64,000 nucleotides of DNA from an archaeon (GTDB lineage: Archaea; Asgardarchaeota; Thorarchaeia; Thorarchaeales; Thorarchaeaceae): NCBI GenBank assembly GCA_024276825.1, contig JAJRWI010000053.1, positions 1 to 64,000 of the forward strand, read 5' to 3'. Made by a program: the position numbers and the translations under genes. This document shows positions 1 to 64,000 of this stretch, in pieces. Every line of letters begins with the position of its first letter. Positions within the stretch are counted from its first letter, which is position 1. The notes under the pieces were generated by a model. The model saw nothing but the letters and a program-made list of their open reading frames with translations, was not told where the DNA came from and ran no database searches.

Positions 1-1
1 A

Positions 2-310
2 GTTCCAGTTCCCACGGGTCTGGCAATTGAGATTCCTGATGGATATGAGGGGCAGGTACGGCCAAGGAGTGGTCTTGCAATGAATAAAGGAGTGACTGCA
101 TTGAACAGTCCAGGGACCATAGACAGTGGATATAGGGGGGAAGTCAAAATCATTCTGATCAATCATGGTGAGGAGGACTTTCACATAAAACGTGGAATGC
201 GAGTGGCCCAGTTGGCGATTCGTCCTGTGCCTCAAGTCGACTTTGTTGAGGTCGAAGAGTTAGAGGACAGTGAGAGAGGAGCAGGGGGATTTGGCTCTAC
301 TGGATTATGA
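2..310 (+). CDS. dut: dUTPase (5'-truncated by window edge)
   Basis: Frame open from base 2 ([24 protein letters not shown]); motifs [10 protein letters not shown] and [10 protein letters not shown]. Confidence 0.95.
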
Positions 311-358
311 CCAATAGAAAAATAATAGAGATTTGTGAGGGAATCTCCAGTGAGTTCG

Positions 359-1570
359 ATGTCTGATTATGATGTAATTGTTGTTGGTGCAGGACCTGCT
401 GGATCCACAATGGCAAGACAGGCTGCCAAGAGAGGAGTCAATGTCTTGTTGATTGACAAGGAGAAATTCCCGAGAGTGAAGCCCTGTGCGGGTGGGGTCA
501 TCGGTAAGGTCAAGGACATGCTGGATTTTGACATCAGCAGTGTTATTCAAAGGGATGTATACGGTCAGAGGTTCTACTCACCGTCTGGACTTCTCATTGA
601 CTGTACACGACCGGAGGTCTCAGGATTCATGGTGATGAGAGAGGAGTTTGACCACCTGTTGTTTGAAAAGGCCAAGGAGGCGGGTGCCAAGGCGCTTGAT
701 GGAAATAGGGTCGTCAACGCAACTCAAGACAAGGAGGGAGTCGCCGTTGAAACCGAAAATGGAGAGCGATTCACTGCAGAATATCTCGTTGGTGCAGATG
801 GTATAAACGGAGTAGTTGCCAGATCGATTGGGTTCTATGATGGATGGAAAGGAAGTAGTGCGGCGCTCTGCATTGAGGTGGAAGCAGAAGTAGGCAAGGA
901 CATTGTTGAGAAGATATGTGGTGTAGAGTATGACAGTGAGGGTGTGTCCATCGACATCTATTTTGGCCCTGTGCCATATGGATATGCCTGGTGCTTCCCA
1001 AAGCGTACGCATCTCAGCGTTGGAGTTGGAGTCCCACAGGACAAGGTGTCTAACTTGAAGAACACATTCAATGAGTGGTTTGAAGAGTTCAAGAAGAAGC
1101 ATGAGATAGAGCCCGAAATCCTGTCAGACTTGTCATTCAGAGTGCCATATTCTGGGGCAGTGAAGAGGACATTCATGGGAAGAACCGTCCTTCTCGGTGA
1201 TGCTGCAGGCTTTGCAAACCCGTTCTCTGCAGAGGGCATATCCGAGGCGATAGGGTCGGGCATCATAGCGGCCCAAGTGATTGAACGAGCAGTCAGGACG
1301 AAAGACCCGAAGATCCTCAAAGAGTACGAGAAGGGCTGGAAGGCTGCCTTCGGAGAGGACCTTAGCGTGGCCAAGAGCCTTGCTAAGCTCATGTTCAAGA
1401 ATGAGAAGAACATGGAGACCATTCTTAGCCTAGCTCACAGAGATCCTGTCATTAGTGACTACATGTATAAATTGATTGCAGGAAAGGTTTCGTACAAACA
1501 GTTCAAATCCACTGTGATTAAGACCATAGTCAGAAAGTATCCCCGCGCTGGATTATCGCTGTATCTGTGA
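359..1570 (+). CDS. Geranylgeranyl reductase family FAD oxidoreductase
   Basis: YDVIVVGAGPAG, KPCAGG, GADG, GDAAG..NP..AEGI; start placed at ATG 359 rather than GTG 335. Confidence 0.9.
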   Translation: MSDYDVIVVGAGPAGSTMARQAAKRGVNVLLIDKEKFPRVKPCAGGVIGKVKDMLDFDISSVIQRDVYGQRFYSPSGLLIDCTRPEVSGFMVMREEFDHLLFEKAKEAGAKALDGNRVVNATQDKEGVAVETENGERFTAEYLVGADGINGVVARSIGFYDGWKGSSAALCIEVEAEVGKDIVEKICGVEYDSEGVSIDIYFGPVPYGYAWCFPKRTHLSVGVGVPQDKVSNLKNTFNEWFEEFKKKHEIEPEILSDLSFRVPYSGAVKRTFMGRTVLLGDAAGFANPFSAEGISEAIGSGIIAAQVIERAVRTKDPKILKEYEKGWKAAFGEDLSVAKSLAKLMFKNEKNMETILSLAHRDPVISDYMYKLIAGKVSYKQFKSTVIKTIVRKYPRAGLSLYL

Positions 1571-1577
1571 GAATGGG

Positions 1578-1684
1578 TGGTGGGCCGGCCCGGACTTGAA
1601 CCGGGGATCACCGCACGTTTGAATAGCCATGGGAATCATGACTATGTGTCAATGCGGTATCATAGCCAACTAGACCACCGGCCC
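1578..1684 (-). tRNA. tRNA-Val(GAC) with 30-nt canonical 37/38 intron (1617-1646)
   Basis: GGGCCGG acceptor stem, CCGCA/TGCGG anticodon stem, TTCAA T-loop, ACCA end; bulge-helix-bulge TTGA/TCAA with CAC and ACG bulges. Confidence 0.95.
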
Positions 1685-1702
1685 TTGGCTAATGTGAGGT
1701 GT

Positions 1703-1732
1703 TTCCTTTCCAATTAAAAAGATTGTGTCAGA
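1703..1732 (-). repeat. tRNA-Val upstream/promoter segment, copy 1 (copy 2 at 2846-2875)
   Basis: ttcctttccaattaaaaagattgtgtcaga vs ttcctttctaattgaaacgattgtgtcaga, 27/30 identical; TATA-like TTTTTAAT about 30 nt upstream of the tRNA on the minus strand. Confidence 0.85.
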
Positions 1733-1828
1733 TCACATTTGTTGAAAAAAAATGATTGCATGACCGTCATTGAAACATAAAAGACCGCCATGCAATCAAT
1801 GATTCAATCGAAGGGCGGAGATTATTTG

Positions 1829-2518
1829 TTATCTTCTTTTTAGTATGAAGATAATAACCACTACCACCCCTACTATAGCTGCTCCAATTATTATGAAAAG
1901 AGTGTAATCTGGAGCTGGGATGTATTCAAGTAATGTAAAGGTCAGAGTCAATGTTGTAGTGGAGCTGCCCTGAGTAGTTGTTGAGGAATATGTCAAAGTT
2001 TTGAAGACACCTGTGTCTTTTGAAATTGTTGCTGATGCAGATTGTTCGAGTGTAATGCCATCTTCAAAAGTTCCATGTCCACTGATAATCCATTCATTGG
2101 CATTGTTGTTTATTGAGATTGAGTAGACAGTTTCGGTTTGGAAATCAAGACAGAGTTGGGTGAGGAAGTCAAAGTCCCCAACTGGCACAACTAGAGATCC
2201 AATGAGTACTGGTGATATGAGGTCAGTCAATGTTTCCAATAGGAGTTCAGTGTCAAATATTTCGGATTCTATCTTGATTGTAGCTGTTGGAACGTCATAG
2301 TAGCTTGAAATATCTTGGGGAAGTGAATCCAGTCCACCAATTATCATGGTTGCATTGCCTGTTGTGGTTTCAATCTTATTTCCTTGTTCGGTAACAGAAT
2401 AAATGAATCTGTCATTGACAGCAGTACCCCATCGTAATTGATGTGTTGTGGCAGCAACCGGTCCAATGAAAAATAGTGCCATCAGTGCAAGTACAAAAAA
2501 ATGATTCCTATCAAACAT
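1829..2518 (-). CDS. Secreted, C-terminally membrane-anchored hypothetical protein (cassette 1 cargo)
   Basis: Signal peptide MFDRNHFFVLALMALFFIGPVAA, Thr-rich ectodomain, C-terminal TM helix followed by KRR; AT-rich DNA. Confidence 0.8.
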   Translation of the reverse strand: MFDRNHFFVLALMALFFIGPVAATTHQLRWGTAVNDRFIYSVTEQGNKIETTTGNATMIIGGLDSLPQDISSYYDVPTATIKIESEIFDTELLLETLTDLISPVLIGSLVVPVGDFDFLTQLCLDFQTETVYSISINNNANEWIISGHGTFEDGITLEQSASATISKDTGVFKTLTYSSTTTQGSSTTTLTLTFTLLEYIPAPDYTLFIIIGAAIVGVVVVIIFILKRR

Positions 2519-2753
2519 TTCTTTCACACTCGTAGATGGTGGCATTATCTTTTGTTTTTTTTTACTTATTTTAATTTCTGATAATTTTTTCCTCATTTTC
2601 AGTTTGATCAAAATTGTATGAAATTCACATTGATATACTGAACTTTTTGAATAAGGGAGATTAGTTGGATATTGTAATTTTCTTATAATGGCTTAGAAAT
2701 TATCATGATGTAACTTTTAGGAGCAGTAAAGTTCAGTAATTAGCACATTCAGG

Positions 2754-2843
2754 CTAAAAGTACATACCAGCATGCATCGGATATTTCTTTCTGAAGAACT
2801 CGAGAGCCTCACGTTCAAGTGATGAATGCACCTTGGATATTTC
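2754..2843 (-). repeat. Orphan 90-bp copy of the 3' end of gene 4450-4971
   Basis: Encodes EISKVHSSLEREALEFFRKKYPMHAGMYF* vs EISKVHSSLEREALELFRKKYPMRAGMFF* at 4450-4539; inner 45 bp identical, terminal 45 bp with 11 mismatches. Confidence 0.95.
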
Positions 2844-2845
2844 GA

Positions 2846-2875
2846 TTCCTTTCTAATTGAAACGATTGTGTCAGA
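2846..2875 (-). repeat. Second, degenerate copy of the tRNA-Val promoter segment
   Basis: 27/30 identity to 1703-1732; lies 2 nt from the duplicated gene end. Confidence 0.85.
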
Positions 2876-3057
2876 ACAAAATTAGTGGGTGAGGTATGAC
2901 AAGTCTGCAATTGAAGATTAAAAGTTTAATTAGGAGTTAATAAGACGCCAATAAATGCAATTCACGGCATTGAATTAGAATATTGCTTTAATTTAAAAAA
3001 ACTATAAATCAGGTCATATCAACGGCTACAGAAGTAATTCGCAGGGTGGGGCAACGA

Positions 3058-4004
3058 ATGCAATTTAGAGCAATCGGATCAATCTTGCTCGTAATTACTG
3101 CATCTATTTATGGTAATATAGCAATAAATGCGCAGGCAATGAGAAATGAGCAATGCACACAACAGCCCAAAACATGAAAGGTGTCTTGAATACAGGAATT
3201 AATAGGGCAATCCAGTTCAATATTGGAAATTCAGTATTAACCATAATTATTATTCCAAATCATTCTTGCTTTATTATCTATGATAATCAAATATCTCGAA
3301 TCATAGGAATAATAACTGTATGTCCATGTGCGGGCGGATTTACTACAAAGATATTCATAAGTGAAGCACTTGTTTACGATCAAGTGAAAACAAGGAATAT
3401 TCTTGAACCCATGGAATTAGATAGTTTGCATAATGGCAATGGTAGATTCATGATAGAATCTGAAATACCATCAAAATCATTGGGTGGTTATTTGCATGAA
3501 TGGTGGGATGGACTATACTATGTAATAGGACCATCATGGCAAATAAAATATCCCCATCCCAATCGTGAATTTTATCATATTGCATCATTTAATGCATGGA
3601 TTGGATATGGTATGAAATTAATCCATCACCAGATTGATTCAGATATGTCAGCAGTATTAGCAAATTTGGGATGGGCTGCTCTTTTTGCTGCAATAGGAAC
3701 TTTAATTGGTGAGGAAGTGGGAGGACCATATGGAGCAGCAGCGGGCGCAGTTATAGGAACAGTACTGGGCATATTATTTGGATATGCAACACAAGCAATT
3801 CTTTCGGATGAAGAGGGATGCATATGGTGGTGGTCAAGTAAAGATTTTGAGAATTGGCTATCTGATAATGCATGAACAATATGGTGGCTGAGTTTGATTC
3901 TAGGGGGTGCAAATGCCTTTGTAATGAATGGATTTGCAGCATATGGATATCTAAGAATTGGGAGTTATACATTCTATGATGCCGTAAGCGCTGGAAACCC
4001 GTAG
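3058..4004 (+). pseudogene. Disrupted secreted glycine-zipper protein (toxin/archaeocin-like; cassette 2 cargo)
   Basis: Out-of-frame signal-like start MQFRAIGSILLVITASI at 3058; main ORF 3153-3875 with LGWAALFAAIGTLIG..GGPYGAAAGAVIGTVLGILFG; in-frame TGA at 3873 followed by 42 more sense codons to TAG 4004. Confidence 0.55.
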
Positions 4005-4017
4005 GAGTGAGTGATAG

Positions 4018-4410
4018 TTGCGAGAACTGGAGAGATATTTTGCAATTGCAGGACTAGGTCTATTGATATTGGGAATAATAATTGAAACTGTACTGATACT
4101 ATTGCAAACGAATCCATCTTCTAATGATGCTATTCTAATATCAACAACAATAGGCATTTGGTTCATTAGTATGCTATTTTTTAATGTTACATATTGGGAG
4201 TGGAAACATCAACCAAAATTTAGACTTGCAATATTCTTGATTTCATTAGGCATAATTGGGTTCATGTTAATCACTAGTTTTTGGAGTGCCCTTATTCAGA
4301 TGTTTTATCCAAAGTCATACATTCGCTTATTTATGATTATTGATTTTGCGTCAATTGCTTTTGGTGGATGCTTCCAATTGATTCTTGGTAGATCATGGAG
4401 TGTGAGATAG
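4018..4410 (+). CDS. Small 4-TM membrane protein (candidate immunity protein)
   Basis: 130 aa with four hydrophobic segments; starts 13 nt after the extended upstream frame, with a GGAGTGA SD-like motif. Confidence 0.7.
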   Translation: MRELERYFAIAGLGLLILGIIIETVLILLQTNPSSNDAILISTTIGIWFISMLFFNVTYWEWKHQPKFRLAIFLISLGIIGFMLITSFWSALIQMFYPKSYIRLFMIIDFASIAFGGCFQLILGRSWSVR

Positions 4411-4449
4411 TAAGTCAGCACAAGATACTGCACTGTGATAATAGGCTAA

Positions 4450-4971
4450 TTAGAAAAACATGCCTGCGCGCATTGGATATTTCTTCCTGAAGAGCTCGAG
4501 AGCCTCACGTTCAAGTGATGAATGCACCTTGGATATTTCAGAGCTTATGTCCCCAAGATCGGGCCGAGTCAGAATTGGACCTGTAAGTATATGACGTGCA
4601 TCTGACTGCTCGATATCGGTTGGTGTCATAGGATCTCTCTGGATTATTGATCTGATGATAGATTGGGCATCATTTCCCTGATTGATTAGTGAGAGCATCT
4701 GATCCAGATCGGAGTCATGAATGGGCCTGAATCCATAATTGGGAACTCGTCTGATGAAGTCCAATGACTTGTATGAGCCAGGAATCTCCACACCGACTCC
4801 CGTGAACTCAGTAGGATTGATTGGTATGAGTTTAAGATGAAAACTGGAATCAGGGCCTACAATTAGCATGTCACCTTTGGGAGTACTGAGGACATGCCAT
4901 CCCTTCGGAAACTTTGCATAGCGTTCCATGATTCGTGGGACAATGCTGTCTACAGGCTCAGGATCGGTCAT
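4450..4971 (-). CDS. Hypothetical protein (its 3' end borders the cassette array)
   Basis: 173-aa ORF; mostly synonymous divergence of its duplicated 3' end indicates a real gene. Confidence 0.8.
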   Translation of the reverse strand: MTDPEPVDSIVPRIMERYAKFPKGWHVLSTPKGDMLIVGPDSSFHLKLIPINPTEFTGVGVEIPGSYKSLDFIRRVPNYGFRPIHDSDLDQMLSLINQGNDAQSIIRSIIQRDPMTPTDIEQSDARHILTGPILTRPDLGDISSEISKVHSSLEREALELFRKKYPMRAGMFF

Positions 4972-5070
4972 CTGATTCTCGATATAGAATGGACCAGTTT
5001 TGCATATAAAATAAGAGGACTAGTGCAAATGATGAACGGCATTTGATGAGGAGGGGAGCTTGGAATAATC

Positions 5071-5493
5071 TTATGGACGTATCACAAGGCTGCTAAAATC
5101 GGGCGCATCAAGTTCAATGCGGCCCTTGATCATGGGAACATTATCTTCAATCTCATTGACAAGTTTCAAGAGGGCTTTCTCAATCTCATCGGCCTGATCA
5201 AGCCAGTTTCTTGATTTGTCCATCACTTCAGTATAGTCCATTGAGAACTTCACAGTGATTGGAAGGCCATTAATGGGTATTCCCAGTGCCCAGAAAGTCA
5301 CCCTTCTCGCTCGGGGGGTCTCATCAAGGAATGGGTTTTGCAGGTAGTCCAGATCATATGTTATCAAAGACGCGTTTCTTGCCAGTTTCTTAAACTCTTC
5401 ATAATCATCTACCATTATAGGGGGAATCATAATCGGACATTCTATCATGGTCATTTTCATCATCTCACTCTTACTACCGGATACCCCCTTCAT
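5071..5493 (-). CDS. Hypothetical protein (start uncertain)
   Basis: 140-aa ORF with AT-rich TATA-containing upstream region. Confidence 0.65.
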   Translation of the reverse strand: MKGVSGSKSEMMKMTMIECPIMIPPIMVDDYEEFKKLARNASLITYDLDYLQNPFLDETPRARRVTFWALGIPINGLPITVKFSMDYTEVMDKSRNWLDQADEIEKALLKLVNEIEDNVPMIKGRIELDAPDFSSLVIRP

Positions 5494-5675
5494 TTCGTAT
5501 GGAACTTTTGGGGATCTTACGGTTTGGAACGGCCTCTAGCCGTCAATAATTAATATAAATAATCAAAAGTATATAAATATATCTAAATAAAAGTCATGTG
5601 GCGCCAAATCCTTAGGCGGTATATTAATTGCGACTTGGAACACGTGTTCTAATGCAGAATAATAGGAGAAATTGA

Positions 5676-6152
5676 CTAGAAGGTGGAGCAAACCCTGCGA
5701 ATCTTCTCTATCTGCTGATATTTCACATAGGCGAAGTATTCGAAAAGATAGCTTACAACTCGGGATTTAGCACGTACAGCAATTGATAGGAAGAATGTGT
5801 AAGCCTTGACCTCCTGCTTTAGAGCCTTATTGCAGATGAATATACGAGGATCGGTGTCATTGCGTGATGGATCAAAAGGAGTTTCATCGGGAACTGGAAC
5901 CTCACCAATGTTCGATATCTCATCAATCTCCTCAACAATGCCTGTTGCAAGCATGTCATGAATCTTGTTGATGAGTTCATCTTCGGTTTCAGCTAATACA
6001 AGAAGTAGTGCCTTTACAGCGGTGGTTTCAACGCTCTCGGCAATTGTAGAATAATACTCATGATGGGTGTTCATTGTTTTCAGGGCGAGTTTGAGCATTG
6101 TTGTAAGAGTTTCTCGTTCAGAGTTCATTTGAACATTATATGTAATTTCCAA
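5676..6152 (-). CDS. Ferritin/rubrerythrin-like four-helix protein with degenerate ligands
   Basis: Repeated helical pattern (EYYSTIAE..VKALLLVLAETE / ALKQEVKAYTFF..LFEYFA); no ExxH motifs. Confidence 0.55.
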   Translation of the reverse strand: MEITYNVQMNSERETLTTMLKLALKTMNTHHEYYSTIAESVETTAVKALLLVLAETEDELINKIHDMLATGIVEEIDEISNIGEVPVPDETPFDPSRNDTDPRIFICNKALKQEVKAYTFFLSIAVRAKSRVVSYLFEYFAYVKYQQIEKIRRVCSTF

Positions 6153-6185
6153 TATAAAGAGATTAGGTCATCGAAAGATGTGTCA

Positions 6186-6890
6186 TTAATTTGTAAGATA
6201 GTCATGTACAAGTGAGTAGTCCTCATTCGGCATGATTTCCTTGAGTAGTGGGAGTCCCTCATCGATAAATCGAATCAATGCGTGAAGAGCAAGTCCGTGA
6301 TCTTTCGCCTTCTGATATGCGCCCTGTTGCCTGTCAATAATAACCGCGATATTGTCACATGTCACACCCTTAAGACCCCGCTTTTCAACTTCAGCAAGAA
6401 CCTGACGACGTGCAATAAGTTTGCTATCAAGCCCAGTGACCAAATCATCAACAATGCAGAGGGAGTCGCCATCGTCCATCACGCCTTCCACAAGTGAGTG
6501 ATGGCCATAGTCTTCTATCGCAGAGAGGAGGTCAGATTCGGTACGAACACCCACCATCTTTCGGGTATGGCAGGCTGGGAGGCCTGATTCAAGGGAGATT
6601 GCTGTTGCTATTGGCACACCCGCAAATGATACTCCTACCAACCTGGTTATGTCAGGCAGTTCGTCTCTAATCATTTGTGTCATGGCCTCTGCGACCTTTC
6701 TAAGAGTTTCAGGAAATGAACTCAAGTTTCTCAATTGAATGTAGAAGGGGCTCCAACGTCCAGACATCAGGGTCCAGCCCTGCGGCTTGTCACGAGGAGC
6801 GGTCATTATCATTCTGTTGCGATAGATATCGTGAACGATCTCACGTTTTAATTGAGTGAGTGATTCCTTTTCTGACACTTTGGTGACCAA
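6186..6890 (-). CDS. pyrE: Orotate phosphoribosyltransferase-like protein
   Basis: LMSGRWSPFYIQLR, GVPIATAISL, PRPP loop IVDDLVTG, VIIDRQQG. Confidence 0.8.
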   Translation of the reverse strand: MVTKVSEKESLTQLKREIVHDIYRNRMIMTAPRDKPQGWTLMSGRWSPFYIQLRNLSSFPETLRKVAEAMTQMIRDELPDITRLVGVSFAGVPIATAISLESGLPACHTRKMVGVRTESDLLSAIEDYGHHSLVEGVMDDGDSLCIVDDLVTGLDSKLIARRQVLAEVEKRGLKGVTCDNIAVIIDRQQGAYQKAKDHGLALHALIRFIDEGLPLLKEIMPNEDYSLVHDYLTN

Positions 6891-6941
6891 GACCTACAGG
6901 GCGAATGATAGATAAAAGTAAGCCGCTTTATTCAATTCAAA

Positions 6942-7859
6942 TTGATTGATAAGAGAGTTGCATGGAGGCTCGTTGAGAGAGCTGGACCAGTAATTAGGTA
7001 TAGGACTCTTAGGGAGATTCTTCAAGTCAGAGATGTAGAGATAATATCCAACTCATTGGAGGGACTTCTAGGATCATCAATTGTAAGAGAAGGGCTCGAT
7101 TTTTTGTGGTCTGCGGTGATGCATGATGATCCCATAGAGAGTACGCCAAACGTTGTGAGTGCTATTGCAAGGCTTGTCCAGTTGGGAGTGAGAACAGGAC
7201 TTCAGCAAATGGACAGGAGTACAATCCGAATCAGATCCATGTTGTCGGATGATGTCATAAATGATAATAATGCAAGCATTGCAATTGCAGAGGCATTGGC
7301 ATATGCAGGATACTATGAAGTTCCAAAGGTCAAATCATTGGTGATTCAACGGCTTGACAGGCTCATCTCCGCGAACTATAAGAGTCTTCCAAGATTTCAT
7401 GATTTACTGGGAATTTCAAACATTAAATGGGCAATGAGGGATGACAAGTTCAAGCAATTGGCTGATAGAGTAGCATCTATCATTGTGAGCTTAGACTACC
7501 AGACGAGGTGTCAGGAGGGAGGATTTGTAGAGGGAGAGGGTCTTTGGAACTGCGTCAATCTGCCGGGGTTTCGTGAACATCCTGAGATTGAAGACATGGG
7601 CTTATTGATCTTGATACTTGATCTCCTTGCTCCCCTGACTTCTGTTCAAGAGTCAGAATGGTTCAAGAGATGCATGGAGATACTGGAAGAGAGAAGAGGT
7701 GTTGATGGACTTTATCGGTTCCCGTCGGAGTGGCTTCCTGAAGGGATCATCTCAGACTGGCCCAGAGGGATGTGTATGAGTCTTGAGATATCTAGGGATG
7801 ACGAAGCACTTGCTTACGAGTCAACATTCAGAGTTCTCAAGATCAAGTCTTGCCTGTGA
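6942..7859 (+). CDS. Hypothetical alpha-helical protein
   Basis: 305-aa ORF; no confident catalytic motif. Confidence 0.65.
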   Translation: MIDKRVAWRLVERAGPVIRYRTLREILQVRDVEIISNSLEGLLGSSIVREGLDFLWSAVMHDDPIESTPNVVSAIARLVQLGVRTGLQQMDRSTIRIRSMLSDDVINDNNASIAIAEALAYAGYYEVPKVKSLVIQRLDRLISANYKSLPRFHDLLGISNIKWAMRDDKFKQLADRVASIIVSLDYQTRCQEGGFVEGEGLWNCVNLPGFREHPEIEDMGLLILILDLLAPLTSVQESEWFKRCMEILEERRGVDGLYRFPSEWLPEGIISDWPRGMCMSLEISRDDEALAYESTFRVLKIKSCL

Positions 7860-8901
7860 AAATCAATTTCAGCAATCTATTTCGAGGAACAAGTGCATAG
7901 GCAAAGGGAATAGAGAGAGAAAATCCAACAATGAATCGGGCTGGCCAGAAGAGGTTGAAGGTTGCCGCTATTGCTTCAGATGGCAAGGATAATACGACAA
8001 GTAAAATGGGAATCAGATAGAAGAAAATCGGGTGAATCTCATAGACCACCTGTGATTCTCGTCCTAATCTGCTCAGAAAACCAGAGGGTGCCCTATTATT
8101 CAGAATGCTTGAGATGAAGAAGACCAACAGTGTGCCGCTTGTTCCAGACACCATGTAAAGGAGGGCATGGTTCCCTAGACGATCGACTGCCAAATCCACA
8201 AATCCATTGAGTGTAGAGGCAAGTAATAGCAAGGTGATGAGTAGGAGAAGTGAGAGTATATTTTTTACAGGTGATGTGAAGTGCCAGTTTCCAGTCCCAC
8301 GAGCACATTTTATCTCATATCCAATTATGCAGAATGCAGTCGCCATCAGGACACTGCTGAAGTGCCATGGAACAAGAGTTGTTGAAAAGGTGGATCTAAG
8401 TCCCATTCCAAGGACTGGCAAGATTAAAACAAGACTCCAACGAACTGATGGATGAGTGTTGTGAGTTGCAAGTTCAATAATCGCAAAGAAACAGAGACCA
8501 AAAAACAAGACTGGCAAGAACCACAGATGTGTTGCTTGGTTAGGAGGTCCTGCCCCATATAGAAACCAGAATACCACATCACTTGGAGTCAGATATGTAT
8601 CAATTAGAGGGGCCATGAAATAGAAGAGGACTATCATTATCAGATATAGAGTAAAGTAGGGGATTAATAGCTGCCTTGCTCGGACTCTGATGAAAGAGGA
8701 CAAACGATTTCTATGCTTCTCAGAATTATATGTAAATCCTGCCAGTATGAAAAAGAGTGCAATTGCAAAAGCAGAGAGGTGAATAGTCACAACATTGATC
8801 ATGGGAATCATTGAGTGCACAATAATCACTATTATGATTCCAATTCCTCGTGAAACATCAATCCAAGTGATTCGGGAGGAGAATAATGATGGCTCGTTCA
8901 T
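7843..8901 (-). CDS. Acyltransferase-3 (OafA-like) membrane O-acyltransferase
   Basis: RITWIDVSRGIGIIIVIIVH, FFILAG, R..QLLIPY, HLWFL; about 10 TM segments; start uncertain (8901 or 8925). Confidence 0.9.
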   Translation of the reverse strand: MNEPSLFSSRITWIDVSRGIGIIIVIIVHSMIPMINVVTIHLSAFAIALFFILAGFTYNSEKHRNRLSSFIRVRARQLLIPYFTLYLIMIVLFYFMAPLIDTYLTPSDVVFWFLYGAGPPNQATHLWFLPVLFFGLCFFAIIELATHNTHPSVRWSLVLILPVLGMGLRSTFSTTLVPWHFSSVLMATAFCIIGYEIKCARGTGNWHFTSPVKNILSLLLLITLLLLASTLNGFVDLAVDRLGNHALLYMVSGTSGTLLVFFISSILNNRAPSGFLSRLGRESQVVYEIHPIFFYLIPILLVVLSLPSEAIAATFNLFWPARFIVGFSLSIPFAYALVPRNRLLKLIFTGKT

Positions 8902-8990
8902 CGGGCACTTTCCATATGATTTCAAATATTATGATGACTATTGCACTTTGGGAAACTTTTTAACTTTCACACATGCGACAAATATAACAA

Positions 8991-9065
8991 GCGCCCGTTG
9001 TCTAGGGGCCATGATGGATCCCTGCCACGGATCCGGCCCGGGTTCGAATCCCGGCGGGCGCACCA
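8991..9065 (+). tRNA. tRNA-Gly(GCC)
   Basis: GCGCCCG/CGGGCGC acceptor, GATCC-CTGCCAC-GGATC anticodon arm, TTCGAAT, ACCA. Confidence 0.95.
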
Positions 9066-9226
9066 TTCATTTTTTCAACATGGTCATGTTATTTTGACAT
9101 CTATTAGGAATGGAAAACACTGTAAGAAGAGAATTGTTCAATCATAATGTTTTTGTAAACACAGATAAAAACGCAATCTAATTGATGTATTGATTGACGT
9201 ACAATGATTCATGAAGGGCTGCCTCT

Positions 9227-11238
9227 ATGAAATCGCTAAGACATAATGGTATACTCGTGCTTCCACCCCCAGAAGCACATGGTCTCAGCATATTTGTTCG
9301 GGGCGAAGAGATTAGGCTGACGCCAGAGCAGGAAGAAATGGCAATAGCATGGGTAAGGAAGCTGGGAACACCTTATGTTGAGGACCCCACATTTACAGCC
9401 AACTTTATGTTGGATTTTAGCAAGGTATTGGGATATAATCCGCCATTGAAGATTGATGATGTGGATTTTGACCCCGTGATCAAATTCGTAGAGATGGAAC
9501 GTGCCAAGAAGGAGGCGATGACAAAGGAAGAAAAAAAGGCTGCCCGTGAGGAAAGAAAGGCAATTCGAGAGGCTCTCAAGGAGAAGTATGGGTATGTCTG
9601 GGTTGATGGGGAGAGAATGGAGCTTAGCAACTATCAGACAGAACCATCAGGAATATTCATGGGGCGAGGAAAGCATCCTCTAAGAGGTAGGTGGAAGCGT
9701 GGAGCAACTCATAAGGACATCACTCTGAACCTTAGCCCAGATGCAGATACGCCAGGGGGTGATTGGGGAAATATAGTCTGGGCACCTGATTGTATGTGGA
9801 TTGCCAAATGGACTGATGAACTCACAGGGAAAACGAAGTACATCTGGCTTCATGATAGCACTCCAATTAAACAAGCACGAGAAGCTAAAAAGTTCGATAA
9901 GGCAATGAAGCTTGGGAAAAGAGAAGAAGAGATTCGTGCACACATTCTTGAGGGGCTACAATCCGATGATCCAAAGCGAAGAATGGTGGCTGCAGCCTGC
10001 TACCTGATTGACAGACTGAGCCTTCGAGTTGGTGATGAGAAGGACCCCGATGAGGCAGATACTGTGGGCGCAACCACATTGCGTGTTGAGCACCTCACAT
10101 TTCAGGGCAACAGAATTATCTTTGACTTTCTCGGAAAGGACAGTGTTCCATGGCATAAGGAGCTTGAGGTTTCGCCAGATGTTTTTGGGGTGTTTAAAGA
10201 ACTATATGATAAAGCAGTAGAACGTATGGAGTCATTCAAGTCAAGAAAAGGACGAAAGACAAAAGCAGACCCCAAGAAGATCTCTCAGATATTCCCATCA
10301 ATCAGGAGTACTCATGTTAACAAGTTCCTTGGCGAAGTGGACAAGGACCTCACGGCCAAAGTGTTCAGAACATTTCATGCAACAAAGACCATGGAACAGG
10401 AGTTGAAAAAGCAGAAGGTCAAGAAGACTGACTATGAGTTCATCAAGAAAGCGGCATTCAAGAGAGCGAACATGGAAGTCGCCCGAGTGATGAACCACAC
10501 AAAACAGGAGCCAAAGAGCTGGCCAAAGACCAAAGAAAGATACCAGATCAGGTTGAAGAAAGCAGATGAGAGAATCAGTCGTGCAAGAGCCAATCTGGAT
10601 GACAGGAGAAAACGACTGAGATCATTGAGAAAGAAGATTGTAAAAGAGTTGGAAAAGAAGAAGGAGTCTATAGCAAAAGCCAAGGAACGAGTTGAGCGAG
10701 ATAAGAAGAAACTGGCAGAGTTGAGGGAGAAAAGGGACAAGGCAAAAATGGCATGGGACAGAGCCAGAGAGAAGAGGAGAGGAGTGCGTGAGAGCAAGAG
10801 AAAGGGCAAACGCATGAAGAAAGAGAGAATGAATGAGGCTCAGGAAAGGGTGGAGAGGGCTAGGAGGACTTACGATAGGGCAGAGGCTAGCCTAAGGAAG
10901 GCAAGAGAGAGATATGAGAAGAGTAAGGCATTGCTTGTAAAGGCACAGGAAGCACTTGTCAAGTCTAAAGAGAGATCCAATGAGAGAATATCCAAAGCTG
11001 AGAAGTCGATCGCCACAGCAAAGGAGAGAGTAAAAAGGCAGAAGTCGCAAAGGAGAAGATCAAGATAGACTTTCAACTGGCAAAAGCTGGCAGGACATGG
11101 AATCTTGGGACCTCTTTGAAGTCGTACATCCACCCGAAGACTGTTTACAAGTGGTGCAGACGTGTTGGTTATGACTGGAGAAAGGTGTATCCTAAGACTC
11201 TTCAGAGAAAGTTCGCATGGGTTGAAACTGGGGGATAA
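9227..11238 (+). CDS. top1: DNA topoisomerase IB (eukaryote/TACK type); apparent single-base frameshift near 11035
   Basis: GRGKHPLRG, LRVGDEK, DFLGKDS, AKVFRTF, NH; the catalytic-Tyr segment GTSLKSYIHP..RKFAW lies in the -1 frame, ending TAA 11238. Confidence 0.9.
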
Positions 11239-11247
11239 GGTGAGAGT

Positions 11248-11796
11248 ATGTTTTCAACGGTGCATGCCGCATCAACCGTGGTGCTTGTTGGGATTCTGTG
11301 GTATCCACTTCAACCACCAGTGGATATCCTTTACATTGCAGTGGCAAGCGCAGTCCTACTCGATATGGACATCATTTTTGCAAGGGACAACGAGCATGGC
11401 CACAGAGACCTGTTGAGTCATTCAATGATCCCATGGTTCATCCCTCTAATAATATCATTATGGATACCCGTGTTGTTTTGGGTTGCGGTTCCAATCATGC
11501 TTCATCTTGTCCTTGATGCGATTGATGGGGGGATAATGCCATTCAATCCATTTAGTAAATGGCGGCCACCGCACATTACAATTGAGGGCGGGGGTGAGTC
11601 AGCACGTGCATATATTGCAAATTATTGGACTAGTGGAGTCTTTGATGTGTTGGAAGTAATAATAGCTGTTGGAGCTGTCATAATCAGTTGGAGTTGGGAC
11701 TCGGGCATCTTGTTTCAGATTGTAAAGTCTGCTGCAATGTTCAATCTTGGACTAATCATTGTACTGAGTGTCTATTTCAGAATCAGACCGCGTTGA
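11248..11796 (+). CDS. Membrane metal-dependent hydrolase (YdjM-like)
   Basis: H near N-terminus, LLDMD, GHRDLLSHS, HLVLD, PF.P pattern with TM segments. Confidence 0.75.
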   Translation: MFSTVHAASTVVLVGILWYPLQPPVDILYIAVASAVLLDMDIIFARDNEHGHRDLLSHSMIPWFIPLIISLWIPVLFWVAVPIMLHLVLDAIDGGIMPFNPFSKWRPPHITIEGGGESARAYIANYWTSGVFDVLEVIIAVGAVIISWSWDSGILFQIVKSAAMFNLGLIIVLSVYFRIRPR

Positions 11797-12609
11797 AATA
11801 TGATAGGCATCAATATGAAATCGAATGACATACCAAGGTGCTAACAATGACACAAATGGGTCTTTGGTGGGGTGCTTCCTGAGTTGCAACAATCTTTTGA
11901 TAATTCTCTTGTACCTCTTGTCAAGACCAAGCTTGTGGACAGATCTACTCAGAGAGCTTGACGTTTTAAAAACATAGAAATGACATGATAGGATACTCCA
12001 TTTCAATGACTCAAGAGAGTATCTGATTGCGTGTGACGAGAACATACAAATTAAGAGAGAACTAATGCTAAGTAGAAGGTTCATCAACAGACTTCGTATT
12101 ATCTGGAACATGTCAATTTGTAGCAACTGTGCATTCGACAACAGGTCTTTGCCCATTATTACTGCATAATTTGACAACATTCCATTTAGAACCAGATTGC
12201 TTGGTGCAAGGATGTTGGCAAGTATTTTTGAGACACCAAAAACCTCAGAGAAATTCAAGTTACGAAAGCTGCTCTCTCGGCATACAAAGCCAGAAATAAA
12301 CATCCCAGTTCTTCTGCTTACCAATTGCAAAATGTGGCTAATGATTCCTTGACTGTGCGTATCATCAGTGATTCTAGTGATGTAAGACTGCAGACTGTTG
12401 ATAGCTGAATCAGTAGATGAGTCATCGACAACAAAGATGACATCCACATCACTGATGTTCTCTTCAAAATCGCCCTGAAGACAACTACCAAAGAGAATCA
12501 CACTGATTATCTTCAAATTCAGATTCTTGGCCTGTAATAACACCTTAGTGGTACATTGTTCCACTTTGTTTGAGATGTGATGTGCTCGGCAAGACTGAGA
12601 TGTTAACAT
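11752..12609 (-). CDS. Pol-beta-superfamily nucleotidyltransferase domain protein
   Basis: ILFGS..GD....SDVDVIFVV; helical C-terminal half. Confidence 0.75.
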   Translation of the reverse strand: MLTSQSCRAHHISNKVEQCTTKVLLQAKNLNLKIISVILFGSCLQGDFEENISDVDVIFVVDDSSTDSAINSLQSYITRITDDTHSQGIISHILQLVSRRTGMFISGFVCRESSFRNLNFSEVFGVSKILANILAPSNLVLNGMLSNYAVIMGKDLLSNAQLLQIDMFQIIRSLLMNLLLSISSLLICMFSSHAIRYSLESLKWSILSCHFYVFKTSSSLSRSVHKLGLDKRYKRIIKRLLQLRKHPTKDPFVSLLAPWYVIRFHIDAYHISTRSDSEIDTQYND

Positions 12610-12683
12610 TATTTATAATGTATATCTGTGGCTTGTCAATATTTCGATGATTTTGGAATATGACTTGAAGTTTGCAAAAATGA

Positions 12684-12758
12684 TGGTGCGCCTGCCGGGA
12701 TTCGAACCCGGGTCACGACCTTGGAAGGGTCGGATCATAGCCCCTAGACTACAGGCGC
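12684..12758 (-). tRNA. tRNA-Gly(TCC)
   Basis: GCGCCTG/CAGGCGC acceptor, CGACC-CTTCCAA-GGTCG anticodon arm, ACCA. Confidence 0.95.
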
Positions 12759-12810
12759 AGTTTGCGATTTTGAGAGAATGTGGTGTCGATTTAAAGTCAC
12801 CGATAATATC

Positions 12811-13527
12811 TCATTGGGAAGAGAGTCTCTTATTGATAATATTGGTTCTTAGTGAATAAGCCCATAAGACCTCAGCACATACGTGCCAAGCCATCATGAT
12901 TTCCGAATCGAGGGCAAGATGAATGTCAAAGAGCTGTGTTGTTTCTTGAGAGAAGTCACCATGAGGAAATGCACCAACACCAACTATCACAGGAGTATCT
13001 ATGTCTTCAGGAAGTAGAGAGATGAGTTGATTGATGTCTGTCTTTTTGCCAGTTTCAATTGCCAATATTGTTGGTGAGTGGGGATGGCTGGATTTTATCT
13101 CATTGATTAGATTTTGAAGGGCCATATTTTGAATATTGAGTAGTGAGTCGCCAGAGAGAGGCACTCGTCCGTTAATCATCAACTGTTCCATGAGACCCAC
13201 AAAGCGGGAATAATTACGTGGAAGTCTTACTGTCGGGTCAATAACGATGATTCGACCATCTTGCAGATGAATATATGATTGTAAGAAACCACTCTTACAA
13301 AGTGGGGTTTCCATCAGGGTCATGAGTGATAGATGGACAATGTCTGGGCGCCCGCGGCGTTCATGATCATCCAGCCTGAGCATTGCTTTTCCATGAACCG
13401 CTTGGTCAAGAAGTAATTCTTGAGGCTTCTTACCCCTACGGCTGGCACTCCGCTGTACCTGTTTGAGGGCATACATTTCAGGAGGGATGAGTTCTATTGG
13501 GCTCTCTAAGAGAATCAGATGAAGCAT
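12811..13527 (-). CDS. nep1: SSU rRNA pseudouridine methyltransferase Nep1/Emg1
   Basis: RGRPDIVH, RLPRNYSRFVGLMEQL, VGAFPHGDF. Confidence 0.95.
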   Translation of the reverse strand: MLHLILLESPIELIPPEMYALKQVQRSASRRGKKPQELLLDQAVHGKAMLRLDDHERRGRPDIVHLSLMTLMETPLCKSGFLQSYIHLQDGRIIVIDPTVRLPRNYSRFVGLMEQLMINGRVPLSGDSLLNIQNMALQNLINEIKSSHPHSPTILAIETGKKTDINQLISLLPEDIDTPVIVGVGAFPHGDFSQETTQLFDIHLALDSEIMMAWHVCAEVLWAYSLRTNIINKRLSSQ

Positions 13528-13591
13528 GTTAATGACCAATGCGAATACTATTTCAATCAATTTAAGCAGTTTGTAAGTGTGGAATCAACTG

Positions 13592-13912
13592 ATGCCAAGA
13601 AGAAGACCAAGAGGGACCAGTGTAAGACGGATGGCACGAGCCAGAGTTGATAGATTATGGGAAATGGCATGTGAGTGTGAAGACCCCACACTTGCAAAGA
13701 GATACATCAGTATTGCAAGAAGAGTCGCTCAAAAGGCACGGATAAAGATTCCAAGAGATATCAAAAGAAGGATATGCAAGAAGTGCAATTCTGTCCTCAT
13801 TCCTGGCAAAAACTGTAGGGTCAGGATGAGAACAAACAGGTCAAGTCATATCACTGTCACTTGTTTCACCTGTGGGGCAATTCGAAGATATTATGTCAGA
13901 AGGCAATGTTAA
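13592..13912 (+). CDS. rnp4: RNase P protein Rpp21
   Basis: RY...ARR, KRRICKKC...L.PG, TCFTCG..RRY. Confidence 0.95.
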   Translation: MPRRRPRGTSVRRMARARVDRLWEMACECEDPTLAKRYISIARRVAQKARIKIPRDIKRRICKKCNSVLIPGKNCRVRMRTNRSSHITVTCFTCGAIRRYYVRRQC

Positions 13913-13945
13913 TTTGTGTATTGTTTAAAAATAGTGTGAATATAA

Positions 13946-14221
13946 ATGCCAGAGCTGAAGGTTGATCAGACTAGAATTAAACTTGCATGGAACGAGCCCG
14001 TCTTATTGCAGATTGGAAAGAGTGGAATAACTGACGGAACCATCAAAGAGGCGAAGAGGCTTCTAAAGACTCATAAATACATCAAGGTCAGGTTATTACG
14101 AAGCACAGGAGATGACAGGCATACAAAGAAGGCAGTGTTCGAAGAACTCTGCAGGCTAACTGGAGCAGAACTTGCTGGAGTACGAGGCTTCACTGCAGTG
14201 ATATACAAACTTCGCAATTAG
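13946..14221 (+). CDS. yhbY: YhbY/CRM RNA-binding protein
   Basis: QIGKSGIT..E....L..H..IKV, RGFTAVIYK; conserved position after rpp21. Confidence 0.9.
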   Translation: MPELKVDQTRIKLAWNEPVLLQIGKSGITDGTIKEAKRLLKTHKYIKVRLLRSTGDDRHTKKAVFEELCRLTGAELAGVRGFTAVIYKLRN

Positions 14222-14284
14222 TCATGCCTTAGTCTTCGTCTGGCATTCAGATGTAGATGCTCCTCAGAAGAAGGCGGTCTGATG

Positions 14285-14296
14285 AAAATCCTTTTA
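14285..14296 (+). promoter_or_regulatory. Putative BRE/TATA of the S19e operon (AAAATCCTTTTA)
   Basis: Identical 12-mer at 22339-22350 upstream of the L11 operon. Confidence 0.55.
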
Positions 14297-14387
14297 TGTG
14301 GACTTTTGTCGGTTTTGCCAGCCTTCTGAGGTAGGTAATCGACCGAGTCTAAATACGATATACCTCAAATAGTATGGTGACAGACAA

Positions 14388-14840
14388 ATGCCCACAGTCT
14401 ATGATATTCCCGCCAATGTCTTGATTAAAAGACTCGCACAGGACTTGAAAACTCGAAAAGAGATCAGCCCCCCAGAGTGGGCCCTGTATGTTAAGACAGG
14501 TGCCCATAAGGAACGCGCACCTGATGACCCCGACTGGTGGTATATCAGATGTGCTAGCATTCTGAGAAAGATCTATCTATATGGTCCAATAGGCACACAA
14601 AAGCTCAGGATTCAATATGGTGGGAGAAAGAGAAGAGGGGTCAAACCCAACAAGTTCCACAAAGGAAGTGGGTCCGTTGTCAGGACTGCTTTACAGCAGC
14701 TCGAGAGAGCTGGTTTCATCAGGAAACAGGGAAGCAAGGGCAGGGTACTCACAGATGTTGGGCGGTCGTATATGGATAAGGTGTCTGCAAAATTAAAGGT
14801 TGAACTAGCAAAAGCAATACCAGGACTTGAGAGGTACTAG
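14388..14840 (+). CDS. rps19e: Ribosomal protein eS19
   Basis: PEWA..VKTG.HKER.P..PDWWY.R.AS.LRK, YGGRK.RG. Confidence 0.97.
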   Translation: MPTVYDIPANVLIKRLAQDLKTRKEISPPEWALYVKTGAHKERAPDDPDWWYIRCASILRKIYLYGPIGTQKLRIQYGGRKRRGVKPNKFHKGSGSVVRTALQQLERAGFIRKQGSKGRVLTDVGRSYMDKVSAKLKVELAKAIPGLERY

Positions 14841-14861
14841 AGTATAGTAGTTAAGGTGACA

Positions 14862-15194
14862 ATGATGAGTGAGGATGAGCTCGAGGAGATCAGAAGGAGA
14901 AAGCTTGCCGCTATTCGTGAGCAGGCTCTTCGTGAACAGGTCCAAGAGCATCAGAGAGCTGAGTTGGAGGCCCAGAAGGAGGCCATTCTAAGACAGATTC
15001 TCACTCCAGAGGCCAGAGCAAGATTGATGAATATCAAGATGGTAAAACCAGAGCTTGCAGAGCAGATAGAGCTTCAGCTCATTCAACTGGCAGGCAGTGG
15101 TAGACTCAGAGGCCGGGTGACCGATGAACAACTCAAGTCATTGTTGCTACAGATTCAAGGGAGAGAGAGAGAGAGAAAAATCTCATTCCGATAG
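14862..15194 (+). CDS. PDCD5-like DNA-binding protein
   Basis: [36 protein letters not shown]. Confidence 0.93.
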
Positions 15195-15215
15195 ATAGGC
15201 TGCAAGGTGATAGTA

Positions 15216-15371
15216 ATGGCAAGAAACAAGCCGCTTGGAAAGAAGCTTCGAATGGCTCAGAGAATGAAGTCAAACTCGTCCGTCCCAACATGGGCGGTCA
15301 TGCGGACTGCAGGAAAAGTGAGAACAACACCAAAGCAGCGCAATTGGCGCCGTAGCAAGCTTAAGCCATAG
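15216..15371 (+). CDS. rpl39e: Ribosomal protein eL39 (not in ORF track)
   Basis: [51 protein letters not shown]; GGTGA SD. Confidence 0.95.
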
Positions 15372-15384
15372 GAGGATGAAATGA

Positions 15385-15780
15385 ATGACTCCAGATGAGG
15401 AAGTAATAGAGGAGGAGCTCGTTGAAGAGAAAGAAGATGAGATTGAAACAGAAGAGATAGAGGAAGAAAGAGAAGAAGAGCATGTAGAAGCGGCGCCTGA
15501 AGAAGAGGAGGAAGAAGAAGAGATCATCGATGAGCGTATATACACTGTACCTCTTCGTAAAGCATATTGGACTGGCAGCAGGCTTCGTAGGGCCAACAGG
15601 GCAGTGCGAATCCTGAGAGAGTTCGTACAGAGACACATGAAACCAGAGGAGATTGTCATCCAGAAGGAGGTCAATGAGAGAATCTGGAGCAGGGGCATTC
15701 AGAAACCTCCTCGTAGGGTGAGAATCAGAGTGACAAAAAATGAGGACAATCTTGTACGAGTATACCTTGCGGAGGGATAA
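15385..15780 (+). CDS. rpl31e: Ribosomal protein eL31 with acidic N-terminal extension
   Basis: ERIYTVPLR, RANRAV..LREF..RHMK, VNE.IW.RGIQKPP. Confidence 0.95.
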   Translation: MTPDEEVIEEELVEEKEDEIETEEIEEEREEEHVEAAPEEEEEEEEIIDERIYTVPLRKAYWTGSRLRRANRAVRILREFVQRHMKPEEIVIQKEVNERIWSRGIQKPPRRVRIRVTKNEDNLVRVYLAEG

Positions 15781-15786
15781 TTCAGG

Positions 15787-16452
15787 TTGATCGCCCGAAC
15801 AGACTTCGAGGGCGATCCAAATGTGGGAGCCTTTGCAGTTGTCACCGATAGGTTTGTGCTCACATCACCGAACATGAGTGAGAAATCACTTGATACCCTC
15901 GAACGAGTCTTCAATATTCCTTTTGTCCAGTCCACAGTGGCAACTATGGATGCAGTTGGACTGGTCACTGCAGCGAACTCGAATGGGATAGTCTTACCAT
16001 ACACTATTGAAGACGAGGAACTGGAAACGATCAAGAGAGAGTCAGAGGTCAGAGTTGACTGGATAGACAGTAAGATGACTGCAATGGGAAATATCATACT
16101 TGTAAATGATAATGGCGCAATTTGCCATCCTGACTTTGATAGTATCGCAATTAGGAAGATTGAGGACACTCTTGATGTGGAAACTATAAAGGGGACAGTG
16201 GCACGACTAGTAACGGTTGGGGCTAGCACCATTGCAACTAACCGAGGGGCCATTGCCCATCCACTTGCAGCCGATGAGGAGATTGAAGTCATAGCGGATG
16301 TCTTAAAGGTTCATGTGGAAGTAGGAACAGTCAATAGAGGAAGTCCATATACAAGTCTAGGAGTATTAGCAAATAGTGATGGGATGATCGCAGGTTCGGA
16401 AACAACTGGGGTAGAACTTGCACACATCTCTCAAGTACTTGGATTCGTATAA
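15787..16452 (+). CDS. eif6: Translation initiation factor 6
   Basis: G.PNVG.F, GN.ILVND.GA..HP, GTVNRG, TTG.EL..I...LG. Confidence 0.95.
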   Translation: MIARTDFEGDPNVGAFAVVTDRFVLTSPNMSEKSLDTLERVFNIPFVQSTVATMDAVGLVTAANSNGIVLPYTIEDEELETIKRESEVRVDWIDSKMTAMGNIILVNDNGAICHPDFDSIAIRKIEDTLDVETIKGTVARLVTVGASTIATNRGAIAHPLAADEEIEVIADVLKVHVEVGTVNRGSPYTSLGVLANSDGMIAGSETTGVELAHISQVLGFV

Positions 16453-16470
16453 TGGTGAGGTGTCAACAAG

Positions 16471-16713
16471 ATGAGTAAGAAAGTCTGGCGAGCAACTGGA
16501 GAATATATGAAGGCAAAGAGAAAGATGTACTTCTCAAGAGAGATGATTGCCCAGAAGGAGGCACATGTGAGAGAGAGGGTTCTCTCAGAGTTGGGAAGTC
16601 GTCACAGAGTCAAGAGAAGAGACATTGTCTTTAAGGAGATTAAAGAGATTGATCCAAAAGAGGCCCAGAGCCTTGAAATTCGAAGAGCATTGGGAATCGA
16701 GAGTGAGTTCTGA
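16471..16713 (+). CDS. rplX: Ribosomal protein eL20 (LX/L18a)
   Basis: E...SELGSRHRVKR..I....IKEI; synteny after eif6. Confidence 0.9.
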   Translation: MSKKVWRATGEYMKAKRKMYFSREMIAQKEAHVRERVLSELGSRHRVKRRDIVFKEIKEIDPKEAQSLEIRRALGIESEF

Positions 16714-17150
16714 TGACAGAGGAGCAACAAAAGCTTCTCGAGAAGCTCTACATGGAGCAGAGGTTGCTGGAGTCAAACATCAGCCTCTTACAACAAAGAT
16801 TGGAGATATTGCAGGCATATTTGAATAATTACAAGTCGGGTCTCTCAGTCCTTAGGGAGCTTGAGAATAGAAAAGAGAATGAAGAGATGCTGATGAATGT
16901 TGGAGGAAATATCTTAATTCGGGCCAAGCTTGTCAATCCCAATATTGTCACTCGTGGTATAGGCAGCAATATCAGGATAGAGCAGAGCCTCACTGAGGCC
17001 ATCAAGAGCCTTGAGCAGTCTGTTGTGACCCTTGAGAAGGAATATGAAGAGACCTCTCAACAATATCAGAAGATGGCCATAACACTTCAAGCAGCAAGCG
17101 CCCAATTGCAACAACTTGCAGCCCAGATGCAGAAACCTCAACAGCAGTAA
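16713..17150 (+). CDS. pfdA: Prefoldin alpha subunit
   Basis: Coiled coils around E.L..VGG...I.AK....IG....E; synteny. Confidence 0.9.
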   Translation: MTEEQQKLLEKLYMEQRLLESNISLLQQRLEILQAYLNNYKSGLSVLRELENRKENEEMLMNVGGNILIRAKLVNPNIVTRGIGSNIRIEQSLTEAIKSLEQSVVTLEKEYEETSQQYQKMAITLQAASAQLQQLAAQMQKPQQQ

Positions 17151-17165
17151 GAGAGGACATCAATC

Positions 17166-18077
17166 ATGTTTGAAAAACTGCGTGGAGCACTAGACACAGC
17201 AGTGACCAAGGCGACTACAAAGGAGCTTAACGAGAAGAATCTTGCTGATGCAGTATGGGAGCTTCAACTGGTACTTATCCAGAATGATGTTGCAGTTGAA
17301 GTTGCGGAGCATATATGTAATCTCACTAAGAAGAAACTACTTGGTAAGAGAACAGGGCGTCTTGAAAATGTGAAGAAATTGTTCAAGACTGCTCTTTTCG
17401 AGTCTATAATAGAAGTGTTGACACCCACCCACCATCTTGATCTTGTTCAGGCTGTACAAGAGAAGAAAGAGGAAGGTGAACCCTTATCAATCATGTTCCT
17501 TGGAGTTAATGGTACGGGAAAGACAACAACTCTTGCAAAAATAGCGCACATGTATAAAGAGAATGGATATTCGATTGTCATTGCAGCATGTGACACCTTT
17601 AGAGCAGGAAGCATTGAGCAGCTTTCAAGACATGCAGAAAGACTGGGCATCAAGGTCATCAGGCAGGATTATGGTCATGATGCAGCAGCAATAGCCTATG
17701 ATGCTATCAACCATGCAAGAGCCAGACATATCGATGTTGTGTTGATAGACACTGCGGGCAGAATGCAGACTAACAAGAATCTTCTTGAGGAGATGAAAAA
17801 GATCGTTCGAGTTGCTAAACCGGATGTCAAACTGTTTATTGGTGATGCACTCGCAGGAAATGATGCATTATCACAGGCAAAAGAGTTCAATGATGCGGTC
17901 AGCATAGACGGCGCAATCCTGACAAAAGTGGATGCTGACCCATCAGGAGGTACAGCATTGTCTGTGACCTATGTCACTGGTGCACCAGTGATATATGTTG
18001 GAGTGGGTCAGGGATACACAGACATCCAAAAGTTCGACCCAGAATGGTTTGCGCATCGGATTATAGGTGAGATTTGA
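17166..18077 (+). CDS. ftsY: SRP receptor FtsY
   Basis: GVNGTGKTT, DTFRAG, DTAGR, TKVD. Confidence 0.96.
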   Translation: MFEKLRGALDTAVTKATTKELNEKNLADAVWELQLVLIQNDVAVEVAEHICNLTKKKLLGKRTGRLENVKKLFKTALFESIIEVLTPTHHLDLVQAVQEKKEEGEPLSIMFLGVNGTGKTTTLAKIAHMYKENGYSIVIAACDTFRAGSIEQLSRHAERLGIKVIRQDYGHDAAAIAYDAINHARARHIDVVLIDTAGRMQTNKNLLEEMKKIVRVAKPDVKLFIGDALAGNDALSQAKEFNDAVSIDGAILTKVDADPSGGTALSVTYVTGAPVIYVGVGQGYTDIQKFDPEWFAHRIIGEI

Positions 18078-18146
18078 TTAATAGGTCAATTTTAATAATG
18101 ATTCAATCGCAAGCCAAGTCAGTCTAAAGACAGACAGGTGTTTAAC

Positions 18147-19073
18147 ATGAGTCTGAAGGGAAAGCACTTCATTGATTTGGCAGATTTTAAACGACATGAG
18201 CTGAGATATATTTTGGACACTGCTCATGATCTCAAGCGCAAGCAGAAACGTGGCGAGCCTCATGAACTTTTGAAGGGAAAGTCATTAGCCATGATTTTTA
18301 TGAAGTCCTCAACAAGAACAAGGGTTTCATTTGAAGTTGGTATGACACAGTTAGGGGGACATGCACTGTACCTCCAGCCCAGTGGCACACAGCTTGGTCG
18401 TGGTGAAACCATTGCGGACACTGCACAGGTTCTCAGTAGATATTGTGATGTGATAATGGCCAGGGTATATGCACATAGTGATGTTACAGAGCTTGCAAAG
18501 TATAGTAAGGTTCCAGTGATTAATGGGCTTTCAGACTTTCTGCATCCATGCCAAATCATGGCAGACATGCAGACAATTGAGGAGAGGAAGGGAAGTCTGG
18601 AAGGTCTCAAAATTATATACTCTGGAGACTCCAACAATGTCAGTAATTCAATCATGCAGGGATGTACAATAATGGGAATGGATGTCACAATAGCATCACC
18701 AAAAGGGTATGCACCTTCAGAAGAGATAATGAAGCGAGTAGATAGACTCAGTAAACTCTATGGTACAACAGTGGAAGTAATTCATGATCCTATAGAGGCA
18801 GTGAAAGGCGCAGATGTGATATACACTGATACCTTCTTCAGCATGGGACAGGAACGATCAAAGGAGAAAGAAGAAGCACTGATGCCATTTCAGGTAAACA
18901 GAAATCTTGTTGATCAGGCAAAGAATGATGTAATTGTCATGCATTGCCTTCCAGCTCATAGGGATGAGGAACTAACAAGTGATATAATGGACGACCCGAA
19001 ATATAGTGTTGTGTTTGATCAAGCTGAGAACAGGCTACATGCACAGAAGGCAATTCTCGCATTAATAGTATAA
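18147..19073 (+). CDS. argF: Ornithine carbamoyltransferase
   Basis: STRTR, HPCQ, SMG, HCLP, QAENRLH. Confidence 0.95.
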   Translation: MSLKGKHFIDLADFKRHELRYILDTAHDLKRKQKRGEPHELLKGKSLAMIFMKSSTRTRVSFEVGMTQLGGHALYLQPSGTQLGRGETIADTAQVLSRYCDVIMARVYAHSDVTELAKYSKVPVINGLSDFLHPCQIMADMQTIEERKGSLEGLKIIYSGDSNNVSNSIMQGCTIMGMDVTIASPKGYAPSEEIMKRVDRLSKLYGTTVEVIHDPIEAVKGADVIYTDTFFSMGQERSKEKEEALMPFQVNRNLVDQAKNDVIVMHCLPAHRDEELTSDIMDDPKYSVVFDQAENRLHAQKAILALIV

Positions 19074-19084
19074 GAGGCGGTCAA

Positions 19085-20053
19085 TTGTCGGTTGAGATTG
19101 TTGCCATAGGACGAGCAAACATGGATATTGAGATTCATGTTGATAGGATTCCTAAAGAAGATCAACATGTAATATCTAAAAGAACAACAATCTCTTGTGG
19201 GGGTTCCGCTGCAAACTTCGCATCGCAAGTAGCACTCTTAGGCCCAAAGATTGGGCTTGTTGCATGTATTGGTAGTGATTATAATGGCAAAGTTATGATT
19301 GAACGTCTGTCGGACATTGGAGTTGATGTATCAAGAGTCCAGATTCTGCAGAATCAGCCTACAGGACTGTTCATTGCGGTCAATGATTCAAAGGGCGGAA
19401 AGACAATTATTGCTGATCATGGTGCCAACAAGTTCCTTGATCGACTGGACAAAAGAATTTTCGATGATAGCTATCTCCTCAAAACTAGGACCGTGCATGT
19501 TGCTGGGGGATTTCCAAACATGATTGATACTGTAATCGAGATTGCTACAACTGATGGCCTGATTTTCTCATTTGACCCTGGCAGGACCTCTGACAATGTG
19601 GACTTTCAAAAAGTGCTTAGAAGTACTGATTTGCTATTTGTTAATCAGGATGAATTGAAGAGATACTGTAAGGTTTCAGCAACTGAGAGAGATCTCCGAA
19701 TGTTTGCAAAGAGCTTTCCTGGAATAATTGTTTTGAAACAGGGATCCAAAGGGGCAATTGCAACTGATGGGTTCGAGTATTATCACTCAGATGTTTTTGA
19801 TGTTCCTGTGGTTGACACCCTTGGGGCTGGAGATGCATTTGCAGCAGGATTTGTGACAGCATGGACTCGTAGTGAAAATATCGAACAAGCATTGAATTTT
19901 GCAAATGCGGTCGCTGCATTGACTGTTACTAGAAGGGGGGCACAAGAGGGACAGCCGACCTTGGACGAGGTCAGCAAACTGTTGAGAAAATATGGTGTAT
20001 CAATTGAACCGATTCTAAAGACGTTTCGCGAGAGAAGGTCATCTCGTCGATAA
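19085..20053 (+). CDS. PfkB/ribokinase family sugar kinase
   Basis: GGSAAN, N..E, DTLGAGDAF. Confidence 0.92.
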   Translation: MSVEIVAIGRANMDIEIHVDRIPKEDQHVISKRTTISCGGSAANFASQVALLGPKIGLVACIGSDYNGKVMIERLSDIGVDVSRVQILQNQPTGLFIAVNDSKGGKTIIADHGANKFLDRLDKRIFDDSYLLKTRTVHVAGGFPNMIDTVIEIATTDGLIFSFDPGRTSDNVDFQKVLRSTDLLFVNQDELKRYCKVSATERDLRMFAKSFPGIIVLKQGSKGAIATDGFEYYHSDVFDVPVVDTLGAGDAFAAGFVTAWTRSENIEQALNFANAVAALTVTRRGAQEGQPTLDEVSKLLRKYGVSIEPILKTFRERRSSRR

Positions 20054-20135
20054 CATGCGAGTAATACCCAGACAATATTCTGGTTTTTCTTATTATAAAC
20101 TCACAATAGAAGATGAATAATAGAAGGTGTAAGAT

Positions 20136-21266
20136 ATGCATCCGCTCCTAGAAGAAGTCCTGAGAAACCCAACTGAAGCAAAGAGTGAAGATATGACAGG
20201 TAGATCAAGAACAACAAAAAAGTCGGCGACATCTGAGGAGGAGTTGCGTGAGATTGTCGAGTCCATCACTGCCAGAATTTTAGTGGTGGGCGTTGGTGGT
20301 GCAGGAAATAATGCGATAACACGACTTATGGAGGTCGGAATTGAGGGGGCTGAAACCCTAGCTATGAACACTGATGCTCAGGACCTTTATGTGTGTGAGG
20401 CGGATCACAAGTTACTTCTTGGAAGGGACATATGCAAAGGACTCGGAGCTGGAAATGATCCAGACATTGGTGAGAAGGCGGCTCTGGAAACATATGAGAT
20501 TCTGAAGGATGTTGTTACTGGAGACCTTGTGTTCATAACTGCAGGAATGGGTGGAGGAACAGGCACAGGTGCAGCTCCGTATGTGGCCAAGGCTGCACGC
20601 GAGAATGGTGCTTTGACTGTTGCAATTGTGTGTCTGCCCTTTGAGGTGGAGGGTATCACCAGAAAGAACAATGCGGCAAGAGGTCTCAAGGCCCTAATGG
20701 ACAATGTAGACACCCTTATTGCAATTCCAAATGAGAAGCTACTGGAGATCGCTCCAGATTTGACACTATCAGATGCCTTCAGAGTTGCGGATGAGGTGCT
20801 AGTACGCGCAGTAAAAGGAATCGCAGAGTTGATATCAAGACCTGGTCTTGTTAATCTCGACTTTGCGGATGTGAGGACTACCATGAAGAATGGAGGGGTG
20901 TCCATAATTGCACTAGGCGAAGGTCAGGGAGAAGACAGGGCAGAGGAGGCAGTGTATAATGCACTTCGTAACCCATTAATCGATGTTTCAATTGAGAACG
21001 CCCGGAACGTGTTGATCAATGTGAGTGGTAGTACTGATTTACAACTGATAGAGGCAAAGCGTGTTGTGGAACTTGTAACCAAGCAGGTGAATCCAAGTGC
21101 AGAAGTGATATATGGTGCCCTCATCATTCCAGAACTTGAAGATAGGCTCAGAGTCACCATTATTGCCTCTGGAGTGAGTTCCCCATATGTACTCTCACCC
21201 GAGTCAGAGCCTGTCGCCCCACTTGCAGAGGACTTGGAGGCAGACCTTGAGATTAAGAGATTATAG
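20136..21266 (+). CDS. ftsZ: Cell division protein FtsZ
   Basis: GVGGAGNN, GMGGGTGTG, NLDFADV; ftsZ-secE-spt5 synteny. Confidence 0.96.
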   Translation: MHPLLEEVLRNPTEAKSEDMTGRSRTTKKSATSEEELREIVESITARILVVGVGGAGNNAITRLMEVGIEGAETLAMNTDAQDLYVCEADHKLLLGRDICKGLGAGNDPDIGEKAALETYEILKDVVTGDLVFITAGMGGGTGTGAAPYVAKAARENGALTVAIVCLPFEVEGITRKNNAARGLKALMDNVDTLIAIPNEKLLEIAPDLTLSDAFRVADEVLVRAVKGIAELISRPGLVNLDFADVRTTMKNGGVSIIALGEGQGEDRAEEAVYNALRNPLIDVSIENARNVLINVSGSTDLQLIEAKRVVELVTKQVNPSAEVIYGALIIPELEDRLRVTIIASGVSSPYVLSPESEPVAPLAEDLEADLEIKRL

Positions 21267-21369
21267 GAGAAGGTGGCCTTATTAGTCATGCAGCAAGTAT
21301 TAAAAGCAAAGTTAATACGATTGCTTTCGATATAATCAGTATTGAGTCATTTCACAAGGATGTGCAATT

Positions 21370-21549
21370 ATGGGAATTTCAGAGTTCATAAAGGATAGCA
21401 AAAGAATACTGAAACTAGCTACCAAGCCATCTCGTAAAGAACTATGGATGAGCACAAAGGTCAGCATTCTTGCCATGTTCCTTGTTGGAATGCTCAGTTT
21501 TGTCATTCAGTATATGATGACCGTCTTGACCAGTCAGTGGGGCGGTTAG
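21370..21549 (+). CDS. secE: Translocase SecE/Sec61-gamma (not in ORF track)
   Basis: MGISEFIKDSKRILKLATKPSRKELW followed by one TM helix. Confidence 0.92.
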   Translation: MGISEFIKDSKRILKLATKPSRKELWMSTKVSILAMFLVGMLSFVIQYMMTVLTSQWGG

Positions 21550-21583
21550 GCTATCAAATGTTCTAAATCAAGGGGATTTCCGT

Positions 21584-22279
21584 ATGGCACCAAAGACCAG
21601 CATTTATGCAATCAGAACCACCATTAGTCAAGAGAGATCAGTGGCAGACCTCGTCACCACTGCAGTCGTTGGTGAAACGGACATCTGGGAGTGCCCAAAT
21701 TGTGGTGAGCAGTTCTCATCCAAGGATGCAACACTCAAACATATGAAAAAAGAGGCCAAGAAAGACGAGACACATGGACAGAGTGATCCAAAGCTCGTGT
21801 CTAAAAACCAGTTGCTTGGGAGGGTTAAAGCAATCCTGGTTCCTGAAACCCTGAGAGGCTATGTGTTTATTGAAACCTTAGAGTTCAGGGATGTGGAGCT
21901 TGCAATTTCAGGGGTGCCCCATGTAAGAGGAAGGGTTGGCGGTAAAGTTAGTTTTGAGGAAATCGATAGATTTCTCATTCCAAAGCCAGTTGCTGAGGGA
22001 CTTGAAGAGGGAGATGTTGTAGAGGTCATCTCAGGACCCTTCAAGGGAGAGCGGGCTAGAGTTGCAAGAGTCGAGGTTGCAAAAGAGGAACTTATCCTTG
22101 AGTTGCTAGATAGTCCTCATGCAATTCCAATCCGTGTACATGCGGACTTCTGCAAGTTGGTCGAGAAGGGCGAACGTGAGAGGGTGCAAGAATATGAGGA
22201 TATGGGAGAGGGTGAGGAAGAAGAGGACGAGTTTGATGATGAGTCATTTTGGGCGAGGGATGACGATTTCGAGGACTGA
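21584..22279 (+). CDS. spt5: Transcription elongation factor Spt5 with zinc-finger insertion and acidic tail
   Basis: NGN (YAIRTT..QE..VA, LRGYVFIE) and KOW (GDVVEVISGPFKGE.A.V). Confidence 0.95.
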   Translation: MAPKTSIYAIRTTISQERSVADLVTTAVVGETDIWECPNCGEQFSSKDATLKHMKKEAKKDETHGQSDPKLVSKNQLLGRVKAILVPETLRGYVFIETLEFRDVELAISGVPHVRGRVGGKVSFEEIDRFLIPKPVAEGLEEGDVVEVISGPFKGERARVARVEVAKEELILELLDSPHAIPIRVHADFCKLVEKGERERVQEYEDMGEGEEEEDEFDDESFWARDDDFED

Positions 22280-22338
22280 TATAGATAGTCCCCACGTGCC
22301 ATCATGCCATTGTTGGTGATGTGCATAGAGTTCATTCC

Positions 22339-22350
22339 AAAATCCTTTTA
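22339..22350 (+). promoter_or_regulatory. Putative BRE/TATA of the L11-L1-P0-P1 operon
   Basis: AAAATCCTTTTA, identical to 14285-14296. Confidence 0.55.
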
Positions 22351-22434
22351 ACATAATTTCAGAGGGGAAGTTTAACCTCTTAATGTGACAGCCACGCATA
22401 GACGTGATGTCAGGGGTGAGAAAAGTGAGAAAGA

Positions 22435-22523
22435 ATGCAGTAGACCATATAGGATGTCGCACTTGTTCTGTCCTAGAGGTCGAACCCACCGATGTAACTG
22501 CGAGTTCATCGGGCAAACTGCAT
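22435..22523 (+). promoter_or_regulatory. Candidate structured 5' leader of rpl11
   Basis: Stems ATGCAGT/ACTGCAT, GACC/GGTC, TAGGA/TCCTA, CCGATG/CATCGG; closes just before the AGGAG SD. Confidence 0.5.
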
Positions 22524-22540
22524 CAGGAGTTGATTAAGAG

Positions 22541-23046
22541 ATGAGTTCACAGAAAATCACAGTTGAGGCTCTAGTCGAAGGTGGAAAAGCCTCAGGTGGA
22601 CCCCCTATTGGGCCTGCACTTGGACCAACAGGAGTAAACATATTCCAAGTTGTTCAGAAGATCAATGAGGTCACACAACCATTTGCAGGTCTCAAGGTCC
22701 CAGTCAAGATAATTGTTGACCAAGAAACAAAGGAGTTTGAGGTGGAAGTTGGTACACCACCAACAAGCGCACTAATATTGAAAGAAATTGGTCAGGCAAA
22801 GGGATCGGGCGAGCCAAATACCAAAATTATAGGCAATCTGACGATTGAGCAGATCAAATCAATTGCCAAGGGTAGGCTAGCGACCTTTCTGCAATCGATA
22901 TGAAGGGAGCAGTGCTGACCATTGCTGGTACTTGTGTTTCAATGGGAGTAAATATTGAGGGAGTTTCAGCCAAGGAGTTTCAGCAGCAGGTCCGTGAAGG
23001 AAAATGGGACAGCGAGCTCGAAGAACCACTGCGGGAGGAGAAATAA
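22541..23046 (+). CDS. rpl11: Ribosomal protein uL11; apparent single-base frameshift near 22877
   Basis: GGKA..GPPIGPALGP.G; C-terminal DLSAIDMKGAVLTIAGTCVSMGVNIEG...EGKWD in the -1 frame, ending TAA 23046. Confidence 0.93.
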
Positions 23047-23703
23047 ATGTCATACCGTATTGATACAATCGAGGCAGCTGTTGCAGAAGCAAGAGCCAAG
23101 GGTACCGAGAGAGGGATTAAGTTCGAACAGAGCTTTGATTGCGCTGTCAACTTTAGAAAGAAGGAAGTTGATGTTTCGAAACCGGAGAACAGGCTCAATC
23201 AGGAGATTGTTCTCCCACATCCCTTGTATCCTCCTGCAAAGATCTGTGCATTTGGGGATGGAGAGTTTGCTGAGAATGCGAGGGCTGCAGGAATAGATAC
23301 TGTCATCTCTAGGGAGGACATCCCAAAGATTGGTGGAGAGAAAAAAGAGAGAAAGGCACTTGCCAAGAAATATGACTTTTTCATCGCCTCCATCGATGCA
23401 ATGCCCTTGGTAGGTAGGTATCTTGGACAGGCCCTTGGACCAAGAGGTAAGATGCCAAAGCCATTTCCACCACAGGCAGATCTGAAGGCAATTGTCAATC
23501 AGTATCAAAGAACTGTGCGCATCAGAATGCGAAACACCCCTACATTCCATGTCAAAGTAGGCCATATGAGAATGACTGACAGAGAGATAGCTGATAATCT
23601 AATGGCAGTGATCAACTTTGTTGATCAGAAAGGCCTACTGGACAAGGTGCATCATGTTTGTGTGAAGACAACAATGGGGCCATGCATTACAATACAGAGG
23701 TGA
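23047..23703 (+). CDS. rpl1: Ribosomal protein uL1
   Basis: FEQS.D, LPH, LG..LGPRGKMP, KTTMGP. Confidence 0.96.
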   Translation: MSYRIDTIEAAVAEARAKGTERGIKFEQSFDCAVNFRKKEVDVSKPENRLNQEIVLPHPLYPPAKICAFGDGEFAENARAAGIDTVISREDIPKIGGEKKERKALAKKYDFFIASIDAMPLVGRYLGQALGPRGKMPKPFPPQADLKAIVNQYQRTVRIRMRNTPTFHVKVGHMRMTDREIADNLMAVINFVDQKGLLDKVHHVCVKTTMGPCITIQR

Positions 23704-23709
23704 CATTAG

Positions 23710-24723
23710 ATGTCATTGTATGAAAAGAAAATCCCACAATGGAAGGTTGATACAGTCAATAAACTCGCTGAGATGATTAAGAAGAGCGAGATGATTGGAC
23801 TCATTAATGTTGAGGGAGTAGGTGCAAAGCAGCTTCACGGCATTCGAGAGAGTTTAAGAGGTTCTGCCACAATTAAGATGGCAAGAAACACACTGATGAT
23901 AAGAGCTCTCGAGAAGGTCAAGAAGAAGGGGATAAAGGAGCTTGCAAATTATGTCAAGGGGCCTGTTGCATTCATTTTCAGCGATCAGGACCCATTCAAA
24001 CTCAGCAAGTTTCTCAGCGAGAACAAGACTGCTGCTCCAGCCAAGGGTGGCCAGATAGCTCCAAAGGACATCATTGTCCCAGAGATGAACACTGGTGTGG
24101 CCCCTGGACCATTCATCAGCGAGCTTGCAGCATTAAAGATTCCCTCCCGTGTGAGAGGAGGAGTGATTCACATCACAGAAGACACTGTGGTTGTGAAGGA
24201 AGGTGAAGTGATTTCCAATGCTATGGCACAAATGCTAACGCGGCTTGGAATAGAACCAATGGAACTTCAACTTAAGATGATTGCAGCTTATGCCGATGGG
24301 ATGATCATAACTGCAGATGCTCTGGACATTGATTTAGACCAGCTCTTGGACCAGGTTATAGCAGGACATCAATATGCTGTGAACCTGTCCATCAACATTG
24401 GATATCCAACCTCTGAAACAATCACATTGTTGATTGCAAAGGCGGATATGGAGGCCAGGAGCCTAGCGCTCGATATTGGATTCTTCACGCCAGATATGGT
24501 GGAAGAGTTTCTTGCAAAGGCAAATGTGGAGGCATTTGCTCTTGCAGCAGTGCTTTCAGAGAAGGATCCTAATGTAATACCCTCAGAAGTCTTGAGTCAG
24601 GTGAAGGCAGTCAGTGCAGCTGCGACAGCTGCCCCTGAGCCAGAGCCTGTAAAAGATGAGCCTCCAGAGGAGGAGGATGAGGAGGAAGAATCAGTTGCAG
24701 GTCTATCAGGCCTGTTCGGATAA
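23710..24723 (+). CDS. rplP0: Ribosomal stalk protein uL10/P0
   Basis: PQWK, RNTL, AK.G.IAP.DI.VP..NTG..PGP, acidic tail ending LSGLFG. Confidence 0.96.
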   Translation: MSLYEKKIPQWKVDTVNKLAEMIKKSEMIGLINVEGVGAKQLHGIRESLRGSATIKMARNTLMIRALEKVKKKGIKELANYVKGPVAFIFSDQDPFKLSKFLSENKTAAPAKGGQIAPKDIIVPEMNTGVAPGPFISELAALKIPSRVRGGVIHITEDTVVVKEGEVISNAMAQMLTRLGIEPMELQLKMIAAYADGMIITADALDIDLDQLLDQVIAGHQYAVNLSINIGYPTSETITLLIAKADMEARSLALDIGFFTPDMVEEFLAKANVEAFALAAVLSEKDPNVIPSEVLSQVKAVSAAATAAPEPEPVKDEPPEEEDEEEESVAGLSGLFG

Positions 24724-24738
24724 AGTGAGGTAATAAAA

Positions 24739-25047
24739 ATGGAGTATGTATATGCAGCACTTCTGCTTCATAAGGCGGGACAAACTATTGATGCAAAGTC
24801 AATGGAGGCCGTACTAACAGCCGCAGGAGTCAAACCTGACAAGGGCAGAGTCAAAGCGTTGATCGCAGCACTTGAGGGAGTCGACATTGATGAGGCCCTG
24901 AAGAGTGCAGCAATGCCAATGGCTGTTGCCGCCCCAGCAGGTGAGACCGCCGCAGCTGGTGAGCCCGCTGCTGAAGAGAAGAAAGAAGAAGAGAAAGAAG
25001 AGGAAGAAGAGGAGTTCACCGCAGGCTTAGGCAGTCTATTTGGGTGA
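24739..25047 (+). CDS. rpl12: Ribosomal stalk protein P1/L12
   Basis: [11 protein letters not shown], Ala hinge, EEEE-GLGSLFG. Confidence 0.97.
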
Positions 25048-25076
25048 TTGTGGTCACTGACCATCTCCTCATTAGT

Positions 25077-25120
25077 AGGGCGACAGGAAACCCCTGTCTG
25101 CCCTTCAATTCTTGTTTTTT
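25077..25120 (+). terminator. Hairpin plus T-tract after rpl12
   Basis: AGGGC-GACAGG/CCTGTC-T-GCCCT stem followed by ttcttgtttttt. Confidence 0.5.
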
Positions 25121-25167
25121 ATAAATCAATCAGCAGACAAATATGCTTGTTTGTGATAGACACTTTT

Positions 25168-25968
25168 GTGAAAATCGTCACCCATGAATTAATGAGAAGG
25201 AGTTATGACAATACTCCCGCTGGAGCACCTGGCAGACTGGACACATCTTTTGAGGTTCTGGGCAAAGATTCCAACTATAAATTCATTGATGCAAAACCTG
25301 CTACTGAAGAACAGATCTTACGTGCTCATACACAGCATGTCATTGATCAAGTAAGGCACGAGAGCGAAGTCTGGCATCACCAATTGTATGACATGGCACT
25401 TCTAGCAGCTGGAGGAGCAATCCAGACAGCAATGATTGGAGCCAGAGGGGAGCCTGCTTTTGGCCTGATAAGGCCACCAGGACATCATGCGTCAAGGGAC
25501 AGCTTTTGGGGCTTTTGCTATTTCAACAATATAGCGGTTTCGTTGCTTGAACTTCGTGTCCACGGTCTGAAAAACCCTGAATTTCCCCAGATATCCTCCG
25601 CATTCATTCTAGACTTTGATCTTCATGAGGGAGATGGAAACATCGATATTCTCAGCCCAGATCGAAGATTTATCATTTACAATCCGCGTGGACATGGCGA
25701 TGAGGAATACCTCAAGGATGTGAAATTGGCCTTAGATATCAGCATTGATGTGGACATAATTGTAGCATCTGCTGGATTTGACCAATATAAGCATGATTGG
25801 GGTAGTAACCTATCAACAGAAGCATTCTACGAAATAGGACACCTGATGTATGAGTTTGCGATGGAACGTTGTGATGGCCGCAGATACGCACTTCTTGAGG
25901 GAGGATATAATCACGATGACCTTGGCAAGAATGTTCACGCCTTTTGTGAGGGCCTGCGAGGTGTATGA
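25168..25968 (+). CDS. Histone deacetylase family Zn hydrolase
   Basis: RPPGHHA, GFCYFNN, DFDLHEGDG, SAGFD, LEGGY; GTG start inferred. Confidence 0.93.
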   Translation: MKIVTHELMRRSYDNTPAGAPGRLDTSFEVLGKDSNYKFIDAKPATEEQILRAHTQHVIDQVRHESEVWHHQLYDMALLAAGGAIQTAMIGARGEPAFGLIRPPGHHASRDSFWGFCYFNNIAVSLLELRVHGLKNPEFPQISSAFILDFDLHEGDGNIDILSPDRRFIIYNPRGHGDEEYLKDVKLALDISIDVDIIVASAGFDQYKHDWGSNLSTEAFYEIGHLMYEFAMERCDGRRYALLEGGYNHDDLGKNVHAFCEGLRGV

Positions 25969-26018
25969 TGTCCCACGCGGAAAGCTTTATGACTGAAATC
26001 ATCGGCGTTCAAATTGCA

Positions 26019-26096
26019 GGGCCCGTTGCCTAGCCAGGATAGGGCGCCAGCCTTCTAAGTTGGAGTTCGCCGGTTCAAATCCGGCCGGGCCCGCCA
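26019..26096 (+). tRNA. tRNA-Arg(TCT)
   Basis: GGGCCCG acceptor, CCAGC-CTTCTAA-GTTGG anticodon arm, GCCA end. Confidence 0.95.
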
Positions 26097-26108
26097 TTAG
26101 ATTTTGAG

Positions 26109-27845
26109 TCATTCCTCGAAGACAAGTGCATGTTTCAGCCATTCTGGTAATTGCATGTCAAGCAGTGACTCTATCTCAGCAATAGATGAGATGGGGGTTC
26201 CTTTTAGTCGTGCGGCTCGCTTTCCACCAATTGAGGGAATGCTCTTCCATTGAAGCAGTGATGCATATTTGGGGTTAAAGGGATAGGGCAATGCTGAGAG
26301 AGACCTCGGACCATGACCAACAACAAACACGTCAGTTTTGTCTTTAAACTTCGCATCGGGAATATAACATAGGGGAGGATATGTACCAAGAGGCCTTGCG
26401 AGAGAGTAGTTCCCATCAAGACGTTCAAAGAAGACGTTTCGTAAGACTGTCCCCAGAGGAGCAACCCTTCTCATCATCTCTGTATCGATTGTTTCTCGAA
26501 TGATCTTCTTATGACGGAAGAACTCGTTTCGTTTTATCTTCCGTGATGATCTTCCACCCATGCGGGTCCCGGAGAATCCAATGACCTGACGGATATTAAT
26601 ACGGCGAACCATCAGACCCTCATCAAGGATGCCCTGTAAGAACATGAGATTGTGTTCGAGAGTTCGCCTACTCTCACCCAATAGGCCATAGAGCAGATTG
26701 ATTCCAGGGAGAAGGTGGGGAAGGCCCCAAGATGGACGAGTTCCGCCAATTCTATTGAGAAGGCGGATGGCTGAGATGACTTCACTCTCATTCGCCTTTA
26801 GATTATTCCTCTTAATCACTTCCGGGTCCACTGACTCCACACCAAATGCCGCAACATCACCAGGGGTATGATACTTGATTATTGCTTTAGCAACCTCAGC
26901 ACTCTCTTCAGGATGATGGGCAAGTGTGCCAGGGTTGACATTGTCAATATGCAGGACCTCCACATCAGGGGCAACATGTCTGATTTTTGAGAACAGTTCA
27001 TCGATTCTTTCTGGAGCGGGGATTGGAAATTCTTCTTCACCCATTTCTCGAGAACCATAAGTGAATAAATCGGCCTGGTTACCAATTCTAAATGCTCTGG
27101 CCCCATGCTTGTACAAAGACTCAATCTCATTGACAATGTCGCGTATTGACCTCTGACTGGGAGGACCATACAATGGTTCGGTACAAAACGAACATCCACC
27201 CGAAATAAAACGGGGGCACCCAGTATAGGTCTCAATCTCACAGATTAGATATCCGCGGGAGAATCCAGGGTGCTGCGTAATGATTCTTGCACCACGAGGC
27301 GTGAATCTCTCAATCTCATTATAGCCGGTTCTTACCCTAGACAAGTCCACTGCTTCAACAGACCCTCTCTCCATAATGTCGAATATGACAACTTCGGGAT
27401 TTCCAATTACTATGTGATCAAATGGGGGAGTCAGTACATCAGATCCTAGTGCAAGACGTCCGCCTTCGAGGCCGCATCCAAATCGCGCCCATGGTCCGAC
27501 TAAGAGTTTTGGAATGTGCTGCAGACGTGTGTCATTGAAAATGCGTTGGGCCTCATTGACAGAGATTGGTGTGCCCCCAACATATTTTCCTGGCACAATC
27601 ATTCCTGCAATGAGTATGATCATGTCTGCATGAGTCCATTTGGATTGTGGATCATTCAAGGAGCGTATTTCGTCAATGGTCTGATATAGTATCTCTGTAT
27701 GGGGAGATGCTGTCCATATCGCACCTGCTATGTATCTAGGGTAGGGGCTGATGTAAGGTGGAACACCCAGACAGGTTGGTTCGTCAACATAGCCATCAAC
27801 AATGACTACTCTCTTCAGATCAGCCCCACTCCCTGAAGTTGTCAT
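26109..27845 (-). CDS. Radical SAM protein with C-terminal HhH (COG1031-like)
   Basis: DGYVDEP..LGVPPYISPYPRY, CX7CX2C (GCPRFISGGCSFC), HIDN.NP, RRINIRQV, IPSIGGKRA. Confidence 0.88.
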   Translation of the reverse strand: MTTSGSGADLKRVVIVDGYVDEPTCLGVPPYISPYPRYIAGAIWTASPHTEILYQTIDEIRSLNDPQSKWTHADMIILIAGMIVPGKYVGGTPISVNEAQRIFNDTRLQHIPKLLVGPWARFGCGLEGGRLALGSDVLTPPFDHIVIGNPEVVIFDIMERGSVEAVDLSRVRTGYNEIERFTPRGARIITQHPGFSRGYLICEIETYTGCPRFISGGCSFCTEPLYGPPSQRSIRDIVNEIESLYKHGARAFRIGNQADLFTYGSREMGEEEFPIPAPERIDELFSKIRHVAPDVEVLHIDNVNPGTLAHHPEESAEVAKAIIKYHTPGDVAAFGVESVDPEVIKRNNLKANESEVISAIRLLNRIGGTRPSWGLPHLLPGINLLYGLLGESRRTLEHNLMFLQGILDEGLMVRRINIRQVIGFSGTRMGGRSSRKIKRNEFFRHKKIIRETIDTEMMRRVAPLGTVLRNVFFERLDGNYSLARPLGTYPPLCYIPDAKFKDKTDVFVVGHGPRSLSALPYPFNPKYASLLQWKSIPSIGGKRAARLKGTPISSIAEIESLLDMQLPEWLKHALVFEE

Positions 27846-28812
27846 ACCCAGTCGCTTGGATCTTAACCTCTCCTGATGGGCTATTGAATATCACGCCTGA
27901 ACCTTCATTCACTGTGCCTATTTTCATAAGCGTCATCTTTTGACTCTGGGCAATCCCGAGTGCCTTGTTCCATTGGCCTTCCGGGATTGTCAACACAAGA
28001 GTGAACTCCTCACCTCCATTCATGACTAAAGATGTCAGGTCAAGATCATGGCTCTTGGCAAATGATTCAACGCCAGCCGCAGTAGGCAATCTTGTAATGG
28101 TGAGTTGTTTCATGCTGTGATTTGCCATAGTGTTAAGGGTGATTCCAAGACCATCACTACTGTCCATTGATGATGTGATGGCCCCTGCATTAGCGAGCGC
28201 AGATACAAGACTCAGACTGATTGATGGCTTGTATGCTGCAAGAAGGGCTCGTTGTCTAAGGGTAGGATCAACACTAAGGTCCTTGAGTAGAATATGAAAG
28301 GCAACAGAAGTAAGCCCAAATGAACTGGTAACAGCGATGATATCGCCCACCTGCGCTCCACCCCTTGTCACAATTCTCTGAGGCTCTGCAGAACCAATTG
28401 CGACACCGGTAAGAATCACGTCATTGGTTGTACCCATATCTCCACCAATGAATATTACTCCAGACTTGAGGCAGTACTGTGAGAAGCCCCGAATCAATTC
28501 GTAGGCAGACTGGGTGTCATAGTCTGGGGGAACACATAGTGAGAGCATTGTGGCAATTGGAGTTGCGCCCTTTGCAGCAATATCGCTGAGGGCCATGACT
28601 GCAGTCTTGCGGCCCACCTGTGCTTCAGACATTCCTGGAAGCCAGTCGGTAGAGCCAACAAAAGTATCAATGTTTATCACTACATTTGTGGACTCAGAGA
28701 TTGGGATGTCTGATGCGTCTTCATCAAAGCCAAGCACTGCACCATCAATCTCGTTGACCAGTTCACGAATGCTTTCAAGGAAGGCGCGTTCGCCCAAGTC
28801 TCGTGTCTTCAA
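27820..28812 (-). CDS. thiL: Thiamine-monophosphate kinase
   Basis: LGE..F, SDIAAKGA.P, GGD, DSSDGL, GGEEF. Confidence 0.92.
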   Translation of the reverse strand: MKTRDLGERAFLESIRELVNEIDGAVLGFDEDASDIPISESTNVVINIDTFVGSTDWLPGMSEAQVGRKTAVMALSDIAAKGATPIATMLSLCVPPDYDTQSAYELIRGFSQYCLKSGVIFIGGDMGTTNDVILTGVAIGSAEPQRIVTRGGAQVGDIIAVTSSFGLTSVAFHILLKDLSVDPTLRQRALLAAYKPSISLSLVSALANAGAITSSMDSSDGLGITLNTMANHSMKQLTITRLPTAAGVESFAKSHDLDLTSLVMNGGEEFTLVLTIPEGQWNKALGIAQSQKMTLMKIGTVNEGSGVIFNSPSGEVKIQATGYDNFREWG

Positions 28813-28889
28813 TGTGAAGCCTCAGTTCTGTAGTGTGAGTATCCATGATAAGTTTTATAGCATGAGCATATCGACGGCAAACAGAATAA

Positions 28890-28965
28890 GCCTCGGTGGC
28901 TAAGTGGTCAAGGCGTCTGCCTCGTAAGCAGAAGATCGCGGGTTCAAATCCCGCCCGGGGCTCCA
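28890..28965 (+). tRNA. tRNA-Thr(CGT)
   Basis: GCCTCGG/CCGGGGC acceptor, TCTGC-CTCGTAA-GCAGA anticodon arm, TCCA end. Confidence 0.95.
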
Positions 28966-29045
28966 TTTTTGCCTAGTCTCTTGTGCACCTTTAATATAGT
29001 TTATACAGGAATTTGGTTCAATGGTATATTACAGAGGTGAAAAAT

Positions 29046-29129
29046 ATGAAAAAGAACAAGAATAAAAATACAAAAAGAGGAAATCCCAAGCCCGCCTTCT
29101 TTGAGTGGCTTGCAGGTACAACTCGTTGA
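29046..29129 (+). CDS. Possible 27-aa basic micro-protein
   Basis: MKKNKNKNTKRGNPKPAFFEWLAGTTR* with GAGGTGA SD 5 nt upstream. Confidence 0.3.
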   Translation: MKKNKNKNTKRGNPKPAFFEWLAGTTR

Positions 29130-29479
29130 TCACTAATTTTGAATTGAGGAGTTTTAATTAATGGGGCTTGTTCCCCAACTCCAAAAACATCCCCCATGGG
29201 TGCTTTTCTCATATCAATTGGCCCATTTTAATGGTTTTTACAGAATCTTACGCCTTACTGGTTTTTTATGATGATACTTGAAACATTTAGAAGATAGAGT
29301 TACATCTTTTAACTGAATGCCATGATGTTAAATTATCTTTGCACAATGAATAGAGTGATGATTGAAGCGTAATCATCATCACGCAAAGCAATTTAACCGT
29401 TATTTCAGGCACAATAACGATAATCTTAATAAAAGAACAGGAACTTTTTCCATTCACGTCCTTGGCGACGCATATGTTT

Positions 29480-29596
29480 GCGGAGGTTGCCAAGCCTGGC
29501 CAAAGGCGCTAGGTTGAGGGCCTAGACTTTATGGCCTCGGTCATAAACGGGCACTCTCGTAGGAGTTCGCGAGTTCAAATCTCGCCCTCCGCACCA
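29480..29596 (+). tRNA. tRNA-Leu(GAG) with 29-nt non-canonical intron (about 29526-29554)
   Basis: GCGGAGG acceptor, CTAGG-TTGAGGG-CCTAG anticodon arm; an insert with a TTTATGGC/GTCATAAA hairpin precedes the CTC-GTAG-GAG variable arm; ACCA. Confidence 0.92.
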
Positions 29597-29649
29597 CATG
29601 GACTCGTTCTATCGACTCTTAAGACATCAGTGAGAACTGGGGATTTGCA

Positions 29650-29818
29650 GGTCAATAAAAGTAGGTGACCCGTTTCCTAAAGCCGTTCGTGGAAACGGGT
29701 CGGTGGGGGAGGGCATGTAAAGAGGAAAGGTCCTCTCTAAATGATAGACGTTGGAAATGAGAGGGGGAACTCATAATGAGAGGACCAGAGGAAGTCTTCA
29801 TTTCGTCCGCTTCGGTGG
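29650..29818. ncRNA. Candidate structured non-coding RNA of unknown class
   Basis: Perfect 11-bp stem 29667-77/29691-701, 9-bp stem 29729-37/29778-86, inner ATGAG/CTCAT stem, C(UUCG)G hairpin 29807-18. Confidence 0.55.
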
Positions 29819-29981
29819 TATGTTGGCTATTGTTGTATATAAGAACCACATGAGTTGTTCTTGCAAACTAAGGGCAATGGATTGTAAAAAATGGGATTCT
29901 GTGGAGTGGCCAGAGTTCGAATGATTACGGAACCTATAAAGGCACAATGGATGAAATTGAATGTGTGTCTGGGTGAAACTT

Positions 29982-30977
29982 ATGGCAGCACCGAGAATTG
30001 GAATAATTGGGATTGGCAACATGGGAAGGATCCATGCACGAATACTTCACAGTATGCGATCTCTTGCTGCGATCGCTGACATGAATTATGCTCTTGCTAA
30101 AGGTGAGGGTGAGAAGTATGGTGTGGAGGCCTTTGACAGTTATGAGAAGATGCTAAACTCGGTTGATATTGATGGAGTCATCGTTGCCACGCCCACACCG
30201 ACCCATGCGGAGATTGTAGAGTCCGTCCTTAAGAGTTCTGACAATCTGAAAGGCATTCTAATTGAGAAGCCACTTGCAAGTAGACTTGAAGATGGAGAGA
30301 GAGTTGCAGCGCTCTTGAAGAAGAAGAGAGTCATAGCACTTGTGTCACATTCAGAGATTTATAATCCAGTCCTAGGGAGGGCATTGTCATTAATCCAGAG
30401 TGGTGCTATTGGAACACCAAAGATGGTGATTCACGACAGGCGCGGTTTTGTCCAGCCCAAAAGAATTCCCTCACTGGGAGATGTCTTTGAAGATATTGGG
30501 GTTCATGATTTTGACATTATGACCAGAATCAGTCAGGGTCCTGCAAAAGTATATGCCCAATGCAATTCAGAAGGAGGTATAATGAACTCTGGAGTTGTCA
30601 TAATCAATTTTGAAAACGGGGCCAAGCATTTGTTTTTGTTATCTCGTGAATATGCAGGAAGAAAGCGAAGTTTAGACATCTCGGGAACAAAGGGCACACT
30701 TAATCTAGACTATTTCGCGCAAATCATCCGTGTTCAGGACCTTGATCAGGAGCCCAAGGCCGATAGCAGAGCAATCAACCTCCCCGAGAGAGGAGCCACC
30801 ATTAAAGTATATGGAGAGCCACTGGCAGAAGTACTGATTGATTTTATCAGCTGCATAGAGTCTGGGAATGAACCAAGAGTGGGGATTGAAGACGGACTTA
30901 GAGCACTTCGAGTTGTTGATGCTGCAAGAAAGAGTATAGAAACAAAAGGCATAATCGATATAGACATTACAAGATAG
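29982..30977 (+). CDS. Gfo/Idh/MocA family oxidoreductase
   Basis: IGIIGIGNMG, ATPT..H, IEKP, D.G.HDFD. Confidence 0.92.
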   Translation: MAAPRIGIIGIGNMGRIHARILHSMRSLAAIADMNYALAKGEGEKYGVEAFDSYEKMLNSVDIDGVIVATPTPTHAEIVESVLKSSDNLKGILIEKPLASRLEDGERVAALLKKKRVIALVSHSEIYNPVLGRALSLIQSGAIGTPKMVIHDRRGFVQPKRIPSLGDVFEDIGVHDFDIMTRISQGPAKVYAQCNSEGGIMNSGVVIINFENGAKHLFLLSREYAGRKRSLDISGTKGTLNLDYFAQIIRVQDLDQEPKADSRAINLPERGATIKVYGEPLAEVLIDFISCIESGNEPRVGIEDGLRALRVVDAARKSIETKGIIDIDITR

Positions 30978-32256
30978 CGCGTCCTGTAATGTGAGTTGGA
31001 CCTGCAGAGATTATTGAAACCTTGATCCACTTGCCAATAGACACATCATCATGGATTATCACTGGTTTGTATGTGCATGTTCTAGCCAAGAAACCTCCCT
31101 TCGGAGCCTTGTCTGTCACTATTGCTGGTACCTCTTGGCCAATCCATGAGGCATTGTGTTCAGCAGATATTTCATGTACCAGCTTTGAAAGACTTCGACT
31201 GCGTTCTTTCTTGGTATGAGTGTCTATTTTTTCAGTAGAGCAAGAAGCTGCTGTCTTTGGCCGATCACCATATTTTGAGATGTTGACTATTTGAGGGCGT
31301 GTGCGTCTGATGATTTCGATTGTCTGCTGGAAGTCATCATCAGACTCTCCCGGAAACCCGACTATGATATCAGTTGAGATTGTAGCATCAGGGAATCGAT
31401 TGCGAATCACATTGATTATGGAGAGCCATACATCAGTTGTGTATCGCCGTCGCATTAGCCTCAATATCCTGTCACTGCCCGATTGAAGAGGGGCATGAAA
31501 GAACTTGAAGAAATGCTTCGAGTCCATCACATCTAACAAGTCATCAATAATACCAAGAACAAGGTCGGGATTGAACATGCCTAATCGAAATATATGCTCG
31601 CCCTCGATGGAGTCGAGATCTTTTAGTAGCTCGATGAGAGAACTCCCAGTATCTGCGCCATAAACGCCTGCGTCTTGAGAGGTGAGTCGGATTTCACGAT
31701 AACCCAGGTGAGTGCATCGTTTCACCACACTCTTGATTTCAGAGATGGAATAGCTTCTGACCTTACCTCTTGCAAACTTCACTGCACAATAGGCACAGTT
31801 TCCAAGACAGCCCTCGCATATTGGAACCGTGCATATTACACTATCAGGGGGACCTTCAAAATACCTTAGTTTAGACAATGAGTCAGAGTCAAGATGGACA
31901 ATATTGCGTTCACCGGCCAATACGCGTTCAGCAACAGAGCCCAGTGTATCAATAGCCTGAGGGCCCAAGATTGCAGAGAATCCTGGAGCAGCAGAAACAA
32001 TCCTATCAAAGGATATCTTTGGAAGACAGCCTGTAATAATTAATGGGACATTATGAGAAGAGAGCTCAGTAAGTCTGTGAATTACACGATCCTCAGTGGG
32101 TTCCTTCACACCGCACGTGTTCACGACTATCAAATCAGCAGAGTCGGGAGAGGAAACTCTGTGATAGCCAAGTTTTATCAAGCGTGAGGTAATCATATCA
32201 GAGTCTGCCATGTTTAGGGAGCATCCAAAGGTTTCAAGATAGAAGTCAATTGGCAC
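30967..32256 (-). CDS. tRNA methylthiotransferase (e-MtaB/CDKAL1-like)
   Basis: TFGCSLN..DS, NTC.VK, GCL, CLGNCAYC, QSGSD..L..M.R, DIIVGFPGE, TRAM domain. Confidence 0.92.
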   Translation of the reverse strand: MPIDFYLETFGCSLNMADSDMITSRLIKLGYHRVSSPDSADLIVVNTCGVKEPTEDRVIHRLTELSSHNVPLIITGCLPKISFDRIVSAAPGFSAILGPQAIDTLGSVAERVLAGERNIVHLDSDSLSKLRYFEGPPDSVICTVPICEGCLGNCAYCAVKFARGKVRSYSISEIKSVVKRCTHLGYREIRLTSQDAGVYGADTGSSLIELLKDLDSIEGEHIFRLGMFNPDLVLGIIDDLLDVMDSKHFFKFFHAPLQSGSDRILRLMRRRYTTDVWLSIINVIRNRFPDATISTDIIVGFPGESDDDFQQTIEIIRRTRPQIVNISKYGDRPKTAASCSTEKIDTHTKKERSRSLSKLVHEISAEHNASWIGQEVPAIVTDKAPKGGFLARTCTYKPVIIHDDVSIGKWIKVSIISAGPTHITGRAIL

Positions 32257-32267
32257 GGGATAATCAC

Positions 32268-32552
32268 CTAGCCACCTTGCACATGTGGGAGAATAGCCAC
32301 CTCATCATTCTCAGAAATAGGGGTGTCAAGTCCTTCAGGCAAGAGATCAACATCCTTCTTGTTGAGCATCACAATCAGATTGCCACTTATACGGCCATTC
32401 TCATAGATAATGTGCTCGACTTCAGGGTTGCCAATCTTCACAACTCTCCGAATCACTTGCTCCACAGTGGCACCCTCTGGAAGGTCAAGTTCTAGTTTAG
32501 CCTTACCCAGTATTCGCTTAATCGGCCCGAAGGACTTGAAGACCACTCTCAA
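32268..32552 (-). CDS. MoaD/SAMP/Urm1-type ubiquitin-like protein
   Basis: Beta-grasp pattern, LDT.I...DEVAILP, C-terminal GG; TTG start after GGGAGG. Confidence 0.9.
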   Translation of the reverse strand: MRVVFKSFGPIKRILGKAKLELDLPEGATVEQVIRRVVKIGNPEVEHIIYENGRISGNLIVMLNKKDVDLLPEGLDTPISENDEVAILPHVQGG

Positions 32553-32556
32553 GATG

Positions 32557-32934
32557 TCATTCCTCCCTTGATGGTTGAAGTTGTGATACCATATCATCGA
32601 TCATCGAGTTTACTGTAGTGATCACTTCATCAATCTGTTCATGTGTAGCATCATTGATGTGAACACCTGCAATTACCACCACTGATTTATTCAGAGTAGA
32701 CGCTAGTTTCTCAGCAGTAGACTGAGCCAGTATGTAGTCTTTATGCCCGGGGAAAGACAGTATGCTGACACTTGTTGTCAGATCATCTCTATAGCGACTC
32801 TTAGTGACATATGCGATAGCAGCTCCACCAACATGAGGGGAGTCCCCGCCATATATAATAACTACAAGGTCTTCACCAATGTTCTTGCTCTCAAGGGAAA
32901 CCGAACCTCTTGCGAGGGGCCTTTTCATCTTCAT
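32557..32934 (-). CDS. LpdD/PAC4-like small protein
   Basis: GEDL..IYGG..PHVG, GHKD, L...VVV.AGVH...AT..QI. Confidence 0.7.
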   Translation of the reverse strand: MKMKRPLARGSVSLESKNIGEDLVVIIYGGDSPHVGGAAIAYVTKSRYRDDLTTSVSILSFPGHKDYILAQSTAEKLASTLNKSVVVIAGVHINDATHEQIDEVITTVNSMIDDMVSQLQPSREE

Positions 32935-32996
32935 TGCAAGAAATAATACTCTTGCAATTGGCTGTAATCTTTTTGGTTGGGCATACAGCAGGAGTT

Positions 32997-34562
32997 TCAC
33001 TCTGACTTTTCCATCATCTTCTTGTGCATTCTCCAAGTCAATGTAAGGGTTTTTGGATGTGCTGCTCTGTACTCATCAAGCAGTCGGATGGCTGCGGAGT
33101 GTGGGGCATTCTTGACGATTTCTGGGTTTGAGTATGCCTCTTTAGAGATCTTCTGAAGCGCGTTTATAAAGTGGTCAAGGTCTTCCTTGGTTTCACTCTC
33201 AGTCGGTTCTATCATCAATGCCTCATCAACGATGAGCGGGAAGTATATTGTGGGGGCATGAATTCCAAAGTCTAGTAAACGCTTTGCCACATTCATGGCA
33301 GAAACCCCTGTTTCCTTTTCAAGTTCTTTTGCTGATATCACACACTCATGCATCCGTGGGGCATTCTTCGAATATGGAAGAGTAAACCCACGAATCTTAC
33401 AAACATTCTGAGCCACATAGTTCGCGTTTAGCACCGCAATCTCAGAGGCTCGCTTTAGGCCTCTTCCCCCTAAGGCATAGATGTATGCATAAGCTCTCAC
33501 GAGAACCCCAAAGTTCCCATAGAAGCCATGTATCTTCCCTATTGACTTGGGCAGGTCATAGTCCAAGTCAAAAGTACCATCATCATTTCTTATTATTCGC
33601 GGTATGGGGAGGAAATCTTTCAGTTTTTCTTTGACACCAACTGGACCTGCACCAGGTCCACCTCCACCATGAGGGGTTGAGAAGGTCTTATGCAAGTTGA
33701 GGTGGACAACATCAAAGCCCATGTCACCAGGTCGAGTCACACCCATAATGGCATTGAAATTGGCACCATCATAGTACAGCAGACCACCAGCATCATGAAC
33801 AATACCTGCAATTTCCTCTATGTGTTTTTCAAACACACCAATTGTATTTGGATTGGTCAACATGAGACCTGCGGTATGAGGGCCTGCAGCTTCCTTCAGT
33901 GCATCAACATCAACAAGGCCATCGGGATTTGAGGGGACAACTACTACCTTGTAGCCTGCCATTGCAGCTGAAGCGGGATTTGTGCCATGTGCAGAGTCTG
34001 GTATTAACATCTCATTACGTTTTTCGCCCTCACCTGAAATATGTTGATGAAATGCTCGAATCATCAATACTCCTGTGAATTCTCCCTGTGCACCAGCTGA
34101 GGGCTGTAAGGTCACTGCGTCCATTCCTGTGATCTCTGAGAGCCATTTTTCCAGCTCCCACATCAGTTCAAGAGCACCCTGAGTTTGACGTACATCTTGA
34201 TAGGGATGAATCCAAGAGAATCCGGGTAGTGACGCCATCATTTCATTGATTGCCGGGTTGTACTTCATAGTACAGCTGCCCAGAGGATATGTTCCAGTAG
34301 ACACTGAATAGTTCATCTGGGACAGCCGTGTATAATGCCTAGTCACTTGTGACTCTGTGAGAGAGGGAATCTCAGGAGGGGATTTCCTGATCATTTTGGC
34401 AGGGAGGATCTTATCAATTGGACCAACAGTTGCAATAATTGAGTCCTCAACCTCGGGCACTTGATGCCCAATGACGCCCTCATTATGCATTTCAAATATG
34501 AGAGGTTCTGGCCAGCGCGCTTGCCTGAAGTCAGGCCTGTGATAGCCTTCAAACTCCTTCAT
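32997..34562 (-). CDS. gcvPB: Glycine dehydrogenase subunit 2
   Basis: PLGSCTMKYNP, QP.AGAQGE, SAHGTNPASA, NLHKTF.TPHGGGGPG. Confidence 0.96.
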   Translation of the reverse strand: MKEFEGYHRPDFRQARWPEPLIFEMHNEGVIGHQVPEVEDSIIATVGPIDKILPAKMIRKSPPEIPSLTESQVTRHYTRLSQMNYSVSTGTYPLGSCTMKYNPAINEMMASLPGFSWIHPYQDVRQTQGALELMWELEKWLSEITGMDAVTLQPSAGAQGEFTGVLMIRAFHQHISGEGEKRNEMLIPDSAHGTNPASAAMAGYKVVVVPSNPDGLVDVDALKEAAGPHTAGLMLTNPNTIGVFEKHIEEIAGIVHDAGGLLYYDGANFNAIMGVTRPGDMGFDVVHLNLHKTFSTPHGGGGPGAGPVGVKEKLKDFLPIPRIIRNDDGTFDLDYDLPKSIGKIHGFYGNFGVLVRAYAYIYALGGRGLKRASEIAVLNANYVAQNVCKIRGFTLPYSKNAPRMHECVISAKELEKETGVSAMNVAKRLLDFGIHAPTIYFPLIVDEALMIEPTESETKEDLDHFINALQKISKEAYSNPEIVKNAPHSAAIRLLDEYRAAHPKTLTLTWRMHKKMMEKSE

Positions 34563-35962
34563 TAGTCATTGCCCTCCTTGATTATAGCTGAAACAGTGTT
34601 AACCATTTTTTCTATTGCCTTCACAGAGTGAATCTCAGTGACGCCGAATAATAAGGACTCACCAAGACCTGGAAACTCGCTCTTGAGCGAATGACCACCA
34701 TGAATTCCATGCTTCAGTAATTGTTCATTAATCGAGTCTGCAGAGATATTGGTTTCAAACTGAACGGCAAAGTCTTTCCAGATTGTTTTGCCTATTGCAG
34801 GGGCTCTTACATTATCGATCTCATTCAATAGTTTCGCAGCATGGTTTGATTTGTAAGCAATGACTTCAGCAATCTTCTTTATGCCATTTGATCCCATTAA
34901 TGCAACATAAATTGCCGCGGTCACTGCAATAAGCGCCTGATTTGAACAGATATTGCTAGTTGCTTTCTCCCTTCGTATGTGTTGTTCTCGTGGACTGAGT
35001 GTTAATACAAACCCGCGTTCATACGGTTCATTCTGAGTGCGAGTAAGACCAACCAGTCTACCCGGCAATTGGCGGATCAACTTCATGTCATTCCTGCATC
35101 CAAAGACACCAAGAAGGGGACCACCATAACTCACCGGAGTTCCAAGAGGCTGACCTTCACCTATGACTATGTCTGCACCATAATCGCCAGGTGGCCTTAA
35201 AATGCCTAGAGAGAGAATGTCTACACCTGCAACTAGTAGTGCATCAGCGTCATGAACAATCTGATTTATCTCATCCACTTGTGTTTCAATGAATCCCAAG
35301 TAACTAGGGTTTTCTATATAAACGCCTGCAACCGAAGAGTCAATCTTTGACTCGAGGTCACTGATAGAAATTAGACCCGTATCGAAATCGAAATTGACTT
35401 GCTCTATCTGTATTCCGGCGGGTTCACAATAGGTTGTTAGTGTCATTAAGTTTGCAGGACTGATTGTCCTTGGAACCAAGAACTTCTTACGTTTCCTCTT
35501 GACTCTGACTGTCATAAGTGCGGCTTCACCAAGGGCAGTAGCTCTGTCATACATACTGCTGTTTACTACTTCGATTTCAAGTAGTTCTGCCAGTAGGCTC
35601 TGATATTCAAAAAGGGTCTGTAGCATTCCTTGTGAGATTTCTGCCTGATAACTGGTGTAGGCAGTGACAAATTCTGATCTTGAAGAAAGAGCTTGAACCG
35701 CAGCAGGAATGTAATGAAGACCCAATCCAGCACCAAGAAAGATCTTACCAGAGTCGGCAGGAGTGTTCTTACTGGCCAGTTCACGCAGACGCAGGAACAC
35801 TTCATGTTCGCTGTGAGACTCGGGAAGATTCAATTCATGCTTAATCTTGAATTTCTCAGGTATATCACTGAATAGACTGTCAAGCGAGCTCTTATTGATT
35901 GATTTGAGCATCTCATATTCTAATATGTCAGTCATTGGTATGTATGGATGTTTAAAATCCAT
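34562..35962 (-). CDS. gcvPA: Glycine dehydrogenase subunit 1
   Basis: TAYT.YQ.EISQG.LQ..FEYQS, REQHIRREKATSNICSNQ. Confidence 0.96.
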   Translation of the reverse strand: MDFKHPYIPMTDILEYEMLKSINKSSLDSLFSDIPEKFKIKHELNLPESHSEHEVFLRLRELASKNTPADSGKIFLGAGLGLHYIPAAVQALSSRSEFVTAYTSYQAEISQGMLQTLFEYQSLLAELLEIEVVNSSMYDRATALGEAALMTVRVKRKRKKFLVPRTISPANLMTLTTYCEPAGIQIEQVNFDFDTGLISISDLESKIDSSVAGVYIENPSYLGFIETQVDEINQIVHDADALLVAGVDILSLGILRPPGDYGADIVIGEGQPLGTPVSYGGPLLGVFGCRNDMKLIRQLPGRLVGLTRTQNEPYERGFVLTLSPREQHIRREKATSNICSNQALIAVTAAIYVALMGSNGIKKIAEVIAYKSNHAAKLLNEIDNVRAPAIGKTIWKDFAVQFETNISADSINEQLLKHGIHGGHSLKSEFPGLGESLLFGVTEIHSVKAIEKMVNTVSAIIKEGND

Positions 35963-36094
35963 TAGTATCACCATATGTCAAGGGGATTTGTATGTAATGG
36001 CGGCACCAAGACTGCATTAAGCCTTTTTGCATGCACCATGAGGAATCATTTTTAAATTTGCAATTCAAGGAAGAACTGCTTGAGGACTGTGAAT

Positions 36095-36406
36095 ATGAAA
36101 CGATGGCTCTTGGAATATCTTGTCTGTCCAAATGATGGATGCAGAGGAGAGCTCGAGATGGAGATATTTGCATCCCATTATATCGAAACAGATAATGAAA
36201 GAGTCGAAGAGATTGATGAGGCCCTACTAATATGCACAAAATGTGGACGTTGGTATCCGGTCATCGATAGAATCACGTGTATATTGCCTGATGAGAAACG
36301 TTTGGATCCGAGTCAACTCACAAAGGAAAAGGCTTTTCTTGAAAAGTGGCGCGAACGGGTACCAAGAAAAATACTCCACGAAGGGAAACCCTTTGGACTA
36401 GAATAG
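36095..36406 (+). CDS. trm112: Trm112 methyltransferase activator
   Basis: MKRWLLEYLVCP...C, L.C.KC.RWYP.I..I...LPD. Confidence 0.9.
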   Translation: MKRWLLEYLVCPNDGCRGELEMEIFASHYIETDNERVEEIDEALLICTKCGRWYPVIDRITCILPDEKRLDPSQLTKEKAFLEKWRERVPRKILHEGKPFGLE

Positions 36407-36480
36407 CCCCGTGGTGTAGCGGTCCAGCATAGCGGGTTTTGGCCCCGCTGACGCAGGTTCGAGTCCTGCCGGGGCTACCA
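36405..36480 (+). tRNA. tRNA-Gln(TTG)
   Basis: AGCCCCG/CGGGGCT acceptor (A1-U72 typical of archaeal tRNA-Gln), GCGGG-TTTTGGC-CCCGC anticodon arm, ACCA. Confidence 0.95.
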
Positions 36481-36505
36481 ATGTCTAATAGGTTCTGATT
36501 TTGAG

Positions 36506-37366
36506 TCACTTTTCCTCATTACTCATCATACTGAATGGGAAGTCTTCTTTGGATATTATATCAAGATGTAGTCGTCGGATATGTGAGAGTTGGAGGTAAT
36601 CACCGTTCACATAGACATCAACCATTGTGTAGTTTCGAAGGCCTGAAGTGGAGAGTTTCTTCATTAGTACTGCTTCAACCTGGAACACACCTGCGGGATT
36701 GTCCATAGAAACCGTGATGCGCAGAGCTTTTTCATTACCACGACTCAGAGTCACATTGTTGATTGCCATGGCACTTATCGAGTGAATATCCACTTTCCCC
36801 TGACTGAAAGGTACTGTAGTCCTGCCTTTAGTCATATCGCAGCCATCGCCAATTTTGACACAACCTGCTTCCAAGGTCAGGCATTGAGTATCATCATCAT
36901 GGGCATATATCCCATGCAAAATTGATGAGAGAATATCAGTTGCGACACCCATATCAGAATACAATTGGGTGATCTTTTTCTCGAGTATTGGGCGGGCAAG
37001 CTGCACTGATGATTGGGAGTGTTCTTTACGATGAATTACCATCCCGATATCATGAAGATATGTGGCTGCCAGAATTGCCATTCGGGTATCATCCTTATCG
37101 CCAATAGCCTCGGCCTCGATATTTGACTTAAATGTAATGTCTAGTATCTCGTATGCTTTCAATGCATTCCATGCTGCAACCATTGCATGAGTGGGACCAT
37201 GATCGGTATAGCCCAGTCGTGAAACCGCCATTCTATTTGCACTGCGAAGATAGGACTGCACGATTGGGGAGTTGTAAAGATAATCAAACATCTCATATGC
37301 TTTAGTACCGGGCTCGAGGATGTCATATAGACTAATGCGATTCCTGTCTAGTTGTTCTTGCACCAT
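36506..37366 (-). CDS. HD-domain phosphohydrolase
   Basis: RLGY.DHG..H, LHDIG..HR..H, H, D..DM..GR. Confidence 0.88.
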   Translation of the reverse strand: MVQEQLDRNRISLYDILEPGTKAYEMFDYLYNSPIVQSYLRSANRMAVSRLGYTDHGPTHAMVAAWNALKAYEILDITFKSNIEAEAIGDKDDTRMAILAATYLHDIGMVIHRKEHSQSSVQLARPILEKKITQLYSDMGVATDILSSILHGIYAHDDDTQCLTLEAGCVKIGDGCDMTKGRTTVPFSQGKVDIHSISAMAINNVTLSRGNEKALRITVSMDNPAGVFQVEAVLMKKLSTSGLRNYTMVDVYVNGDYLQLSHIRRLHLDIISKEDFPFSMMSNEEK

Positions 37367-37439
37367 TATAAAAGCCCCCAAAGGGACTGGAATGTGTTGC
37401 AAATACTAAGATAAGATTTACTAAGTAGAAGCTTTGGGA

Positions 37440-40379
37440 CTATATATCGCCAGCTTCTTCCTGAAGTGATAGTAGAATCTTATCAATCTCAGTTGTTGCA
37501 CGCTTGATTGTCTTAAGAAAGTCCTCTCGGGTGCGTTCGAATGCCACACGACTAATCTTCTGCTTTTTCTTCCTGATAAGCAGTTGGCGAAGACCAGCTT
37601 TGGCACCTTCGATGCGCTCCTCCTGAAGCTCAAGATGGGCTATCATATCGCGGTACCGTGATCCATAGCGCATCAATTCGTCCTTAAGAGAGGGTAGCTT
37701 TGATTCAATCTCTTGAAGTTGCCTCTTGATGTCTTTTTCACGAATCATATACTCACGTTTTTTGATCTTGCCCCGTCGGCGAGAGGTGTCAAGTTTCTCG
37801 AGGTCCATGTTCAATGCTACCTTCTTAGAGTAGAGAGTTGCAAACTCTTTCAACAGACTTGGAGGGGCAGACACTCTCTTTGCAGGAGTTGAAGCATCAC
37901 TAACTGGAGTTGTTATTGTAGCTTCTTCAATCTCGACCTTTCGAATTGAAACGTAAGCAGCGGCTATCAGACCGATAATCACTGCAAACGCCATGGGTCG
38001 TGCAACAATTCCAGATGCGAGTGAGTATGTCAGTAATATTTCAGCAGGGTTCATCGAAGTAGTGTTATAGACAATGTATTGGAAAGTGTTGTCAAACACA
38101 CCATAGAGTAAACGATAGTTGTCAGATATCTGATTCACACTGACAGAGATTGGTACGACGATGTCAATGGTGTGTTTCTGAACGAGAAGGTTGTCCATAG
38201 TACTTTGTGGAAACTTAATTGTATTGCCAGTCTGATAATGGTCTATCTGTAAGTCGAATTCAATAAAGAATGTGTATTTGTAATGAGGGTATAGTCCATC
38301 ATCACCAAAACGGTCCGACTTTAGATTTATGATGAGATTTGCGGTTTCATTGAAGAGTCGTTCCGATGATGGCATTGAACGTGCGAGTATTCCAACCTGA
38401 TCGTAAACAACAATGTTAGTTGTGTACGCGGGGATGTCATACTTCATTGTGAGTTCTTTTGCTGGGCCTATATTGTTCAGTGAAACTTCTTCATAATAGT
38501 GAATCCAGCCCCAAGGGTCAATAGTAATTCTTGTGAGCTTGTTTGCAACAATCAAGGGCGTGAAAGACTCCATTGTTGTGGAGAACTCTTCCACTGTCAT
38601 TGGTGCAACATTTTCTTTCTGTACTTCTGGAAGGGATCCTGTCATCCTGTCGCCGCTTCTGAATTCCATTCCAAAACTGAATGAGTGGATAGTGTATGGA
38701 AGAACTGGATACTTCAGAAAACGGATCTCGTACCCCTCGTTTTCAAAATCAATCAGTTGATGTAATGAGTGCATGTAGAAATGGGTAGTGAATGAGTATC
38801 TTGCTTGAAATCCTACAGGCTCTGCGAAATAAACCCGCCAATGCATGAAGTCATTGTAGTCTGGAAGTCTTTCAATTTGCAGTTCAACATCATCGTCATC
38901 AATCGCCGTAAGCGATAAGAAATACGATGACCATTTCATTGGCAGAAATACATCAATTGCATTAATTGGAACAGACCCATTATTACGGATTGTGAACATA
39001 TCACGGACATCAGTAGAGTGATAGGTCTGCGTATGTATCTCGCGCTTAATCGTCAGCTTCATCCCATTTAATGGTTGGAACGGGTAATCTATGGTCACAT
39101 TCACAAAAGTGACAGAGGTGCGATTGGAGGGGTCTGTTGCATTGAACCAAATTGTATGAGGGCCGGTTTCATAACTTGAAAGGTCTAAGCTCTCTACCCA
39201 CAGATCACTCTTGAAATCATAAAATATTTCTGTCCAGTCCTCATCATCGAACTTGTACCATACCCTTCTCACTAATGTGTTATCAGTAGCATTGAGTTTC
39301 AATGTGGTGACAATGCCAATGGTTGAGTCTTGTTCAGGACTTTCAACAATTAGTGTTGGGGGTGCATTGGGGACAAGTTGCATCATAAGGGGAGTCGACC
39401 AGGGAGTGTGATGAACAGGCAGTTCATTGAATGCATCATTTTGGCCGAATAGTAGAATCATTGGATACTGGAGAGTTGTCGAGTTTGTGAGAGCAATGTC
39501 TTGAAGGTCTGTGCTGTTCAGTCTGATAATATATTCAATTTGGGTTGTAAGACCGTCATCAGTTGCATTTGCCTCCACCACGCGAGTCTGATTGGTATCG
39601 TCAATGTAAGTGAATGTACCTGTTCCAAAGCCTTCGCGGTATTCAATTCTGCTTGCATCTGCAGGGTTGTCATGATTGCCGTTAATTCGGAGTAGCGTAA
39701 TCTCATATTCAAGATCATAGCCATAGAAGGGATGGTCCTTGGAGTTGTAAGCATATTCAGCGGGGATTATAAAATGACGGACTTCTCCTACTCGCATTCC
39801 AATTATTGCCTCTTTGAACTTCTCGAGAAGCTTCTCGTCATTGAGAGGGGTGGTTGATGTGATGTCAGGGATGTTTCCCTCTTCAATAACTGTTCCATTT
39901 CTGAGAGAGAGAACATAGTGCACTGTGACTGCCTCTTCTCCCGTGACCCTTTCGATTGTGGTGTGTGGAGTGCCAGGAGCAAATCCATAGATGATATCAC
40001 TCTGGTTTAAACCCGAGTCAGTAAAAACACCTGTCGAGTTCTTCCAGCTGAGAGCAATCCATCCTGACGTGGGTGCTGACAGGCCCACGTACAACATTGT
40101 TGAATTATGTTCCATATACACGGTGATACCAGTGATTGGGTCTGTATAATTATAGGCATATTCCCAAGGGTCGATTATACCATCAGCAAAGCCATAATGC
40201 TTGTCTACGTATGGAATGGATAGATTCAAGGATGACTCAGACAAAGACTGTATAGGCTTTGCAGCATCAGGTGTGGTTTGTGCATTAAACGTTGTTTCGG
40301 GGGTTGTCACCATCACACCACTAACCAAGAGTAGTGTCAGTAATGTGAGGGTTGTCATTCGTCTCTGTAACAGACTCAA
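37440..40379 (-). CDS. Ribophorin-I-like protein with N-terminal DOMON-like, FKBP and Ig-like domains
   Basis: Signal peptide; FKBP signature VTVHY..EAIIGMRVGE.R..IPAEYAY..L.YEI.LL.I; ribophorin-like RITIDPWG.I...E...L.N.G and VYDQVG; one TM; coiled-coil tail; many N-X-S/T sequons. Confidence 0.75.
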   Translation of the reverse strand: MSLLQRRMTTLTLLTLLLVSGVMVTTPETTFNAQTTPDAAKPIQSLSESSLNLSIPYVDKHYGFADGIIDPWEYAYNYTDPITGITVYMEHNSTMLYVGLSAPTSGWIALSWKNSTGVFTDSGLNQSDIIYGFAPGTPHTTIERVTGEEAVTVHYVLSLRNGTVIEEGNIPDITSTTPLNDEKLLEKFKEAIIGMRVGEVRHFIIPAEYAYNSKDHPFYGYDLEYEITLLRINGNHDNPADASRIEYREGFGTGTFTYIDDTNQTRVVEANATDDGLTTQIEYIIRLNSTDLQDIALTNSTTLQYPMILLFGQNDAFNELPVHHTPWSTPLMMQLVPNAPPTLIVESPEQDSTIGIVTTLKLNATDNTLVRRVWYKFDDEDWTEIFYDFKSDLWVESLDLSSYETGPHTIWFNATDPSNRTSVTFVNVTIDYPFQPLNGMKLTIKREIHTQTYHSTDVRDMFTIRNNGSVPINAIDVFLPMKWSSYFLSLTAIDDDDVELQIERLPDYNDFMHWRVYFAEPVGFQARYSFTTHFYMHSLHQLIDFENEGYEIRFLKYPVLPYTIHSFSFGMEFRSGDRMTGSLPEVQKENVAPMTVEEFSTTMESFTPLIVANKLTRITIDPWGWIHYYEEVSLNNIGPAKELTMKYDIPAYTTNIVVYDQVGILARSMPSSERLFNETANLIINLKSDRFGDDGLYPHYKYTFFIEFDLQIDHYQTGNTIKFPQSTMDNLLVQKHTIDIVVPISVSVNQISDNYRLLYGVFDNTFQYIVYNTTSMNPAEILLTYSLASGIVARPMAFAVIIGLIAAAYVSIRKVEIEEATITTPVSDASTPAKRVSAPPSLLKEFATLYSKKVALNMDLEKLDTSRRRGKIKKREYMIREKDIKRQLQEIESKLPSLKDELMRYGSRYRDMIAHLELQEERIEGAKAGLRQLLIRKKKQKISRVAFERTREDFLKTIKRATTEIDKILLSLQEEAGDI

Positions 40380-40572
40380 TATGAATCACCAGTGCTCTAC
40401 GGATTTCGCGTCAACTATGGAACTGTGTGCTCCGCGAACGTTCCGCTTCAACATCTAGACTGTTAAAATAGTTTCTGTCGTACAACGCACGCACCAACAT
40501 GTAGAAAACGAGATTTGTCCATCGAAAAGTGTAAAATGGAGTGAAAATGCATACAGGTCAGGTGAGTATACA

Positions 40573-41592
40573 TTGATCCAGATCATTCTTGCCCTCATAA
40601 TCTCTTTCATTGCGGTGTTTTCTATATTGCCCGCAGCAATCAGAATGCTTAAGGCCAGAGGAATTTGTGGGGTCGATGTCCATAAGCCCAACAAGCCCTC
40701 AATTCCAAAGGGAGGAGGGTTTGTCCTACTGTTCGCAATAGTCACAACTCTTCTGGTAATAATTGGAGCGACCACATTCATTGAACATGGACAGGTGAAT
40801 ATTGGGCTGCTTGCATCTCTGGTTTCAATCTTGATGGCAGGAATGATTGGGCTGCTTGATGACAATCTTGACTTTAGTAATCGAATAAAGATCATAATGC
40901 CCATGCTCGCATCAATTCCAATGATGGCACTGAATGTGGGAACCACAACAATGTCAATACCATTAATTGGGACTTTTGACTTGGGAATCATTTATCCCTT
41001 GATAGTCATCCCATTGATGATGACATTCATCATTGACTCTACAAACATGTACGGGGGAATGAACGGACTAGAAGCGGGTTTGGTGTGCATAAACTCATCT
41101 GCGATCATCATCTATCTGGTGGCTAAGCCCCTTCTGAATATAGACACAATTGCTCAAAATGAGATGGATGCTGCGATAGTGGCTGCTGCCCTACTTGGTG
41201 CTTCACTTGCATTTTTGTGGTTCAACAAGTATCCAGCCAAGGTCTTGCCAGGTGATGTAGGAAGACTACCGATGGGGGCCACCATAGCAGCATCGCTCAT
41301 TCTTGGAAACATGGACCGCATGGCAATTATCATGTACATACCCTTCTTGATTAACTTCATCATGTATTTGCTATACAGAATTTATGTCAAGAAGAAAGGC
41401 ATCGAGTATGTCAAATTCGCCACTCCGAGGGATGATGGTACATTGGAAGTTGTCGGACCATTCACCATGTATTGGCTATTCCCATATCTCTCAAAGAAGA
41501 TTACCGAGAAAAAGAACGTGATTATTCTGATACTGATTCAGGCGATTATTGCCTATACTGCGGTTGCATATCTTCTACTGTTCATGAAGTGA
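40573..41592 (+). CDS. UDP-GlcNAc:dolichyl-phosphate GlcNAc-1-P transferase (AglH/Alg7/DPAGT1-like)
   Basis: G.DVHK...IP..GG, GLLDD, N..GGMNGLEAG, FNKYPAKV.PGD.G. Confidence 0.88.
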   Translation: MIQIILALIISFIAVFSILPAAIRMLKARGICGVDVHKPNKPSIPKGGGFVLLFAIVTTLLVIIGATTFIEHGQVNIGLLASLVSILMAGMIGLLDDNLDFSNRIKIIMPMLASIPMMALNVGTTTMSIPLIGTFDLGIIYPLIVIPLMMTFIIDSTNMYGGMNGLEAGLVCINSSAIIIYLVAKPLLNIDTIAQNEMDAAIVAAALLGASLAFLWFNKYPAKVLPGDVGRLPMGATIAASLILGNMDRMAIIMYIPFLINFIMYLLYRIYVKKKGIEYVKFATPRDDGTLEVVGPFTMYWLFPYLSKKITEKKNVIILILIQAIIAYTAVAYLLLFMK

Positions 41593-41593
41593 T

Positions 41594-42643
41594 TCAGGGC
41601 AGTTTGTCAGCAAGGTATGTGTCCACAACATAGTCAATTCCGTATCTACTAAATGCCTGTTGTTCAGCCTTCATTCGAATGTCCTTGAATGCATTAATAT
41701 GATGTAACCATTCAGAACTATTGTAGCGGACATCATTTTTTAGCTCGTCAAGACGTTTGAGGTCTGCATTTGTCATTGGTTCTGAAGGTAGTGAGTATGA
41801 AACAATATCGTCAGCAGTGACTCCCATCCATTTGGCAGTTGGAACCGTCAGCTCGCGTATATGTGCAGAGTTTGCGCTGCCTGACATGATTACTCGTGCA
41901 ATATGCATTCCCCAGGGGTCACCATCAGTAAAGATGTACACTGGAAGGTCCAGAGTCTTGTGAAGTCTTCGTATCAACCTACGAGTCGCACGCGGTGGTT
42001 GGCCGCCCAATTGAACTAGGACCGCATTGAATCGTTCCCATGCACGAGTTTCTATTAGTCTGGAGAACATGCCACCAGATTCAACTGCTAGGATTAACTC
42101 GGCCTTACAGTCAAGTGGTTCTGCAGTCATTAAGGCGGGACCAATAGGAAGACCGTCAGGGCTGATTGTCAGGTCCACAGTCTTCCCCTCATAGCCCTTT
42201 ACTGTGTACTGCATTGTCACACGACCAAATATGGAGGATCGTTCCTCAGGAAAAATCCCGAACTCCTCTCTTGGAAGTCCCGTCAGACACTCGAGGTCTC
42301 CCACAATGCGGTCAGACTCGGCTTGATCTGCAAACTCAATGTCAAATGCCTCACTGGAGTAGTAGAGATCTCGTAGTGAACTGGTACGATTGTTCTTGAG
42401 AAGTTCTTTTGCAAATGATGCCACCCAGACCAATTGAGCAAAACTCTTGACATGGCGAATGTTACTTGAGTCGCGCCTTACGCTTGTCGGTCCTATGACA
42501 TACTCCTGCTCGTCAGTATCGAAGATTATGTTGCCAGTTCGTCTGTCTGGAATGTCGAATACGGGAAACCTGCCAGCCATTATTGATTCTACTATGTCTT
42601 GACCAATACGGGTTAATGCATCAATTGATGTTCCTTTGGACAT
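41594..42643 (-). CDS. top6A: DNA topoisomerase VI subunit A
   Basis: LRDLYY, F..Q.ESD, E..G, G.P.RATR, DGDPWG, KAEQQA. Confidence 0.95.
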   Translation of the reverse strand: MSKGTSIDALTRIGQDIVESIMAGRFPVFDIPDRRTGNIIFDTDEQEYVIGPTSVRRDSSNIRHVKSFAQLVWVASFAKELLKNNRTSSLRDLYYSSEAFDIEFADQAESDRIVGDLECLTGLPREEFGIFPEERSSIFGRVTMQYTVKGYEGKTVDLTISPDGLPIGPALMTAEPLDCKAELILAVESGGMFSRLIETRAWERFNAVLVQLGGQPPRATRRLIRRLHKTLDLPVYIFTDGDPWGMHIARVIMSGSANSAHIRELTVPTAKWMGVTADDIVSYSLPSEPMTNADLKRLDELKNDVRYNSSEWLHHINAFKDIRMKAEQQAFSRYGIDYVVDTYLADKLP

Positions 42644-42644
42644 A

Positions 42645-44150
42645 TCATTTCACCTCAAAGAGAGACTCTACAAGCTTGGATGTGTCAGGAGTAGTCTCAA
42701 CACTTGCTAAAAGGGCACCATATCTTGCTATTAATCTGAAGTATTTTGAGAACTCTCGCATCTTCCTCGCATTACGCTTTGACCGCCTTATGCTAGATGA
42801 TTCTCTTTTTATCGCTCTTCCGAGGGTCTTGAAGAGAAGCTCTGCCTCTGACTGAATTGCAGGGATTGCTGCGATTGACTGTTTACCGGCTTCCCTGTAG
42901 GGAATTCTTGTAGAACACAGGTTTACAAACAGTAGCACTTGAGAGTTAGTATCCACACCATATCTATTCCAGTTGATCCGTTTCATTGCCAATGTGAGAA
43001 CATCATCACTGGCATCATAAAGCAAAGGCACCTTGTTTGCAAAGCGGATTAGAGAGGGGTTTTCAGCAGGGGTCGAGTCTGTTATTACTACCGCGCCTTC
43101 AAGAATTGTAGGATGCCCATTCCACTCAAATGGACCCCGGATTTCATACTTGATGGATGCAGAGGGATATAGTCTGTTCAGAGCCTCCATAAGAGAGTCT
43201 TTGCCAATTGGACTTAAACACTGGCTCTCGGGTTTGTCAAAACCATTATAATTACGGAGGGCGTTACTGATTCGAACTATCTCATCACGAGTCAGTGATT
43301 CAGTCGTGCGATTGGGATTAAGTGAGAGAAAATGCAGAAAGCGTGTCGCTGTTTTTGTGCCACACTTTTGAAATGTGTCCACGAGAAATGCTTTGAGAGT
43401 CATTGAGTTGTTGTTAGAGATCAAATGATGCAATAACTCGATATCGGCTGATCGGGGATGGGGTCTAGATATTCTGGGAGGAGTTGGAATCATTTTCGAA
43501 TATCTACCAAACTGGATTGGTGGATTGTCATCTATTAGGAGGGTTATTTGAGCATGAGGAGTGGACACCGATGTAAGACGAAGATATTCTGTAATCCTTA
43601 GTTTGGACCGCTTGAGGTCCCCACGTATCTTTAGGGTGACTTTGGTCCCAATTGAGTGCGATGAATTGGGACCGCTATACTCTATTATAGGAGTGTTGTT
43701 CTTTATGTCTACAAGAAGTCTGAATTCATTGGCTTCACCTTGACCATGTTTTGTGATAATTGTTGCTGGGTAATTAGTGGTCAATTGGCCATAAAGAACC
43801 GCCATTGTCACTCCAAGACCAAAGGTGCCTCGTTTGTGGCGAAGTCCATACTTGCTACCGAATAGTACTTTCCCAAATGCTTCTGGAACAAACTGGTATG
43901 GCATTCCAGGGCCATTGTCTGACACCTCAATTAGCAAGAGGTCGGATGACTCCCTACGAATAATGACATTGATTTCGGGCAGGATTTTGGCATCTTCACA
44001 GGCATCAAGACTGTTTTCAACAAGTTCTCTGATTGTGGAGTACACTGCCTGAGTAGGATTTCCAAATCCCACCATTTGTCTGTTTCTGTAAAAGAACTCG
44101 GCTACTGAGATGCTAGTGAATTCAGTGCCCACTAATGAAGCTTCGGTCAT
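42645..44150 (-). CDS. top6B: DNA topoisomerase VI subunit B
   Basis: SVAEFF, ELVENSLDA, DNGPG, RG..GLG, RFANKVPL. Confidence 0.95.
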   Translation of the reverse strand: MTEASLVGTEFTSISVAEFFYRNRQMVGFGNPTQAVYSTIRELVENSLDACEDAKILPEINVIIRRESSDLLLIEVSDNGPGMPYQFVPEAFGKVLFGSKYGLRHKRGTFGLGVTMAVLYGQLTTNYPATIITKHGQGEANEFRLLVDIKNNTPIIEYSGPNSSHSIGTKVTLKIRGDLKRSKLRITEYLRLTSVSTPHAQITLLIDDNPPIQFGRYSKMIPTPPRISRPHPRSADIELLHHLISNNNSMTLKAFLVDTFQKCGTKTATRFLHFLSLNPNRTTESLTRDEIVRISNALRNYNGFDKPESQCLSPIGKDSLMEALNRLYPSASIKYEIRGPFEWNGHPTILEGAVVITDSTPAENPSLIRFANKVPLLYDASDDVLTLAMKRINWNRYGVDTNSQVLLFVNLCSTRIPYREAGKQSIAAIPAIQSEAELLFKTLGRAIKRESSSIRRSKRNARKMREFSKYFRLIARYGALLASVETTPDTSKLVESLFEVK

Positions 44151-44304
44151 TCTACTCCATCTTCAGAGTAGTGCATATTACGATATTAGAGCGGGTATTA
44201 CATAAAGTTTGGATAAGATAGATTCGCTAAATTTGGTCATAATGATAACAAATGACAATGCCGAGTGTTATTGACCAAGTATAGCAAGTCATTATGCAGT
44301 CTTT

Positions 44305-44871
44305 CTAGTAGAAGTCAGATTCCCAGATCTCAGCCTTTCTTCTGTTCAGTTCGCGACGCATCCGCTCAAGCCACGAGTACACAGTACTGTGGGGGGCACC
44401 ATTGATCAACATCTGAACAGCTCGTTGTGCATATTCTAATCCGGGGTCAGTGCCAATTATTGATACTGTTTTCCCATAGACTGAAACAAGAGTTTCTGTA
44501 GTCTGCTCAATCACTCTTCGGGTCCGTCCATTCATTCCGATTATGCGGCCAGCAACCCGTTTCTGTTGATTTGGTGAGTTTCCAACAATCTCTCTGAGCG
44601 AGATCACAATAAGGCGGGCATCTTCGTCTATTAGTGTCAATGCATTCTTTGGGCTAAAGCCGCGGGCTATTGCCTTGACTATGTCCCGTGCTTTCCATGC
44701 AAGGACAGGGTCTTCTGTGTCTAGGGGGTTTGTTATTGTGACAACTCCGCTGGAGTCTATTGTCAGTATAGTGTTTGTCAGTTTTTCAATCCTTCTCTTG
44801 ACTCGGCCCTTGTGTCCAACAATGACTCCAACTCTTTCTGCTGGAACCCTAATGGTTTCACGATAAAGCAT
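44305..44871 (-). CDS. Pre-rRNA processing KH protein Dim2/Pno1
   Basis: RVGVIVG..G, AIARGFSP, GRIIG..G.TR, GAPH..VY. Confidence 0.93.
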   Translation of the reverse strand: MLYRETIRVPAERVGVIVGHKGRVKRRIEKLTNTILTIDSSGVVTITNPLDTEDPVLAWKARDIVKAIARGFSPKNALTLIDEDARLIVISLREIVGNSPNQQKRVAGRIIGMNGRTRRVIEQTTETLVSVYGKTVSIIGTDPGLEYAQRAVQMLINGAPHSTVYSWLERMRRELNRRKAEIWESDFY

Positions 44872-44873
44872 CT

Positions 44874-45662
44874 TTATTCACTCTCACCTACAGACAGGAT
44901 ATGTTCGGTGATTATTTTGGGATCTTCGGTTTCAACTCCAAGTCTTCTGAAATAGTTAGCCACATTTTTAATATCGCGAAATAGATATCGCTTTGCTTTC
45001 TCATGTGACTTCAATACTGCCTGTGATACATCAATGAATATTGGTTCATCAAGCCAGAGTATGTTGAACTCGCTAAGGTCTGCATGGACTAACTCTGCCT
45101 TAGTATATCCAAGTTCTATCATCTCAATAATCTGGTTAAATGTTTCCACAGGGGAAGGAATTTTCACCTGACGAATCAATGGGGCGGGTAATTTACTCTC
45201 TATGTTTCCAATGAACTCCATCACGAGAACATTTCTTTCAATAGCTAATGGTTTAGGGACCCGCACACCAACATCATAGTACCTCTTTAGATTCAGGTAC
45301 TCCTTGCGTGCCCAGAGTGGAATGAGAGCTCTACTCCGCCTTTTCACTCTTCTAAATCTAGGGTCTCCTTGAATGTATTCTAGCATGAAGTCAGTTTCAG
45401 CAGTGGTCATCCGATATATCTTAACCGCAAGGGGATATCCATCTTGGTCTTCGCCGCGGTAGACATTGGCTTCTTTTCCAGTGCTAATTGCCCCAAACAG
45501 ACGTGAGATTACGCCCTTGTTGAGAAGCCTGTATAATATTTTGAGTGTAGGTGGATCTATTACTCCCTCTACTACTTTGAAGTCGTCTATATCTTTGCGT
45601 CGCATCTTTCGGCTTTCAAGCTTAGAGTCAATGAGTCTACGCTTAGTATCAACACGTTTCAT
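44874..45662 (-). CDS. rio1: RIO1 kinase
   Basis: ISTGKEANVY, AVKIY, LVHADLSEFN, IDVSQAV. Confidence 0.95.
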   Translation of the reverse strand: MKRVDTKRRLIDSKLESRKMRRKDIDDFKVVEGVIDPPTLKILYRLLNKGVISRLFGAISTGKEANVYRGEDQDGYPLAVKIYRMTTAETDFMLEYIQGDPRFRRVKRRSRALIPLWARKEYLNLKRYYDVGVRVPKPLAIERNVLVMEFIGNIESKLPAPLIRQVKIPSPVETFNQIIEMIELGYTKAELVHADLSEFNILWLDEPIFIDVSQAVLKSHEKAKRYLFRDIKNVANYFRRLGVETEDPKIITEHILSVGESE

Positions 45663-45738
45663 GGTCTAAAGATCACACTTCCCCATACACGATTACTGGA
45701 GTTTAATTAGTCTAATGTGAAGTATTAGCAGGTTACAG

Positions 45739-46083
45739 TTAAAACATTTTTAGGATTCCACGTTTCTGAAGCCAGTCGAGTTCATTACCGCGATAGCGAT
45801 GAACCACATCGCATTTTTGATCCTCTTGAAAGTCCCATGGAACAATCAGCACAGTATCACCAATCCTCATCCAGACCCGCTTCTTCATCCGCCCAGGGAT
45901 ACGTCCCACACGAATATTGCCATCCTCACATCTCACACGAACACGATCGTAACCTAACATTTGAATTATGATTCCGAACATCTCGCCCTCATCAGGGTTT
46001 GGAACCCTGACTCGGACTGGTTCATCCCCTGTTTGTGGGGCCCGTTGACCTCGTCCTTTCCCTTTTCGAACCAAAATAATCAT
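45739..46083 (-). CDS. eif1a: Translation initiation factor aIF-1A
   Basis: LG..R..V.C.DG..R.GRIPG.MKKRVW...GD.V.I.PWDFQ. Confidence 0.96.
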   Translation of the reverse strand: MIILVRKGKGRGQRAPQTGDEPVRVRVPNPDEGEMFGIIIQMLGYDRVRVRCEDGNIRVGRIPGRMKKRVWMRIGDTVLIVPWDFQEDQKCDVVHRYRGNELDWLQKRGILKMF

Positions 46084-46242
46084 CCATTTTTAGCTAAACT
46101 CGATAAAATCTCGAGTCTTTGAATAGAAAGAGAAAATGACTGCATTTAAGCATTAGCTATTGACTGCTGTGAAACTGGCTGAAACTTGCTGAATCTGACT
46201 ATTCTCATTTAATAACTGAGTATTTTGGATTCAATGTATTTG

Positions 46243-47319
46243 TCACCTTGATACTGGAAGGTGACCAAATTCATCAAAGAATATCACTTCAATTGTATCG
46301 CCAGCCTGATATGAGTCGTTGATTATCTCGGAGTCCATCTCAATCATCTCGAATGACTCAGAATCCATCAGTTGAACAGGCTGACCATAGGCTCGAGAGA
46401 GTATCATGAAGCGCCTTTTGGAGGATGAAGGAGCCATGAATTGGATGGTTTGCCATTTGGAACTCTTCTGGTGAACTGTGAATTGAGAGCGGTCTTTCAG
46501 ATCATAACACGTCAGTCCGCTTTTTCCCATTGCATCAACTTGGCAAGGCCTTCCCACAACTATGATAAAGTCGCCCACGGTGTATTGGGGCAGACGTAGC
46601 ATTATTGTGACCCTGAATTTGTCCCTTCCACCCTTCTCTTGCCCCACTAGCTTGTAGTTCTCCTTGCGGCTTGCTAGAAATTGAGATTGTATCTCATCAG
46701 CAATCTTTCTACAGAGGTGCTCTGAGCCAATCCAAAAATCAATCCCATATTTGTCACGGGATATTCCACTCACAAAGGCATGAACATCTTTAGGATGTTC
46801 TTGGATAGTCATGTGTTCAACAATCTCAGATATTTGATCCTCCTCTCGTTCTGTCACCGGACGGTTGTCAGCTCTGATTTGCAGTATTGCTTCATAGTAT
46901 CCCCCACTCAATGATGAACAGCTGTTGCAAATGCCATAATTGACTCTTACCTCGACTTCATGAACTTCAGATTTCTTGGGAACCTGCACATGGGAAGACC
47001 CATAGACATCAATTGTGACGTTTATGACCCGATCACGAGCAACTACACTTGTGTATCCAACCTCATATGTCTTAATAGTCTGACTGATTGCGCTGTCAAG
47101 GAGGATTTTGAGCTGATGTTGTCTGACATCATCTGGTTCTACAACAGTGATTGGGAGTTGTTTCCACCCGCCGGGAATCTTTACAGCACCACACCGCTTG
47201 CATACGGTCATTTCAAGCCTATCTGGAAGTTCCACTAGGGGATATTCCTTGCGATAGCAATCTATGCAAAGACCATCAACAACCGACTCTTTGCCGCAGA
47301 GGTAACAGGGTGCTGGCAT
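46243..47319 (-). CDS. nmd3: Nmd3 ribosome biogenesis factor
   Basis: Four CxxC pairs, GYYEAILQIR, extended C-terminal domains. Confidence 0.92.
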   Translation of the reverse strand: MPAPCYLCGKESVVDGLCIDCYRKEYPLVELPDRLEMTVCKRCGAVKIPGGWKQLPITVVEPDDVRQHQLKILLDSAISQTIKTYEVGYTSVVARDRVINVTIDVYGSSHVQVPKKSEVHEVEVRVNYGICNSCSSLSGGYYEAILQIRADNRPVTEREEDQISEIVEHMTIQEHPKDVHAFVSGISRDKYGIDFWIGSEHLCRKIADEIQSQFLASRKENYKLVGQEKGGRDKFRVTIMLRLPQYTVGDFIIVVGRPCQVDAMGKSGLTCYDLKDRSQFTVHQKSSKWQTIQFMAPSSSKRRFMILSRAYGQPVQLMDSESFEMIEMDSEIINDSYQAGDTIEVIFFDEFGHLPVSR

Positions 47320-47422
47320 CTATATCAACTGGCCATTTTTATGCATGAGTCTTTAAAACATGAATGATTAGTGAAAAAGTCCTTCCATAACTCTTTTCTT
47401 GTTATGAATCCATATTCAGTTC

Positions 47423-47827
47423 ATGCCACGACGAAAAAGACACAGGATTGTTTCAAGAGAACCACCTGTGTCAATATTTAAGCCTGCAGGAATCCCAGCA
47501 AGAGAACTCAGAGAGATTCTGATCACAGTGGATGAGCTTGAGGCGATTCGTCTTGCAGATTATTTGCAGATGAGTCAGAGAAACGCAAGTGATGAGATGA
47601 AAATAAGCCAGCCTACGTTCAATAGGGTCCTTACCTCAGCCAGACGAAAGATAGCAACAGGTCTTGTTGAGGGATGTGTGCTCAGAATTGAGGGGGGTAG
47701 ATATGTGTTGGCTGATGGTACAGGCCATCTTGAGTGTGTGAACTGTGGAGAAACTGCAGCTACAACAGAGGGCTATGAACAACCATGTCCAAGGTGTGGA
47801 TCAACGGATTTCAAATGGACCAGATAG
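47423..47827 (+). CDS. DUF134 HTH protein with C-terminal zinc ribbon
   Basis: MPR, FKP.G.P, ELEAIRL.D, M.ISQPTF.R.L.SAR.K, IEGG, two CxxC. Confidence 0.9.
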   Translation: MPRRKRHRIVSREPPVSIFKPAGIPARELREILITVDELEAIRLADYLQMSQRNASDEMKISQPTFNRVLTSARRKIATGLVEGCVLRIEGGRYVLADGTGHLECVNCGETAATTEGYEQPCPRCGSTDFKWTR

Positions 47828-47843
47828 GAGTTGAAAAAATAAA

Positions 47844-48224
47844 ATGACTATAGAGAAAATTGCAATACCAATTGATAGTGATAATGGGCTAGAGAGCCCC
47901 ATTAGTGGCCATTTTGGACATACACAATATTTTCTAATTGCATCGTTAGAAGATGATGAGATTGTTGATGTTCAGACAATTCCGAATGTCCCGCACAGCA
48001 GTTGTGCCGGACCTGTAAACCTGCTCGCACAGAATGGTGTGAGTGTGCTTCTCACTAGTGGAATGGGAATGAGACCATTCATGATCTGTCAGCAGTTGGG
48101 CATCTCTGTAATAAGGACTAGTGATAATGTTGCTCACAAGGCAATAGAGAGATACATCAGAGGTGAGAGTCGAGCTCTTGGAGAGGAGGGCCTGTGTCAA
48201 GGCGGCGGTAGGCATCAACATTAG
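47844..48224 (+). CDS. NifB/NifX (FeMo-co) family protein
   Basis: KIAIP, SGHFG...YF, GMG.R; adjacent to DUF134. Confidence 0.88.
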   Translation: MTIEKIAIPIDSDNGLESPISGHFGHTQYFLIASLEDDEIVDVQTIPNVPHSSCAGPVNLLAQNGVSVLLTSGMGMRPFMICQQLGISVIRTSDNVAHKAIERYIRGESRALGEEGLCQGGGRHQH

Positions 48225-48237
48225 TGAGATGGACTCT

Positions 48238-48573
48238 TTATAGTCGCACCCATTGAGCATGTGGATGCCCATCGATATATATCACGGCTTGTTGATGGAC
48301 ATAACCCGCATCGATTGCCATCTGAACAGCATGTTTGCCAATGAGATTTACAATCGTTGCCTTTTTAAAATGAGTAAGACACTCTTCTAATCCCATCAGA
48401 GTGCCACCATAAAATTCCTCACTGATAACGAACTTTATCTCGCCCTTTGATAGAGTCTTTCCCAATAGGTTTTCATCACACAGAGCAACCATATAATGCG
48501 GCTTGTGATCATGAACCTTTACGTATACCCGATTTTGTTTTTGGCTCCCTGTAATAGTAATGACCCCACACAT
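48238..48573 (-). CDS. DUF424 protein (start uncertain)
   Basis: VALCDE.LLGK, FYGG, ATIVNL.G, G.PHAQ; follows aIF-2beta. Confidence 0.88.
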   Translation of the reverse strand: MCGVITITGSQKQNRVYVKVHDHKPHYMVALCDENLLGKTLSKGEIKFVISEEFYGGTLMGLEECLTHFKKATIVNLIGKHAVQMAIDAGYVHQQAVIYIDGHPHAQWVRL

Positions 48574-48601
48574 CTTTTTTGATAATGCCATGGAATCCAA
48601 T

Positions 48602-49015
48602 TTAGATCGGTCTGATTGATGTTTTTGCACCACAGGCAGAACAGGATAGATAGTATACCTGTTTCTCTTTGACTATTGAAGTGTCAGGTCTGGAACAGAC
48701 TGGACATTTGACATAAGAGTTGATGTATCGATTCAGTACCTCTTCCACTACATCGGGAGTGAATTTTCCCTGAAACACTGCAGTGCTTCCCTCAAAGGTA
48801 CCAGCTGTTGCTAACTGACCAGCAACAAACTTCATGACCTCTTTGCCAGGACGGTTGAGTACTGTGATTATCTCTTGAAAGTTCTGCCAAATGGTCCTGT
48901 TACCTTGTACCATTAATTGTACCTCTGGCACCTGAAATCGTTCTCCAGAACGGCGGAATGCATCATCTGGTACTTGAGCCCGTGCCCGATCCAGGAGACT
49001 CTCGTAATCGTCCAT
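48602..49015 (-). CDS. eif2b: Translation initiation factor aIF-2 beta
   Basis: YE.LLDRA, ERF..P, YV.CPVC..PDT, C.ACGA. Confidence 0.96.
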   Translation of the reverse strand: MDDYESLLDRARAQVPDDAFRRSGERFQVPEVQLMVQGNRTIWQNFQEIITVLNRPGKEVMKFVAGQLATAGTFEGSTAVFQGKFTPDVVEEVLNRYINSYVKCPVCSRPDTSIVKEKQVYYLSCSACGAKTSIRPI

Positions 49016-49065
49016 GATTCTTTCTCTCTCCCATATACTATTGAATCTTCTGCTCCGACTGATTA

Positions 49066-49764
49066 TTATCGAGATGATGGGACATATTTTCCTATTCCAA
49101 CTTCTTCTATTTCCTCACGGTCCTGTAGATCTAAGACCTTCATCTGGATGTCATCCTTCTCAAATCCGCGCTCCATGAAAAAGTCGATTATCTCGTCTAT
49201 AGACACTCCATTGACACTGCCGTGTTGCTTGATGAACTTCAATATCTGACGAATAAGAGGGCCAGAATATTCCGAGGGTTCAGATGTGCCAAGTTCTGAA
49301 ACTGCTGGTTCGGAGAGGGTCATCTGAGGCTCGCTGGCAGGAGAATAATGCACACCAGTCTGGGACAGAATTGTCTGATATCGCAATAGCAGATGGAGTG
49401 TCATGAGATTAGGGTCTGACACCTCCCGGATTATCTCAGGGTCCACATACACATCATCATTATATTGTTTGATTCGGCCGATTAGCAATACAAGCTTGTT
49501 GTTTTCGACTGCTGACAGTAAATCGACCTTGCGTCTATCAGTACTCCAAGCCTTTGCTTGTATTGTTTCAGTACCATCATCTAGTGTGATGCTTGCAAAT
49601 TCACCAGGCTTAGAATAGGTACGAACAACAAATGCAACAAACGCGGCTCTTCTTATTTGAACCCCAAATGGAGATATCACATATGAGCTATCTGGGTCTT
49701 TAATGAACTCACCATCAATAACGTCTGCAATTGATGCCCTGATTGCAGTCATTCTTTTCTTCAT
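49066..49764 (-). CDS. RPA32/RPA2-like ssDNA-binding subunit (OB fold + C-terminal winged helix)
   Basis: LDDGT.TI..K.W OB fold, DPN...LH, linker, WH-like end (IEEVG.G.Y). Confidence 0.8.
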   Translation of the reverse strand: MKKRMTAIRASIADVIDGEFIKDPDSSYVISPFGVQIRRAAFVAFVVRTYSKPGEFASITLDDGTETIQAKAWSTDRRKVDLLSAVENNKLVLLIGRIKQYNDDVYVDPEIIREVSDPNLMTLHLLLRYQTILSQTGVHYSPASEPQMTLSEPAVSELGTSEPSEYSGPLIRQILKFIKQHGSVNGVSIDEIIDFFMERGFEKDDIQMKVLDLQDREEIEEVGIGKYVPSSR

Positions 49765-49937
49765 GAAATATAACCACACTTGTTCTGAAGAGGTTGGGTC
49801 TTGACCACCCCATTCGGATTCTCTCTTTCATATTTTATATTTGTCATTAGGTCAGTAAACCAGCATGATTTCGTCTGACAGTCATGAATCATATGTGTTA
49901 TTAAACTTCTATAGAAGAATGCAGGAATGATTCAAGG

Positions 49938-50963
49938 TTAGAAGAACTCGCTGAGTGAACTCTGATACATTGACTTGTCAAAGGCATCAAGCAAACGTTG
50001 AGTCGCCCTGTTCACACGTTCTTCACCAAAATCATGTTGTGTGCAGAGAATATCAAATATAGTGTCAGGTTGTGGCTCGGGCCATTTGATGGGATCAATC
50101 TCAATAGTTGGTGGTTCTAGGAATATTTTTCGAATCTCATTGTATGGAAAATCAAGCACTATGCCCTTTTCAACCACTATTTTCTCAATAGATCCATATT
50201 GCTTCATCAGTTTCAGAGCCGTCTTTGGTCCAATCCCCTTGATTCGTGCATTATAGTCAGTTCCAATGAGAATTGCAATGTCAACCAATTGTTCACGGGT
50301 CAAGCCCAGCCTTTTCAGATTTGTTGTCAATTCTATGAGCTCTGGATGTATTGTCTTGTATGACCTTGATCTTGCTACTCTACGACGACCAGTAATAGAA
50401 AGATTTCGAACCATACGGGGGCAGTCATACAGCAGCGAGTCAAAGTCTTGACTTGCACTAGCCCAGACAATACCTTCCTTAGCCATCTGGGCAGCCAATG
50501 CCTCTCCTTCAGATGGGGCTTGAATCACAGGGATGCCCATGGCAGTGAGAAGTTCTTTGCTCTCCTGAATTATCTCATCAGTGAGCTTTGAGCTTGCTTG
50601 AGCAGCCCGGCGCGCATCCTCAATACGACCCTCCTCCAATGCAAGTTCCCACTTGGCCCGTGCGTCTTCACGTTTCTTGCGTCTTCTCTCAATCTCTTTG
50701 GATTTCAATTCATGGGGTTCACCATCGAACACGTAAACCAAACGTATTCCATGTTCAATTAGGTTGGTGTTTCGATAGAACAGACCACTTAGATGGCTTG
50801 TGAGGCGACCAGACCGATCCTTCAAAGGGGTACCATCAGGCTGTCTAATGATTGCTAAGAATTGATAGAGTGTGTTGAAAGCATCAATTGCAATAGACTT
50901 GTTATTCAGATCAGTCAATGAGATAACTTCTGATTCGATTATATCACCAAGTTGAGTTCCCAT
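49938..50963 (-). CDS. fen: Flap endonuclease 1
   Basis: MG, AIDA.N.LYQFL..IRQ.DG, EGEA, SQD.D, GTDY, PIP box QSSLSEFF. Confidence 0.97.
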   Translation of the reverse strand: MGTQLGDIIESEVISLTDLNNKSIAIDAFNTLYQFLAIIRQPDGTPLKDRSGRLTSHLSGLFYRNTNLIEHGIRLVYVFDGEPHELKSKEIERRRKKREDARAKWELALEEGRIEDARRAAQASSKLTDEIIQESKELLTAMGIPVIQAPSEGEALAAQMAKEGIVWASASQDFDSLLYDCPRMVRNLSITGRRRVARSRSYKTIHPELIELTTNLKRLGLTREQLVDIAILIGTDYNARIKGIGPKTALKLMKQYGSIEKIVVEKGIVLDFPYNEIRKIFLEPPTIEIDPIKWPEPQPDTIFDILCTQHDFGEERVNRATQRLLDAFDKSMYQSSLSEFF

Positions 50964-51126
50964 CAGCGTCACCTCTTGTCTGACAATATGATTCTAACAC
51001 AAATCGCATATAAATTGGCACGAAGAATAAGACTAGTTTCTGTTGTCCATCTACGCTTCGGTATCTTTATAATGGCTCATTAGTGGGCATGAGATGCTCC
51101 TAATCCACTTAGATTGGTGATTATCT

Positions 51127-51300
51127 GTGACAATTAAAGCAATTAGATGTACATCATGTCATTGTTCAATCTCGCCGCAGGAGAACAGTGTGAAGTTTCA
51201 ATGCCCCTCCTGTGGAGCATTTACCATCTGGCGATGTGAAAAGTGTAGACTGTTTTCTAACAAATATACATGCCAGAACTGTGGTTTCGAGGGGCCATAA
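51127..51300 (+). CDS. Small zinc-finger protein (DUF1610/HVO_2753-like; not in ORF track)
   Basis: CTSC..F.CPSCG...I.RC..CR.....Y.C..CGFEGP*; conserved position before EF-1beta. Confidence 0.9.
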   Translation: MTIKAIRCTSCHCSISPQENSVKFQCPSCGAFTIWRCEKCRLFSNKYTCQNCGFEGP

Positions 51301-51319
51301 ATTCAAAGAGGTGTATCAG

Positions 51320-51586
51320 TTGGCCAGAGTTATAATTACACTGAGGATTATGCCAGAGGATGTCGATGTTGACCTTGAGGAGCTAATTGAAAAGATTAAA
51401 GGAGCAGTGCCCGAGGGGACTGATGTAAGGGCCAATGAGATCGTACCAATTGCATTTGGTCTGAAGGCCATTAGGATGAATGTTGCAAGAGACGAGTCAC
51501 TTGGGGGCCCTAATGACATCGAGGCCGCTATCATGGCTATTGAAGGAGTGGCTCAGGTAGAAGTTGAGATGTTATCTAGAATGTGA
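51320..51586 (+). CDS. ef1b: Elongation factor 1-beta
   Basis: IMPE..DVDLE.L, PIAFGLKA; TTG start after GAGGTG. Confidence 0.93.
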   Translation: MARVIITLRIMPEDVDVDLEELIEKIKGAVPEGTDVRANEIVPIAFGLKAIRMNVARDESLGGPNDIEAAIMAIEGVAQVEVEMLSRM

Positions 51587-51808
51587 TGACTCTTACGCGC
51601 CAATTCTGCCCATTCTTGGACGATAATTAGATTAAAGGAAGCCTACATCACTGCAAGTCTAAAAAGTATTAAGCCATTTCGAAGACCTTAAAGACATTCA
51701 TACTGACAATAGTTCATTGTCAAAGAGGTTTTGAATCTTAAAGAAAACTACCAATAAATTCAAACTCACTCATAGACCAAATGGAAACATGGAGGCTGGT
51801 TTGAGGTA

Positions 51809-54001
51809 TTGACGGAAATTATTCTTAAGGTCGCAGAGGCCGAACATAGAGACATTGGAAGGTATATAGTCAGAATTGACACCATATCAATGGAGAAGCT
51901 TGGAGTCAGAACAGGCGATATTGTACAAATCAAGGGAAAGAGAACTACTGCTGCAATCGCATGGCCAGCATATCAAGGGGATAAGGGAAAGGACATCATC
52001 AGAATGGATGGTAGAATAAGAAGAAATGCAGGAGTCAGTCTTAGTGAGAAAGTCATAGTCACAAAAGCCAACGAGGACCCAGCAAGAAATATCACTCTGG
52101 CACCGACCTCTGTTCCAATCAAGCCAGAACCAAGGTTTGAAGAGTTTGTAAAGAGAAAGCTGCTCAATTGCCCAGTGACCCTTCATGATACTGTCTTCAT
52201 CCCCATTCTTGGCAGAGCAATTCCATTCAAGGTCACTTCTATCAAACCATCGGGAACTGTTGTTGTCCAGCATTCAACCATCCTGACTATTGCTGAGAAG
52301 GTCACTGGGGACATTGCAGGTACATCACAGGTCACATATGAAGAAATAGGTGGATTGTCGGAACAGATTCAGAGAATACGGGAGATGGTAGAACTCCCCA
52401 TGAGGCATCCCGAGCTTTTCAAGCGACTTGGAATTGATCCCCCACGTGGACTGATTCTTCATGGCCCACCCGGAACTGGGAAGACGCTCATGGCCAAAGC
52501 AGTCGCCAACGAGTCTGAGGCTCATTTTATACACATAAACGGACCGGAGATCATGTCAAAGTTCTATGGCGAGTCTGAACAAAAGTTGAGAAAGATCTTC
52601 GAAGACGCTGAGAACAACGCCCCAAGCATTCTCTTCATAGATGAGCTTGATGCTATTGCTCCCAAACGAGAGGATGTACAGGGTGAGGTTGAACGAAGAG
52701 TTGTGGCTCAACTGCTCGCAATCATGGATGGATTAAAGGGACGAGGAGAAGTAATTGTAATAGGAGCGACAAACCGAGTCAATGCCCTTGACCCAGCCCT
52801 CCGAAGGCCTGGCCGCTTTGATAGAGAGATTGAGATTGGAGTACCAGATGAGAAGGGAAGGTATGAAATCCTTCAGATTCACTCAAGAGGAATGCCTCTC
52901 ACAGCGGAAGGTAGTGGAAAGGTGGACTTGCAGCACTTGGCCAAGATAACACATGGGTTTGTTGGAGCAGACTTGCATGCATTATGTCGTGAGGCTGCAA
53001 TGAAAGCTCTTAGGCGGTATCTACCAGAGATCAATTTGGATGAGGAAGAGATACCTCAAGAGGTCCTCGAGAAACTAGAGGTCAACAATGATGATTTCTT
53101 AGGCGCCCTACGTGAGATACAGCCCTCGGCAATCAGAGAGGTCTTCATTGAGATTCCTGATGTTCACTGGGATGACATAGGCGGGCTTGAACAGGCAAAG
53201 CAAGAGCTCATTGAGGTTGTTGAATGGCCCCTAAGAAAACCTGAGGCATTCAAGAGAGTTGGAATCACACCCCCCAAAGGAGTTCTGATCTTCGGACCAC
53301 CTGGCTGTGGAAAAACCCTGATGGCCAGGGCGGTAGCCACCGAGAGCGAGGCCAACTTTATCAGCGTCAAGGGGCCAGAGCTATTGTCAAAGTGGGTTGG
53401 GGAGAGTGAGAAGGCCATTCGCGAGGTGTTTCGAAAGGCTCGTACCGCGGCCCCTGCCATGGTGTTCTTTGATGAGATTGATGCTATTGCCCCCATAAGA
53501 GGCCGAAGTATTGGCGACAGTCATGTCACTGAGAGAGTGATAAGTCAGCTGCTGACAGAGATGGATGGGCTCGAGTCAATGAAAGACGTTGTTGTTCTTG
53601 CAGCCACAAATCGGCCAGAACTTCTTGACAGAGCATTATTGCGAAGCGGAAGGTTTGATAGATTTGTCTATATTGCCCCACCTGATGCTGCCAGCAGGAA
53701 AGAGATATTCAAGATATACACCGCAAAAATGCCGCTTGCTGATGATGTCAACATCGATGAATTAGTACAAAAGACCGAATACTACGTTGGTGGAGATATT
53801 GAGGGGCTATGCAGGGAGGCAGGCATGCTTGCTCTTAGAGAGAGTCTTGATGCGGATATGGTATATATGCGACACTTTTTAGCTGCTTTGAAGTCTATTC
53901 ATCCATCAGTCACAAAAGAAGTGCTTCAACACTATGAGCGAATGAATGCCGAACTTAGACAGACCTCAGAGATAGGTTCTGAGAGACCAGGAGTGATCTA
54001 G
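51809..54001 (+). CDS. cdc48: Cdc48/VAT/p97 AAA+ ATPase
   Basis: N-domain plus two AAA modules ([16 protein letters not shown]; RPGRFDRE). Confidence 0.96.
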
Positions 54002-54019
54002 TCGTTAGAGGTAATAACT

Positions 54020-54280
54020 ATGGCACCATGGAATGCATTACCATTGAGAAATGTGATAGTGTCCATTATTCAGAAAAGGCATGGCGTAATTCTTGATGAT
54101 GAGCTTGTTAGAATACTAAAAAAGCAGATGGGCTCTGAACCTAGTGACGCAGAGCTGAATCGGGCATTGATGCAACTGGAGATAAATGGAATTGTCCATG
54201 TGAGTCAGATCACAAAGACAAAAAGGCGTATCGAGGTAATAGAAGAGGGACTGGAATTCCTTGCAGTTGACGAGGACTGA
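54020..54280 (+). CDS. Small winged-helix-like protein
   Basis: 86 aa, S..ELNRALM.LEI.G.V.V pattern; GAGGT SD; follows cdc48. Confidence 0.7.
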   Translation: MAPWNALPLRNVIVSIIQKRHGVILDDELVRILKKQMGSEPSDAELNRALMQLEINGIVHVSQITKTKRRIEVIEEGLEFLAVDED

Positions 54281-54297
54281 GTAAGGGGCAGTCGGAT

Positions 54298-54759
54298 ATG
54301 CCGGGCAAAAGAGTGCTTGTAGCAGGTAAGTTTGACATTCTTCATTTAGGTCATATTGCATACCTCGAACAGGCGAGAGAGTTAGCAGGCGCAGATGGGG
54401 AGGTCATTGTGGTTATTGCAAGAGATAATACCATTTTGAAGGAGAGAGGTGCACCTCCAGTTTTCCCTGCCGAACAACGCAAGAAGATTGTAGAGTCTCT
54501 CAAGATGGTTGATAGAGCAATTGTTGGATATGACACAGATGACCAATCAAGAGTTGTGATTGATATCAAACCAGATATATTGGCATTGGGCTACGATCAA
54601 AAGGCCAACATAGAGAGGATTCAGGGCGAGTGCAAAAGGAGAGGACTGACAACTGAAATTGTCAGACTTGAGAAGAAAGATGCAGATGGTCTCTGCTCTT
54701 CAACATTGATCAGGAAGAGGATTATTGACTTCTATCGTGAGAATGGGACTGCAAGATGA
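54298..54759 (+). CDS. ribL: FAD synthetase RibL-like nucleotidyltransferase
   Basis: G.FDILH.GH, V.ARD, PD..ALGYDQ, SST.I. Confidence 0.82.
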   Translation: MPGKRVLVAGKFDILHLGHIAYLEQARELAGADGEVIVVIARDNTILKERGAPPVFPAEQRKKIVESLKMVDRAIVGYDTDDQSRVVIDIKPDILALGYDQKANIERIQGECKRRGLTTEIVRLEKKDADGLCSSTLIRKRIIDFYRENGTAR

Positions 54760-54765
54760 ACATTT

Positions 54766-56106
54766 TTAGAATATCAATTCACCCCGGGCTTCTGCCTCTT
54801 TGATCAATCGCATCTTTTGTTCTCTTCGCTCAAACAGTTTTTTCCAAATGACATAGGCAATGAATACAAGCACTGCCAGAAAGCCAAATCCCAGAATTGT
54901 CAGCCAGCCATGTGGGAAGTGTATCAGAAAGTCTGGGAGTGGGCCACTGATGAAGTATGGCCAGTTGCAGACAACTCCAAAGGCGTATAGGAAGCCAATC
55001 ACAGTCAGTTCTTTGAGATATCCAACTGCATGTTCATCCTTCTCAAAGAACATTATCATGGGTCCTAGCCAGAAAAGATACCAAGGCATGACCCATTGGA
55101 AAGCAAATAACATGGATGGCAATAGATAGACATACAATGGCTTCAAGAGGTTTATCTTTTCACGAAAGTTGGCAGACGTGAATTCGGCCTTCTTTGGAAA
55201 ATAGAGCGGGACAGTATATAGCATAAATGCTACATATATTGCCAGAGGTATCAATGCGGGAGCCCACATATATGATGATGTGGTGGGCGATACAGGGTCT
55301 GGAGTGCCAAAGAATAATCCGGGATACAGGGGATTCACTGGGTAGGGGGAGTATTCAGTTGAGTTTACGAAATGCCCCATCAGCGAGTTAAAGCTTGCAC
55401 CCAAGAATGCAAATGGGATAACTGTCAGTAGTGTGGAAACAAAGAACCAGAAAATGGAAATAGGTGCCTCAATGAATAGGAGAGGTAGGGCAACTGCAGA
55501 GTATATCTTTGTTTGTATTGACAGTCCAAGTACAAACATGGACTTACCCATCTGGCCCTCCTTTCTCAATACAAGTGCCATCAGGAACAGGCAGTCAACA
55601 ATGGGTTCTAACTTGCCACCGCCAGCGGACATGATCAACCCATATACATAGTATCCAGCAAAGAACATTCTTGCCCAGTTGGTAGTGTAAATCTTATCAC
55701 GGAGTAATATGGCTATCAATGCTAGGTTTAAGTTGAACACAAGAACGAGTATGAAATTGACCCATAGATGTTGCAGCCCATGCACGCCTGGAAACAGCCC
55801 TGTAGCTATTGCAAAGAATATCAGACCAAAGACGGGATACTCATAGGTTATGTTTCCCAGATATTCTGGAAGTGTGTGATAACCATCATTCCATTCACCA
55901 CCCATTGCCTGTGCGAGGTCGTGATCAGTCCAATTATAGACATTGAACCCATAGATCCAGAATGCCTCTCCGTACATCTCATTTCGGTTTCTATCACGCT
56001 CAATTACAAAAAAGTCGGCTATAGGGATTGCAAGCATAGATATTACTAGACTCAGCACGAAGTACTTTCGAAACTCGTATATCTTGAATGATATCGCACT
56101 GAGCAT
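54766..56106 (-). CDS. Multi-TM GT-C-fold-like glycosyltransferase
   Basis: Large first loop ending EYP, about 11 TM segments, K.Y and PWY..W motifs. Confidence 0.55.
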   Translation of the reverse strand: MLSAISFKIYEFRKYFVLSLVISMLAIPIADFFVIERDRNRNEMYGEAFWIYGFNVYNWTDHDLAQAMGGEWNDGYHTLPEYLGNITYEYPVFGLIFFAIATGLFPGVHGLQHLWVNFILVLVFNLNLALIAILLRDKIYTTNWARMFFAGYYVYGLIMSAGGGKLEPIVDCLFLMALVLRKEGQMGKSMFVLGLSIQTKIYSAVALPLLFIEAPISIFWFFVSTLLTVIPFAFLGASFNSLMGHFVNSTEYSPYPVNPLYPGLFFGTPDPVSPTTSSYMWAPALIPLAIYVAFMLYTVPLYFPKKAEFTSANFREKINLLKPLYVYLLPSMLFAFQWVMPWYLFWLGPMIMFFEKDEHAVGYLKELTVIGFLYAFGVVCNWPYFISGPLPDFLIHFPHGWLTILGFGFLAVLVFIAYVIWKKLFERREQKMRLIKEAEARGELIF

Positions 56107-56212
56107 GTTTCTTGCATCCCATATTTTTCTCAGATTGATTGGGCTTTATTCGACTGATGTCAGTAATTAAGCTTCTGGATGAAAATGATAATCAGCTGAT
56201 GTTTTTAGTGCT

Positions 56213-58180
56213 TTACTCAAGATATGTGGGGCAAGGCCAGCGGTCACACTTCAGACAACGAGTACATAACTCAGAATCCACTGCTATTTTGTTGTTATCA
56301 AGGGAGAGAGCATTCTGTGAGCACTTGGGAATACAGGAACCACATCCTTGACAGAATAGAGACCTTCTAACTGCATGTTCGATCTGTCCTGCAATCTTCT
56401 CAATCCTAGATGGGTCCTCGCCTCGAATCACTAGAGAACCAGAACTGAAGAGGATTATTGAATACCCATTGCCCTTGACTCTTATGGCGCCAAGTTCTTC
56501 AGACACCTTTGATTTGCCAAAGATATGCATAATATCAGCGATTCTAGTCAAGTCTAAGCCCATTGAGAATTGGCCCTCAAGACTGTAGGCAGCAGCCTTG
56601 CATGGGGAAACTCCCTTTGCAATAGACAGTTGCAGTTGACCTTCTACACCCTGTCGTACTGGGCGAATCTCCAGTCCAAGCTGAGCTGCTAGGTTCTGTT
56701 GGCCCCCAGGCAGATGTTTCCATCTCCAAAAGCCATAGTCAATCCATTCTTGAGGGAACTCATGGGATCTTGCCCATTCGGAGAGCGTGTTTATCCATCT
56801 ATTATACAGTTCTGGATGAGTATTCTGTATGCGCTCAATCTCAGCAAGGGGAGATGAAGGACACAGATAGCAACCCATGCGTGTATAGCCGCTGTTGTAT
56901 AGGGGGTTGTAAGCCTCGCCTTCTTTGAATATATACAGCCACACTTCCAGTGCATTCCAGTTTTGAATTGGGTTTGCAGAGAGCTGTCCCTGAACCCATG
57001 GATTTCTAGTCACTCTTGGTTCTATTGAGCGTTGGAATGACTCCAGCTTTCTCTGACCCATGAATGTGAGTACTTCTCCCCCAAGAATCTCAGCGATTGA
57101 TGCTGATGCAGGCCCAAGTTTGAGGACTTTGCAGCACCATCGAAAATCACGAGCAGGAGGGCCGAATTCTTGCAGGGAGTCCCAGAATTGGTCACCAGCA
57201 TCATAACCAATGATCTCAGCATCATGCTTCTCTGCAAATTCATAAACATGCTGAACGGTTTCGGGAAACTCAATGCCCGTGTTCATGAAGAATATCTTTG
57301 GACTTTCTTCAGTTGCCTTTTCTACAAGAAGGTACACAACAAGCGAGTCCTTGCCACCGCTGAAACCAACTACAACAGGCAGATTGTATCTATTGATCAA
57401 CCTCTTAATGAATCCAATGGATTCATCTTCTATCTTTTGAAGATGGTTTATATTCGCCTTTACTGCATCATCCCAACTCGCCAATCTTGGGTTTATTGAC
57501 GGCGGTCTTGGGGCATCCACTTCACGTATCTTGACTGCATATCCCTTCTCTTCACGAGCCATCTCACTGCCGCTCATCCTTGCAATTCCTACGCCAAATA
57601 CAGTCCCAGACGAGTCGATCAACCAGACCTCGTCATTCACCTGAATATCAGAGTCACAGCCAGCAATGCCAGGAACCATGAGGTTGACTCCCTTTTTCAA
57701 ATACGGCAGCACCTCATTGTGACAAGACACCCACTTTCGTTTACTGACTTGACTAAGTCTTCTTCCGCCCTCCAGCGAGAGAATGAACTTGTAATTTAGG
57801 GATTTAATATCATATCGAAGCTTGCCTATGATGTGTCCGTCCACCACCACTTCAAACATAACATCTAGGGAGGACACTTTGTTGAACACTATGGTCTTAT
57901 CATGTGGTAGGATGTGTTGCCCTATCCCTTGACCAAATTGTGAGTCAATTGCATCAACCGCTTTGGAAATGTGACCATACATGGCAGGAAACGGATCGCC
58001 GGGAGGTGAGAGTTCCACCTTTCGGGACTTTGAACCGCAGACAGCACATTGAGTTTCATCAACAAGAGGAACATTGCAATGGTCACACCAGTAGAGTCGT
58101 ATCCTTGCAAGATATGGAGCATGGCCTCTTCGGAACTTTCTACGACCTCTACCTTTTCGTGCCAGTTCTATCGACTCCAA
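56213..58180 (-). CDS. PAPS-reductase-family protein with zinc ribbon, PUA and ferredoxin domains
   Basis: WC..CNVP, PUA region, SGGKDS, WCCKV.K, R.GC..CP, two C-terminal ferredoxin-type Cys clusters. Confidence 0.88.
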   Translation of the reverse strand: MESIELARKGRGRRKFRRGHAPYLARIRLYWCDHCNVPLVDETQCAVCGSKSRKVELSPPGDPFPAMYGHISKAVDAIDSQFGQGIGQHILPHDKTIVFNKVSSLDVMFEVVVDGHIIGKLRYDIKSLNYKFILSLEGGRRLSQVSKRKWVSCHNEVLPYLKKGVNLMVPGIAGCDSDIQVNDEVWLIDSSGTVFGVGIARMSGSEMAREEKGYAVKIREVDAPRPPSINPRLASWDDAVKANINHLQKIEDESIGFIKRLINRYNLPVVVGFSGGKDSLVVYLLVEKATEESPKIFFMNTGIEFPETVQHVYEFAEKHDAEIIGYDAGDQFWDSLQEFGPPARDFRWCCKVLKLGPASASIAEILGGEVLTFMGQRKLESFQRSIEPRVTRNPWVQGQLSANPIQNWNALEVWLYIFKEGEAYNPLYNSGYTRMGCYLCPSSPLAEIERIQNTHPELYNRWINTLSEWARSHEFPQEWIDYGFWRWKHLPGGQQNLAAQLGLEIRPVRQGVEGQLQLSIAKGVSPCKAAAYSLEGQFSMGLDLTRIADIMHIFGKSKVSEELGAIRVKGNGYSIILFSSGSLVIRGEDPSRIEKIAGQIEHAVRRSLFCQGCGSCIPKCSQNALSLDNNKIAVDSELCTRCLKCDRWPCPTYLE

Positions 58181-58259
58181 TACGCTCTATGTGCCTGACT
58201 TGAAGTTGATTTAATAACTACGTCGATAGGACTGTAGGCCTTCAAGTTGTCTAGAAACA

Positions 58260-60032
58260 TCATCCGATCTCTAATTCTGATATGAGGGCCTTTGTCGGTA
58301 TGCCCTTCTCGTCCCATTTGCGAAGTTGGTAATACTTCGGAAGGAGTTCATCAAGATGAACAACACGGTTTCGGGACCCGCCCTCTGGGAGGGGCTTGAA
58401 GAAACGTTTAGGAAGCCGGTCGTCAGCTGCAGTGAGTCCTTCGCGAACATTGAACAACCGCTCCAGAGTCCATATGCGCTCACCAATCTTAAGGAATTCG
58501 TCGCCACCGATTGGGATTCCCATAGCTGCACTTATCATATCAGCATAGTCATCAATCGTCCAAGCAAAGTTTGTAAATCTACAAACGACGAGAGAGTCCA
58601 TTGCAGCCGAGAGGTTTTGGTACAATATCACAAGTTCTGGTTTTCCTTCAGTCCTGTCCCTATCAAGTCGAACGGGCGAGCCCATGACCTCTGGGCCTAT
58701 CATGTAAGAGCGTAGGTGACAGCCACCACGATTTGATGTCGCATAGCCCAATGCATGCCCCTGGGCTCCACGGGGATCATAAGCTGGAATCTCGAGACCT
58801 TTGACATGCATTGATAATTCAGGTGCGCCGTGCTTCTCCGCTAGCGATCGAGACCCTTCGGCCAGTTCTGCACCCAGGCCCCGTTTATATGCAATTGCAT
58901 CAATCATATCGAGTAATCCTTCAATTTGGCCAAAGTGAAGTTGGGACTCCATAAGCCCCTTTTCAGTTAGTTCTATTGCACAACCGATTGTGCTTCCCAC
59001 CGAGATTGTATCGAGACCATAGAGGTTACACTTATGATTTGCGAGTGTGATTGTTTCGAGGTCATTGATACCGCACTGCGGACCAAAAGCCCAGACGGTT
59101 TCATACTCAGGTCCACCAATCTCAATATCATTCACTCGTGTGATGCGACCACATCCAATGGGACACCCATGACACCGATAAGTCTTGACCAGCAGTCGTT
59201 CGAGTATTTTTTCTCCAGATACGCCCTCCGCATCGTTGAATGTGCCTTCCTGAAAATTATGTGTGGGCAACATTCCAAACTCGTTTATGAGATTGACAAG
59301 AACCGCAGTGCCATAAACAGGCAGTGCCTTGTTTGTGACTGGATTCTTCTTAATCAAAAGGCGTGCACGCTTCACCGCTGATTCCAGACTGTCTTCGTCA
59401 GACACACTGGGACTCTTTGATCCTTTTACTACTACGGCCTTAAGGCCCTTTGAGCCCATGACTGCACCAACACCACCACGACCCGCGGCTCGGTGCTTGT
59501 CATTGATTATTGCTGCAAGCTTGACCCCATTCTCGCCAGCAGGGCCTATGCAGGCCACTTGTGCTTTGGGACCTGTTTCATCTAGAAGCCGATCAGTGGT
59601 TTCGTAGGTGTCAAGACCCCACAAGTGGGTTGCGTCTTTGATCTCAACCTTATCATCATCAATCCATAGGTATGCAGGCGTTGAAGACCTTCCATGAATC
59701 ACTATTGCGACATAACCAGCCTTTCTGAGTTGAGCGCCAAAGTACCCACCACAGTGAGAATCAAATATTGTGCCTGTGAGTGGAGATTTGGTGATTACTA
59801 CAAAACGTCCAGCGGTTGGAACGGATGTTGCAGTGAGAGGACCAACTGCAAATATTAGTATATTATCGGGTGATAGAGGATCAACACCACTCTTTAGTTC
59901 ATCATAGATGAGTTTGACTCCAAGCCCACGACCACCTAGAAAGCGAAACATTATCTCTGGGGACAGATGTTCGGTCAAGGTCTTATTATCTGTAAGTGAA
60001 ACACGCAGAATTTTGAAGTTGAATTCAGACAT
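58260..60032 (-). CDS. aor: Aldehyde:ferredoxin oxidoreductase (W-pterin)
   Basis: GGRGLG, KSPLTG, GRGG.GAVMGSK, C..CPI.C, EYET, GLDTIS, R.GCH. Confidence 0.93.
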   Translation of the reverse strand: MSEFNFKILRVSLTDNKTLTEHLSPEIMFRFLGGRGLGVKLIYDELKSGVDPLSPDNILIFAVGPLTATSVPTAGRFVVITKSPLTGTIFDSHCGGYFGAQLRKAGYVAIVIHGRSSTPAYLWIDDDKVEIKDATHLWGLDTYETTDRLLDETGPKAQVACIGPAGENGVKLAAIINDKHRAAGRGGVGAVMGSKGLKAVVVKGSKSPSVSDEDSLESAVKRARLLIKKNPVTNKALPVYGTAVLVNLINEFGMLPTHNFQEGTFNDAEGVSGEKILERLLVKTYRCHGCPIGCGRITRVNDIEIGGPEYETVWAFGPQCGINDLETITLANHKCNLYGLDTISVGSTIGCAIELTEKGLMESQLHFGQIEGLLDMIDAIAYKRGLGAELAEGSRSLAEKHGAPELSMHVKGLEIPAYDPRGAQGHALGYATSNRGGCHLRSYMIGPEVMGSPVRLDRDRTEGKPELVILYQNLSAAMDSLVVCRFTNFAWTIDDYADMISAAMGIPIGGDEFLKIGERIWTLERLFNVREGLTAADDRLPKRFFKPLPEGGSRNRVVHLDELLPKYYQLRKWDEKGIPTKALISELEIG

Positions 60033-60044
60033 GGCATTGACCTC

Positions 60045-60866
60045 CTAATCATTAAAGATGTTCTCATCTCTATGGGGACATGTTATGCATCGTTGTTTGT
60101 ACCACAGATACACATCCTTTGGTTGCTTGTTAAGGTTGGCAGCCCTACTAGGGCATCTCCAGCATGGCTTTTCTGGCTGCATCCATGAGGTACTATATCG
60201 TGCCCATCTGTAGTCCTCAATGATAGACACTCCTGAACTCGTCCCCAGTCGATTGGCCCCTGCATCGATCATTATCAGAGCGTCCTTGAATGTTCTTATC
60301 CCACCAGCAGCTTTCACACCCATGGTTGAACCCACGACCTCTCTCATCAATTTCACGTCATAGGGTGTGGCGCCCATTGGACCAAAACCTGTAGATGTCT
60401 TCACAAAATGGGCACCGGCCTTCCTTGCAATCCGACATGCTTCTCGTTTCTGATCATCAATCAGCAGGCCAGTTTCAAGAATGACCTTGACATGGGCATC
60501 ACCAGATGCTCGAACAACTGCCTCAATATCAGATTGCACAAGTTCAATATTGCCATCACGAAGAGCGCCAACATTCATCACCATATCAATCTCTTCCGCG
60601 CCTAGACGAACTGCCTCTTTGGCCTCAAATGCTTTTACCGAGGACAGGTTTGTACCTAGGGGGAATCCTACTACACAGCAGACCTTGACATCTGAGTTCT
60701 TCAACAACTCTGCAGCATATTCAACATGAATAGAATTGATGCATACTGCTCCAAATTCATAGGTGAGTGCCTCTTCACATAACTGCTTGATTTTACTCCT
60801 CTTGGTATCGGCCTTGAGTGCTGTGTGATCAATCATCTTGGCAAGTTCTTCTACTGAGAGGGTCAT
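60045..60866 (-). CDS. deoC: Deoxyribose-phosphate aldolase with C-terminal 4-Cys extension
   Basis: IDHT.LK, GFPLG, EIDMV, KVILET, FVKTSTGF, KAAGGIR, R.GTS. Confidence 0.95.
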   Translation of the reverse strand: MTLSVEELAKMIDHTALKADTKRSKIKQLCEEALTYEFGAVCINSIHVEYAAELLKNSDVKVCCVVGFPLGTNLSSVKAFEAKEAVRLGAEEIDMVMNVGALRDGNIELVQSDIEAVVRASGDAHVKVILETGLLIDDQKREACRIARKAGAHFVKTSTGFGPMGATPYDVKLMREVVGSTMGVKAAGGIRTFKDALIMIDAGANRLGTSSGVSIIEDYRWARYSTSWMQPEKPCWRCPSRAANLNKQPKDVYLWYKQRCITCPHRDENIFND

Positions 60867-60944
60867 GGAAACATCTCCCTTCATAGAGAGATTAGAATAT
60901 CTTTCGAAGTCACTATTAATCCCTTCGAAAGCATACGGCCCTCA

Positions 60945-61280
60945 TTATCGATTGCCAAGATATGCACGAATGTCATCAAGGACCTCTTTCTGTAGACGGA
61001 TGACATCATGTACCTCGATTTCTTCTGCATCCTTAACAACTGTGGAGAGTTGCACAACAGTGCCAACTGCCTCAATCTTGTCAAAGTCAATTGGGAATTC
61101 CACTTCGGCACCCTTTACTATCAGTTCTGATCTAAAAGGATGAAGAGAGATGCGAATACTTCTCACAATGCCGATTCGTCTCGCCCGGCTGTCCAGCACC
61201 TCTTTTCCAAGCAGACGTCCAGGCATGCTCAGTTCGTATAGTTCAGCTTCAATAGTGGGCATTGGTTCTACACTCGTCAT
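60945..61280 (-). CDS. PRC-barrel protein
   Basis: LLGKEV.D.....IG.V..I, I.F..I..VG..V.L. Confidence 0.8.
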   Translation of the reverse strand: MTSVEPMPTIEAELYELSMPGRLLGKEVLDSRARRIGIVRSIRISLHPFRSELIVKGAEVEFPIDFDKIEAVGTVVQLSTVVKDAEEIEVHDVIRLQKEVLDDIRAYLGNR

Positions 61281-61382
61281 CGCTATTTACTCCTTGCATG
61301 TCAAATAGTGTAGATGATTATTATTATCAGTGTGTATTATGATGTGAAGAATAACAGTCTTTGATTAGTAAGAGGGAGCCAA

Positions 61383-63686
61383 ATGAAACAGAAATTTGTG
61401 AATATGCCACTGATTCGGGAGGAAAGCATTGTATACAGGGCATACCAGGTGAATCTAGCAGAGATAGCTAATGAGAAGGACACTCTGATAGTTTTGAGTA
61501 CTGGCCTTGGAAAGACTGTCATAGCCGCACTTGTCGCTGCAAAACGGCTGACTGAATATCCAGACTCAAAGGTCCTTTTCTTGGCTCCCTCCAGGCCTCT
61601 TGTTGATCAGCAGGCAAGATTCCTTAGAAGGACCGTCAGTCTGAGTAAGAATGAAATCATCTGTCTAACTGGTCAGGACTCACCAGAAAAGAGAAGGGAA
61701 CAATGGAATCAAGCAAAGATTATTGTGATGACGCCGCAGGCACTTCAAAATGACCTGATTCAAGGCAGTTATGATTTGAGTGATGTGTCGTTGATTGTCT
61801 ATGATGAGGCGCATCGTGGTGTTGGGAACTATGCTTACACATTCATTGCAGAGATATATGAAAAGCAGGGGCTTCATCAACGAAGTCTTGGTTTGACCGC
61901 TTCACCTGGTCATGATTCAGAACACATCAAAAGGGTATGTGGGAACCTGAAACTTGAAGCTGTGGAGGCAAGAACTGAGAAAAGTCCAGATGTAAAAGAG
62001 TATATTGTTTCAATTGACACTAATGTACAATATATCACTCTCACACCAGAGATTGAAACCCTCAGGGATCTGCTTTATTCATTATTAGAAGACTATCTCA
62101 ATCCAATTCGAAAATACGGTTATTCTGTACCAAGCGGTCATCGATTAAGCAAGAGAGAGATATTGGAACTCCAAAGAAATGTAAGACGTGAGATTGGGAG
62201 TTATACAAAACCACCCAGGCATCTTTATCTCATTATTCGGAACCTCACTGCCGCTCTTAGAATTGTACACCTCTTGGAGTTTATTGGTACACAAGGTCTC
62301 ACGCCAACATTGAGGTATATTCAAGGGGTCTACGAGGAAATAAGAAACAAGAAGGGCTCAAAGGGAGTCAAAGACTTGGTATCGCGTGATGAGTTCAGGC
62401 AATTTGAGAGGCTCTTAGAGGTACTCATCGAAAAGGGACACCGACATCCTAAGGCGGACCTGCTATTGGAGATAGTAAATGAACAGTTATCGATAGACCT
62501 AGACTCTAGAATATTGATCTTCACAAGATTCCGTGATACTGCATCCGAGGTTGTTAGAACTTTGGAAACCCTGCCTGATGTAAGAGCCAGTCGTTTCATT
62601 GGTCAAAGTTCTAAGACTGGTGATAAGGGATTCAGTCAGAGAAAGCAAGTGAAGGTGCTTGATGGGTTCAGAAACAACGAATACAATGTTCTAGTGGCCA
62701 CTCAGGTGGGAGAGGAGGGTCTCGATATTCCAGAGTGCAACCTAGTGATATTCTATGATTGTGTCCCATCGGTCGTGCCATATATTCAGCGGAGGGGGCG
62801 AACTGGAAGACATGCACCTGGTAGAGTTGTGATTTTTGTGGCTAAGGACACACATGATGAGTTCTACCATTGGAGCGTGATTTCAAAGCTGAAAAGGATG
62901 CCCAAGGCCCTTGAGGAGGTTGGTGGAGATGAGAGAGAGCAGACTAGGCTAGATCATTTCATAGATCAAGAGGACACTCGAGAAGAGGCAGAGCTGGGTT
63001 CTGGGACAAGAGAAGAAAAGCAGGTCATGGGTAGTGAGAGCAGGATACAAATCATTGTGGATTCCAGGGAGTTGCCAACTGGTGTCCCGCGAGAGTTGGC
63101 CAAACTGGATGTTAAAATAACTAGTGAGAGCCTTAATGTGGGAGACTATATCATTTCTGACGAGGTTGCAGTGGAGAGAAAAGAAACAGGGGATTTTGTG
63201 CAATCATTGATTGATGGTCGCCTCTTTGGCCAATTGTCTGCCCTCAGATCAACCTATTTGCGGCCCGTGTTGATAATAGAAGGGGAGCAACTCGTAGGCC
63301 TTAGAGCCGTGAACCCTGCTTCAATCTACGGAGCTCTTGCATCTATTGCCATTCGACTCAGAATTCCGATACTGTGGACAAGAGATTCGAGGGAAACTGC
63401 AAATGTGCTTTATCGTCTTGCACATCTTGAACAGATTAGTGAGAGAAGAATGCCACGTACAAGACCCACAGAGGGCAAGGCTACTGACGCAGAGACCTTA
63501 GAGTATATACTTGCAGGGTTTCCAGGTGTTGATACGGTCATATCGAGGGCATTATTGAATGAGTTTGGGACCTTAGGAAGAGTCTTTAATGCTTCAGTTA
63601 AAGAACTACAAAAAGTAAAAGGGGTCGGGCCGAAGATTGCTGGTCGAATCAAGAGGTTGCTAGAAACTGAGTACCGCTTAGGTTGA
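61383..63686 (+). CDS. hef: Hef helicase-nuclease (FANCM/XPF family)
   Basis: TGLGKT, DEAH, TASPG, QRRGRTGR, DSRE, ERK...D, HhH2. Confidence 0.95.
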   Translation: MKQKFVNMPLIREESIVYRAYQVNLAEIANEKDTLIVLSTGLGKTVIAALVAAKRLTEYPDSKVLFLAPSRPLVDQQARFLRRTVSLSKNEIICLTGQDSPEKRREQWNQAKIIVMTPQALQNDLIQGSYDLSDVSLIVYDEAHRGVGNYAYTFIAEIYEKQGLHQRSLGLTASPGHDSEHIKRVCGNLKLEAVEARTEKSPDVKEYIVSIDTNVQYITLTPEIETLRDLLYSLLEDYLNPIRKYGYSVPSGHRLSKREILELQRNVRREIGSYTKPPRHLYLIIRNLTAALRIVHLLEFIGTQGLTPTLRYIQGVYEEIRNKKGSKGVKDLVSRDEFRQFERLLEVLIEKGHRHPKADLLLEIVNEQLSIDLDSRILIFTRFRDTASEVVRTLETLPDVRASRFIGQSSKTGDKGFSQRKQVKVLDGFRNNEYNVLVATQVGEEGLDIPECNLVIFYDCVPSVVPYIQRRGRTGRHAPGRVVIFVAKDTHDEFYHWSVISKLKRMPKALEEVGGDEREQTRLDHFIDQEDTREEAELGSGTREEKQVMGSESRIQIIVDSRELPTGVPRELAKLDVKITSESLNVGDYIISDEVAVERKETGDFVQSLIDGRLFGQLSALRSTYLRPVLIIEGEQLVGLRAVNPASIYGALASIAIRLRIPILWTRDSRETANVLYRLAHLEQISERRMPRTRPTEGKATDAETLEYILAGFPGVDTVISRALLNEFGTLGRVFNASVKELQKVKGVGPKIAGRIKRLLETEYRLG

Positions 63687-63691
63687 TTCAG

Positions 63692-64000
63692 TTAGTAGAC
63701 CTCTGGATTGGCACCACGACCTGTTTGAAAGGCCTTTCGAAAACGTTCAATTATCTCACGGTCGAGTTCTAGGTAGCGGCTATAATCTGTGTTATCAAGG
63801 GTTATTATGCTGAGAATCTTGAGGAGAATCATGTACAGTGCGGGGTCAATCTGATCTGCCTTATTCAATATCTTCTTTGCTCGATCGCGTCCTTTTTTCA
63901 ATAGATTGTCTCTTTCTACATATTGTTCAGCAAGTTTTACCATTTCTTCATAATTAGAGATCTCAAAACCTAATATTCTGAGTGTCTTCACTAGGTCAAG
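63692..64000 (-). CDS. Hypothetical protein, C-terminal part (runs off window)
   Basis: Open frame to the window edge, converging on hef. Confidence 0.55.
   Translation of the reverse strand, partial: LDLVKTLRILGFEISNYEEMVKLAEQYVERDNLLKKGRDRAKKILNKADQIDPALYMILLKILSIITLDNTDYSRYLELDREIIERFRKAFQTGRGANPEVY

Follow-up and report, generated by a model that had tools for sequence, protein, structure and literature searches.

Two unlike island versions in tandem between a tRNA-Val promoter and a conserved gene end in a Thorarchaeota genome

In the genome of a member of the Thorarchaeota (Asgard archaea), two unlike versions of a small variable gene island stand head-to-tail between the promoter of tRNA-Val and the 3' end of a conserved gene. 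Most probably this arrangement arose once, as a product of inter-strain recombination; nothing points to an integron-like system. The locus lies in a 64,000-nucleotide window of a metagenome-assembled draft that consists of 82 contigs and is 98.3% complete. The borders occur in the order P, E1, P', E2, where P and P' are copies of the promoter and E1 and E2 are copies of the gene end, and only 2 nt separate E1 from P'. Repeats and open reading frames agree with the first-pass annotation of this DNA, which had described two units that share their borders but carry unrelated cargo.

Organization of the locus and its cargo

The conserved left flank is a gene for a geranylgeranyl-reductase-like FAD oxidoreductase (335-1570, plus strand; Pfam FAD_binding_3 and GGR_cat), which is syntenic with dut, tRNA-Val and the conserved gene in relatives. 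It is followed by tRNA-Val(GAC) with a 32-nt intron (1581-1684, minus strand), detected with Rfam RF00005 at 51.4 bits. ARAGORN missed this tRNA. The tRNA has the same orientation in the nearest relative, the Logan contig L054, and the opposite one in the related genome G001 and in other genera. P, the functional tRNA-Val promoter, occupies 1703-1740 on the minus strand; its TATA box, TTTTTAAT, corresponds to 1713-1720 in reverse complement. At the opposite end of this locus, the conserved gene (4450-4971, minus strand) encodes a 173-aa protein that has no Pfam match and is present in 35/36 family genomes. Its working 3' end is E2 (4450-4539), composed of a stop-proximal tail (4450-4494) and an inner core (4495-4539). 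The GC content of the island is 32-41%, against 44-51% in the flanks.

The first unit carries a single gene (cargo 1; 1829-2611, minus strand) for a protein of about 255-260 aa that bears a signal peptide and is anchored in the membrane at its C-terminus. The protein is part of a rapidly evolving, multi-copy family of the Thorarchaeota (22-37% identical); matches are found in 65/86 family genomes, never at this locus, and a search of 5.8 billion proteins returned no closer homologue. The unit ends with E1 (2754-2843, minus strand), a displaced fragment of the 3' end of the 173-aa gene, with a tail at 2754-2798 that includes a TAG stop and a core at 2799-2843.

The second unit opens with P' and its spacer (2844-2893, minus strand) and carries two plus-strand genes that are unrelated to cargo 1. 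Gene A of this cargo 2 (3046-4004) is a pseudogene of a secreted or membrane glycine-zipper protein. It is interrupted by an in-frame TGA at 3873-3875, and the signal peptide is encoded in another frame (3046-3177). When the TGA is read through as X, the 43 codons that follow align with the C-termini of homologues of 289-322 aa, three of four of which have W and one L in the TGA column. Homologous open frames in relatives span 314-353 aa. Among 5.8 billion proteins three homologues were found (44-49% identical, the closest at 49%), and in searches across the genomes of the family homologues turned up only at other loci. The gene had been annotated as toxin-like, a label supported by nothing more than weak glycine-zipper matches that fall below the Pfam thresholds. 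Gene B (4018-4410) is an intact open reading frame for a 130-aa protein with four transmembrane segments predicted from hydropathy. An intact paralogous module is present elsewhere in the genome (C14:19760-21066), where a 292-322 aa protein is followed by a 130-aa multi-TM protein. Neither shared ends nor target-site duplications were seen at the two cargo boundaries. Close homologues of either cargo or of P were not found in the metagenome, genome, viral and protein collections searched.

Border repeats and the empty site of a relative

The two gene ends match over 89 nt (2755-2843 and 4451-4539) with 89% identity, and in a genome-wide search this sequence occurs only at this locus (E = 3.6e-27). 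The divergence is strikingly uneven. Over 90 nt including the stop codon, all 11 differences fall in the stop-proximal 45 nt, while the inner 45 nt are identical (2799-2843 and 4495-4539; 0/45 against 11/45, Fisher p = 0.0005). By codon, five differences are synonymous and three non-synonymous, and the stop is TAG in one copy and TAA in the other. The recount reproduces the figures of the first-pass annotation. A two-tier pattern of mostly synonymous change excludes a uniformly ageing duplication, and the even divergence expected along the copies of a simple in-situ tandem duplication is not seen. The tails differ by 24%, equal to the divergence of this genome from L054. The C-terminus encoded by E2 is identical in amino acids to that of L054. 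E1 has an open frame of only 32 aa and encodes H where R stands in 58/60 family members.

The promoter copies, P at 1703-1740 and P' at 2846-2883, are 84% identical (32/38; 27/30 over 1703-1732, as annotated) and have a 12-nt identical stretch in common. The P sequence is likewise confined to this locus in a genome-wide search (E = 7.7e-5), with no further repeats in the genome beyond chance 12-mers. The BRE/TATA motif (..AATCTTTTTAAT / ..AACGTTTTTAAT) upstream of tRNA-Val is invariant in 13 related genomes. Its distance upstream of the tRNA is about 28 nt in the window, in L054 and in most relatives, and larger in L039, L044 and L053. In P' the TATA box is degenerate (ATTGAAAC at 2856-2863 instead of ATTAAAAA), and both of the private changes of P' fall inside this otherwise invariant box. 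Because P' has lost its TATA box and E1 encodes H at an invariant R, both are functionless relics that are already decaying.

L054 is 90% identical to our genome in the amino acid sequence of the 173-aa protein and was retrieved with the protein search match P0002. It is the only close relative across all collections searched. Its site is empty: the tRNA is followed by the leader, P, about 21 nt and the stop of the 173-aa gene, so that the two borders make up a single uninterrupted stretch of about 150 bp. It follows that both cargos were inserted and that the borders adjoined each other in the ancestral state; the empty site was observed only in this relative, which is of another species. The junction E1|GA|P' is a circular permutation of the L054 empty segment, and the 'GA' with which the P' segment begins matches the end of the L054 leader. 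P' is also nearer to the P of L054 (35/38, 92%; genome background 75-79%) than to the resident P (32/38, 84%). The private changes number five in P and two in P', which are small counts, and relative-rate counts for P/P' and for the tails have too few sites for significance. These comparisons bear out the proposal that the borders behave as divergent alleles and not as a fresh duplication. Across relatives the interval between tRNA-Val and the gene ranges from 16 to 1769 bp and is empty in the closest, so the invariant content that would have refuted the annotation's proposal is not seen.

Origin of the tandem

A natural 'pop-in' merodiploid, or an unequal illegitimate exchange, by which the allele from another strain was stacked here as a heteroallelic tandem, has in our judgement an even chance of being the correct explanation. 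Ancestrally, P would have stood about 21 nt downstream of the stop of the 173-aa gene. Lineages would then have gained differing low-GC cargo between P and the stop, and the island alleles would have diverged in P and in the adjoining 45 nt or so of the gene tail. DNA that contained P', cargo 2 and tail 2, along with a further 45 nt or more of the gene, could have met a chromosome with P, cargo 1 and tail 1. Two steps would suffice, an illegitimate joint between gene position 2843 and the leader/P' boundary at 2844 and a homologous exchange within identical gene sequence, either by a single crossover of a circularised fragment or by unequal exchange between two co-resident chromosomes. Such an event would keep the gene intact with tail 2 and leave the resident E1 (tail 1 and the 45-nt core) abutting the incoming P', both as relics.

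The locus has the anatomy of a Campbell-type merodiploid, as both flanks are duplicated in direct order with their distal ends abutting, and the same borders lie 21 nt apart in the unoccupied locus of L054. The annotation had proposed that a module at 2844-4539 restored the gene with a new C-terminus, and the gene is indeed intact with tail 2. The crossover within the 45-bp core that it envisaged is one of several equivalent routes, and sequence alone is insufficient to demonstrate it. Either unit could later be deleted through the 45-nt identical repeat and the 12-nt stretch of P and P', in which case the tandem would be an intermediate of island replacement and not an accreting array.

The donor is hypothetical, because no single-unit strain with either allele was found in the collections searched. 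The 173-aa protein retrieved no strain-level relatives from metagenome contigs, and a scan of metagenome and genome contigs with a degenerate P motif gave no matches. Four proteins, of the cargo or its neighbourhood, each form a singleton cluster at 90% identity, and no contigs are on record as encoding the window's own protein. Given the 24% difference between the tails, the merodiploid model needs either deep island-linked alleles in one recombining population or exchange with a different species. As cargo 2 is partly a pseudogene, either the event cannot be very recent or the copy was defective in the donor already.

It is possible, though we consider it unlikely, that an integrated element, decayed or non-autonomous and cis-mobilizable-like, occupies 2799-4494 (equivalently 2844-4539), having integrated site-specifically at a 45-bp att core in the gene 3' end and supplied its own replacement tail. 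The geometry is that of prophage e14 (and phage 21) at E. coli icd with its icdC pseudogene (PMC13626634, citing Hill et al. 1989): insertion in the 3' end of a protein-coding gene, an intact gene that reads into the element and gains from it a working C-terminus of slightly different sequence, and the former C-terminal fragment on the far side. Direct repeats of the core and a restored gene end are present, the identical core lies beside a divergent tail, the two-tier pattern recurs at a second locus (C31:471-605 and 1442-1576), and the decay of the cargo fits an old element. However, e14 encodes its own integrase and excises, whereas the 1.7 kb insert described here has no recombinase and contains a copy of the other flank of the locus. 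An integrase is absent from the segment, from its neighbourhood in the window and from the whole assembly. Neither gene A of cargo 2 nor the core shows similarity to viral contigs, the core is found nowhere else in the genome, and nothing explains why an integrated element should contain the far-side tRNA-Val promoter, as a copy placed directly against its att core.

The annotation had reported that a recombinase gene is absent from the window, and this holds for the whole assembly, in which neither tyrosine (PF00589) nor serine (PF00239) recombinases, the two classes searched, gave a match. A control search with PF00589 was positive in 14/14 known genomes, and tyrosine recombinases are patchy in the family (8/15). 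The proposed integron-like accretion of cargo is not supported by these data. No IntI is encoded next to the units or elsewhere in the assembly, attC-like structures are missing, and none of eight inverted-repeat pairs in 1400-5200 is placed at a unit boundary. The cargos are read from different strands, cargo 1 from the minus and cargo 2 from the plus strand, so that co-oriented cassettes with a common promoter are lacking, and the TATA box of P' is degenerate. There is a single junction and the array stops at two units. The decaying junction relics and the partly pseudogenised cargo 2 also speak against such a system.

In-situ tandem duplication of an empty P-to-gene-end segment of about 150 bp, followed by two independent cargo insertions and homogenisation of the core by gene conversion, is less probable still. 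A duplicated L054-like segment would give exactly the observed junction, and insertion of cargo between P and the stop clearly occurs in the lineage. Four events are needed, however, among them a pair of insertions at one relative position and gene conversion over a tract ending exactly at the core boundary, and without conversion the uneven distribution of the gene-end differences is improbable. Moreover, the non-functional P' is nearer to the outgroup than the functional P is, the reverse of what in-situ decay predicts, albeit on small counts.

An artefact of the assembly or library, by which two strain haplotypes were concatenated or a chimeric junction arose, is very improbable: the source is a metagenome-assembled draft and a contig end at 1.7 kb from the locus overlaps contig C7 by 141 nt inside dut, suggesting a graph branch nearby, but the contig is continuous across both units and template-switch chimeras arise at homology, while the E1|GA|P' joint is non-homologous. 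Many contig ends overlap by exactly 141 nt, indicating a de Bruijn assembly graph with k = 141. As this exceeds the 89-nt and 38-nt repeats, the 89-nt repeat cannot produce a misjoin and the junction rests on real 141-mers. Nor could the graph alone create the joint, which has no long k-mer in common with either parental context.

Related systems and implications

Allelic exchange through pop-in/pop-out (Campbell-type) merodiploids and homology-facilitated illegitimate recombination (HFIR) are established genetics. As in these, two alleles are surrounded by flank homologies duplicated in direct order; a homologous exchange is combined with a single non-homologous joint, no site-specific recombinase is needed, and a second crossover can remove either allele. 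The difference is that the tandem is a natural chromosomal state in an uncultured Asgard archaeon. HFIR is mentioned in PMC6382021 and PMC8116780. ICE, IME and CIME islands accrete in tandem at the 3' end of the gene that they target (PMC5704250), and ssrA islands stand in tandem in Dehalococcoides (PMC3146451). These arrays are similar in that islands are stacked, each bordered by a target-gene-end repeat, and that their decayed members have no integrases. Unlike our locus, they are built by site-specific integrases on att sites; here no integrase is detectable and P' is not an att site. The likeness to integrons, with cargo units lined up beside a promoter, is superficial, since IntI, attI, attC and a common promoter are missing and the cargos lie on opposite strands. 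The Asgard mobile elements described so far carry integrases (PMC11529989, PMC8813620).

An arrangement of intact gene, cargo and displaced 3' end is found at three further loci in the genome, two of which (pfkA and mtd) are on another contig, giving four in all. The scan for displaced ends compares the C-terminal 50 aa with the 25 kb downstream and admits open frames of at most 110 aa. Addition of a 3' end together with cargo from relatives would yield this layout, in which the displaced end would be the old one. It is a tentative and rather unlikely extension that the lineage repeatedly gains strain-specific surface and membrane genes by integrase-free, homology-anchored addition at the 3' ends of conserved genes, the tandem being an island-exchange intermediate that has been caught. 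A second flank copy like P' was not found at the C31 and C74 loci, and the neighbours of mtd, whose synteny in relatives was considered for dating, are not conserved.

The ways in which flexible genes are exchanged and stacked in Asgard archaea are poorly known. The present case, one structural variant in one metagenome-assembled genome, provides nucleotide-resolution anatomy and a matching empty site for a gain of cargo with both borders duplicated and no detectable site-specific recombinase. If confirmed by reads or sister strains, it would be direct evidence that inter-strain recombination shapes the variable islands of Thorarchaeota, and a displaced 3' end together with a relic flank copy would offer a simple signature for finding more such events.

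The tRNA-Val locus and its duplicated borders

Names on homologues place the source lineage in the Thorarchaeota (Asgard archaea). A minus-strand tRNA-Val(GAC) gene with a 32-nt intron lies at 1581-1684, where it was overlooked by ARAGORN. It belongs to a conserved block in the order dut, (GGR, a geranylgeranyl-reductase-like gene, 335-1570), tRNA-Val, a 173-aa gene, then three further genes. The 173-aa gene was found in 35/36 genomes of the family, and no Pfam family was found for it. The tRNA converges on this gene in G001, which is of the same genus, and in 10 further genera; its orientation is opposite in the genome under study (G000) and in L054, the contig of the nearest relative. The 76 nt upstream of tRNA-Val, aligned from 13 related genomes, contain an invariant TTTTTAAT preceded by AAC/AAT. 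The distance between the motif and the mature 5' end is ~28 nt in most relatives, as in L054 and the window; three relatives have it farther upstream. As the element P (1703-1740) contains this motif, it is the tRNA-Val promoter.

Repeat searches and pairwise alignments confirmed the two repeat pairs described in the first-pass annotation: P and its second copy P' (2844-2893), and the displaced (E1, 2754-2843) and working (E2, 4450-4539) 3' ends of the 173-aa gene. No further copies of either repeat were found genome-wide in G000. Over 90 nt including the stop codon, E1 and E2 differ at 11 positions, all in the stop-proximal 45-nt tail and none in the inner 45-nt core (Fisher p = 0.0005). These comprise three non-synonymous and five synonymous differences and a TAG vs TAA stop. 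E1 codes His at a residue that is Arg in 58/60 homologues. The P' box reads GTTTCAAT in place of TTTTTAAT, and the only two private substitutions of P' are both inside this invariant box. These changes mark P' and E1, the two junction elements, as decaying relics.

Across all collections a single close relative was found, L054, a 5.2-kb Logan contig. Identity is 90% for the 173-aa protein and 75-79% for the DNA as a whole, hence a different species. Here tRNA-Val has the same orientation as in the window, the stop codon of the 173-aa gene is separated from P by 21 nt, and GGR from the gene by 184 bp. Because P is so close to the stop in L054, both window cargos are insertions between these two elements. 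Invariant content among relatives would have told against the first-pass interpretation; in other genera the gap in fact spans 16-1769 bp and is either empty or occupied by a conserved ORF of 130-162 aa or by different genes, so the content of this spot is variable. The conserved ORF (start MIRN..., motif ...SA.H.F.) is present in several genera (loci L035, L039, L041, L042, L046 and L047); tblastn with the query used did not find it in G000.

Cargo 1 encodes a protein with a signal peptide and a C-terminal anchor, from a Thorarchaeota family that is large and evolves fast. Cargo 2 is a module of two genes. Its gene A contains an in-frame TGA (3873-3875) aligned with W or L of homologues and followed by 43 well-conserved codons, and the signal peptide is in a different frame, marking it as a pseudogene. 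Gene B is intact (130 aa, four predicted TM segments). An intact paralogue at C14:19760-21066, encoding a 292-322 aa secreted glycine-zipper protein and then a 130-aa multi-TM protein, suggests that the module is conserved as a two-gene unit. No close homologue of either cargo was found in the collections searched. The GC content of the island is 32-41% vs 44-51% in the flanks.

The junction and the origin of the tandem

At the unoccupied site, as in L054, the duplicated borders (P with spacer, tail with 45-nt core) are a single contiguous segment of ~150 bp, and the E1|GA|P' joint is its circular permutation. The leader of L054 ends in this GA; the window's own leader does not. P' matches P of L054 at 35/38 positions vs 32/38 for the resident P.

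The most economical account, to which we give about an even chance, is that two alleles of one locus were joined by a single illegitimate joint (2843|2844) plus a single homologous exchange within identical gene sequence. A circularised fragment could have entered by Campbell-type pop-in, or two chromosomes resident in the same cell could have exchanged unequally. In that case the 45-nt core would be nothing more than the stretch from the island-linked allele boundary to the illegitimate joint. Since the tandem could be resolved if the two cores, or P and P', recombined with each other, it looks more like an island-replacement intermediate than a growing array.

A decayed integrase-less element is an unlikely source of the tandem. 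P' is the far flank of the target locus, which a classical att-targeting element has no reason to carry, and this argues against such an element. No tyrosine or serine recombinase domain (Phage_integrase PF00589, Resolvase PF00239) was detected in the whole 98.3%-complete G000 assembly. Tyrosine recombinases are patchy across the family (8/15 genomes). The PF00589 search detected no XerA-like recombinase in G000, and G001 likewise lacks this domain, as do roughly half of the sampled family genomes. An old in-situ duplication, followed by insertions and conversion, is still less probable. The two-tier divergence (0/45 vs 11/45) excludes an evenly ageing duplication.

An assembly artefact is the least credible explanation. 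The G000 draft (2.94 Mb, 82 contigs) has exact 141-nt overlaps at many contig ends, the signature of de Bruijn assembly with k=141, which makes a misjoin through 38-89 nt repeats impossible. The E1|P' joint has no long word in common with either parental context. Judging from overlaps and word content, we treat the junction as based on real reads; the whole finding is based on one assembled genome. The last 141 nt of contig C7 are the first 141 nt of the window's contig, C45 (window 1-141, within dut), and the two contigs are neighbours. This break, 1.5 kb from the locus, may be a strain-variant branch point.

Known systems and similar loci in the genome

The integron-like array proposed at first pass is not supported, since membership of the integron class fails on every feature tested. 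None of the inverted repeats found lies at the unit boundaries. The geometry equals that of e14 at icd/icdC (PMC13626634). The stacking resembles CIME/ICE accretion (PMC5704250) and the Dehalococcoides tandem ssrA islands (PMC3146451); however, both depend on integrases, of which none was detected in G000. Asgard integrated elements that have been described likewise come with a tyrosine integrase and with att motifs, which are short (PMC11529989).

We searched G000 for displaced 3' ends by nucleotide self-comparison and by comparing the C-terminal 50 aa of each ORF with its downstream 25 kb. The layout of intact gene, cargo and displaced old 3' end is present at four loci, including the window locus. 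At L075 (C31:1-1650), a Molydop_binding/4Fe-4S gene (C31:1-630) has a copy of its last ~135 nt at 1442-1576; ~64 nt of the copy are nearly identical, and the tail that follows is divergent and contains an in-frame stop. Gene and copy are separated by an 83-aa TM ORF. At L076 (C74:29012-32841), an 835-aa secreted Lamin-Tail-Domain protein is encoded between mtd (C74:31975-32841) and a decayed 197-nt copy of its 3' third. At 650 bp downstream of pfkA (C74:8306-9277; locus C74:8306-9999), 73 nt of its 3' end are repeated, stop codon included; this locus was below the scan cut-offs and was detected by one targeted local alignment. No second flank copy like P' was found at the C31 and C74 loci.

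Two other repeat pairs could bound integrated elements: tRNA-like 80-mers, 96% identical and 3.4 kb apart (C81:100501-100580 and 103860-103939), and a 250-nt repeat with 80% identity, 10 kb apart (C28:74777-75014 and 84767-85015).

None of the loci with the displaced-end layout in G000 contains recognisable mobile-element genes. Given the recurrence at four loci, it is possible, though not probable, that the G000 lineage has a habitual, integrase-free route of cargo capture.

Follow-up and report, generated by a model that had tools for sequence, protein, structure and literature searches.

The minus-strand gene at positions 37,440-40,379 of the 64,000-nt thorarchaeal window, the whole stretch of DNA analysed here, encodes a 979-aa protein in which sequence comparison and structure models show a canonical OST1/ribophorin I of the thorarchaeal Sec-oligosaccharyltransferase (OST) translocon of the cell membrane (aa ~431-979). 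It is preceded by an outward-facing add-on of about 430 aa, formed by a DOMON sandwich, split by an FKBP domain, and a subsequent Ig-like domain. Within the N-glycosylation machinery, ribophorin I (OST1) is the ribosome-docking accessory subunit. We favour, with a probability of roughly 0.55, a reading in which this OST1 subunit, whose gene is paired with an Alg7-type gene, carries its outward DOMON(FKBP)-Ig module as a foldase/holdase or adaptor at the translocon exit. No published description of a ribophorin I with such an add-on was found in the literature.

The OST1 frame and its ribophorin I half

The TTG start of the frame is backed by the arrangement GGTGA, 5-7 nt and TTG, which is invariant across 21 genomes; here the Shine-Dalgarno sequence GGTGAT (40,385-40,390, minus strand) lies 5 nt upstream of the TTG, and its columns are invariant or nearly so in the 21-genome alignment. 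Full-length homologues of the protein make up more than 120 clusters. The signal peptide (aa ~1-33; 40,281-40,379, minus strand) was read off the translation by its basic n-region (RR) and hydrophobic core, and the residues ahead of aa ~50 are disordered in the AF2 model. The genome has a single OST1 copy, together with genes for STT3/AglB and OST3/6. The sequence-only reading had placed this frame and its neighbour (40,573-41,592, plus strand, 339 aa) at the same positions, and the layout it gave (signal peptide, DOMON split by an FKBP, Ig, ribophorin I and one transmembrane segment) was borne out by Pfam, AF2 models and structural matches.

The extracellular part of OST1, two beta-sandwich domains at aa ~431-788 (38,016-39,089, minus strand), was assigned with HMMER, AF2 and Foldseek. 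In a Pfam search of the 979-aa sequence the ribophorin region had no match of its own, but 15 of 48 orthologues match Ribophorin_I (PF04597; best E 9.6e-10), and HMMER aligns aa 442-975 over the full length with the Pfam Ribophorin_I-positive Asgard OST1s of ~550-620 aa (E 1e-41 to 1e-13). With the AF2 model of aa 430-835 (pLDDT 91.0), the top eight PDB matches in Foldseek were all RPN1/Ost1 chains (E 1.6e-21 to 2.5e-16, TMq 0.62-0.72), whereas the next protein family appeared at 1.6e-7, so that the proposed match of the C-terminal half to ribophorin I holds. Human RPN1/yeast Ost1 (8B6L chain O, E 1.6e-21, TMq 0.70; 6S7O chain E, 7.8e-20; 6EZN chain A, 8e-17; TMq 0.68-0.72 for the set) have in common with the thorarchaeal protein two lumenal beta-sandwiches and the transmembrane helix, at a sequence identity of just 13-15%, and are devoid of an N-terminal FKBP or DOMON. 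Moreover, the eukaryotic OST is a complex of 8-9 subunits, most of which were not found in the thorarchaeal genome; the search for OST48 returned a sub-threshold match only.

A single transmembrane helix (aa ~789-812; 37,944-38,015, minus strand), seen as a hydrophobic stretch and, in the aa 430-835 model, as a helix spanning model residues 360-385, leads into the cytoplasmic domain (aa 813-979; 37,443-37,943, minus strand). This tail had been described as a coiled coil; by homology to 8whn_A, the cytoplasmic domain of the OST1 of 'Ca. Prometheoarchaeum syntrophicum' MK-D1, it is instead the ribosome-binding four-helix bundle of OST1 (E 1.1e-10 over 136 aa; profile E 4.5e-9), and it is the best-conserved part of the protein, with 73% mean pairwise identity. 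The MK-D1 protein (WP_147663064.1, PDB 8WHN; Carilo et al., J Biol Chem 2024, PMC11417166) shares the plan of ectodomain, one transmembrane helix and helical tail. Ribosome binding is reported for the cytoplasmic domains of MK-D1 and human OST1 (PMC11417166) and would extend to the thorarchaeal tail by homology. With ribosome docking by this conserved basic tail, as these domains suggest, the glycosylation machinery would sit at the outlet of the secretion channel.

The DOMON sandwich, its FKBP insert and the Ig-like domain

The DOMON-FKBP unit was modelled with AF2 as aa 40-345 (pLDDT 91.7, pTM 0.87). The N-terminal half of the DOMON fold covers aa ~50-142 (39,954-40,232, minus strand; AF2 model and VIA-align) and the C-terminal half aa ~236-340 (39,360-39,674, minus strand), where structural matches reach model residues 298-302; DOMON-type folds align across the FKBP insert, over model residues 14-298. 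The same beta-sandwich is found in the DOMON superfamily (Z 12.2-15.9, rmsd 2.7-3.5, 140-174 residues), the best match being ethylbenzene dehydrogenase gamma (2IVF_C, Z 15.9), with NXR gamma at Z 15.3, dopamine beta-hydroxylase (4ZEL, chain B) at Z 13.5 and the cellobiose dehydrogenase (CDH) cytochrome (1D7C) and CBM9 (1I82) also among the relatives. Unlike these, the thorarchaeal sandwich is interrupted by a whole FKBP and lacks a conserved haem-ligand Met. The Pfam DOMON signal is weak (9/48 orthologues). In the ESM Atlas a bacterial DOMON cluster aligns with the sandwich over 163 residues (rmsd 1.9), and none of the nearest clusters carries both DOMON and FKBP.

It is extremely improbable, and was already disfavoured, that the DOMON is a haem-b cytochrome, of the kind known from cellobiose dehydrogenase or ethylbenzene dehydrogenase gamma, with an extracellular redox role. 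Haem-binding DOMON proteins (2ivf_C, 7b04_C, 1d7c_A, 6jt6_A) do lead the fold matches, and the His columns H61, H91 and H324 are conserved, but a conserved Met, sought in both DOMON halves, is absent from both. Column 310, the one column rich in Met, carries Leu in the 979-aa protein, and the Leu of GLNQSD (column 124), a putative equivalent of the haem-Met, is L/I/F in 53/53 relatives and Met in none. Furthermore, the protein contains no Cys at all, and its conserved neighbourhood holds no redox genes. It is also unlikely that the DOMON works as an N-glycan-reading lectin and, with the FKBP, forms an OST-coupled glycoprotein quality control, the prokaryotic counterpart of a calnexin-type cycle: the fold does resemble CBM9 (1i82_A, Z 12.2) and the putative Bacteroides carbohydrate-binding protein 4jpq_B (Z 10.9), but non-lectin DOMON proteins match better (Z 13.5-15.9), and no glucosidase or glucosyltransferase of such a cycle was noticed next to the gene. 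We presume that the sandwich serves mainly as a rigid scaffold for the FKBP.

The insert, nested in a loop of the DOMON sandwich at aa ~143-235 (39,675-39,953, minus strand; model residues 104-196), is of the short type, without a flap insert. That it adopts an FKBP fold, as had been supposed, was confirmed by Pfam FKBP_C on aa 146-230 (E 1.9e-11; 44.6 bits, cut-off 21.1) and by the AF2 model, which known FKBPs match at Z 10-12.5 (VIA-align; SlyD Z 12.5, rmsd 1.9). FKBP2/FKBP13 (2PBC, 4NNR) are the best full-domain structural match (Z 11.5, rmsd 2.0), and FKBP13 gave TMt 0.72-0.78 in Foldseek. By its alignment columns, the pocket is only partly canonical. The Y26, Y82 and F99 equivalents of the ER-lumenal FKBP2/FKBP13 and short-type FKBPs are kept: Tyr occupies the Y26, Y82 and I91 equivalents in 48/48 family members and the F99 equivalent in 46/48. 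The W59 equivalent is Y/F (Tyr in 47/48), whereas at two positions that matter for FKBP12-type catalysis the whole family differs, with Q/E in place of D37 and S in place of F46. In single-sequence PDB comparison the FKBP part scores highest with FK domain 3 of wheat FKBP73, a repeat not known to be catalytic.

The add-on ends with the Ig-like domain, at aa ~341-430 (39,090-39,359, minus strand), which Pfam identifies as Big_7, weakly on this protein (E 0.017) and in 34 of 48 orthologues (best E 6e-11). Within the family, aligned sequences show stronger conservation in the add-on than in the OST1 ectodomain, mean pairwise identity being 0.63 for the N-terminal DOMON half and 0.57 for the FKBP vs 0.42-0.47 for the ectodomain. 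The whole ectodomain, add-on included, carries 17 N-glycosylation sequons, vs 7.3 expected and none in the cytoplasmic tail, and the add-on (aa 50-430) is rich in conserved sequons, holding 14 of the 17. A stand-alone paralogue of the DOMON-FKBP module, extended by a further Ig-like part and a linker rich in Ser/Thr, occurs away from OST1 and resembles a surface protein, so the module is not intrinsically part of the OST. This paralogue, the sequon density and the Ig spacer would fit an envelope spacer or anchor, i.e., a glycosylated DOMON-FKBP-Ig stalk that spaces the translocon from the S-layer or envelope and does not act on substrates. We consider this highly improbable, because the FKBP pocket is invariant over 17 genera, a constraint that a mere spacer would not need, and the conservation of the add-on above that of the ectodomain also speaks against it.

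Distribution of the fusion and comparison with known systems

Among the 77 other genomes sampled from one Asgard order, 74 contain the add-on (17 genera); it is full-length in 73/76 genomes of the family and in the one sampled genome of a sister family. In the rest of the phylum no full-length add-on was found, only partial weak matches, although OST1 is nearly universal there. Of 301 genomes, 279 have OST1, and outside the add-on order its frames measure 560-640 aa. Canonical Asgard OST1s, of ~560-640 aa, thus differ from the thorarchaeal protein in lacking the DOMON(FKBP)-Ig add-on. Judged by these searches, the fusion is restricted to one order and is neither Asgard-wide nor ancestral.

Rather than acting on chains, the FKBP might be a non-catalytic docking module, whose pocket would be permanently occupied by a proline-containing loop from another translocon or envelope protein and would thereby recruit or position that partner. 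That the D37 and F46 equivalents are replaced in the whole family, with no change in the aromatic pocket, would agree with this, as would the presence of the same module in the stand-alone surface protein. However, many active FKBPs tolerate substitutions at these two positions, and no candidate partner was identified; the conserved downstream neighbour is an HD-domain protein that carries no export signal. This explanation seems possible but doubtful. A precedent for it is human FKBP11, a membrane FKBP beside OST-A at the ribosome-bound translocon; on the OST-A side CCDC134 buries the FKBP11 pocket, and the authors argue against isomerase action (PMC12804085; Nature 2025; PDB 9N9J/9YGY). The insert matches FKBP11 at E 2e-3 on the sequence level and Z 10.6 on the fold level, and in both cases an FKBP stands on the lumenal/outer side next to OST while a basic cytosolic element contacts, or is predicted to contact, the ribosome. 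FKBP11, however, is a protein of its own that spans the membrane once and is recruited during synthesis, whereas the thorarchaeal FKBP is a covalent, DOMON-nested part of OST1. As the fusion occurs in a single archaeal order, the resemblance is a functional analogy, and the arrangement is not one of shared descent; by the same analogy, the fused FKBP may be only an adaptor.

Under the favoured foldase/holdase or adaptor reading, the conserved aromatic, proline-type pocket would be held where unfolded chains leave the channel, and the FKBP would serve nascent secreted, glycosylated proteins as an ATP-independent foldase/holdase or as a peptide-binding adaptor. FkpA, SurA and PrsA are bacterial ATP-independent prolyl isomerase/holdase domains that act on chains fresh from the Sec channel, but they are separate soluble or lipid-anchored proteins and belong to neither a glycosylation subunit nor a ribosome-docking protein. 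A foldase/holdase or adaptor at the translocon exit, which would resemble human FKBP11, appears likelier than glycoprotein quality control, and the analogue of ER glycoprotein quality control that the sequence-only reading had put forward stays a speculation.

The divergent Alg7-type gene and the shared intergenic region

The neighbouring gene (40,573-41,592, plus strand) encodes a 339-aa polyprenyl-phosphate HexNAc-1-P transferase of the Alg7/AglH/DPAGT1 type (GT4 family; Pfam PF00953, E 3.1e-29), whose best PDB relative is human DPAGT1 (E 3.8e-21, vs 2e-12 for MraY) and which is the sole PF00953 gene in this 98.3%-complete genome. Alg7/DPAGT1-type transferases initiate lipid-linked glycan synthesis, and the pairing with the single such enzyme would tie the protein to N-glycosylation. 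The proposed head-to-head pairing proved to be conserved, the GT4 gene being adjacent and divergent to OST1 in 72 of 75 genomes; fusion and pairing are both conserved within the one order, but the add-on was not found in the rest of the Asgard phylum. An OST1-GT4 linkage that predates the fusion and is less tight also occurs in other Asgard families, where OST1 lies in sugar-nucleotide/glycosyltransferase clusters. The pairing with a glycan-initiating enzyme and these clusters would favour the lectin reading of the DOMON, but the role of OST1 itself explains the pairing equally well. In addition, the entire neighbourhood is syntenic within the family, which weakens the pairing as functional evidence.

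The divergent gap, given as ~190 bp in the sequence-only reading, measures 193 bp (40,380-40,572) and contains two conserved promoter-like elements in the alignment of 21 genomes from 17 genera, so that OST1 and the GT4 gene each have a BRE/TATA-like element of their own. The one facing OST1, GACAGAAA CTATTTTAA (40,463-40,479, minus strand), lies in the conserved block CCGAAAC-CTATTTTAA; the one facing the GT4 gene, CATCGAAAAGTGTAAAAT (40,520-40,537, plus strand), lies 35 nt upstream of the GT4 start and corresponds to the conserved block GTTTTACACTTTTCGGG on the other strand. From the archaeal consensus, we infer that both are putative promoters, and co-regulation of the OST1 and transferase genes is plausible. 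A candidate hairpin was also detected by folds and alignment in the 5'-UTR of the OST1 mRNA (40,404-40,439, minus strand), in which the GTTCGCGG arm pairs with CGCGAA. Single-sequence folds gave a mean z of -2.1, both-sided changes occur at 6 of 8 pairs, and in the model-fitted alignment 94% of the cells are paired, vs ~40% when it is slid.

Identity of the C-terminal part of OST1

Two ORFs face away from each other in this region, one of 979 aa at 37440-40379 (-) and one of 339 aa at 40573-41592 (+), with 193 bp between them. The C-terminal half of the 979-aa protein had been described from the sequence as ribophorin-I-like (OST1), and the homologues closest to the protein carry the labels Thorarchaeota or Promethearchaeota. 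When the protein was searched alone, no match to PF04597 (Ribophorin_I) was obtained from Pfam at E≤1, and none from NCBIfam. Since neither collection placed Ribophorin_I or DOMON on the protein itself, the assignment was made via its orthologues, an exhaustive HMMER search and the predicted structure. PF04597 was matched by 15 of the 48 full-length orthologues (best E 9.6e-10, up to 38.6 bits). The HMMER search, which was exhaustive over 1.84 billion representatives, aligned aa ~442-975 end to end with about 200 proteins of 550-620 aa (E 1e-41 to 1e-13). The members of this set that were scanned belong to Odinarchaeia, Helarchaeota and other Asgard lineages, and all exceeded the PF04597 cut-off of 25 bits with scores of 51-62; the end-to-end alignment with such Pfam-positive OST1s had E values of 1e-41 to 1e-31.

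The AlphaFold2 prediction for aa 430-835, made from an alignment of 79 sequences (pLDDT 91.0), is consistent with this assignment. Its eight best Foldseek matches in the PDB were all human RPN1 or yeast Ost1 (E 1.6e-21 to 2.5e-16, TMq 0.62-0.72), and the next family in the ranking was the integrins (E 1.6e-7, TM 0.25). The region is predicted to form two beta-sandwich domains with the RPN1/Ost1 fold and then a single TM helix. The cytoplasmic tail (aa 813-979), which had been taken for a coiled coil, instead matched the crystal structure of the OST1 cytoplasmic domain of 'Ca. Prometheoarchaeum syntrophicum' MK-D1 (8WHN, chain 8whn_A), with an E value of 1.1e-10 over 136 aa (profile E 4.5e-9). 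The MK-D1 domain shares its four-helix-bundle topology with the domain of human RPN1 and has been shown to pull down ribosomes (PMC11417166). The tail is also the best-conserved part of the thorarchaeal OST1 protein (mean pairwise identity 73%). Together, the last 540 residues make up an OST1/ribophorin I of the canonical type, which bears out the ribophorin-I-like reading made from the sequence.

The public gene call for OST1 is 972 aa long and starts at the ATG of codon 8. This ATG is missing in many OST1 orthologues, and a GGTGA followed after 5-7 nt by TTG is invariant in 21 genomes; because of this invariant GGTGA and TTG, the start was placed at the TTG of 40379 (window 40358-40390 (-)).

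Domains of the N-terminal add-on

The add-on (aa ~1-430) had been described as DOMON strands split by an FKBP-type domain and followed by an Ig-like domain. FKBP_C (PF00254) was matched on aa 146-230 (E 1.9e-11, 44.6 bits against a cut-off of 21.1) and in 47 of 48 orthologues. An AlphaFold2 model of aa 40-345, built from 53 sequences (pLDDT 91.7, pTM 0.87), was compared with 48,161 PDB representatives. In this model the insert has the FKBP fold, a five-stranded sheet round a short helix, and resembles SlyD (3cgm_A, Z 12.5, rmsd 1.9) and FKBP2/FKBP13 (2pbc_A, Z 11.5, rmsd 2.0; Foldseek TMt 0.77-0.78). The two flanking segments are predicted to form one sandwich of the DOMON type, with alignments that cross the insert (model residues 14-298). 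The sandwich matched the gamma subunits of ethylbenzene dehydrogenase (2ivf_C, Z 15.9) and nitrite oxidoreductase (7b04_C, Z 15.3), the DOMON domain of dopamine beta-hydroxylase (4zel_B, Z 13.5), the cytochrome domain of cellobiose dehydrogenase (1d7c_A, Z 12.2) and, as a likeness of fold, CBM9 (1i82_A, Z 12.2). A DOMON cluster of the ESM Atlas superposed on the model with TM 0.50-0.52 (163 aa at rmsd 1.9). Since the sandwich matches cross the insert and the insert itself matches SlyD/FKBP2-like proteins, the nesting of an FKBP in a DOMON domain is real as far as a confident prediction shows, and this claim of the sequence-only reading held up. By sequence profile the DOMON domain is much fainter: PF03351 (DOMON) found no match on the OST1 protein and matched weakly in 9 of 48 orthologues (best E 6e-5; e.g., 19.5 bits against a cut-off of 32.7), and a profile of the N-terminal DOMON half retrieved only chance-level matches among PDB sequences (BMP6 and a phosphate-binding protein, E about 1). 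The ESM Atlas clusters nearest to the aa 40-345 model were plain DOMON or plain FKBP, and none had both. Downstream of the DOMON sandwich, the Ig-like domain was recognized as Big_7 in 34 of 48 orthologues.

A haem-b cytochrome DOMON, of the CDH or EBDH-gamma type, was considered for the sandwich and rejected: the conserved axial Met, which serves as haem ligand with His or Lys, was not found, as judged from alignment columns and not from a residue-level structural alignment. Column 124, the Leu of the GL-N-x-S-D motif that had been picked as the presumed haem-Met position, is L in 45, I in 7 and F in 1 of the sequences, and was never Met in 53/53. Within the DOMON halves no column is both conserved and Met in the window's protein; column 310 is M in 45 of 53 sequences and L here. 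N125 and S127 of the same motif form a nearly invariant N-x-S sequon. In all, the ectodomain carries 17 sequons, against 7.3 expected, with 14 of them in the add-on and none in the tail, and the OST1 protein has no cysteine.

The fused FKBP is of the short type, without a flap insert. FKBP12 numbering was carried over to it through the HMMER alignment with FKBP13 and the known positions of FKBP12, whose canonical pocket and catalytic residues are Y26, F36, D37, F46, W59, Y82 and F99. The positions of Y26, Y82 and I91 are Y in 48/48 family sequences, that of W59 is Y in 47/48 (F in the window's protein), that of F99 is Y in 46/48 and that of I56 is L in 47/48. The position of F36 is I, L or V in the family, that of D37 is Q or E, and that of F46 is S. 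These conserved columns indicate that an aromatic, proline-type pocket has been retained, and not the textbook catalytic set; judged from the alignment, the pocket likely binds a peptide segment. The sole other FKBP_C match in the window's genome (G000:C7:34111-34374 (+)) lies in a 260-aa frame and covers the first 78 profile positions only. Our guess is that this frame encodes a cytosolic FKBP of the long type, which has a flap insert; in that case the OST1-fused domain would be the genome's only exported FKBP.

Distribution of the fusion and its possible role

The distribution of the add-on was analyzed in a sample of 300 other genomes across the phylum, with aa 40-345 as the query. It was found at full length in 73 of the 76 genomes of the window's family (16 genera), as well as in the only sister-family genome sampled (41% identity); the frames that carry it are about 985-1034 aa long throughout. 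In the remaining 28 families there were partial, weak matches to DOMON or FKBP alone, and no full-length add-on. A profile of the OST1 ectodomain, in contrast, found the gene in 279/301 genomes (89/90 of the high-quality ones), and beyond the window's order the OST1 frames are of 560-640 aa. With the add-on confined to one order and OST1 found nearly everywhere, the fusion is a derived, lineage-specific addition to an Asgard protein that is itself nearly universal, and it is not ancestral to eukaryotes. Among the sequences of the family, conservation is higher in the add-on (mean pairwise identity 63% for the N-terminal DOMON half and 57% for FKBP) than in the OST1 ectodomain (42-47%).

In a few genomes of the same family the DOMON(FKBP)-Ig module also occurs on its own, in paralogues that are not attached to OST1. 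One of these (P0131, L012:5001-6761, 586 aa) is 41% identical over 411 aa, continues into more Ig-like and then Ser/Thr-rich sequence, and lies in an unrelated gene context. We considered whether P0131 might be the N-terminal part of an OST1 gene that had been split in two; the ORF that follows it is unrelated, and it was therefore classed as a stand-alone paralogue. The others are at G299:C125:6285-7175 and G179:C23:20710-21591; all are of 586-598 aa with 41-46% identity, and no transferase gene adjoins them. With its Ser/Thr-rich linker, the paralogue resembles a surface protein. Public annotations name the OST1 fusion proteins "FKBP-type peptidyl-prolyl cis-trans isomerase", "Ig-like domain-containing protein" or hypothetical. 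In a literature search that took in no subscription-only papers, we found no paper on a fusion of FKBP or DOMON to ribophorin I. No paper covered brought FKBP together with Asgard archaea or the oligosaccharyltransferase; those that mention ribophorin along with Thorarchaeota or FKBP, or FKBP along with DOMON, dealt with unrelated matters.

Ribophorin I is among the proteins common to Asgard archaea and eukaryotes that frame ideas on the origin of the ER translocon, and its function is poorly defined even in eukaryotes. The gene in the window is the organism's OST1, with an outward-facing FKBP-in-DOMON module. From the data on MK-D1 and on the human protein, the tail would dock OST1, and AglB/STT3 with it, on translating ribosomes at the Sec channel. 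The anatomy of the protein would then place the FKBP pocket outside the cell, where unfolded chains emerge and there is no ATP, and the FKBP would most likely act as a foldase, a holdase or a peptide-binding adaptor, with the DOMON sandwich and the Ig domain serving as its scaffold and spacer. A more far-reaching reading, to which we give roughly one chance in three, is a prokaryotic translocon with a built-in foldase: the fused FKBP would act co-translocationally on chains leaving SecYEG beside AglB, so that secretion, N-glycosylation and proline-limited folding are coupled in one ribosome-docked polypeptide, an independent archaeal counterpart of the recruitment of FKBP11 to the mammalian OST-A translocon. 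The closest functional analogue of the fused protein, in the role proposed for it, is human FKBP11. This single-pass FKBP becomes part of the ribosome-bound OST-A translocon and uses a basic C-terminal helix to touch the ribosome; its pocket is filled by a partner and not by a substrate (PMC12804085). By analogy, this last point sets a precedent for a different role, in which the FKBP of OST1 would be an adaptor rather than a foldase, and it keeps that alternative alive. The interpretation of the add-on as a lectin-based quality-control device found no direct support.

The fused OST1 offers a compact, single-polypeptide system in which to examine co-translocational folding help, and it parallels the recently described docking of human FKBP11 at the OST-A translocon. 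A whole Asgard order with a conserved, DOMON-scaffolded FKBP on OST1 is also a natural experiment on the work of OST1 at the exit of the channel, since the presence of the FKBP implies that unfolded nascent chains come close enough to be reached. The fusion should be of interest to the fields of OST, translocon-associated folding and Asgard cell biology.

Linkage with the transferase gene and the surrounding loci

The 339-aa ORF matched PF00953 (E 3e-29, 102.5 bits against 27). Its nearest solved relative is human DPAGT1/Alg7 (5lev_A, E 3.8e-21, against 2.1e-12 for MraY, 4j72_A), so that by sequence it appears to be a polyprenyl-phosphate HexNAc-1-P transferase of the Alg7/AglH/DPAGT1 type (GT4), nearer to DPAGT1 than to MraY. 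The window's genome (2.94 Mb, 98.3% complete) has one PF00953 copy only, and no second OST1 was found in it. On a different contig (G000:C36:41342-46363), about 3.5 kb separates the single STT3/AglB gene (931-aa frame) from that of an OST3/6 homologue, so the OST subunit genes are divided between two loci. For OST48/Wbp1, this genome gave only a sub-threshold OST48_N match (21 bits against a cut-off of 36; G000:C40:3824-3964 (-), in a 673-aa frame), possibly a distant Wbp1/OST48-like protein or chance.

Comparison of match coordinates placed OST1 and GT4 adjacent and divergent in 72 of 75 genomes, and on separate contigs in the other three. The sequence-only reading had been made to depend on the conservation of the fusion and of the head-to-head pairing; the pairing was borne out by these counts and the fusion within the one order, but not in the other families, with their partial, weak matches. 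The TopoVI-GT4-OST1-HD block is wholly syntenic within the family, and a 36%-identical relative keeps its core, with different downstream genes. Beyond the window's order, GT4 lay within about 5 kb of OST1 in 7 of 10 genomes (10 other families), directly head to head once; of the other three, OST1 and GT4 are on different contigs in two and far apart in one small single-contig genome. In the three such loci that were examined (L013, L014 and L016, from genomes G109, G011 and G012), a canonical OST1 lies 3-5 kb from a longer GT4 of 454-458 aa, and the genes between and around them encode hexapeptide acetyltransferases, a GlmU-like nucleotidyltransferase, a GFO/IDH/MocA sugar oxidoreductase, an aminotransferase, DUF354 and a GT1 glycosyltransferase. 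This proximity outside the order indicates that the linkage of OST1 with glycan synthesis is older and looser than the fusion. We know of no experimental demonstration that an archaeal OST1 acts in N-glycosylation, and the broad gene linkage provides genomic support for such a role. A TrmB-family regulator is present in one of these three clusters.

Alignment of the intergenic region from 21 genomes revealed a pair of mirrored BRE/TATA-like blocks, one directed towards OST1 (40463-40479) and the other towards the transferase gene (40520-40537), a conserved start of the 5′ UTR on the OST1 side and the invariant GGTGA and TTG of the OST1 start. With these two blocks each gene has its own promoter-like element, and co-regulation of the two genes, as proposed from the sequence, is possible. 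A look-up of public sequencing runs for 37440-41592 found none listed, for RNA either. A candidate 5′-UTR hairpin (40404-40439 (-), within 40380-40572) lies where the OST1 mRNA is predicted to begin; in it a conserved GTTCGCGG arm can base-pair with a variable one that follows 25-35 nt downstream. The mean z of single-sequence folds was -2.1. In a covariance-model alignment, itself fitted to the model, 94% of the cells pair, against about 40% when slid, and 6 of 8 pairs change on both sides across genera, in an alignment that leans towards the model. When MAFFT alignments of the 5′ UTR or of the intergenic region were given to RNAalifold, the outcome was no consensus structure or a trivial one. 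An ORF of 178 aa antisense to the transferase gene (40455-40991 (-)) had no family match and covers the conserved promoter region; it was therefore treated as spurious and is probably not a gene.

The neighbours in the window are archaeal housekeeping genes, encoding topoisomerase VI A and B, a RIO kinase, a KH protein and the glycine-cleavage P subunits. The P-protein genes (32997-35974 (-)) lie downstream of OST1 at a distance of about 1.5 kb. Canonical OST1 of an Odinarchaeia genome and of one further lineage is head to head with glycine-cleavage genes instead of GT4 (GcvP at L009:1432-2838 and L010:1777-4718), a linkage of OST1 with GcvP that extends across classes. Every thorarchaeal locus examined has, next after OST1, a gene for an HD-domain protein of about 290 aa (36506-37402 (-)), which shows no evident connection with glycosylation; the 36%-identical relative has it too (L007:5897-6766). 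Near OST1, this relative also carries a beta-propeller gene with weak BBS2/BBS7-like Pfam matches and an actin-family gene (L007:6763-7740 and L007:8650-9795).
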